Positions 1-64,000 of a DNA stretch of 64,000 bases are shown here, one piece after another. Origin of the DNA: Asterias rubens. Its lineage: Eukaryota. The DNA is taken from contig NC_047080.1 of NCBI RefSeq assembly GCF_902459465.1, positions 806,001 to 870,000 on the forward strand. The letters run 5' to 3'. Position 1 is the stretch's first letter. Each line of letters begins with the position of its first letter. The notes beneath the pieces were generated by a model. It ran no database searches, was not told the origin of the DNA, and saw only the letters and a program-made list of their open reading frames with translations. The position numbers were made by a program, and so were the translations under genes.

Positions 1-13400: not shown

Positions 13401-14602
13401 GTCATGCTTAGCAGGTTTTTGGGGTACCCGTTTTGTATAACAATGTAATTACAAGGCCGCTTGCTGGCTTCTGCTAAGCAAACTTTTGGTGGTAACCAGA
13501 TTTTTGAAAGTGCCCCGCTATGAACCATATACAATTAATACACAAGGCATGGTATTTTGGTGGGTAATTAGGAAGATCTTACTTGCTCTTTCCAGGAAGC
13601 GTCTTGTGAGCGCTATGATGCAGAACACAGATATGAACTTTGTTGATGAGCTGTCTCATATAGAAGAGAAGATTCAAGAGATCACGAAGATGGCCGAGAC
13701 GACTGAAGCTATCATTCAACAGAGGGCGCTAGACGGTAGGTATATTTTTCACCTGATATATTTGTTACCAAATAGCGTCCTTCAAAAGTCTCCATTCGAA
13801 GGTAAATTGTATGCAAAATAATCAATCTATAGATATTTTTTCTATGATAACTAAGTACATTTTTTTTCTTAAATTTCATTGTTTTGATCCGTTGCTTTTT
13901 AATACAGGAGATAAAATGGCTTTGAAGTCTAATCCGAGTACGTCTACTGAGGACGTAAAAGTTACTTCACCATCAAACGCCAATGAATCAAACACTGGTT
14001 CACTAAGCCAAGGACAAATACCAGACAGTCCAGAGCGGTCATCGACAAGCAGTAATCCAAAGTCTGCAAGTAAGCTTGTCATGGCTGTAGAACCTTCGCT
14101 AAGAGATTTAGATCTAAACAAAACAGCAGCACAGGGGAAAGTGCCTATGCCACCCCTTCAAGAGCCAGAAGTATACGAAGCAGCTCCGCCACGCCCACCT
14201 GAGCCTACAGCAGTCAGTGCCCCACAGTACCACGCCCCACCTACGCAGCTCACACAGCCAGACATCCGGTTTCCATATATGCCATACGCCCAGTTCCCAA
14301 ATTCAGAGTTTGTATCCCGCTCTAATCAGTATTTTCCACGACTCTCGTTCCCACCACCACCCAGTGGTTATCATCACCAAGGTTCGGGTGACTTTATCCC
14401 TCAGTTGTACCCAAACCAGCCGTCGTGGATGGAACCTGTACCCCAAGGGACATTCCTGCATCTACCCCCACCAAACCTTGGTCCCATGTCACATGTCCCA
14501 CCACCACCGAGACCTTTCATGGGTACTTTGCCACCTAGGTACTGTCCCAACTCAGGAGGGCGCTGGATGCCCGGCCCAGGCCAGGGTCAAGGGATGTGGT
14601 GA
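1449..14602 (+). CDS. TDRD5: Tudor domain-containing protein 5 (LOTUS/OST-HTH + Tudor; germline piRNA pathway), about 24 exons
   Basis: Exon 1 (1449-2295) encodes an N-terminal extended LOTUS (LKKSIKALVISAPLGLTVKEVELDY...GY...FLQDIPD...HIQSLVSRQK) and a second LOTUS. GT-AG exons keep the frame at 2791-3059, 3316-3372, 3555-3726, 4095-4249, 4665-4770, 5099-5136, 5349-5539, 5911-6058, 6564-6625, 7990-8056, 8322-8405, 8862-8993, 9301-9475, 9787-9903, 10185-10284, 10973-11102, 11764-11843, 12342-12404, 12609-12699, 13209-13312, 13596-13735 and 13908-14602. There is a single Tudor domain (GQVCCALYLSDNNWHRAII...VLYVDYG), which fits TDRD5 rather than the three-Tudor TDRD7. Confidence 0.88.
2333..2426. 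mobile_element. Short palindromic MITE-like element in TDRD5 intron 1
   Basis: CCAGTAACTGGG...CCCAGTTACTGG ends with an internal ACTTCTAGAAACTA/TAGTTTCTAGAAGT stem. Related ends occur at about 45160-45290. Confidence 0.5.
6075..6265. mobile_element. MITE of the GCTTAGCA-rich family
   Basis: TIR GCCCAGTTTCATAAAGC...GCTTTATGACATTGGGC. Degenerate relatives occur at about 3780-3930, 5640-5840, 45290-45450, 48110-48350 and 56110-56170. Confidence 0.55.
6985..7812. repeat. 34-bp minisatellite, about 24 copies, in a TDRD5 intron
   Basis: Unit CATTCTGTATGGGGTGTGTACTTTAGATATTT(T/C)A repeats with a period of 34 (6987, 7021, 7055...). Confidence 0.95.
9020..9273. mobile_element. Partial TTAA-flanked MITE (same family as 61580-61910)
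   Basis: Ends GTAATTACCAATAGTGTCCACTGCCTTTAA, and the interior is nearly the same as 61720-61910. Confidence 0.7.
10735..10845 (+). mobile_element. 3' end of a non-LTR retroelement (LINE/SINE) with (ATT)n tail
   Basis: GTTCAGCGCCTAGGAGC...GGCGCTATATAAATTTCC followed by about 17 ATT units; this resembles L2/CR1-type 3' ends. Confidence 0.45.
11220..11320 (+). mobile_element. tRNA-derived repeat (SINE-like), copy A
   Basis: A box TAGCTCAGTTGGTAGAG and B box GGTTCGAATCC, with no intact acceptor stem. Shares the upstream motif AAATAGGGAGACYRCCA with the copies at 22144 and 33286. Confidence 0.65.
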
Positions 14603-17123
14603 CCGGGAAGTTGCATGAGTTGCTGACAAGAAATGTGTAACTCATTCCATGGTAATGCACAAACGTGAAAAAAAATGAAGCCATTCTAATGGTGCTACAA
14701 CTGAAGTTTATTTTTTAAACTTGTTAATCTTTTTTAAAGAGTCTTGATGTTAAAAGAACTATTATGTTGTTGAAATGCTGCAGGTATTAAGCATGCAATT
14801 TTTTTATGATTTGTGTTTTTACATAAGTGCCTTGCAAAGAATAGCCTCCCTGAGGAGAAAGGAAACATGCATAACAGCCATTTTGTAATATTTGAGTTTA
14901 GCATGAAAGGATAATGTTCCTTAAAAGTAATCCATACTTGTTCATAAAAGTTGGACTTGCATTTTTAGGTGTTGGAGATGAAATCGTTGCGTCGGTGCAA
15001 TTTTGTGCCTCGATATTTTATATTAACGTGTATCTTACACACACAAAAACATGGTGAATTTTTTGTTATCTTGCCCCATAACTATTGGTTTTGTGTGTAA
15101 TCCAGGTTTAGTTATTATACATGGTTTGTAAAGCTGGCAAAATAGTGGCAGTGTTAAATATGTGTGAAATCAACCATTATATATAAATACATGACGTAAC
15201 AAAATCTGTGAAAATTTGGGCTGAGTCTGTTGTGAGTCTCGTCGGGAGAAAAATAGTGAAAACCATGCACAATTTTTCGCATTTAAACAAACTCATAACA
15301 ATAGAAATCAGCTAATCGGATACAGTTTTCTTAAAATGACTTCATTTCAGAGAGAAATATTTCTCCGAAGTTTTTTTCTTCTAGTAATTGTTTGAGCTAC
15401 AGTAAGCTTCAGACTTAAATTTAACAATGATTTTTTCCCGTGCCATTCCTGCATAAAACCTTGAAGTTTGATATTTAGATATATGATATTTAGATATTGC
15501 GTGTAACATAAATACGAGATGCACCTCGATTGCACCTACGGAACGATATTAGGCTAGAAATGTACATTTGATCAAACAGTATTTTTAGTGGTGGATAGAA
15601 AAAGATTATTTTATTTTACAAAGATGGTGGTTTGATAAAAGTGACTGCAGATCAACTGAAACTTTACTTTTTTTATTTATGTATTAAACTCTATTATCAA
15701 CATTTGACATGATAACTTGAATTATATTTAAGTTGTGTACTTGTGTTTATTTCTGCACACAATAGTTGTCCTTCTCAGTCTACAAGTCGCCAACATTCCA
15801 AACCAATCTGGCGCAACTATTTTGACGAGTTATACATAAAGCTATGTGGAATTTGTTTCCCCTTGTTAGTAACCAATGTTGTAACTTGATGCAAAGAAAA
15901 CTCTCTTGAAACACTCGAGTCTGTACAGAAATGTGTTTATTTACTTACATGTGTACACCAGAAAAACACTGTTTTCCCCAATTATTAGTGGAAGGAAAGT
16001 ATTTACATGAATCTGGAAAAATAAAAAAATCCTGTAAACCATGATTTTATTAGATTTCCTACAATATAAAGAATCAAACTAAAAATATTTATGATATTTT
16101 TTCCTTCATTTAATCAAAGAATCATTTATTTATTTATTTTCCCCATTTTTACGTCGCTGCCACTTTGCCTATTCAATTTGCACCCAACAAACAATGATTA
16201 ACCACTACCTGTCATGTCAAAATGGCGGGCATGGTTCTATAGAGCTGCTTCCTGAAAATTAACTTCTCTGTCGTTACTTTTCAGTTAACAAGCCTTCACT
16301 AAGAAATGACATTGTTACTTTCCAGTTAACAATCCTTCACTTAGAAATCAGTTTTTTTTTTACCTTTGACCTCATATGTTAGTCATAAGGGCAACACTAA
16401 ATGTTATGCTTTTCACTTCAAGTGTGTATTCAACAAAGTCCAAAGTTAAGTACGTTACAAAAGCTTTTTAAATAAGAAAATAAAGGAACAAATCAATTCT
16501 TAACAACAAGCTGGTCAGGTAAGCTCACTTCCTTGGGTATTCTCCGCTCTAATTTACAAGTTGAATCTTTATTTGGTAAATTTAATTAATTACCGACATT
16601 TGAATGTCACTTCTAATGCAATACTATCGTATGCAAAATTCTGCCAGTCATATTGTTAGTATTATTGGTGAAAACTTACACTTTTACTTTTGTTTATATT
16701 TACAATGTATTTAATATGTACACTTTGACATGTTACTTAAACTCTACTGTGGTTTTCTAAGGTCTGTTATTCAATTAGTTATTGGTCACCTTCCCTGTAT
16801 ACCTACTTACAGTTTACCAACTTAATTCTCAAACACAAAATGGGGATCAGACTATTTTTCCCCTCCCGGCCTCACTTTGGATAAATAGACAGACCTTCAT
16901 CATGCTACCACCATGTTGGTCAAGTTCCCTGTGTACAACAGCAATAACAAATGATGATTCTTATTATATCAACAAGGGATCTGACTATGATGGCTCTTCA
17001 AAGATGCGGATGGGGTCTGAACTTGAGCCGAGGACCACAAACACTTTAAAAGCTAGAGTTGTAAAGCACGCCTGCAGTTGTATTATGTAATAGCATCCAT
17101 TGTATAGAAGAAATCACCCTCTC

Positions 17124-24393
<7,270 letters not shown>

Positions 24394-24898
24394 GATGTAC
24401 AAAGTTATTGGAACTAAACTGTAGTCTGGTGGACGTTTCTAACGCCGACAGACCACCGACGTTTAGCTGCGAAAGCATCAAATGCGGCGGTGACAAGACT
24501 CTTCTCAAGCTCACTCTATCGTTCAACCTCTGACCTTTTACTAACCTTTGACACTGACATCACAGTTAACGGCACTCTCGTCAATGGTGGCGCCCTACCA
24601 CTTTTACGGTCAGGGAATTTCTGTATCCGACGCCCAATGTCAATGAGTGTTGTTGATGTTGCACGTAAAAAAAAAGTCCCTTTATTTTTAGCTGTGTGAC
24701 TGTGAGCTTCACTTTGGTCTGCTTGTAAGTATTGCTCAAATGTTCATGCAATGATTTCATTTCGTTGTGGAAATCTGATATATGTCCACATATTTTATGC
24801 TGTAGTGTTAGTCAGTGCTGCTACTGTCTGTGTGTTACTGTAGTGTTTTTAGTGTGCTGTTTATTAGTAGCTAAGTTTGCACTGCACTGCTGTCGCAG

Positions 24899-25963
24899 TA
24901 GTTGCGATAATCGTAACCCTCCATCCTCCCGACGGTCGGAGACCGGAGGGTTACGACACAAGACTGATATTATCGGTGTAACTAGCAGTTTTGACCAGTT
25001 TTTGCCAGACTCGTGATCAGATTCGTCCTTTTTTTTCCACTTTCCAAAATCATGACAGACATTCTAAACACATGGAGTTGATCTTTATTGTATGACAACG
25101 TCATCTGGAACCCTTAAAACTACATCATGAAAATATTTGGCAGAAAAAACGACAAAAACTTACCAAAAGACTGACCGAATATATCCACAATCCATAGCGG
25201 GACCAACTACGTCGCACTTGCTTGGCAACAACCAATCAGCGTGACCCAACCATCGATGTCGTATGCGTATCGGCCATTCCAGCTTGCAAACTCACCGCCT
25301 GTGTGTGTAAGCACCGATCCCCCGCACCGAGTGCGCAGCATGCAGGCATGTACATGTACATGTATTGTGTACACTTGCACACACACACACAACGTCAGGG
25401 TGTGTTTGGCCATGTGGGGGTATGGAGCAGCACACGGTACTTACGAGCTGTATAGTTTGTGCACGCACGATGTTCATACAGTACATGTACATGTACATGT
25501 ACATGCCTGCATGCTGCGCACTCGGTGCGGGGGATCGGTGCTTACACACACAGGCGGTGAGTTTGCAAGCTGGAATGGCCGATACACATACGACATCGAT
25601 GGTTGGGTCACGCTGATTGGTTGTTGCCAAGCAAGTGCGACGTTCAAAATCACTAGTTGGTCCCGCTATGGATTATGGATATATTCGGTCAGTCTTTTGG
25701 TAAGTTTTTGTCGTTTTTTCTGCCAAATATTTTCATGATGTTGTTTTAAGGGTTCCAGATGACGTTGTCATACAATAAAGATCAACTCCATGTGTTTAGA
25801 ATGTCTGTCATGATTTTGGAAAGTGGAAAAAAAGGACGAATCTGATCACGAGTCTGGCAAAAACTGGTCAAAACTGCTAGTTACACCGATAATATCAGTC
25901 TTGTGTCGTAACCCTCCGGTCTCCGACCGTCGGGAGGATGGAGGGTTACGATTATCGCAACTA
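24899..25963. mobile_element. Non-autonomous long-TIR DNA transposon (Mutator/MULE-like), 9-bp TSD CTGTCGCAG
   Basis: Arms of about 465 bp (24899-~25364 and ~25488-25963) are near-perfect reverse complements around a spacer of about 120 bp. An exact 9-bp direct repeat lies at 24890-24898 and 25964-25972. There is no transposase ORF. Confidence 0.85.
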
Positions 25964-26030
25964 CTGTCGCAGCTGTCCGTCCGTTGTAAATGCAAGCACT
26001 TCGTTCGTATGGTGTTCCATAGAGGACAGC

Positions 26031-27285
26031 CTCCGTCGGAGTTGTGAGTTGGGGCGTCGGAGTTGTGAGTTGGGCCGTCGGAGTTGTGAGTTGTGCGTCG
26101 GAGTTGTGGGTTGTCCGTCGGAGTTGTGGGCTGTCCGTCGTAGTTGTGAGTTGGGCCGTCGGAGTTGTGAGTTGGGCCGTCGGAGTTGTGGGTTGTCCGT
26201 CGGAGTTGTGGGCTGTCCGTCGTAGTTGTGAGTTTGGCCGTCGGAGTTGTGGGTTGTCCGTCGGAGTTGTGAGTTGTGCATTCTGGTTGTATTGTTAGTT
26301 GGGCACCGTGGTTGTGATTTGGGTATTTTGTGATTGTGAATTGGGCGTCGCTATATAGTTGGGCGTCGTGTGATTGTGAATTGGGCGTCGCGCATGGTTG
26401 TGGATTCATTGTCGTGGATGTGAGTTGGGCGTTGTGAGTTGGGCGAATTCTATGAAGTTAGGCGTCTTGCTTCTGAGTTGGGCTTCGTGATTTTTAGTTG
26501 GGCGTCGTGTGGGTTAATTGGGCGTCGTGTTGTTAATGTCTGTCGTAGTTGTGAGTTGGCCGTCGGAGTTGTGGGTTGTCCGTCGGAGTTGTGAGTTGGC
26601 CGTCGGAGTTGTGAGTTGGCCGTCGTAGTTGTGAGTTGTCCGTCGGAGTTGTGAGTTGGCCGTCGGAGTTGTGAGTTGTGCCGTCGTAGTTGTGAGTTGG
26701 GCCGTCGGAGTTGTGAGTTGGGCCGTCGGAGTTGTGGGTTGTCCGTCGGAGTTGTGGGATGTCCGTCGTAGTTGTGAGTTGGCCTTCGTAGTTGTGAGTT
26801 GTCCGTCGGAGTTGTGAGTTGGCCGTCGTAGTTGTGAGTTGTCCGTCGGAGATGTGAGTTGGGCCGTCGTAGTTGTGAGTTGTCCGTCGGAGTTGTGAGT
26901 TGGCCGTCGTAGTTGTGAGTTGTCCGTCGGAGTTGTGAGTTGGGCCGTCGGAGTTGTGAGTTGGCCGTCGTAGTTGTGAGTTGGCCGTCGGAGTTGTGAG
27001 TTGTCCGTCGGAGTTGTGAGTTGTGCCGTCGTAGTTGTGAGTTGGGCCGTCGGAGTTGTGAGTTAGGCCGTCGGAGTTGTGGGTTGTCCGTCGGAGTTGT
27101 GGGCTGTCCGTCGTAGTTGTGAGTTGGCCGTCGTAGTTGTGAGTTGTCCGTCGGAGTTGTGAGTTGGCCGTCGGAGTTGTGAGTTGGCCGTCGGAGTTGT
27201 GGGTTGTCCGTCGGAGTTCTGGGTTCTCCGTCGGAGTTGTGAGTTGGACCGTCGGAGTTGTGAGTTGGCCGTCGTAGTTGTGAGG
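26031..27285. repeat. Left subterminal array, 20/21-bp unit CCGTCGGAGTTGTGAGTTGG
   Basis: The period of 20 is visible (e.g. 26581-26640). A degenerate TTGGGCGTCG block interrupts it at about 26280-26540. Confidence 0.95.
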
Positions 27286-30241
27286 GGACACTCTTGAAAA
27301 TAATGTTGCGGTACTATGCTTTTTAATTTGGACAAAACAAATAAATAGTTACATGCCAAATACATTTGCAAAAACAAACAAACAATTTCCTGTTATCATG
27401 TCAACGGTCAAAAACTTACCTCTAAAGATGTCAGAAATATGTTTATTGTTTGATTAGATGGGTTGTTGCGGCGCAAATGCAGTTTATGTGTAATCCGTCT
27501 TATTGTTCTGGTACTATAAAATAATAATAATAATAACATAAAGGAAATATAAGATTGACGGTCGTCTTCAAGGTCTTCATGCTCTCCTGATTAATTTAAC
27601 ATTGTATTGGGCACACTTTGTACATTCTCCAGCACACTCTTCTGAATCCAGGAATATCGCTAAAAACTGTTCAATGCCTTTCTGTTGTTTGCCCCTATCT
27701 GAATTTGCCTCTTCTAGTAAATTGATGAGTAATTGGTCCTTATATATTATGTTCATAATGTTATTTACTGTAGCCGTTTGTCATGCTGGCATTATAGTTG
27801 CTTTTATCAAGGAATCTGTATGTCATATCGTTATGGACAGAAGTTAGGATCTTGTATTGTACATTATTGGTGTGATGATGGGTAATAAATGGGTCTATCA
27901 TTTTTTGAGTCTGTGTCCGATCTGTTCTAGAAGCAAGAGAAGTGTGTTAGTTCATGCATGGCACAATCGGGGAACTTCTGTGACTCTAGACGATGTAAGG
28001 TCTTCGTGGATTCTTGCTAGGTTTTTATTTAAAAAGTAAAACGATACCCTCCAATAATGTGGAACAAAGCGTGGTATAAGTTTTGCCACATCAGTGTCAA
28101 AATTTCCATTCAGTGTCAGTTTTCATCAACAAAATGCACATTAAACATTGCTATAATTAGGTTTGGCTGACAAATGAAAACCAACTAATCATAAAATTCT
28201 AAAACATAAAATGTATAACGTATTTTTTAAAAGATGACCCTTATCATTAAACTTACCAACAGTTGATGTTATGTCGAAGGGACAAAATGCATCCTATCTC
28301 ATCGTACGTATAACCCGCGTCAAAGTAGTGCCGCACCAATCCATCTCTTTTACATTCTGTTAAGTTATTTGACATTCTATCATTTTTTGTTAATAGTGAA
28401 AACGCCCATTCCTATTTTCATTTATTTTATAACATCGTAGAGAACACGTTTTTTAAAGACACCTTACAGTTTAGGCCGGTTCGCAGGAATTAAAGATGAT
28501 GGTTAGCCCGTATTCCACAACAAAATGAAGAACAAAATATTTACATATTTTTAACGCCAGGAACTGTAGGTAGAACGATTTTTATCTAGACCATTTCATT
28601 CTGATTGGTTGAGCTCCGGTCACTCAGGAGAATGTGCAACTTACTGAATATTCATGACTGTTCGTTTCGCGCACACTGCGAAATTGTCAGCTATAATGTG
28701 TCACTTTGTGTACAGAAGTACATAACATTCAAGCACCAGACTGCTGCCCAATGTAAATTATTGAAATTGACGTCATAATACAGGAAAATGAAAAGGCTGA
28801 TCCAGCTATTCACTGTATTTTGTAATCTTTGAAGTATATATAAAGTAAGTGGCAACAACTCTATATCCTGGGATAATTGCAATTTAACATATTTTGGCAT
28901 TCAGATTGTCTAAAAATCTGGCAATGCATCTGTAAATTGCTACTAGTTTCCCGGGGGATCCATAAGAAGTATAGTTTTTGTTTTTGTTTGAACAGCAAAT
29001 AAACCCACCAAGGATACAAGTCAATAAAACAAACTCAAGGCATCGTCAGATTTATGTCTATTTGTTATTTGGACAGGTCACAGCTCGGGTATCAGGAAAA
29101 TTTGCATAGTTCCGTTGGCTTATGCGTTCATGCGTTCGTATTTCCGTTTACAACAAACAACATATAAATTGTTTCAAGTTAACCAATTAAAACACTATTC
29201 ATCCATACCTAGTCAATCCAACTTACATAACACTTTCAAATACTAAAGTTTTAGTATGTGTTTGTGTTTGTTTGTTTGTTTGTTGGGGTGTTTGTTTGTT
29301 AACCTGTTCGTTGAGTGAAATTGTTTGTCCTTTTGTCTCTTGGTTGGACTGACACACCTCTTGGTGACAGTGCAGGCACTATTGTCAGTCCTGGCAAACG
29401 TGTAGTGTGTTGATGTCTTTCTGTTGTCCTCAGTCGTGTAGTACTTTTTTTTCTTCTTTTTTTCTTTGACTGCATGCCATCCTTTTTATATATCTTGATG
29501 TATCCCCCTTGTTACTGTTTTCCAATCCAGATGTATGTTTTTATATAATTAATGTTTTAACAAGTTTTTTCCTTTTCGTATAAATTTTTGTAATTTTTTG
29601 TATTTTATGTGAATTGCCAAATAATAATAATAATAAATAATAAAAAAGGATGATTTGACCATCTTTGGACTAATTTAATGATAGGCACACACTTTAAATT
29701 TTATTTAATTTTTATTTAATGTTAAATTGCTATCGGGGTGTAAAAACATATAACGCTTTCATGGTGCCTTGGACGAAAAAGAAATTAGTGAAAGATTAAT
29801 GCTAGTTCGTTCGTGCTGACTTGCCCTATAATTATATACGTTCAAATTCAACACTTCAATGCTGTTCGTGATTAGTTTTAATATTCTTATACGGCCCGCA
29901 TCCTACCTGCAGTTATTAAAGAATATGTTACAATTCATAAACAACATTTTGAAGGGGCGTAGATAAATATAAAATATCAGATCTGCAACTGACAACATAG
30001 TGCTGTGCGAACAAAACATAGGCCTAATTTCCCAATAAAAGCATCGAACACATGGGTCCATCCATTTCATGTAGGCATAGGCAAGCAAAAGCGACAACTC
30101 AAAAGGATTTTGCCTTCTCGGTGACGAATCGATGGATTCAGCAAGGTATAATTCATCACAATCGGAACTCAATCACATGTGTAGAAGAACCCTGAAGTAG
30201 ACATACGCCACCTATTGGCCATTGCAGTTTAGTAAACAAAA

Positions 30242-30745
30242 TAAAAAGTCAGACGGCCAACTCACAACTCCGACGGCCCAACTCACAACTCCGACGTCTC
30301 TACTCACAACTACGACGGACAACCCACAACTCCGACGGACAACTCACAACTACGACGGACAACCCACAACTCTGACGGACAACCCACAACTCGACGGACA
30401 TTTCACAACTCCGACGGCCCAACTCACAACTACGACGGACAACCCACAACTACGACGCACAACTCACAACTCCGACGGCCCAACTCACAACTCCGACGGA
30501 CAACTCACAACTACGACGGACAACCCACAACTCCGACGGACAACTCACAACTACGACGGACAACTCACAACTCCGACGGCCAAACTCACAACTACGACGC
30601 ACAACTCACAACTCCGACGGCCCAACTCACAACTACGACGCACAACCCACAACTCCGACGGTCCAACTCACAACTCCGACGGCCCAACTCACAACTCCGA
30701 CGGCCCAACTCACAACTCCGACGGACAACTCACAACTACGACGGA
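30242..30745. repeat. Right subterminal array, reverse complement of the left array (CCAACTCACAACTCCGACGG)
   Basis: About 25 units of the inverted 20/21-bp motif. Confidence 0.95.
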
Positions 30746-30805
30746 GGCTGTCCTCTATGGAACACCATACGTTCGTTCCATTTATTTTAATTTATCACGT
30801 TTTTC

Positions 30806-30937
30806 GGAAAAGTTTCCGTATGGCGCCACCACTTTTTCATTCGATATGAAATAATATAGTATCTAATTTACCTCAATGAGATATCCCTTTTTGTAAAAAT
30901 GAGTGAAAAAGTGGTGGCGCCATACGGAAAGTTGTCC
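30806..30937. mobile_element. About 130-bp MITE (TIR GGAAAAGTTTCCGTATGGCGCCACCACTTTT)
   Basis: TIR of about 30 bp. A near-identical copy in the opposite orientation lies at 42979-43109. Confidence 0.8.
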
Positions 30938-31322
30938 CAATAAACTATTGCTCCATGGTCACACTCACAGTGCTGTGTCATTGTCATTGCACACAAACAG
31001 ATGTCTGCCTGTGACCATGGAGGAAGAAATTCTTCCTTCATGCTGTGACCAACTGAACTAGGTCATGTCAGACTTCGACTTCAAAATGTTAATCATTTTT
31101 TGTTAAGGGAATTATTAAATGTAGGTTGCTCTTTTTATATATTATGTGTTACTTTTAGCCATGTTTTATTTTTAATGTTACGTGAATTAACTTATTAAGT
31201 CCTTAAAGTTAAAAAAATGTGTTCACTATTTTATAAAAAATAAAGCCAAAATAAGAAGTTTTTAGAAGAGAGCTTTTAGTTTGTAACTTTTTTGTTTTAA
31301 TTTAAAAAGGCGTAAAAACAAG

Positions 31323-31379
31323 TAGTTGCGATAGCGTAAGCCTCCTCCCGTCATGAGGAGGGTTACGTTATCGCAGCTA
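31323..31379. mobile_element. 57-bp minimal derivative of the 24899-25963 element
   Basis: TAGTTGCGATAGCGTAAGCCTCCTC-ccgtcat-GAGGAGGGTTACGTTATCGCAGCTA is a hairpin with the same termini. The flanks AAAAACAAG and ATGAACAAG match at 7/9 and may be a decayed TSD. Confidence 0.6.
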
Positions 31380-31479
31380 ATGAACAAGTTGATTTTCCTG
31401 ATAGTGACATAAGTTACGTTGCAACTAAAAGACATGTTTTTTCTTTGTATTACAGGCTGATATACTTTACCGAGGCACC

Positions 31480-34400
31480 ATGTCTGAAGACGGCCCTGTA
31501 CCACAATCAGAGCCCCTTAATTCCTCCCAGGTTTGCAACGACGCTGGAGGATATGTATGGACAGTGGGTGACTTAGATCGACTCCATCGATTCTTATGTC
31601 TCGGTTCTGAAACAGGAACATACTACTGCACAAAAGAGGAACTGGGTCTTCAGAACGTCGACTGCATCCAGAAACTTATTGAAGATGGTCGAGGGGAAGT
31701 GGTTGTTAAGGATATCGTGGAATACAGTGTGGAGGGTTGGACGGCCAAACAGGAGCCGCTTTTAATAGCTCTGGTTCAGTGTGCTCGGTGTGAACGGGAG
31801 AAAGTCAAGAAGCTCGCATATGATGCTCTACCTAAAGTCTGCCGCATCCCTACAACCCTCTTTCAGTTTGTGGAGTTTGTTGAGAAGCTCCAAGGAGGGT
31901 TTGGAACGGGGTGGGGTCGAGCGCAGAAGAGAGCCATTGGTCGATGGTACAATGAGAAGTCACCTAGGCAACTGGCATATCAAATCACTAAGTATAAGAA
32001 TCGTAATGGCTGGACGCACCGAGATATCCTCAGGCTTGGACATGTTAAACCAGAACAAGAAGGTAAATCTTGATCTAAGATTGTTAAGGTACCATTAGTG
32101 ACTAGATTTATTAAACTTTTTAAAAGGAAATTTCAACTGAAAATATATTCCTTTTGTTTATTGAAGTTGAACACTCATAACAAATTTTAGTTTTTCTTGA
32201 AACACAACCAAATACTTTTTGACTTTACCCTGAGTTTGTGTGTTTCTCAACTTTCTTTACAGCAACTGCTTTGATACTCAAGTACATCGCTAAGGGATGG
32301 AAAAAAGTTACCGAGGACCTTAAAGAAGATGAAGAACACTCTGAGGACTACAATGAGGTCATGACCTACCTCCAAGATGCAGAGACAGCAAGGGTCTCAA
32401 AAGACAAAGATCTGGTCGTTGCACTCATTGATAAACATCAGTTTGCATGGGAGCACATATCAACAGAGTTCTTGAAGTCAGTTGAGGTCAGTGCACAGTG
32501 TTGAGATTATCTACCATCTAGCTAGGTAGTTATATAATTTATTGTATCTGGGCTCGCTGATTTTGCCATGGTGATTTGTGTCATGAAAATTGTTAATAAT
32601 TCTTGCTTGCACCGTTTTTGTGGAAGTCAAGTTTCTCATGTTTTAATATGCGAGGCGCTTCTTATTTAGATTCCAACCAAGACTTTACATGCATGTTGAC
32701 TCCCAAAATGGTAGACCACGGTTGAAAGGCAGGAAACTTTCCTTGTTCAAAGCAAACTTATTTTCAAATGTATCCAGTCAGTTTCCCTTGAGGTTTGATG
32801 GCATCATAACCTTTGGTGAGATCCCTGACCATTACTGTTACTATTCAGTACATTGATTTCAATGCTGTCATACAAAACAATCATGTACATTTATGTCGAA
32901 ATTAAACAAGCAATATAGGTATGATTGGGTACACAATACTTAAAAAATAAGCAGCAATTTAAAGACAACATTTAGGTGTAAGGTTAAGCGAAATGCTTTT
33001 GTGCCCTAACCTATTGGCAGACAGACATGATACAACCAAGGAACACAAACTAAGACAAGGGACAACACGGACAGATGAATACATTCTACAGGTGTAGGCC
33101 TATCAACAACACAAAAGCGAGTCATCATTAAGTTGACTCGTACTATTATTAAAGTCATGAATTATAGTTATAATGTTATAATGAATATGCATTTGAATAG
33201 TAGTTATTGTAGTTTTTTCCCGAAAATACAGGTGGATGATTGCAGAATAAATTGTACATAAATTTGCCAAACAAAGATATTGAAAAAATAGGGAGACCAC
33301 CAGCATTTATTAGGGCTGGATAGCTCAGTTGCTGTAGCGCACAGTAATCAGGAGGTTACAGGTTCAAGTCCAACACTAGTCAATTTTGTCTTTGTTGAAC
33401 CCACAATGATTTCCTGTTTGTTGGCTTCACTAGGTATGGAGATCTTTGCTTCAACACATGCCCATGACAGCCATGATCCGCCAGCTTGGCAAGCTAACCT
33501 CCATTGAACTTCTGAAACCTGGGAGTGAGGAAACCAAGATGGTGTGCGACCGTCTCCGCAATGAGAACCGTTTAAGCAAGGCTCGTATCCACCCTATTAA
33601 TATCCTAGCTGCCCTGTATCAGTACAAGAAGGGCAAAGGGATGAAGGGTAAACTGAAATGGTCACCAGTGGAAGCTGTCTGCCTGGCATTGAATGATGCA
33701 TTCTACAAAGCCTTCAAGGTAATTATTTCAACCCCGCTGACATGTCCTGTTAATGTTTTTCATTTGTCCCCCTCGTGTGCTTACATAAATGAGCAGGATA
33801 CCAGTCTGTACAATTCGAATGGAATTTTGGCTGGGTTCCTTATTCTGCTAAGCAAACAAAATGTTGTTGCGCTTAGCTACTTTTTGTGATTAAGCGACTC
33901 AAAGGAATTTCACCCAGATAGTTGCTTCAAATGAAACTTGGACTTTCAGGGCTCGAAATGTACTCTAAATCGCAGGCCTGATTCCAGTGGTTTAAGCATT
34001 GGGCCTTTAAATTCATGACAGGACAAAACTGGCGGTCTCGTATTTTTAGTTCAAATGTCGAGCTTCAGACTGATAAAATTTAGTCAATTCTGTTGAGTAG
34101 GCCCTATTGAAGAATACTTATCCATAATATAAACCGGATAAATCTATTCTTGGTGCTTGTTCAAATTAAAGTGTTCAATTGTGTTGTTCTTTTTTGTCAT
34201 TACAACTCAGAGGTGCGTTCCACTCGCGCAAACGAATCACAACTGTTCGCGCAAACATTGTTTGTCTTTGGAACGATTGGTGCGCATTACGCGATGTCAA
34301 TATGGCGGCGCTCTGAAATGAAGATGGCGCGCACCATACGTAGTTTTTTTTTAAACTTTGTTTTTGCTGTAATAGTCCTCTTTTTGACAGCATTACATCA

Positions 34401-35506
34401 ACTAATTAACTGTTATTTCAAATCTGCATTATCATCCACTGAAAATACAATGTAATTATGTTTGTGACAAAGAAATAATACCGTATGCTTGTCCGCCATT
34501 TTAAAAACCACTCGCCAACACCTCAGAAGTATGTTCGCCTAAAGTTGCCAACGTTCGCCAACGGTGGCGGCACACAACTCGTTCCACTTGAAATTGTTGC
34601 TGAACGTGCGCAACTATTAGCAACATTTGCGCGAGTGGAACGCAACCCTGGTCTTTTGTATCCAAAAATGTTCTCAAAACTTGAGCCCTGATACTTATCA
34701 CTTTGATATGATTTTGTTTCAGTTTGTTGAGCCAACTGGTAAGCGTTTTATGCTGTCTCTAGATGTCAGTGGATCCATGAGCTGCAGCGGCGTTAACGGA
34801 ATAGAAAATATCATGGCTCGTGAGGCATCAGCCGCCATGGCGATGGTTACCATGAAAACAGAGACAGATCATCACATCAATGCATTCTCGGACCATCTTA
34901 TGGATGCTGGGATTAATCCTAATATGAAGTTGGACGAAGTCATAAAAACCATCAGTAATGTAAGTATTGCAGACCTTGAATTTGTCCTCAATTCAGAAGA
35001 TTGTTTATTAATAATCTCTCTCCAACTTTTCATTTTCTTGTAAGAGGTGAAGTTTCCATAACAGGAAAGAAGGACATTCTTTATATATTGATTTTGAGGC
35101 ATTGTATGGTGAAGTATCAATGTATGTTTGCGTTAACATCTTGTATACATAATCTTTGCTGTGTAGATTTGTTCACTTACTATTTGTGTTTGTTTGATTT
35201 TTACAGATTGGAATGGGTGGGACAGACTGTGCGAGGCCAATGCTACATGCAAAAGAGAAGAAAATTCCCATTGACGTGTTTATCATCTATACTGACAATG
35301 ACACATGGTTTGGTGACGTGCATCCCTCTGAAGCCCTTAAGAATTACCGTAAGGCAATGAACATTGATGCCAAGTTGATCGTCGTCGGAATGTCAGCCAA
35401 TAGTTTCTCTATCGCCGATCCTGCAGATAAAGGCATGCTGGACATTGCTGGGTTTAACTCCAACTGCCCGAATTTGATCCGCAATTTCGCTCTCGATTTG
35501 GTTTGA
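31480..35506 (+). CDS. RO60: Ro60 RNA-binding protein (TROVE + vWA domains), 5 coding exons
   Basis: N-terminal QVCNDAGGYVW...LHRFLCLGSETGTYY; KYKNRNGWTHRDILRLGH; MPMTAMIRQLGKLT; MIDAS motif LDVSGSM; MGGTDC; DVFIIYTDNDTW; DPADKGMLDIAGF. Exons 31480-32062, 32263-32487, 33434-33718, 34723-34959 and 35207-35506. Confidence 0.96.
33286..33395 (+). mobile_element. tRNA-derived repeat (SINE-like), copy C, in RO60 intron 2
   Basis: AAATAGGGAGACCACCA, then GGGCTGGATAGCTCAGTTG (A box) and GGTTCAAGTCC (B box). Confidence 0.65.
34210..34648. mobile_element. About 440-bp MITE in RO60 intron 3 (Harbinger-like termini)
   Basis: TIR core GCGTTCCACTCGCGCAAA at the left and TTTGCGCGAGTGGAACGC at the right. 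The TSD was not resolved. Confidence 0.65.
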
Positions 35507-38056
35507 TCTGGAGTGAGACTTGATCACAATGGTGAACTTTGACCCTTTGAAGATTCTCGGGATGCTCAATGGCAAGAATGAACTCAAGGATGCATTACTC
35601 ACAATTCCTAGAAAAGTATCTAAAGACATGATGCTTTTGACCAGCTTCATCATCTGAATGTTGGTGGAAGTATACAAGAAAGAGACGTCAGGGGGAAATT
35701 GTAGATAAGTTTCAACTCGGAGATACTTCAACTACTATTAGCAATTAAGTACATGTATGTGAATGAATTATGTACGTTTTATAGTAAAATACTAACAGTA
35801 AATTACAGTATGTTTTAGAGCTATCTTCATCATCTTTTGATAAGAATGAGATTTGATGAATTAGAAAATTGCTTATTATGCCTGAGTTGTTCTTTATTCT
35901 AGACCCAGAACCGCCAGATGTTATAATTCAGGTGGTTTACAGACTCTCTGCATCGATCATCATTAACACAGAACTACAGGTTTGGATACAATGTGGACTA
36001 CTTCTTTCCCCCTTTTGTTACTGCTTTACTTCTTTCATGAAAGTTTAATGGCTCAAGGAGATTTTTAAAAAATCCTTCAAATCAGGAAGAATCCTGAGAA
36101 ATCATATTCGGCATGACATTGGATTTTCAATTATTAATCAAAACACAAAAGATTTGCAAAACTACCTAACACTTAGACCACAGAGCGTTGGATCACGGTG
36201 GATTATAGTTAAATGAATTTCTAGCTCAGTAAAGACATTAAAGGGCTTGCCCTAAACCTTTTCTAGCAATTGGCCGGCAGGACCAGTTAGCACTCTTCTT
36301 CACCAGTCAGTCTTTTTTTGAAATGAAATAGTGATGCTTTTCAACACTGAACTTGCCAGCAGGACCAGTTGGACAGAATTAAGGGAAAACGCTGCATTTT
36401 TTTGGTGTATTTTAGCATCATCTTTTATCCAGTTTTAAGAACATGAAATACCTTTAGACTTTAAGACAGTACAATTAGATTACTCCATGCAATATTAGTA
36501 CAAGGCCCTGACCTTATGTAATCCTGTGTTGTACATTTGTTGTTTATTTTTTACTTTTTTAGGGGAGGGGGCAAAAACATTTAAATGTTTTATACTCTCT
36601 GAAGCTTTTAGCTTACTTCTATGTACACAATGTTTTAAATAGTGTTATAAGCAGAAATTGACTGACAGTCGTCTGACTGAAACTGACTTTTTCCCCTAAA
36701 TCTAACAACCTTTGAAATGTTTATTTTAATAATCTCACTTTTGTAAAACAATATTTGTTCCTTAAACCTAATTTTATGTCATCATTTGAATTAATCTGCA
36801 GGAATCTTAATTCCAATGGAAGAAGAAACCAAAATATCACACTTTCTCCGGTGGCTTTATGTACGAGTTTTTAAGATTACTGATGAATTTTGGATTTTTT
36901 TTTGCATAATTATAATATTTTATTGTACAAAAAAATTAATTGTACAGTAATTACTTCAACTGTATAGCTTAGCCCATATAAAGATTAACATTTTAGAATG
37001 ATATATTTTTAAACTCTTTCTTGGATCAAATTTGAGGGTTTTTAAAGCACTTCAGGAAGATGAAAGAACTTGACATAATGAAGCTCAATTAACTTGGGCG
37101 TACTTCCTGTTGAGTTGACGATTTAAAAAGGCACTGTATGCTTTTGGAAATTGTCAAAGACCAGTACATTACCCTTACTTGGTGTATCCCAACATATGCA
37201 ACAACAAACCTGTGAAAAAACAGCCTTGTAATTTGTTGCATAATGTTGGCTTCATGCCTCGGCCTATCAGAGTAAAATTTAGTAACTCTTCATGATCAAT
37301 GTTTATCCTGCAGAATATTTCTCAAATTTAATGAGAGTCTTACATAAATGTTTGACATTGAAACCTGTTCAATTATATATAAAAAAAAATCAGTTTGTAA
37401 TTTAGTGGACAAAATAAGGTTAGTGCTAACAAAAACCTTTGAATGATTAGTTTTAATGTTTTTAAATCACTGTAGATAGTTGTTAAGGAAAAACAGATGA
37501 ATTAACACAGCTCTAAAAAAAGGCATAGATTACTCTTAGTGATAAAGAAAGAAACAAAGAAAAATGAAATGAATGAAGCAAATGATTTACGTATTATAAC
37601 TCATGACTATGAACGGATGTTTAAGACTGCATGGCGAAGTTAAGTGCTGCATGATAGCAAATTATCTCTGGGGTAAATTTGTCTACATTATCAACAATAT
37701 TTGATGTTAGATCTGTTGCAATCCAAGTATGTAGGCTAATATCCTACTTACAATGAATGTGTAAATAATATGTAGTTACGATACTAGTCCTTTGTGTGAA
37801 TGTCTTGAAATAAACAATATTTACAAATATTTTAGCTGTGATAATAGTTTATACTAACTTTTGCGTAACCCATTTAGAGATCATTTGTTTCTATATAATC
37901 ATCACCGTTCGTACACACATTGTAAATTGTGTGATTTTGGGACTCAAATTATTTTAGAATGTCTGTAAAAACAATAAAAGAAACCAAAACATATGGTTTT
38001 ATTTTTGAATTGGAGAAGCTGTGTCAACATGGGAAACATTGTGAAAAGTCAATTTT

Positions 38057-38345
38057 AGGACACTTGTGTCCCTGAGCAAGGAACTTAACTATAATTGCTT
38101 CTCTCCACCCAGGGGTAAATGGGTACCTGTGAGGGCAGAGATGGTTCTTGTGATTGATTTAGCCGAGTAGCGTTTATTGTTGCACAAGGCTGTATACTAG
38201 CCAGGGAGCTGAGATGGTTTAAGGAATGATTTAAGTCCCAGTGACCAGGGGAAATAATGTTGAAAGCGCTTTGAGAAGCCCTCTGGTGTAAAAAGAGCTA
38301 CATGTATATAAAAACTGGCTATGATTATTATTATTATTATTTATT
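38057..38345 (+). mobile_element. 5'-truncated SINE with (TTA)n tail
   Basis: GGACACTTGTGTCCCTGAGCAAGG, a CORE-like block CTTCTCTCCACCCAGGGGTAAATGGGTACCTG, and a terminal (ATT)n run. Confidence 0.55.
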
Positions 38346-40121
38346 AACACATACAAAAACACAAATGATCAAATGTGACATCATAGTAAATGTTAAGGTA
38401 CACTGCTGTTTTAATGTCAACTTAATTTCAGGTGAAGAGGTCTGCAAAAGATAACATTCCTATTAGAGGATGGTGGGGATGAACAACCACATGTATCACA
38501 TGTAGTAGTTAGGAGTTCACTGTTTTTTACCTATTTTCACCAGACAGGAATTCCACATGTTTTCGTTTATAAGTTACTTATTCTTATCTTACAGACATTT
38601 TTTTTTATTATACAATACTACATTTTATGTTTATTAACAGACAGTTTAGTCATTTTCAAAAAAATTTATAAATAAATCATGGCAAACAAGTTTTAAACTA
38701 AAAACAGTATAAAAACTGTGATGTACAAATGGATGAATGGTCAGAGTTCTTTAAAAAGTATGAAATTGTCATGGATGCTGAAATTGTCTCTTTAGAAGTC
38801 TAAAGTGAAACCTAAAGCTTATTTCATATAATGCTCTTAAAAGCAATTCTGCTTAGTAGAATTAGAAACAGGATACCAGCCAAATTTTCTTACGATATAA
38901 ACTAAATGCAAGTGGTACCCTGCTTATTTTTGTTAAGCACCACAGAACTGCTTAACAACCCTGAAATTAAGGTTTTTAAAGGTATGGTCATGTAGTTAGT
39001 GTGTCATGTTGCTAGGGTATGTATACTATCATGCAGTCAGTTCGTAAAGTGTATGGAATGCAGGCTACCCTGACAGATTCTAAAAATAAACATTCCTCTC
39101 AAATGAGAACAGAAGTTGTAAAAACAAAAAATATTACAGAAACGTACATAAAACATACAACTTAAATACTTTACATCTTGGTTAACATAACAATGGGGAA
39201 GGGGGTTTTACCCTGGTTGAATTGAGTCATCCCCACCAATCAATGGTAGAGATGACCATTTAACTAATCTGATATTTCAGAAATTCCAAACATACTTAAA
39301 GAAACTTTTTAGCATTCCTTAAAACCCAACGGTAGACATTATTTTAACTTTACATGGGAAAGATTGCCCTGAACTTGTTCAGTGACTAGCCAGCAGGACT
39401 AGGTAGTTTGTCATCACTTGTCATCAAGCTTATTTACTGGTCCATATTTCATATAGCCAGCCGGACCACTTTGCGGAAATTTTGACTGGTCCTCGTGTGT
39501 TTTTACTAGCATTTGGCCAGTGGACCACTGTCAAGGGAGATTGCTGGTGATTGAAATTTGTATGTTCAGCAGTTCAATCTCACTATGCAATCATCCTCCT
39601 ACTGAGCGAGGGCGCACTTTGCAGTATGATGGTTGACATAATACATAGGTTGTACGAAGCGTAAGCCAAGTCCAAATTGCCGGCTTCATCACTGGCTATG
39701 ACCGGATCCCTGTTAAGGCCAATAACATGTACTTAAATGCTGAGATAACAGCTAATGGCTATATACCCGTAGCCAAAGTTTTTCAATACAAACATGTCCC
39801 TAGGTTTACATTTTATGCAATTAGGAAGTGAACCAAATTTTTGAGGTCAAAGGTTCAGATCCACTTTTTAGATTAAATTTAAAGGTGCCATCATGTCACA
39901 CACTCCAAGAAAAGGTGCACTGAAATATGACCTATAACCTTCTTTGCAAATAACCTACACTTCAAGGAACTCACACCACCCTTATCAATGCTGTGAGTCA
40001 CAAGTAGGGGTCAAAGGTAAGTATGAAGGAACCAAAATCTCAAAAGGAATGTGGACAAGATGACAGCCATCACTGTGCGTATAATATACTTTAAGTCAGT
40101 CACTAATCTTAAAAAATGTCA

Positions 40122-43100
40122 TTAGAGGAAATAAGGTGTGGTGGTACGTGTAGGAATAACTCGCTCAGCATCGGGTACAGCTCTGAAGAGTTTGGCCTCT
40201 TTAGAGGAAGTATCTCGGAATGCTAGGATAGAGGCGATGTTGCCGCATCGATAGCAGTAGTTAGGAGCAGACCAAACTGTGACGAGCTTCTCATCAAACA
40301 TGTATTTGTAGCCTTCATGGACGAGCTGGTGAGCTCGACAGATGAGTTTTAGATTGTTGATGTGTACAAACTGCAGAGAGTAAAAGTGATGAAGAAACTA
40401 TTGTATCATCAAAGGAAAATATAACTTAATCTGATGCTACAGCCTGAAAAAAGTAAAAGTAGTCTCTTGACTGGAAATCTGCATCAAGTTGACATTGAAA
40501 GTAATATGCTTTTGATAATGAATTTTAAAACTGAATACTGGCAGAATTTGTTTATAAATGTATTCCGGCCTTTGAAATGTTCCAATCTAAATTTATAATT
40601 TCACTATCGAGGTGCCCTTTACCAAGTAGTAAACCTTGCTTCCTGCCTCTTGCCCTTTCAGAAAAACTGTGCAGTGAAAAGTTTATAATCTTATTTGAGC
40701 ATACCTGGGGTTTTCTTCCACCAATAGTGTAATAGAGTTTCTACAGAATTTCAAAAAGTCACGAAAGTCAAACCTTTTTCCCCGGATCTATTCACGATAA
40801 ACAAGGAATTGCAATACACCTGCCTATTGCCACTCACCTCGTTTACAACCTTGGCACCAAACAGCCACCCTGCTCCTCTTGGACTGATGGCCCATGTATC
40901 TACATCCTCTGGATCTGACCACACCAAATGTAAGACAAGTTAAGAATCAATTCTAAATCAGCAACAAATGAATACAATCTGAAAGATTCAGGACATACTT
41001 CCAAAAGAGTTGCATGTGGTAAAGTTGTGACTAATAGTGCAGTGTGGATCATCAATGTACAACACACAACAAACGTAACATTTATTTTCTACACCACTCT
41101 ATATGACCTTAGTGTTGTAGTGTTGTGATGGAATATGAACATTGTTAACAAGGCCTTGACTGAATTTGACAACTCCTTCATCTTGTAACAGTTATAGACT
41201 TGACTGGATGCCTGATACTCAATGGAGGAAATTGCCTCTATTGCTCCTGGTCTTTACTGGTGCCCATTAGACTGCCCAACAGGAAGTTACAACTTCCTTA
41301 AAGAGGTACCTTTACCAAGGAGAAGACACATTGTCGCCCCTGCCCTTCAAAACAAAGCACCAGGCATGTTTCTTGAGTTAAAAACTTGTTTCAAAAGGAT
41401 ATCACAAAAGGCTCCTTTGTGTGGGATCTCCTGAGCTCTCTCAATGGTTCGGATTTGATCGAGGGTCTTGACATCTGGTGAGAGTCCGCCATGGACACAA
41501 AGAATCTGCTCATCAATTATCTGCAGGAGAAAGTTACAGAAAATGTTCAAATAACATCTTTTTAATTACATTAACTACTTGTTATACTGTGAAGAAAAAA
41601 GTAGTCACCAACTACATGTATAAGTTAATACTTACAGCAGCTACTGTAAGGAGGTCAAAGACCTTTGTGCAGTATCTCCAGGCATTTGCATTCCCATATT
41701 TGGTCTGACACTCATCTGCATATTGAATATATGAATATAAAACAACTTAAGTAGTTATCACTTATGTGTTATACAGATATGACACAACTTCTCCACAACA
41801 TGAAGGGAGATGATGGACGATTCTTGCCATTTATGATTTGAGATTGCAAATTTTTTTCAAAATCTACCCATAGTTTTTTACCGTAGAATCCATAAACTTG
41901 GGTGATTTGTCTGCTTTCATGGTTGCCTCGGAGAAGCGTGATGCGATCTGGCCACTTGGCTTTGAGTGTCAGTAACCTGGTGAAGGTTTCTAAACTGTAG
42001 TAACCCCTGTCAACAAAGTCACCCTAGGGAGGAAAAAGGAAACAAATAGTGACAATTGCGCACCTTAAATTAAATCAAGAGTGGAACAAAACTGAATATT
42101 TTAATGCTGGCTTGACTTCATCAAAGGATAAAAAGGGATTACGATAAATAAGATTAAACGACCTGGTGTTTATAACAGGAGATACAACTTATTATACTAT
42201 CATAATCTAAGCTTACCATAAACACATAGTTGGTGTCGGGTATCTGTCCCCCAGTTCTGAACAATTCCTCTAAATCATAAAACTGTAAAGAAATAATCAG
42301 AAACATAAAATTGTGAAACCGATACTCAAATGCGTAATAATATCAGAAATTATGAAGAAATAATCAATTGCTTGTTCATTAAAAACTACTAATGTAGTTT
42401 CTCTCAATAACAACACAAGAAAAAACTGCATAATTTCAAAAAAATAATTGACGCAACAATAAGACTTAAATTGGAGGACGGTGTTGAAGTCCTACCTGGC
42501 CGTGTATATCACCGCATACTGTGACTGGAGTTGATACTGGTTGAACATTGGATTCTTCTAATAGAAGGTCACAAACGTAGTCACATAATTTCTGAAATAT
42601 ATAAGAACATCCAACAATATAAACTCGAACTTTATGAAGCAAAATTGTTCATGGTTTCCTTTTCTAATCTTTTATTTTAAATTTTTAAAACTTTTAAAAT
42701 CATCAAAAATCATTGATCATCGATGACAATGAATAAATGATGATGCAAACAAAAATAATGTTTTGACATGGTTGGGGATGTCAAACAAAACCATATAAAT
42801 TCATGTAATAAATTTTAATAAAATTATATTTAAAAACAAACACAAACAGTGTTTTTTTTTTAATTTTTATTATTATTGAGTCTTACTCTTACAACTTAGG
42901 CCTATTTATTTATTTATTTAATTCAAAAAATCTTAATTAAAATTACTTTGGTATGCCCTTTACTTCACTAAATTCATGGATAACTTTCCGTATGGCGCCA
43001 CCACCTTTTCACTTATTTTTACAGAAAGGGATATCTCATTGAGGTAAATTAGATACTATACTATTTCATATCGAATTAAAAAGTGGTGGCGCCATACGGA

Positions 43101-43462
43101 AACTTTTCCAAATTCATGTCCATATAACCCTATTGCAAGCCAAAGTACAGCACAAAATGACCATCAAGCTTTGTTGGATGTGTAGTGTTTTCTTTTTGTG
43201 TTACTCACCTCAGGCTCATGGTCAGGCAATGGGCAAGTGAAGTAAATCGTTAGTTGGCCACAAAATTATCTGACGATCACTTTTATTTCACAGTTTACTT
43301 ACAGATCTACTCTACGAAATCATATATAATTTACACAAGTATTCCTACGAAACGTCCTGTCTTTTTAGTACATGTTATCTTTACCTTTAAGTCGTTTTCG
43401 GGGAGGTATTTGCACTCTTTTGCGATGTCAATCCATCTATCAACTGACGACAGTTCCGCCAT
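40122..43462 (-). CDS. PPP6C: Serine/threonine protein phosphatase 6 catalytic subunit, conserved copy (PPP6C-a), 8 exons, 306 aa
   Basis: Exons (minus strand) 43462-43385, 42591-42496, 42283-42218, 42023-41882, ~41713-41634, 41520-41403, 40929-~40838 and 40370-40122. The protein reads [26 protein letters not shown]...GDIHG...GDFVDRG...RGNHE...[11 protein letters not shown]...RTTTPYFL*. The CKYLPE N-terminus and TTTPYFL C-terminus are diagnostic of PP6. Confidence 0.94.
40930..41402 (-). other. U12-type (minor spliceosome) AT-AC intron in PPP6C-a
   Basis: On the minus strand the 5' end is ATATCCTTTT, the branch site is TTCTTAAC and the 3' end is AC. Removing it restores ...GAFC-D-LVWSDP. Confidence 0.9.
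42979..43109. mobile_element. About 130-bp MITE with 9-bp TSD AAATTCATG, in PPP6C-a intron 1
   Basis: AAATTCATG is present at 42970-42978 and 43110-43118. Same family as 30806-30937. Confidence 0.85.
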
Positions 43463-43510
43463 TTTGCAAGTCTGTAATGTGACGAAGGGCGCCCTCTATT
43501 GGTGAAAAAG
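43463..43510. promoter_or_regulatory. 48-bp spacer between the two divergent PPP6C start codons; contains the palindrome AGGGCGCCCT and a CTCF-like motif GCGCCCTCTATTGG
   Basis: The minus-strand ATG is at 43462 and the plus-strand ATG at 43511. The motif lies at 43489-43502. A regulatory role is inferred from position only. Confidence 0.5.
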
Positions 43511-46500
43511 ATGGCTGAAGCTTCATGCATAGACAGATGGATTGATATCGTAAAAGGCTGCAAATATCTGCCAGAATACGACTTTAAGGTAGAATATTTT
43601 GCTTTGGGATTGTAAGGGATAAACCAGAGAATAGATATAATTGATTTAATGGCCCTGGGATATGTGTATAAGTCTCAGTTAATTATACTTTCTGACACAA
43701 ATTCTGATGAGTAATTTTTCTACACACACAGGGCATACACAAGGGGGGGGGGGGAGGGCAGGACAATGTGTCAGCTAGCTCAGTGTGTGTGAGTCATCTA
43801 AGTTAAGACACGCCCCCTCCCCAAAAAGTGGGAAAATATAAATTGGCTTCTAATAAGCTTAGTTCTATAAAAATCCCTTGACCAGTAGGGTGACTAACCT
43901 TGTCCTCCCCAAACAATATCTCTATTATTTAGGGCCACATTACATATTTTTCCTCACCAAGGTCGCAAGGATCTATTTTATTGAAACAGAATTAGAAAGC
44001 AGCGGTACAGCAGTCTGGTGGTGGTGGGGGGGGGGGGGGGGGGGGAGGGGGGAGGGGGAGGGGGGAGGGGGAGGGGGGAGGTGTTAACTGAGACGTAGTC
44101 TATCTGAGTGATAGTTTTGAAAGACTCACTGATTCACTCTTAGTCTTATTATAAACCTGAAATCAAAAGAACTGATTAAGGTTTCTTTAATTAAATTGAA
44201 TTGTTTTTTTTCCCCCCAGAAATTATGTGAGCATGTGTGTGAGATACTTCTAGAGGAGAGTAATGTCCAGCCTGTATCAACACCAGTCACAGTGTGTGGC
44301 GACATCCATGGACAGGTATTATTCCACATAATAGTCACAGTGTGTGGCGACATCCATGGACAGGTATTATTCCACATAATAGTCACAGTGTGTGGCGACA
44401 TCCATGGACAGGTATTATTCCACATAATTGTTTGCCAACTGGCTGACAATGTTTAGTCGATTTCCAGCTGAACCAGGGCTCTCAAGGCAGGTCAGGGGTG
44501 GATTTCACAAAGATAGTCCTCGCTTAGGACTAGTCCTAGGAGTTGTTAAAAACTTAAGGCTAATCCTGAGTTGAGATAAGACTAGTCTGAATTCTTTGTG
44601 AAATCCACTCCAGGAATTACAAGGAGATCGCGGAGGCCATGGCTTGTTGCCCTGGTCTTGGCCTTGGTCCTTGGTTCCCAAAAACTTTAAGATTTTCCAA
44701 TGAGTGCACTTTGAAAAATTAGAATGGTCTTGCCCTCCCTGGATAACTTCTGACAGAGTGAACAAAAGAGAGAGACCTGTGTTACTGTGTACAATTTCTG
44801 CGATTGGGATTTTTGAATTAGTTTACTCTTTGTTTTTCTGGAGACCGGTAGAAATTTAAACAGCATTTTCCTTTTTTCCTCTCTAATATAGTTCTATGAT
44901 ATGGAAGAATTGTTCAGAACTGGTGGCCAGGTTCCGGACACCAACTATGTGTTCATGGTGAGTATTTATTACCAACAATACTGTATCTTTCAAAAGTTTA
45001 GGGTTTGACCTAAGGTTTTGAAAATGTTGTTGCCATAGCATGTTTTCCACCCCTTAATGGGGATGCTGAACTGGGATGCATGGAAGACGACCATCAGAGT
45101 TTCCAGAGAATGCGTTGGCTGAAGACATCCTCTCGCTCAACTGACTGACTGACCACCAGGGCCTAGACCTAAGAACTGGGGCGATGTACTCTCTTTTTTC
45201 AAAAATTGTTCATTATCAGTCGTACTTGTATGAACAATGTCAAACTTTCGAAAAAAGGAGTACAGTGCCCCAGTTACTGGGTCAAACCAGGGCCCAATTC
45301 ACAGAGCTGCGCTTAGCTCAAGATATTGCTTAGCAATTTGCTGCTCGGCAGGCTACCAGCCACAAATTGAACATGTGACATGATATTTAAGCACAATTTC
45401 TGTTTACTTACTATTTTTATGTTAAGCAGCTCTGGAAATGGGTCCAGCTTATCATGATCCCTCCATGCAATCTTGTCAAGTCTTTAAAAATAATTTGTTC
45501 CTCCCTAGGGTGACTTTGTTGACAGGGGTTACTACAGTTTAGAAACCTTCACCAGGTTACTGACACTTAAAGCCAAGTGGCCAGATCGCATCACGCTTCT
45601 CCGTGGCAACCATGAAACCAGACAGATAACGCAAGTTTATGGATTCTATGGTAAGAACTTTTGTAGATTGCTGATGTTGAAAAAATATCTTTAAACCCTC
45701 CAAATGGGCTGACTAAACTTTTATCATTTTCTTCATGATGTGCTGATGTCACTATTTCTGCAACAAGCTCTTCTTAGTTGGTGTGCAATTCAAGCTGCTA
45801 TCTTGAAATACCTAAATTGTGTACAATTCTCACACTAACTATTGCAGATTCCTTAAAAAGGAAATTCAATGCCTGGGTTATTGTTGCTTATCATTTATGG
45901 TACAGTTTTTCCTCAAACATAACAATCCGAATAGTCTCTGGAGAATTGTTTAAGAATGTTTGCCATATTGAATCATGATTTTCATTCCTCCATTTCATTC
46001 TGAATTGTACCTCACATAAGTACAGTTTTCTTGTTTCAGCAAAATAAAAAAGAATGCGTCTGGACTCACACCAAAATAAATTGGTTTTCATTCCACATTT
46101 ACGAACGTTTTCAATATATCAACGTTTTTACTGGACATAGAAATAAAAATGTAAATGACTTCACGACCATCTACTGTCCTCATATAGGCATAAAACACTG
46201 CCTGTTCAAACTCGTTTACGTCTTTGACCTGTGGATGTTTGCAAGTTTAATCCACTTTACTTTAAAACAATGAGTTTAATCCATTCTGAGGTGCTTCGCT
46301 CCTGTGATAGATTAAGCAGATTAACGATGGCTAACAAAGCAAACAAAATTAAAGCAAAATTAAGCCTGGAATTACTGAGACTCTCAGAGGTCACCAAGTC
46401 CTTGACCTCTTTGGCCCCGATCTTGGCTTTGGTGCCCCCTCATAAGCCGCCCATAGACTTTAAGATTTTCCAAACGCCTTGCAATATGAAAATAGCTTTA

Positions 46501-49292
46501 ACCAGGCCTGACATATCCCAAAAATAAACAAACCTTTGAGGTAACCAGCGCTAAACTGCAGCGTGCTTTTAAGGACCTAAAATATTTTCAGGAAAAGTTG
46601 AAAGGCGGCTAGATGAAATTGTGCTATTCTCTCTTCCATGCCATGCATTGCCATAAACCATTGGGTCATCAATCATCATTTTGAAGTGTGGAATCATTCA
46701 ACTATGCTGCACTGCATGCTAGCCAGGTAAGATCATTCTTTGACATTTGTCTGCTCATTGTTTTGCATTTCTTCTGAAAAACAATTTTCCATTACCATGA
46801 TTCTACATGTTTGGCAAATCCTTTCTGTTCTAACTATCTTGATTTCTAGATGCAGTGGTTCAATTGCTTGTTTAACTTTCATGAATCATTTATTTATGCG
46901 AGATGGTCAATTCATTTTAAATTAACTTAATCAAGAACATTCTTCATCACTTATAAGTGATGAAGAATGTTTTTGATTTCTGATGTAGGGCCAAAAACCA
47001 AATGACATTCTAAGGTTAATCTTTGTTTAATTGTTAATTTCTAACATGAATAAAGATGAATTACTACAACAAAATAATGTCCATGAATTTTACATATTTC
47101 CAAAATTGTTTTAAACCATTACAAATTTTCAGATTTTAACTGGAATATGGAATGCACTATATACATGTACTTAGGTTTTTGAATAATTTGTTTTCTTTCA
47201 GATGAGTGCCAGACTAAATATGGGAATGCAAATGCGTGGAGATACTGCACAATGGTCTTTGACCTCCTTACAGTAGCTGCTGTAAGTATGAAGTCCAAGT
47301 CCCTTGCATATTTAAATTAATTGGAGAGTTTTGGCCTCTAGGTGGCAGCAGACAATGTTGGTCGTAGACAACTTCACAAAATACTGGGAACTAGTGCATT
47401 AGCCATTGAATGAGGTGCATGCTGATCTAGTTAGAGACCAAAGTTTGCATTAACAAGGCCAGCATGCACTTCATCCCTGGGCTAACTCCCATTTCTGTGT
47501 ATGTGAAGTTATTTTTTAATGAACTGGCCGCGATTCTGAGGTTGTCCCTTAAGTCTACTGCCACATATTGTCCAAAAAAGTATCTTATAAAATTTTCTTA
47601 ATCCTTCATCTCCAACTCCTCCTTGACCGGTCCCCAAAGAAGGCGGGGCTTGGTAGGGGCGGGAAAGGTTTTAAGAGTCCCCTACCTATCTAGGCCCTGC
47701 TGCTCTTCCATTTGTCTTTACTTTTGTAGAAGTTAGAAACAAATCTAAACTGAATTATAGAGATAAGGCAAAAATGATCCACCTTAATCAGAGTCGGGAC
47801 CGGGTAAAAAACCTCTTCTCAGTTTTCAAGGTCACAATGAGATTTCTAGCAGTAACTTTGCATCTTTTTTCTGTTTTCTTAGATCATTGATGAGCAGATA
47901 TTCTGTGTACACGGTGGATTATCTCCAGATATAAACACATTGGATCAGATCAGGACGATTGAAAGAGCTCAAGAAATCCCGCACAAAGGACCATTTTGTG
48001 ATATCCTTGCAATACATCACCCTGATCAGGGCCAGATTTCATGTCTCTGCCTACCACAGAATTATTCTCTTAGGCCCATGTAAAGTACTAGCTTCTATGG
48101 AACATAATAAATGTGCAGAATTTTGCAGTAAGCAGAGCCATGAAATTGGGCCTTATCTAATTAAATTGCAGCTTGTTTTCCTGCTGTCCATTTTTCAAGT
48201 ATCATGAAGCAATTTTAAAAGCAGAAATTATTCCTGAGAACATTTATTTTCCAGTGGAAAGAGGCATATCGTGACATTTCATTGGTAACGTGTTCCTGCT
48301 AAGCAAGATTTTTTCTATGCTAAGGACCAAATGAGCTGCTTAAACAGGTATCACTTTTAAGGAGTGAAGTTGTTTCCCTTAACTGACACACATCTTGTCT
48401 GGTCCGACCCTGAAGATGTTGATACCTGGGCTATAAGCCAACGTGGAGCAGGATGGCTGTTTGGTGCTAAGGTGGTCAGTAAGGTAACTTCACTCAGACC
48501 TTCTTATTCCACAGCGTTATTAAAAATATCCTCAAACCCTAAGTTAATGATTTCTACATGTATACGATTTCCAATTTTTTACACCATGTACACAGGCCTA
48601 GATTTTCAACTCAAAAACGGCAAGGCCATTTTAATTTTGTAGAGAGTACTTCCATTGGGAATCTTTTAAGTCTATGACAACTTTTTGAAGGTGCACCAAG
48701 GCCAAGAGCAGGGCAACAAAGGCCTTGGCCTCTGTAGTCTCCGTGTATATCCGGGCCTGGGGTCGATTTCTTAAAGAGTTAGGCTAGTCCTCGGAGATAT
48801 CAAAAACGTATGGCTAGTCCTAAGTTAGGACCCGTAACTCGTCCTAACTCGAGATAAGACTAGTCCTAACTCTTTGTGAAATCCACCCTGGATACGTTTG
48901 AGATATTTTCAAATTAACTGAATGTGTTTTTGGCGAACTACTTCTCAAAAACTGATTTGCATTCATGACATGAAAAATTGTAAAGAGAAGGCCTTCTCTT
49001 TTCTTTCCCTTTTGTAACTAGCTTGAACTTTCTTTATTTTTAGTTTGAACATGTCAACAATCTGTCCTTGATTTGCCGTGCTCATCAGATAGTTCATGAA
49101 GGCTACAAATACATGTTTGATGATCAGATAGTCACAGTATGGTCTGCTCCTAACTACTGCTACCGATGCGGCAACATCGCTTCCATCTTAGAATTCAAAG
49201 ATGCAGACACAAGAGAAGCTAAACTCTTCCGAGCAGTCCCCGATAGCGAGAGGGTTATACCAGTAAGAGCGACTGTTCCTTATTTCCTGTGA
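43511..49292 (+). CDS. PPP6C: PP6 catalytic subunit paralog, diverged copy (PPP6C-b), 8 exons, 306 aa
   Basis: Exons 43511-43588, 44220-44315, 44892-44957, 45509-45650, 47202-47281, 47883-48000, 48392-48483 and 49044-49292 total 921 nt in an open frame. The catalytic motifs GDIHG, GDFVDRG, RGNHE, HGG, RAHQ and SAPNYC are intact, and the protein ends ...RATVPYFL*. Confidence 0.9.
44286..44429 (+). repeat. 48-bp tandem triplication spanning the PPP6C-b exon 2/intron 2 junction
   Basis: GTCACAGTGTGTGGCGACATCCATGGACAG|GTATTATTCCACATAATA occurs three times (44286, 44334, 44382). Confidence 0.95.
44495..44611. mobile_element. MITE (GGGGTGGATTTCACAAAG...CTTTGTGAAATCCACTCC)
   Basis: 18-bp TIR. Relatives occur at about 48757-48890 and 21630-21800. 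Confidence 0.7.
48001..48391 (+). other. U12-type AT-AC intron in PPP6C-b
   Basis: The 5' end is ATATCCTTG, the branch site TTCCCTTAAC lies at about 48374-48383 and the 3' end is ...ACAC. No GT/AG alternative restores the frame GPFC-D-LVWSDP. Confidence 0.9.
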
Positions 49293-49755
49293 TGAGAAAG
49301 TAGACTAATGAACTGGAATGAGTATTGTGAAATAACTGAGGATCTGAGTAATGTGTTCTTAATAATTACTACTAGTCTTTGTTTCAAGACGGTAATACCA
49401 GTAAGAACGAATGTTCCTTATTTTCTCTGATGGCGGCGTAGACTAATGAACCGGAATGAGTATTGTGAAATAACTGAGGATCTGAGTAAGGTGTTCTTAA
49501 CAATTACTACTAGTCTTTGTTTCAAGACGGTAATACCAGTAAGAACGAATGTTCCTTATTTTCTCTGATGGCGGCGTAGACTAATGAACTGGAATGAATA
49601 TTGTGAAATAACTTGAAGATATGAGTGAGGTGTTCTTGTTGATTTCTCTTCTTGGTTTCAAGACTGGTAATACTAGTAAGAGCGACTGTTCCTTATTTCC
49701 TTTGATGGTAGCATAGACTTTTTAACTGGAATGACTACTGTGAAATAACTTGAAC
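49257..49755 (+). repeat. 138-bp tandem array (about 3.6 copies) starting in the last codons of PPP6C-b
   Basis: Unit starts ATACCAGTAAG at 49257, 49395, 49533 and about 49670. Each copy carries a copy of the C-terminal codons and the TGA. Confidence 0.9.
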
Positions 49756-49884
49756 GTATTTTACAATTGACTTTGGTACTTAAATAAAAAACAAAACATG
49801 TTCAGTTGATAAACGTTTATTTTCTCATCATAAAAAATAATGCAATTTACAAGCAGATCTTGATTAGAATACTTTTAAATGTTT

Positions 49885-50031
49885 CAGGCCTGGAATTACA
49901 CAGAGACCATGGTGGCCTCCTTTGCCCTGGCCTTGGTGCCCCTGCAAAGATTTACCAAAGACATTAAGATCCTCCATTGAAGTGCAAAATAAAAATGACC
50001 TTGCCCTCCCAAATATGTAATTCCAGGCCTG
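49885..50031. mobile_element. MITE (CAGGCCTGGAATTACA...TGTAATTCCAGGCCTG), abundant GGGCA-rich family
   Basis: Perfect 16-bp TIR. Degenerate relatives occur at about 11560-11670, 22990-23080, 44612-44740, 46390-46510 and 50740-50900. Confidence 0.7.
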
Positions 50032-51104
50032 TGGTTTCAAGAAATGTTTTGAAGCTTCAGGTACCTTTAAACTGACCGAAAAACATTCAGTTCATAAAAC
50101 TCTCGCAATGAAGTACGTTTATTATGGTTAACTAATTTACACCTAGTATAAATGTACTATTTTGTTTGCAGGTAAACAACTTTTCAGCTACTTTCCTGTT
50201 TTGGATTTATCAGCTCTGCCATTGAAAAATGAAAAACAGTTCAAAGACTTGTTTTGCTTTGCACTTTTTGCTTCCACAAACTGCAGTTGCATGCCTGGAC
50301 ATTTTTCAACATAATTATTTTGGAATCGGGTTGACAACTCAACTAGGTTGCTTCAAATATTTAAATATTGTTGAAAGTGAAAATACATTAACGGTAAGAT
50401 TTAAATTGGTGTTTTTGTTCACATTGTAAATCTCTTATGATTCACATCAGGCAGAGGCATTTTGTGTTAAAAATAATTAACAAATTCAAATATTAAATGT
50501 GATGCTGCATTTCATGAATAAATAAACACTTGATAATTATTAGACATGTGCTGTTTTATTTACTAAGTGCATGAGGTTTGACCATTTTTATTCAAGGTAT
50601 TCAGCTTCAGAACAATACATCTAGCAAAAACCTGTACAAGAAAAAAACACCTTTCTGAAACAATTTTTCTTTGTTTTATTTGTCACTGAGAGTATTGAAA
50701 ATACCATGGTGCCAGTTAAAATAACCAATTGTATCAGCAGGCCTAATACTTCACAGAGGCAATTTCCTCCGTTGCCCCTGGCCATGCATTGCATTGGTGC
50801 CCCTTTAAATGTTCCAATATATATGTACAATTTCCTGATAGAGGTGCCCTACTGGAAGGAGAAAACACATCAGTCCCCTTGCCCTTTCAAAAACGAAGCA
50901 TCAGACCTGCTTAAATTAATGTTGCTAGCATTGATGACTTTTCTAGATAGTCTTTGGAATACATGGATTTAATTAGTTGTGAAAAGTCTAACAGAATCCC
51001 TCGAAATATTAACTGTTGAGATTAAAGCTGTTAAAACTTTCACCAGCCCTAAATATTTAAAAGATTAAACAAATATAAGTTCCTGATTTAAAGTCTTAAT
51101 TTCT

Positions 51105-53253
51105 TTAAGAATAGTCCTTATCTTTGAGAAGCAGTTTACCCTTCTTTTGAAGTCGCTTAACTTTCTTGGCTGTGCGAGCATCCGTCCTGCCTCTGAGATT
51201 TGTCTTTCTCTTCTTCTGTCGATCGGCCTTCAATTGTGTCGTCTTCTCCTCTCTCTCTGTCCATTTCTTCTCACTATGCTTCTTCTTCTCCTTCTTCTTG
51301 CGTATGGATTTCTTAAGAAGCTCAGGATCGTCTCTAACTGTCTTACCCTCAGCTCTGTCCAATGCGGCTTTCCACTTATCCTGTTTGATCATCTCCTCGG
51401 CTTTATCGGGATTACTCTTCTTGACTTCTGCAATCTTCTGCTTCTTGGCTTGCACCTTCTTAAGAAGTCCTTCATAGTCACGCCCACTCAGATTCTCCTC
51501 ACCGCTTTTGCGTTTCTTCTTTTTCTTGGTCTTCTTAGATTTATTTTCCTCAAAGTCAAACTTACTGAAAGTTACTTTTAGTGGCTTACTCTGTTCTTGC
51601 TCTTGAGTATCCCCCTCATGTACCTCGTTCCCGTCCTGCTTTTCCCCGCCTCCATTTTGTGTCCTCTTCGCTTCCTTATCTTTCCTCTTCTCATCCCTAG
51701 TTGCTTTAATAGCATCATATCTTTCTTGTTTCTTCTTCTTCTTCTCATTTACTTCTTTCATCTTCCTGGAGGCTTTCTTTGACATAATGTTCCCTTCTAG
51801 TGATTTAGCCTGTCTTTTGTCACGTAACTGTTGTATTTTCTCCTGCACCTTTTTTCTAAGGTCATCTAAGCTTGCGCTACTTTGAATTCTTTCTACACTG
51901 ACTGGCTGAGCAGGTTTAAGTTGGGTCCATTCTTTGCCATCTGTTCAGCGAAAAGAAGGTAGAAGGAGAAAAGGGGAAACATGAAATTTAATTGAATGGT
52001 GTATTCGTCAAGTATATAAAGCTAAAGAAATTTGCAGCAAAATTTGTGTCAATAATTCTAATAGAACTGGGTTCCTATAAAGCACTTTACCACACCCCTG
52101 AGGTTATCAAAGCACTCATTGTTGTTTCCAGAAGTAGTGAAACAGCTATGTTTTGGATCCAAGTCCCATCTTATTAATGAAGCAGTAATGGTCAAGAGCA
52201 GTCTTGCTTAAGGACACATGTGTCAAGACCGGGACTCCAAAGGACACATGTGTCAAGACCGGGACTCCAAAGGACACATGTGTCAAGACCGGGACTCCAA
52301 AGGACACATGTGTCAAGACCGGGACTCCAACCCATGGTCAGCTGATCAGAAACACCAAAGCTTGAGACAAGCGCACTTAAAAGCTCAACCACGACACACC
52401 ACATATTGTGTTGGTAATTTGCACAAATTACTTGGGTTTTAACTTACCACTTTCTCCCATGCCTTGGAATCCTCCATCAACCTCCTCCATTTCATCCCCA
52501 CTGCTCTCCTCATCCTTAGCAGATACAACTTTCTTCTCCTCTTCCGCCTCCTCCATCTTCATCTTCTCCTTCTGTCTCTTTTCTCTCTCCTCTTGTTTCT
52601 TGACGAGTGCATCTTGGAGGTCAGTCACTGTCAGCTCCTGCTGGGCATCTGGGTCCATCCTCTGTTTCTTCCTGCTCGTTTTTGTCGTCTTTTCCTTCAG
52701 CTCTTGTCTTGGTGCTTCCTCTAAATTAAACAGGAAAACAAACAAAAAATCATTTAAAAACAGGCTTTTAATGTATTTTCATGATCAGGCCTTTAACTTC
52801 GCTCTTAAGGCGCACAGCAACCTCTGGTTAGGGGGAAATTGTGAAATTGTTAGTTGTATTGGAACCTTGCAGAAGGCACCACAGGAACCACTACAATTGA
52901 TGTGGGTTATTTCGAGGCATGCATGATCTTCTAAAGAATGAAATTGATAAGTCTGGACAGTTAGTTGTGTTGCGGGAAATAATGGCAGGTTTCAAGGTAT
53001 CGCTGCAAAGCCAAGATAAGCAATGTAGACACCATAAAATATCAGACATTTGTTACTTTGTAAAATGTTTGAGTTGTTGAAACCAACCTTTCATATTCTT
53101 AAAGAATTTCTCCCCTGCCTTCTTAGCTCCCTTCTCGAGGTAGTACTTGGCTGGGATGAGGTTGACCATCCTCTTGAAGTATTCATTCTTCTCCTTCAGG
53201 CTCTTCCGGAGGGCGCTGTCATCCCCCATTGTGTCAATGTGGTTATTTGTCAT
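51105..53253 (-). CDS. SURF6: Surfeit locus protein 6 (nucleolar, RRP14/SURF6 domains), 3 coding exons
   Basis: N-terminal LKEKNEYFKRMVNLIPAKYY (RRP14-like). The C-terminal SURF6 domain includes FSKFDF, KWKAALDRAEGKTVRDDPELLKKSIRKKKEKKKHSEKKWTER. Exons about 53253(or 53229)-53088, 52720-52448 and 51940-51105. The start codon choice is uncertain. Confidence 0.88.
52185..52400 (-). mobile_element. tRNA-derived SINE with an internal 30-bp unit repeated four times
   Basis: The minus strand reads GTGTCGTGGTTGAGC...TGGTGTTTCTGATCAG...GGGTTGGAGTCCCGGTCTTGACACATGTGTCC. The 30-bp unit is at 52211, 52241, 52271 and 52301. Confidence 0.7.
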
Positions 53254-55132
53254 CAGATTTCGGTCCAAGAGGTAGTCCACTCCTTTGACAATCAAGTGGT
53301 TGAATAACGTTCTTATGTATGTTTCTCTTGCTACTGCAAGTGTTCTTCCATGGGCTAAATTGTGAATTCTGAAAACACAGTACAAGAAAGATAAATTAGT
53401 TAATTTAATTTTATTTGTGCGCTGGTCAAATCAAATGATTGAACTTTTTAATTTTACAACTATCTGTCAAGGACTCAAGGAAATGTTTCTCCCAAAAGAA
53501 AATTGGCAGTTATTTATCTATTACACAGATTATTAGCACACAATGAAAAAATGTGTAGCTTTTATATTTTTGTTTACTTTTCCTTATTAGAAAATTAATT
53601 GTTGAAAATGAAATTGAAGTTTTGGCTTAGCTAGCATTTTTTCTTTTCCTCATTTTTACAAAAGAAAAGCTCATCCCCAAAATTGTTCTTCACTCGGTGA
53701 ACCATTGCTCTAACTATACACTGTGCCTGTTATAGTACAATTTCTATGCACATGGACGATCTTCAATGATGATCATCCCCCCCCCCCCCCACCAAACTCA
53801 GTGTCATTTGTGTCGGAAATACACGACACTCCCTTTAACATCACATCAACATTGCACATGTGTGTGATTAACAAAATCATAAGTTTCTACTAGACGGAAA
53901 ATTCCGATCCCAAGAGTAATTTGATTTGATATTAATCATAGTTACCTACAAAATAAAATACCAATATGACTCTTACCCATTGAAAAGACCTGGAACACTA
54001 GCTCGCCACTTAAACCATTTATTTAGCAACCTTTTTAACTTGGCCACTTCAAAGGTGCGCTACCGAATTTACACACACGCACGAAATTGTTCAGTCCACG
54101 TGTTAGACTTAATCGTTGAGGGCGCGCTAATAAACAGCTGATATTATATTAAAGGGAATATGCACAGAAATTTGTTATAAATTGTCTCTCAATTTTAAAT
54201 ATTACGAAAAGTGTGGACATTTATTTCTTCAACGAGTATAAAATAAAGTTAAATTAACCAATGCATTTCGTGTTGCTGCAAAGTGCATATTATATGCACT
54301 ACTTTATTAGTAATCACTATGGACTATAATTTCACGTTTCAATAAACCTTTAGTAGTTTGATTTTTTTTTAATGTTACCAGCAGAATGATACAAATCAAA
54401 TGCCATAATTATTTTGTAAACAACTTAATTTATAGATAGGCCTATTTATTTCAATTAATTTCAAACAAATCTCAATAACTAAGTTTGTTTTCTTTCTTCT
54501 AGAACCTCAACCCCTTCTTCTAAAAACTAAATTTATTGTTTTCAAAAAACAAATAGTTAGGTTACAACTCATTTAGTTCCAATAATAAAATTTAAAAAAT
54601 CATATTTTGTTCTTTTTACAAGGAATTAAATAAAATAAATTGTAATCTTAAAACAAACCTGTAACCTTGTTAAATTAAAAAAAGATAAAACACAAGTCAT
54701 CTGACATCGCAATTTGTTTATAATAAACCAACTGTTTTCTTTTTCCATCCTTTGGATTAAATATGCATCACCAGATTTTTGTTTAACTTAAAAGTTTGTT
54801 TTAGTATGGTTCTTCAATGAAACCAACTCATCAATTGTTTTGTAAACAAGTCTCGCTTTTAAATGTTTGTTTCTTTCCACAAGATTCTTCTTTAAAATTC
54901 AATTCTTTTATCAAATAAAAAAGACACAAGGGAGAACTGGCTGAGTTAGTTTGTTTTGTCAACAAATTTGCTTAAAACTCATTTAATTCAAATGATTAAA
55001 CAAGTTTTCTTTCTAGAAGAAATCAAATGTTAATACAATGTTTTTCTTTAATACAAACCTAAAATCTTGTAAAATTAAAAGATAAACACTAGCCATCTCC
55101 CTTCGCTATTTTTTTTTATATGATAAATTGAC

Positions 55133-57428
55133 TTATTTCTTTGTCTTTTTCTGTCCTTTGGATTGTTTGCCAACCTCTGCATCACCTGATTCACGTTTCC
55201 TGTTTTTCTTCTTGTCCTTGAAAGAATGAAAAAGATTAAAAGGATGTGAGAAGCATTTAATTAATACTTAATTGTTAAGTAAATCAATTTATCATACTTG
55301 TAATCGCAAATTGGTGTTCTACTTACTGGTGAGTTTGGCAGCTGTCCTGTTTTGGGTTGAAACTTCTTCAAATCAGCACTAAAGAGAACCTAGAAAGTAA
55401 AAAGTTACAGATCTTAAATGATAAGCCAGCAATGTTTCTGCAATGTTTGTGTTTTCAGGCGAAAAGAAATGTACAATTTTTTTCCAGGAGGTTAAGGATG
55501 GGGGGGGGGGGGGGGGGGCAGTTTGGTTTTATTGTGACTTTTTTCTAGTACTTTCTTGTCCTTACAAGCTTTATTGAAATCAGTCAAGTGAATGAAGAAC
55601 ATGGCCTCTAGAAGCCTTTGACCTATATTAGCTATCCCATCTCCTTTTGAATTGATTTCTTATACTTACAGAATGAGCCCATCCAGCGTATTCCCCAAAC
55701 AGAGCCCTGAAGAACTCTCCAACTTCCTTGTACACCTTGTCAGTCAGGGACTTGGTCTTGTGAAGGGTTGGGATGTAGTCTCTACATGCAATCTGCCATA
55801 CATGTGTATCTACTGGGATGGCGTTAGGTTTATCCATTGACATCAAACAAACACAGTCAGCAACCTGAGAAAATATTTGTTTAAAGGTAAGACAAAATTC
55901 ATTAACACGAACAAAAAAAATGCAGACAAGCAAACTAGCTAAGCAAACTGTGAGGCAGTGGGCCATTTGCAACAGTGTAAACATTATGGATTTTTTGCTG
56001 TGACCACCGTTAGCCTTTCTATTTCTTCCTCCATGGTATCACAGACGCCTTTCGTCTCCTTTCGTACAAATTAAAGGAGTCTGTGATTAGGGCTATCTGT
56101 GTGACCGGGCTTTTGCTAAGCATGGCTTTTATGTGCTGAGCAAGTTTTTGTGCTTACAGGCTTAATGAAATAGACCATTAAGCTCCGCCCCATTGCGTAC
56201 TGACCAATCACAACCCCTGATTGTACAACCAAAAGTCTGACACTATAAAGTCCGACATGCTTGTGCGTATGATTGGCACGCGCGACAGAGTTGTGCAGAA
56301 TGGCATTGGAGCCTTATGGATTGTTGTATTGTTATTCAATCCACATCCCTTGATTTGATGATCTACAACAAATTAGTTAATCCACAAAATGAGTTGCTAC
56401 CTTTGCTCCCACACCAGGTAGTTTCACCAACTCTGCATGCGCCTCCTCATACTCCAACTCTCTTATGCTCTCCAACCATCCCTTCGGCTGTTTCTCAATA
56501 AATTTAGCAGTCTGACTGATGAACTTCGCTCTGTACCCGAATCCTTTATCTCTTAACACTTGCTCCACACCATCCTGTGCTAAGGCCTCAGCCGTTGGGA
56601 AGGTGAACCATGTCGTACCATCCAAGACTGCAAGTTCCTTCCCGTAGAATGAGCAAAGTTTATCCACCATGCCTGTGATTCGAGAGATGTTATTGTTTGA
56701 TGAGCAAATGAAGGAGAAGACATTCTCTGTTGGGTCTTGGCGAAGTACTCTTACACCGGGGAAGTTTGGAGCAACCTTGGTGTTGAAATTGCTGTCTGCA
56801 GCTTTCCATTTCTTGTAGAGTTTCTCAAGATTTACGCTGAGCTGGAAGTAGTCTTTCAGGATAGTTGGGTAGTCGTCTCCAAGGGTTAGGGTTGTATCTT
56901 TTTTCTCTTCCTTGATGAATTGAACTACTTTTGTGTCCCCATCTTCCACTTTTCTTGTCTCCTTTTTAGCAGGCTGTTTTAGCTTAGAACCCTTCTTTGG
57001 TGGAGGAACTTCCTGTTTGATGCGCACACTGTTGTCTGGTTCTATTGCATCTGAAGGATGGACTTGGTAAAGAATTTCATCATCAGTTTGTTTTAAGGTC
57101 CAAACTCTACCAGCCAAGACACTCCTCCAAATACCTGGTTGAATTTCCTTCCATCTGAAAAAAGAAAAGGGTGGTTGATAAAGATGCACTTAGTATTGTA
57201 GCTTTAGCAGATTATGCCAATCATTAAATGTGAATGGCTGTACATGTTAATTATTAATATCTAAGATAAAGAATAAATACATACAAATCAGCAGGATAAA
57301 TAAATAAAAGTAAAAAATGAAACAAGAAAATTAATCCTAAATTACCTGAAACTTTGACCACAAGCTAGTGTTATATCCAGTCGCAGTTCTGATATTTTGC
57401 AAGGCAGAGACCGCCAAGCACTTGCCAT
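55133..57428 (-). CDS. OGG1: 8-oxoguanine DNA glycosylase 1, 5 exons
   Basis: MASAWRSLPCKISELRLDITLACGQSFR|W...; LRQDPTENVFSFICSSNNNISRITGM; HhH-GPD motif LPGVGAKVADCVCLM...IPVDTHVWQIA; YAGWAHSVLFSADL; basic C-terminal exon DKKKNRKR...KKTKK*. Exons 57428-57346, 57154-56401, ~55864-55673, 55389-55327 and 55216-55133. Confidence 0.95.
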
Positions 57429-58345
57429 ATTTATCTAGAATTTGTGCTATAAAATGATAAAATTACGACTACAAAACAAGTGTTGAATGCAGACAAACGT
57501 AAACACATTCCACACAACAACACGTGCACACTGCTGCAGCCTTTTTATGTGACCTTTTAGTGAACTGTGACCCAAGACATGAATTATTCATTATTTTAGT
57601 TATCCTTGTATTCATTTTGAAACTGCACTCGACCCCTCGTTATGTTATAACGAAAATGGCGTAGCGCGCGGGGACGATATTGTTTCATTTGGTAAACAAC
57701 TATTCAGAAAGGTTGTCGTCGTGGCTACACACAGTACACGGTCAACGAATATGGCGGCTCTCTAAATTGCACAAACCCATCGTACAAAATCGTGCTATAA
57801 TTGGATCTACTGGACAGGAAATTAAGAGTTCTTTGTGTAAGTATGTCTCTTGTAAATTTAGTGTTATATGAAGTTATAGGAGCAATAGTTTGATGTATAT
57901 GAGATATATTAAGGGGTGTTTTGTAAGCTCTTTTAGGCCGCGTGTTCGTGCCCGGTCGGCCGACCCGACCCGACCGTGCGGCACGCATATAGCGGGGCGG
58001 GAGGGGAGGCAACCGTTCGTCCCCGCTCTCTGCGTGCAAATTGAGACCGCTGCGCTGAGTGGGCGGATTCGTGGCATTGTGCCCATGGTTTGCCATCATT
58101 CTGCCTCAGCTGCGTATACCAATTAGGCCTACCCTGCCTCTGTTGAATTGGCCGCTGTACCTGGAACCTGTATAAATTAAATTTATATTATTAGAATAGT
58201 ATTATTAGTACGTAGTATATGTTCAGTCAGTCACTGTCAGTGCAGTTGTTATAATGAGCTGTTCTTTTTCTCAATGACTTTTGTTTTGAACTTAATTTAA
58301 TTAGTTCTAGGTATTAAGCCAAACTAAGTGAGTTACGTTTTTCCC

Positions 58346-58720
58346 TTAAAGCCATTGGACCCTTTCGGTAAACAGTATTGTCCAAGGCCCACACTTTGTG
58401 TACCACAACTTCTATATCAAATAACAAACCTGTGAAAATTTAGGCTCAATCGGTCATCGGAGTCGGGAGAAAACAACGGAAAAACCCACCCTTGTTTCCG
58501 CGCGTTTCGCCGTGTCATGACATGTGTTTAAAATAAATTTGTAATTCTCGTTAACGAGAATTTATATTGTTTTGCTGTTTTCTCAAAAAGTAAAGCATTT
58601 CATGGAATAATATTTCAAGAGAAGTCTTTCACCATTGCCTTCTGTAAACCCTGTAAGTTATTTGTAAATCTGTGAACTTTTTTTTTTTTTTTCTGAACCG
58701 AAAGGGTCCAATGGCTTTAA
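58346..58720. mobile_element. TTAA-flanked MITE with perfect terminal inverted repeats (Kolobok-like)
   Basis: TTAAAGCCATTGGACCCTTTCGG ... CCGAAAGGGTCCAATGGCTTTAA, a 23-bp perfect inverted match including the TTAA. Confidence 0.85.
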
Positions 58721-59087
58721 AGTTATCTTTCTTAAAAAAAAAATTGTACACGAATAATTCAAAACCAAATCAAATGGTTGTTAAATCTTATAAAACACAT
58801 CCTTCACTCATCCCTGAGAAAGTTTAACATGTTAAAACCAATGTACTCGGTCAAGTTGTTGTGTGTTTGGTCCCATATTTTGTCATCAGGTCATTATATT
58901 TTAGGTAGAATGAAAACAAATCCCATAATCCTACAAATCTGTCTACTTTTCCAGATAAAGGTAATGCAGCCAAGGGAAACATGCCATAAACAAAGTTGTC
59001 AGCATTGTGAAAGAGGAACAGTGCAACTCTTCTCACACAAGAACAAGAGTCTTTTCTCCTGGAAATAGATAAATTCACTGAGTGAAG

Positions 59088-62000
59088 ATGTTTACTATCC
59101 ACCATCAGCCCCAGCTCGCCCTATGGCTCAGGGAGAGAGAAAAACCCCAGAGGTTGCGGTCCATCATGGAGAAAGAACGAAAGAGTGAATTCCTAAGACA
59201 CGCAGAAGAAAAAGGATACCTGACGTCTCCTGATAAAGATTACTTGTTGAAGAGGGGGAGTGGCAAGACCAAGAAAGATAAATCATTGAAGAAGACACAG
59301 TCAGTGTCGGACATTCATCTTGTTAAACTCTCCAGTGTTCATCTCATCAACATAGGACAGATTCAGTTGCTCACCAGGCTCAAGATTTGTATCCTCCCTG
59401 GGAATTACATCACTAGCTTTGTTGCTCTTGCCAACTGCCCGGAGCTGGTGAAACTTGATCTTCATAGCAATCAGATCTCGACCCTGCCAGGGCCGGAGTT
59501 CTGGAGATGTCTGCCGAATCTGAGGGTTGTTCATTTGCATAATAACAGTATTGGGAAGTTGGATTGTTTGCAGCATATGGGGGAGGCGGAGAACCTTCAT
59601 GTTTTAACGCTGTATGATACGCCAATCAGTTTGAAGAAAACTTATAGACATCATGTTGTCAACAGGTAGGCATAAATTGTGATTTTATTTCATCTGTGAA
59701 ATCACACAGATTCATACAACTGTAGGACTAAACTTCCTCATAAAAAAAATGTAACAATTTTGGTACCCATAACTTTTTCTGGTTAAACCAGACCTTTTTA
59801 TCTCACTCTTTCTTCTTTCTTTCTGTCCTATTTCACTCCACTGCAGGAGAAAACGTCGGCACCAATTCTCAATCTCACTCTTCCTCAGATGTCTATCTAA
59901 GTTATGTCCCTATCATAATTATGTCCCTAGTTCATCTCTCCATCTTCATTTTTGTCTCCTGCTTTTCCTTGTTTGGCTTCTTCATGCCACTCTTTTGTTT
60001 GCTACGTGTTTCTGTTTTGTGTGTGTGTGTGTTATAATCTTGTATAAAACGACTTTAGTGAGAGAATAGAGTGAAAAATAACATTTTTATTTTGCCCAAC
60101 AGCATCTGGTCCTTGAAGGCTCTTGATTATCACGTTATCTCAGATGAGGAGATCATTGAGGATGCATCTTTCGGGAGTCACTTTTCTACGATGAATCCAG
60201 CCTTCCACTACAACCCTGTGCCTCATTCCAAAAAGGTATGTATGCCAATCTACAAATTTATGAAAGTTTAGATACTAGAAGGAAATGCTCTGCATCAGAG
60301 TTGATTTATTTTGCCTGGCCTTGATTTATGCTCTTTGATTTTCCCTTTCTTTGTTTCTTGATGGTAAATGTATACTTTAAGAAATTTGTGATGACAGCAT
60401 GTTGTTAATCTCTCTTTTGAATAGAATAGTGGTTCAGAGGGAACTGGTAGCCATATAAATAATCTTTGTACACTTCATTGAACACACCATAGAAACTTTT
60501 TCGATGGCTGAAATATTATAAAAACATCTGGCCTGGGAAAAATACTTAGATTTGTTTTCGTTTTGGTTTTGTGATGATTTTTTTTCTTCTTTCCAACCCC
60601 CACCTTCTTCTTTCTTGACCTCCCCTTCTAATAATCTTTGGGTTTATCTTCATTACAGGACAGCACATTTGAGGATGAGATGGCTTTAGTGTTACACGTC
60701 TTGAAGGAGGTTTCCAGCATCCAATCTCATCACTCACCAGTTCTTATCATCCAGAAGAGCATAAGAGGCTTCCTTGCAAGGAGACATCACAAGTTGCTCT
60801 TTGACACCAAAATATGGTATGTAGAAACTTCCTTCCTTTTAATAAAATGCAGCTTTTCAAATTCTACACTTCTTTAAACACCTTCAAGAAGTCTTTCGTA
60901 TAATTAATGTAAGATTGGAAGTTGGAGGGGGGCGAGGTTGAGAAAGAAGAGGGTGGGGTTTGGAAAGAATTTAATTAAAATGGCCCATCACCGACATTTA
61001 ATAAATTGACACGGAAACAAGTTTTTATTTTCCTCTTCGAGATGTTTCATAATGATGGAATGACTTAAATTTTCTTGAACAAAAACAATTTTTTTTTTTA
61101 TAAACATCATTACAGTGAGTATGAGCCTGCTCTTGTAGAACTTTTTTTCTATCTACATTTGTTCTGTAGTAAATGGTAAATTTGACTTTTTCTCCAATAT
61201 TCCCAATTTGCAGGGCTTCTGTCTGCATACAGCGATATTGGCGAAGCTTCAAGGGGCTAGAATGGAAGCCCCGCCCTACACCTGCCACGCCCACAAAACC
61301 CCAAATTGAGCCTGCCACTATCATCCAAGAAGTTCCGGTAGTATCTAAAAGGGTGTCACCAGAACCACCTAATGCCCCTTCTATCACTGATGGCTCTACT
61401 ATCACCCGAATTGACTACGACATGTATCTAGCAAACAGGCGACCTGGTTCAAAGACTCCTAGTATTGTGTCTTCAGTTGTGCCTGATAAGAAACAGTTAC
61501 ATCTGGAGGAGACACGAATGACTGGGTACTCTGATGACAAGGTAGGTTGAACATGTTCTTGTCATACTTTTCTTTTGTTTTAAATTGTGGTAATTGTCAA
61601 AGACCAGTCTTCTCACTTGGTGTATCTCAACATAATCATGCATAAAATAACAAACCTGTGAAAATTTGAGCTGAATTGGTCGTCGAAGTTGCGAGATAAT
61701 AATGAAAAGAAAAAACACCCTTGTCACACAAAGTTGTTTGTTCCAGATGCTTGATTTCGAGACCTCAAATTTGTTGAAAATTTATTCTTTCTTGAAAGCC
61801 GTTTCTCCCAATGTTTTATACTATCAACAGCTCTCCATTAGTCGTTACCAAGTAAGGTTTTATGCTAATAATTATTTTAAGTAATTACCAATAGTGTCCA
61901 TTGCCTTTAACAGATTCGAAAGGAGAAATCTTTTCTTTTAAAGTGAACTAGTCACCAAATCAATCCATGAGAAAACACAAAAGAAAAGTTAAATTTGCCT

Positions 62001-63572
62001 AGGGGATAATTCTTATATTTGGTTTGACCCTTACACCGATGTGTGAAATTAGGATTTCCCAAGCTCTGTGAAAAAAATCACAGGCATTTTACTCGGGTAC
62101 AGAGCTTGGGAAAGTTCCAAGTATACAGTACTACACACATTGGTGTAAAAATAACGCCAAATAATATTCACAAGAAAATGTTTTATAGTCTGCTAATAAT
62201 TACATTCCATTTGTTTTAACAGGAAACCAATCTGAGTATGCCTGCAATCTCAGTATCTCCAGGAGTCAGTGAGCCGTTCTCCACCATGAGGAAGCGCACC
62301 AACCTCCACATTGACCTCACCAAGCTCCAGACAGATTCAATGTTTCAATCAGAAGAAGCCAGTCAGGCCATCGTCTTTGAGACAAACCTTGATGAGGGCG
62401 TGAGCTCCTTCTTGGGCTTGAGTAAACCCAGAGAGCAAGGTGTCGAGCCCATCAAGAGTATGAAGAAACACAGACATGAAAAACAGCAGAAGGATCGGAA
62501 GAAGAAGGAGTTTAAGACAGTGAAGCAGATGCTTGGGCCATTACCAAGTAGCCAGTTAGAGCGGGAACGTGAGGAGGAAGTTGATACAGATGATGAGGAG
62601 ACAGTGATAAAGTTCCGCCTCTCTGGGCTGAAGTCTGTTTTGCATGATGTGGATTTGCTTCAGGAGCTCTTGATTTCAAAGCGTGAGGTTGGACAAGATA
62701 TAAGACACTCCCACAAAGATGTTATTGATCGGACTTTACGCGAGACAAAACAGAAACCAGTCAAGTCAAAATCTATCAATGCTGATCAGAGACTGTTTGC
62801 TAGAGTGCAGGGCACAATGGGAATGTCTTGTCTACGCGCCGTCCAGCAGGCATACAGAGATCGGGCGAAAGCAGAAAAACTTGTCTCAACAGTTGACAAA
62901 GTGACAAACTTACGTGAGCTCAGAGAGGCTTCCAAACAGCAGGCAAGGAACTTCTTAGAGGAGAAGCGTCTCCAGGCCATCAAAAAGAAAGACAATGATG
63001 CAAACGATAACATTGAGGCAATTGAGAGGCGAGTCAACCATGAGAAAGCTCAGAGAGAACGAAGAAAAGAAACCCGCTTGAAATCTCGTGAGCTCTCTAA
63101 GAGCTCTCTGAGAGACAAATCCTTCATGGTTGACTTTACTGGTCAACATACCTCAATCTCAAATGCCCTGATCAGACATGACCGCCAAGCAAAGGATGAT
63201 TTCACTCTACAAAGTCGTCAGAACCAGGTAGATGGTGAAAGAGACTGCAACAAACACCAGTTAGACCTTGTCAAACAGTACCTTGAGCATCGTCAGATGA
63301 TGCGCCAGGCACAAAATGCTGTTGAGAAATCTGCCTTAGACACCCGGATGCTTCAGGAGGCCAATGAGCGACTGATGGAGGCTAGAAATCGCATCGCTCA
63401 ACAAAAACAGAAAGCCAAATCGGTTCAGGCTTTTTACCCTCTCCCTAAGACAGCTACTGACCCAGTCCTTCCCCCTGTTAACCAGGAGGGCAAACCAGAC
63501 CGCTTCCATACACTCATTGCTATGTATGAGGGTAGAGTTGGCAACCACCCCACTGTGGTCGGTAGCACTTGA
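59088..63572 (+). CDS. LRRIQ3: Leucine-rich repeat and IQ domain-containing protein 3, 5 exons
   Basis: LRRs (LVKLDLHSNQISTLPGPEFW...LRVVHLHNN), then LYDTPISLKKTYRHHVVN|SIWSLKALDYHVISDEEII and the IQ motif HSPVLIIQKSIRGFLARR, with a coiled-coil C-terminus. Exons about 59088-59665, 60102-60235, 60659-60817, 61213-61540 and 62223-63572. Confidence 0.88.
61580..61910. mobile_element. TTAA-type MITE in an LRRIQ3 intron
   Basis: GGTAATTGTCAAAGACCAG at the left and GTAATTACCAATAGTGTCCATTGCCTTTAA at the right; same family as 9020-9273. Confidence 0.7.
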
Positions 63573-64000
63573 TTTGAAAAGAGTCATAAAAAACTCTGTT
63601 GCCATAACAAATCCATCCAAAAATATTTCATGTACATTTATATCTATGATAGCATTTTTTTGTACAGAATTAATTTTATGAAATCTATAACTTTTTTGCA
63701 TGTAACCATTTTCTTGGTATTTTCCAGAATAACAACTGAAATACAAAATACTGTCAAAGATCATGTATCTTCCAAAGGTTCCACCTAGGTATTTTCATGG
63801 CCAACTATATGTCTGCAAAAAACAGGGTTATTGTTACAATTTACAAGTATTTGTCCATATAAAATGTATATGGAAGGCAAAGTAGCAGAAGCAAGTAAAA
63901 AGTATTTTTCTCAGGTGGATTTTCAGCATTAACTTCATCTTTAACACATTACATATTTCTTTGCCCTTGAAAATTTAAGTTACTGAAATCTTTTTGTGAA

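What the first reader, a model, noticed from the sequence alone, without database searches (positions are those of the whole stretch)
40122..49292. Two intact PP6 catalytic-subunit genes head-to-head with start codons only 48 bp apart
Seen: two complete 8-exon, 306-aa PPP6C genes on opposite strands with identical intron positions. They differ at about 39 residues (about 87% identity by my count) and keep all catalytic motifs. The ATGs are at 43462 (-) and 43511 (+). Copy a is nearly the canonical sequence. Copy b has most of the non-canonical changes (ISPRG to ISQRG, GAFCD to GPFCD, CTKVF to CTMVF, TTTPYFL to ATVPYFL, and an altered N-terminus) and longer, MITE-rich introns. Known: PPP6C is normally single-copy and highly conserved, and its N-terminal region contributes to SAPS/PP6R subunit specificity. 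Inference: 48 bp cannot hold two separate 5' UTRs and a promoter, so the UTRs must be tiny or overlap, and each gene's promoter probably lies within the other's exon 1 or intron 1. That would be a mutually embedded paralog pair, open to transcriptional interference or switch-like, tissue-specific (e.g. germline) expression of a second PP6 isoform.
Basis: partly seen in the sequence, partly recalled or inferred. Interest (0 to 1): 0.82.

Follow-up and report, generated by a model that had tools for sequence, protein, structure and literature searches.

The report
Back-to-back twin PP6 phosphatase genes
A sea star carries two working copies of the PP6 phosphatase gene set back to back with start codons 48 bases apart. 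The pair is shared by three sea star genera and already sits in public gene models, so it is a tidy but fairly ordinary duplicated pair on a very small two-way promoter.

Summary
There are two 8-exon, 306-aa PP6C genes on opposite strands, with ATGs at 43462(-) and 43511(+), 39 amino-acid differences and identical intron positions.

The pair is not peculiar to this genome. Acanthaster and Patiria have the same head-to-head pair (spacers of 69 and 63 bp) between the same neighbouring genes, and the B copies are already annotated there as 'PP6C-like'. A tree gives one duplication before these sea star orders split.

Copy A is almost frozen (98% identity between orders, dN/dS about 0.007). Copy B evolves 10-20 times faster but is still under purifying selection (dN/dS about 0.055). 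Both are correctly spliced in RNA. The A:B ratio ranges from about 13:1 to about 0.7:1 across four samples.

No assembled transcript crosses the spacer, which suggests very short 5' UTRs. The A start codon lies in a TISU/YY1-like context. The spacer holds a 9-base block that is invariant in the three species. In Asterias this block is part of a CTCF-type motif that is about 300-fold over-represented in the genome.

Transcriptional interference, or a switch between the two genes, remains untested.

Verdict: a new member of a known kind, namely a paralog pair on a compact bidirectional promoter.

The parts
40122..43462 (-). PP6C copy A (canonical). It has 8 exons and encodes 306 aa. Exons: 43462-43385, 42591-42496, 42282-42217, 42023-41882, 41715-41636, 41520-41403, 40929-40838, 40370-40122.
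   Evidence: Spliced model. Introns 1 and 2 are confirmed by RNA joints in four runs. It is 98% identical to the Acanthaster and Patiria orthologs.
43511..49292 (+). PP6C copy B (fast-evolving, 'PP6C-like'). It has 8 exons and encodes 306 aa. Exons: 43511-43588, 44220-44315, 44892-44957, 45509-45650, 47202-47281, 47883-48000, 48392-48483, 49044-49292.
   Evidence: Spliced model. Introns 1-3 are confirmed by GT..AG RNA joints. It groups with P0269 and P0271 with 99/95 support.
43463..43510 (.). 48-bp spacer between the two ATGs, read as a shared bidirectional core promoter.
   Evidence: The spacers are 69 bp in Acanthaster and 63 bp in Patiria. The half nearest A is conserved and the half nearest B varies.
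43489..43502 (+). GCGCCCTCTATTGG, a CTCF-type motif. Its first 9 bases (43489-43497) are invariant in the three sea stars.
   Evidence: Alignment. GCGCCCTCTAKTGG occurs 322 times in the genome against 1 for the reversed control, mostly in unrelated flanks.
43455..43466 (-). CAAAATGGCGGA: the ATG of A in a TISU/YY1-like context, matching 10 of 12 positions of SAASATGGCGGC.
   Evidence: Consensus taken from PMC3177215.
43507..43518 (+). AAAGATGGCTGA: the ATG of B in a weaker TISU-like context (9 of 12).
40930..41402 (-). Intron 6 of A, AT-AC U12-type. It has an ATATCCTT donor, a TTCTTAAC branch site and an AC end.
48001..48391 (+). Intron 6 of B, AT-AC U12-type. It has an ATATCCTT donor, a CCCTTAAC branch site and an AC end.
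   Evidence: The same intron type occurs in all four Acanthaster and Patiria genes.
44285..44428 (+). Perfect 48-bp x 3 tandem repeat covering the last 31 nt of B exon 2 and its donor site. It creates three identical in-frame donors.
   Evidence: RNA uses the first donor, joint 44315 to 44892.
49249..49750 (+). 138-bp x 3.6 tandem repeat starting in the last 44 nt of the B coding sequence and continuing behind the stop codon.
41875..42037 (-). A exon 4. It is 94-95% identical in DNA to B exon 4 (45495-45657), which I read as a gene-conversion tract.
41625..41718 (-). A exon 5. It is 95% identical in DNA to B exon 5 (47199-47292), which I read as a second conversion tract.

Best explanation
This is an old inverted tandem duplication of the PP6 catalytic-subunit gene in sea stars. 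The two copies have stayed head to head on one very small two-way promoter.

Shown:
- Both genes are intact, correctly spliced and transcribed.
- The same arrangement, between the same neighbours, exists in Asterias-type, Acanthaster and Patiria genomes, so the duplication predates the split of these orders.
- Copy A is the conserved, canonical enzyme. Copy B evolves much faster but under clear purifying selection, so it encodes a working, diverged isoform.
- In the Asterias lineage, exons 4 and 5 of the two copies have much lower synonymous divergence than the other exons.

Inferred:
- The low divergence in exons 4 and 5 comes from gene conversion.
- Transcription of both genes starts inside the 48-bp spacer, with 5' UTRs of roughly 10-20 nt.
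- Translation from such short leaders is helped by TISU/YY1-like ATG contexts.
- The conserved CTCF-type block in the spacer is part of the shared core promoter.
- The two genes are not locked to one expression ratio, which suggests some division of labour. There is only one SAPS-type regulatory subunit gene for both to use.
For: Gene models and the 39 differences.

Copy number: only two PP6C copies in the genome.

Synteny:
- A 306-aa Metallophos gene lies on the - strand, ending 69 bp (Acanthaster) or 63 bp (Patiria) before the + strand 305-aa 'PP6C-like' gene.
- My extracted B models translate exactly to P0269 and P0271.
- The neighbours Ro60/TROVE, SURF6, OGG1 and an LRR gene are shared.

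Tree: A clade 93/89, B clade 99/95, both together 97/90, with B branches 10-20 times longer.

Selection:
- A orthologs have dN/dS 0.005-0.009.
- Acanthaster B against Patiria B has dN/dS 0.055.
- A against B has dN/dS 0.07 with dS saturated.

Conversion: in exons 4-5, Asterias A-B dS is 0.22, against about 1.0 in Acanthaster and 0.77 in Patiria.

Expression:
- GT..AG joints are seen for A introns 1-2 and B introns 1-3.
- Contig depth A/B is 45.6/42.7 in X2 and 15.3/4.2 in X1.
- Junction reads are 53 against 4 in X13. In X14 they are 2-3 for A against 6 for B.
- Contigs end at 43460 (A) and start at 43513 or 43524 (B), and none crosses the spacer.
- Five of 18 molecules begin at 43460 in raw reads.

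Promoter elements:
- An invariant GCGCCCTCT block.
- The motif occurs 322 times against 1 for the control.
- The CTCF motif is the top motif of constitutively open chromatin in sea star and sea urchin (PMC13317027).
- TISU consensus and its 12-nt median 5' UTR come from PMC3177215 and PMC2518114. The matches here are 9-10 of 12 for A and 8-9 of 12 for B.

Regulatory subunit: one SAPS locus only.
Against: - Contigs cannot prove transcript starts, and the raw reads came from a sister species. The true TSSs are therefore unmeasured.
- The TISU match is imperfect and is weak for the B genes.
- The full 14-base CTCF-type motif is present only in Asterias. Only its 9-base core is shared with the other two species.
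- Part of the genome-wide excess of the motif comes from repeat families.
- The variation in expression ratio rests on four samples of unknown tissue and on low counts for B.
- I could not retrieve PP6C from sea urchins, brittle stars, sea cucumbers or crinoids, so the age of the duplication beyond sea stars is unknown.
- Low dS in exons 4-5 without any intron similarity could also reflect selection on the nucleotide sequence rather than conversion. That fits poorly with the normal dS seen in the other two species.
Confidence: 0.8

Rival explanations
1. One reading: the two genes are mutually embedded, with overlapping 5' ends. Transcription of one interferes with the other, giving switch-like, tissue- or germline-specific use of the second isoform.
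For: - The spacer is only 48 bp, so two pre-initiation complexes can hardly sit there together (geometry).
- The A:B ratio differs from about 13:1 to about 0.7:1 between samples.
- Synonymous divergence is reduced in A exon 1.
Against: - No RNA contig or listed joint crosses the spacer, and both genes' contigs stop at the ATG.
- Both genes are found in the same runs at comparable depth in X2.
- No conserved element lies in either intron 1.
- The tissues of the runs are unknown.
Confidence: 0.2
2. The two genes are a plain, co-regulated dosage pair. Copy B is a redundant back-up with no function of its own, and its faster evolution is only relaxed constraint.
For: - They share one promoter region and are both present in all RNA sets examined.
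- All catalytic motifs are unchanged.
- There is a single SAPS partner gene.
Against: - B has been kept intact in both orders, which I place from memory at about 200 million years or more, with dN/dS 0.055.
- Sixteen positions are fixed differently from an invariant A in all three B copies, ten of them to the same residue.
- The A:B ratio varies widely.
Confidence: 0.15
3. Copy B is a decaying duplicate or pseudogene, or the pair is an assembly artefact (a haplotype folded back on itself).
For: - B carries odd tandem repeats at an exon-intron border and at its 3' end.
- B has longer, repeat-rich introns.
Against: - B has an intact 306-codon frame with correct splice sites.
- Spliced RNA uses the normal donor.
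- dN/dS is far below 1.
- The copies differ at 19% of coding bases.
- The same pair is present in two other genera's assemblies.
Confidence: 0.02

Closest known systems
Bidirectional (head-to-head) gene pairs on a shared promoter, including paralog pairs such as COL4A1/COL4A2 and histone H2A/H2B (recalled from memory)
   Same: The two genes are on opposite strands, start a few tens of bases apart, are both transcribed, and have kept this arrangement over long evolutionary time.
   Different: The spacer is at the extreme short end (48-69 bp from ATG to ATG). The two products are alternative catalytic subunits of one enzyme, not partners in one complex. Promoter sharing itself has not been tested.
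PPP6C / Sit4 / PpV, the PP6 catalytic subunit of the PPP phosphatase family
   Same: - Both copies are 84-90% identical to annotated PPP6C.
- All metal-binding and catalytic motifs are present.
- The C-terminal YFL is kept.
- The nearest solved structure is PP2A C-alpha.
   Different: Sea stars have a second, fast-evolving copy with 16 lineage-fixed changes, concentrated in the first 30 and last 95 residues. The valvatid B copies have also lost the Cys of the YRCGN loop.
TISU element (SAASATGGCGGC; YY1 site and initiator of translation on very short 5' UTRs; PMC2518114, PMC3177215)
   Same: The ATG lies inside an AAAATGGCGG-type sequence. Transcripts seem to have almost no leader. The gene is a housekeeping type.
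   Different: TISU was defined in mammals. The match here is 9-10 of 12 for A and 8-9 of 12 for B. Neither YY1 binding nor TSS position has been measured.
Promoter-proximal CTCF-type motifs in non-vertebrate deuterostomes (PMC13317027; bioRxiv 10.64898/2026.10.19.760054)
   Same: The reverse complement, CCAATAGAGGGCGC, fits the CTCF core as I recall it. The motif is strongly over-represented in this genome. [quoted passage not shown]
   Different: Here it sits inside a 48-bp spacer between two start codons. Only its 9-base core is conserved between orders. Occupancy is unknown.

Membership tests
PP6 catalytic subunit (PPP family) | Metallophosphatase domain with GDxHG, GDxVDRG, GNHE and HGG motifs | tested here: met
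   The motifs read directly in both translations. PF00149 is on record for both genes of the Acanthaster and Patiria pairs.
PP6 catalytic subunit (PPP family) | Closer to PPP6C than to PP2A or PP4 catalytic subunits | tested here: met
   A is 89.5% and B 84% identical to annotated vertebrate PPP6C. Both group with annotated PP6C sequences in the tree, though no PP2A or PP4 outgroup was included. Other genomic matches are much weaker.
PP6 catalytic subunit (PPP family) | Forms holoenzymes with SAPS-domain (PP6R) and ankyrin-repeat subunits | not testable with these tools
   Only one SAPS locus exists in the genome. Binding by either copy was not examined. No solved PP6C chain turned up to map the changes onto.
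Bidirectional promoter gene pair | Two genes on opposite strands, 5' ends facing each other, less than 1 kb apart | tested here: met
   The ATGs are 48 bp apart, and 69 and 63 bp apart in two other genera.
Bidirectional promoter gene pair | Both genes transcribed | tested here: met
   Spliced joints for both genes appear in RNA contigs and raw RNA reads.
Bidirectional promoter gene pair | One DNA segment drives both directions | not testable with these tools
   This needs reporter assays. The only conserved non-coding DNA is the spacer.
TISU element | Sequence SAASATGGCGGC around the ATG | tested here: inconclusive
   The A genes match 9-10 of 12 with the ATGGCGG core intact. The B genes match 8-9 of 12.
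TISU element | Lies within about 30 nt of the TSS, giving a 5' UTR of about 12 nt | tested here: inconclusive
   Contigs end at the ATG and read starts pile up at 43460, but no true TSS data exist.
U12-type AT-AC intron | ATATCCTT donor, TCCTTAAC-like branch site close to the 3' end, AC terminus | tested here: met
   All three features are present in all six genes. Splicing of this particular intron was not seen, because it lay outside the stretch on which reads were laid.
CTCF-type binding site | Match to the CTCF core motif and non-random abundance in the genome | tested here: met
   13 of 14 positions match GCGCCCTCTAGTGG, a core recalled from memory. The motif occurs 322 times against 1 for the control. 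Occupancy is not testable here.

The most novel reading that the evidence does not exclude
The 48-69 bp spacer may be a minimal two-way core promoter. Two back-to-back start sites with very short leaders would flank a CTCF-type site, and they are too close for both to be loaded at once. Occupancy of that site would then decide which PP6 isoform a cell makes. Sea stars would get a regulated choice between a canonical and a diverged PP6 catalytic subunit, both working with a single SAPS partner.
Probability: 0.12. Interest if true: 0.6.

Novelty: new member of a known kind. Interest (0 to 1): 0.35.

Why it matters
Sea stars are a classic system for oocyte maturation and cell-cycle phosphatase work. 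Anyone knocking down or measuring "PP6" there needs to know that two catalytic subunits exist, one of them fast-evolving, and that they share a promoter.

The locus is also a compact natural test case. Its only conserved non-coding DNA is a stretch of about 35 bases. That makes it suitable for studying how a two-way promoter with almost no 5' UTRs works and how inverted paralogs exchange sequence.

It does not change what is known about PP6 or about bidirectional promoters in general.

Tried and rejected
1. Getting a full-length query. The spliced proteins have no reference, so I aligned exon pieces to full-length anchors. Alignments A1, A4 and A5 misplaced several pieces. A6 was clean and was used.

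2. Finding the canonical PP6C of other echinoderm classes. None appeared among the best 120 hits of three searches, nor in ten clusters I opened. Sea star A is about 90% identical to vertebrate PPP6C. I suspected that this hides the echinoderm proteins inside vertebrate-led 90% clusters, but the clusters I opened showed none. Whether sea urchins or other classes have a B copy therefore stays open.

3. The idea that the CTCF-type motif sits just upstream of short-leader ATGs across the genome. By eye, about 9 of the first 20 sites looked like that. In a counted sample of 40 sites only 5 did, against 1-3 in the controls, and several sites belong to repeat families. I dropped the idea.

4. Similarity between intron 4 of A and intron 4 of B, as a sign of one long conversion tract. 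None was found, so two short tracts are more likely.

5. Conserved elements in either intron 1: none found.

6. Rfam scan of the locus: nothing found.

7. Literature on a PP6C duplication in echinoderms or starfish, or on a PPP6C minor intron: nothing relevant found.

8. A solved PP6C structure for mapping the B-specific changes: none found, and the nearest is PP2A C-alpha.


Full report
**What is there.** Reading the region and splicing the open frames gives two complete genes.

- Copy A runs on the - strand from its ATG at 43462 to its stop at 40122.
- Copy B runs on the + strand from its ATG at 43511 to its stop at 49292.
- Each has eight exons of 78, 96, 66, 142, 80, 118, 92 and 249 nt, in the same phases, and encodes 306 residues.
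- The proteins differ at exactly 39 positions (87.25% identity). The coding DNA is 81.3% identical.
- The two ATGs are separated by 48 bp.
- All catalytic motifs and the C-terminal YFL are intact in both.
- The inverted-repeat finder recovers seven of the eight exon pairs on its own.
- The whole assembly (417.6 Mb, 150 contigs) has only these two PP6C copies. Other matches are weaker phosphatase relatives.

One thing was missed: intron 6 of both genes is an AT-AC intron with an ATATCCTT donor and a TCCTTAAC-like branch site, which is the U12 type.

**Which organism.** The proteins are 98% identical to those of the sea stars Acanthaster and Patiria. I treat it as a forcipulatid sea star.

**The pair is old and shared.** The spliced proteins have no reference, so I built a profile from exon pieces aligned to two full-length PP6C anchors.

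- That search returned two sea star proteins named 'PP6 catalytic subunit-like': P0269 from Acanthaster planci and P0271 from Patiria miniata.
- In both species the 305-aa 'like' gene on the + strand is preceded by a 306-aa Metallophos gene on the - strand, which ends 69 bp and 63 bp before it.
- I extracted all four coding sequences using the Asterias exon plan. The B models translate exactly to P0269 and P0271, which validates the method. The A models are 98% identical to Asterias A.
- The neighbours are shared too: Ro60/TROVE on the A side, then SURF6, OGG1 and an LRR gene on the B side. SURF6 is inverted in Asterias relative to Acanthaster.
- A maximum-likelihood tree with 17 PP6C sequences from other phyla puts the three A copies together (93/89), the three B copies together (99/95), and both groups together (97/90).

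This means one duplication before the Forcipulatida-Valvatida split. From memory I place that split at roughly 200 million years or more. I could not obtain PP6C from other echinoderm classes, so the duplication may be older still.

**Selection.**
- A orthologs have dN/dS of 0.005-0.009.
- Over the same Acanthaster-Patiria split, B has dN/dS of 0.055 and 93% protein identity.
- B branches in the tree are 10-20 times longer than A branches.
- A against B within Asterias has dN/dS 0.07, with synonymous sites saturated.
- Sixteen positions are invariant in A but different in all three B copies, ten of them to the same residue. Changes concentrate in the first 30 and the last 95 residues.

B is therefore a constrained, diverged isoform and not a dying copy.

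**Gene conversion.** Exons 4 and 5 of Asterias A and B are 95% identical in DNA (dS 0.22), while the other exons are 74-85% identical with saturated dS. In Acanthaster and Patiria the same exons show dS of about 1.0 and 0.77. The homogenisation is thus specific to the Asterias lineage. Similarity stops within about 14 nt of each exon border, and the introns between them are unrelated. Two short conversion tracts are the simplest reading.

**Expression.** I laid four runs on 42100-48050.

- Two contig sets are from the same species (X1, X2). The tool only guesses that these are RNA, but the contigs lack introns and the genome has no intron-less copy.
- These contigs carry A introns 1-2 and B introns 1-3 removed at exactly the predicted GT..AG sites.
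- Contig depths for A and B are 45.6 and 42.7 in X2, and 15.3 and 4.2 in X1.
- The other two runs are raw RNA reads of a close sister species. In X13, 53 reads cross A intron 1 and 4 cross B intron 1. In X14, 2-3 reads cross the A junctions and 6 cross B intron 2.
- B uses the first of the three identical donors created by a perfect 48-bp x 3 tandem repeat at 44285-44428.

Both genes are expressed, and the A:B ratio varies from about 13:1 to about 0.7:1. The tissues of the runs are coded, so no tissue statement is possible.

**How 48 bp can serve two genes.**

No contig or listed joint crosses the spacer:
- The A contigs of two independent runs both end at 43460.
- The B contigs start at 43513 and 43524.
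- Five of 18 molecules in the raw reads begin at 43460.

Library preparation usually loses the first nucleotides of an mRNA. I therefore read this as 5' UTRs of roughly 10-20 nt that start inside the spacer. This is an inference, because contigs cannot show true starts.

The start-codon contexts fit this reading:
- The A start codon in all three species lies in AAAATGGCGGA, matching 9-10 of 12 positions of the TISU element SAASATGGCGGC (PMC3177215).
- In mammals TISU binds YY1 and supports translation from leaders with a median length of 12 nt (PMC2518114).
- The B genes match less well (8-9 of 12).

Conservation in and around the spacer:
- Between species, the only conserved non-coding DNA around the two first exons is the A-side half of the spacer. 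It ends in an invariant GCGCCCTCT block.
- The block is preceded by a conserved GTGA(C/G). Read on the A strand this is TCAC, an initiator-like sequence 13-18 nt before the ATG. That reading is inference only.

The motif in Asterias:
- The block extends to GCGCCCTCTATTGG, which matches the CTCF core as I recall it at 13 of 14 positions.
- GCGCCCTCTAKTGG occurs 322 times in the genome against once for the reversed control.
- Most flanks are unrelated, though some copies belong to repeat families.
- Published ATAC-seq work reports the CTCF motif as the top motif of constitutively open chromatin in sea star and sea urchin (PMC13317027).
- A recent preprint argues that promoter-proximal CTCF is the older mode of action (10.64898/2026.10.19.760054).

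Exon 1 of A also shows lowered synonymous divergence between Asterias and the valvatids: pS 0.40 against about 0.73 elsewhere, Fisher p = 0.015 and 0.04. The difference is not significant between the two valvatids. This is weak support for regulatory sequence lying inside the exon.

- I found no sign of overlapping transcripts, and no conserved element in either first intron.
- Interference or a switch remains possible, because two initiation complexes can hardly fit within 48 bp and the ratio does vary. It is untested.

**Other context.**
- The genome has a single SAPS-domain locus, so both catalytic isoforms would share one PP6R-type partner unless B works differently.
- No solved PP6C structure turned up. 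PP2A C-alpha is the nearest.
- No paper in the searched library describes this duplication.

**Verdict.** This is a real, well-preserved paralog pair on an unusually small bidirectional promoter, and a new member of a known kind. It is useful to people working on sea star phosphatases and as a compact promoter model, but it is not a surprise to the field.

Noticed in passing
window 44285-44428: A perfect (100% identical) 48-bp x 3 tandem repeat spans the last 31 nt of B exon 2 and the first 17 nt of intron 2. It gives three identical in-frame donor sites. RNA joints use the first. Use of the later donors would insert 16 or 32 residues that repeat the GDIHG motif.
   Followed up: partly
window 49249-49750: A 138-bp x 3.6 tandem repeat (88% matches) begins in the last 44 nt of the B coding sequence. 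The region behind the stop therefore carries further diverged copies of the '...VIPVR..VPYFL-stop' ending.
   Followed up: no
window 40930-41402 (-) and 48001-48391 (+); L007 and L008: Intron 6 is an AT-AC U12-type intron in all six sea star PP6C genes, with an ATATCCTT donor, a TCCTTAAC-like branch site and an AC end. I found no paper linking PPP6C to a minor intron.
   Followed up: partly
window 41875-42037 / 45495-45657 and 41625-41718 / 47199-47292: Exons 4 and 5 of the two inverted copies are 94-95% identical in DNA (dS 0.22), while their flanking introns are unrelated. I read this as Asterias-lineage gene conversion between inverted paralogs that lie 3.5-5.5 kb apart.
   Followed up: yes
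whole genome G000; e.g. C3:4984840-4984942 and C3:20356469-20356578: GCGCCCTCTA(G/T)TGG occurs 322 times in the genome against once for the reversed control, and the T variant looks about as common as the G variant. Some sites form close opposed pairs about 90 bp apart. Some lie in repeat families, for example L031/L034/L040/L050 and L010/L043/L053.
   Followed up: partly
window 51139-53256: The SURF6/RRP14 gene next to copy B lies on the - strand here but on the + strand in Acanthaster (L007 16126-18503). This is a small local inversion inside otherwise conserved gene order.
   Followed up: no
G000:C6:4885328-4897943 (-): This is the only SAPS-domain (PP6 regulatory subunit) locus found in the genome. 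The regulatory subunit was not duplicated along with the catalytic one.
   Followed up: no
window 42896-43293, 44488-44686, 45085-45482, 47274-47472: Intronic repeats in both genes reach very high depth in all RNA sets (thousands-fold in contigs), with many loose ends. These look like abundant, transcribed interspersed repeat families.
   Followed up: no
window 44026-44081; L008 10254-10272: A G-rich microsatellite (GGGGGAGGGGGGA units) lies on the sense strand of B intron 1. A G-run sits in the same intron of Patiria B. This may be coincidence.
   Followed up: no
window 13721-13729 (-): The only other GCGCCCTCT in the window lies a few bases before a GGTAGGT donor-like site, in what looks like a coding exon of another gene.
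   Followed up: no
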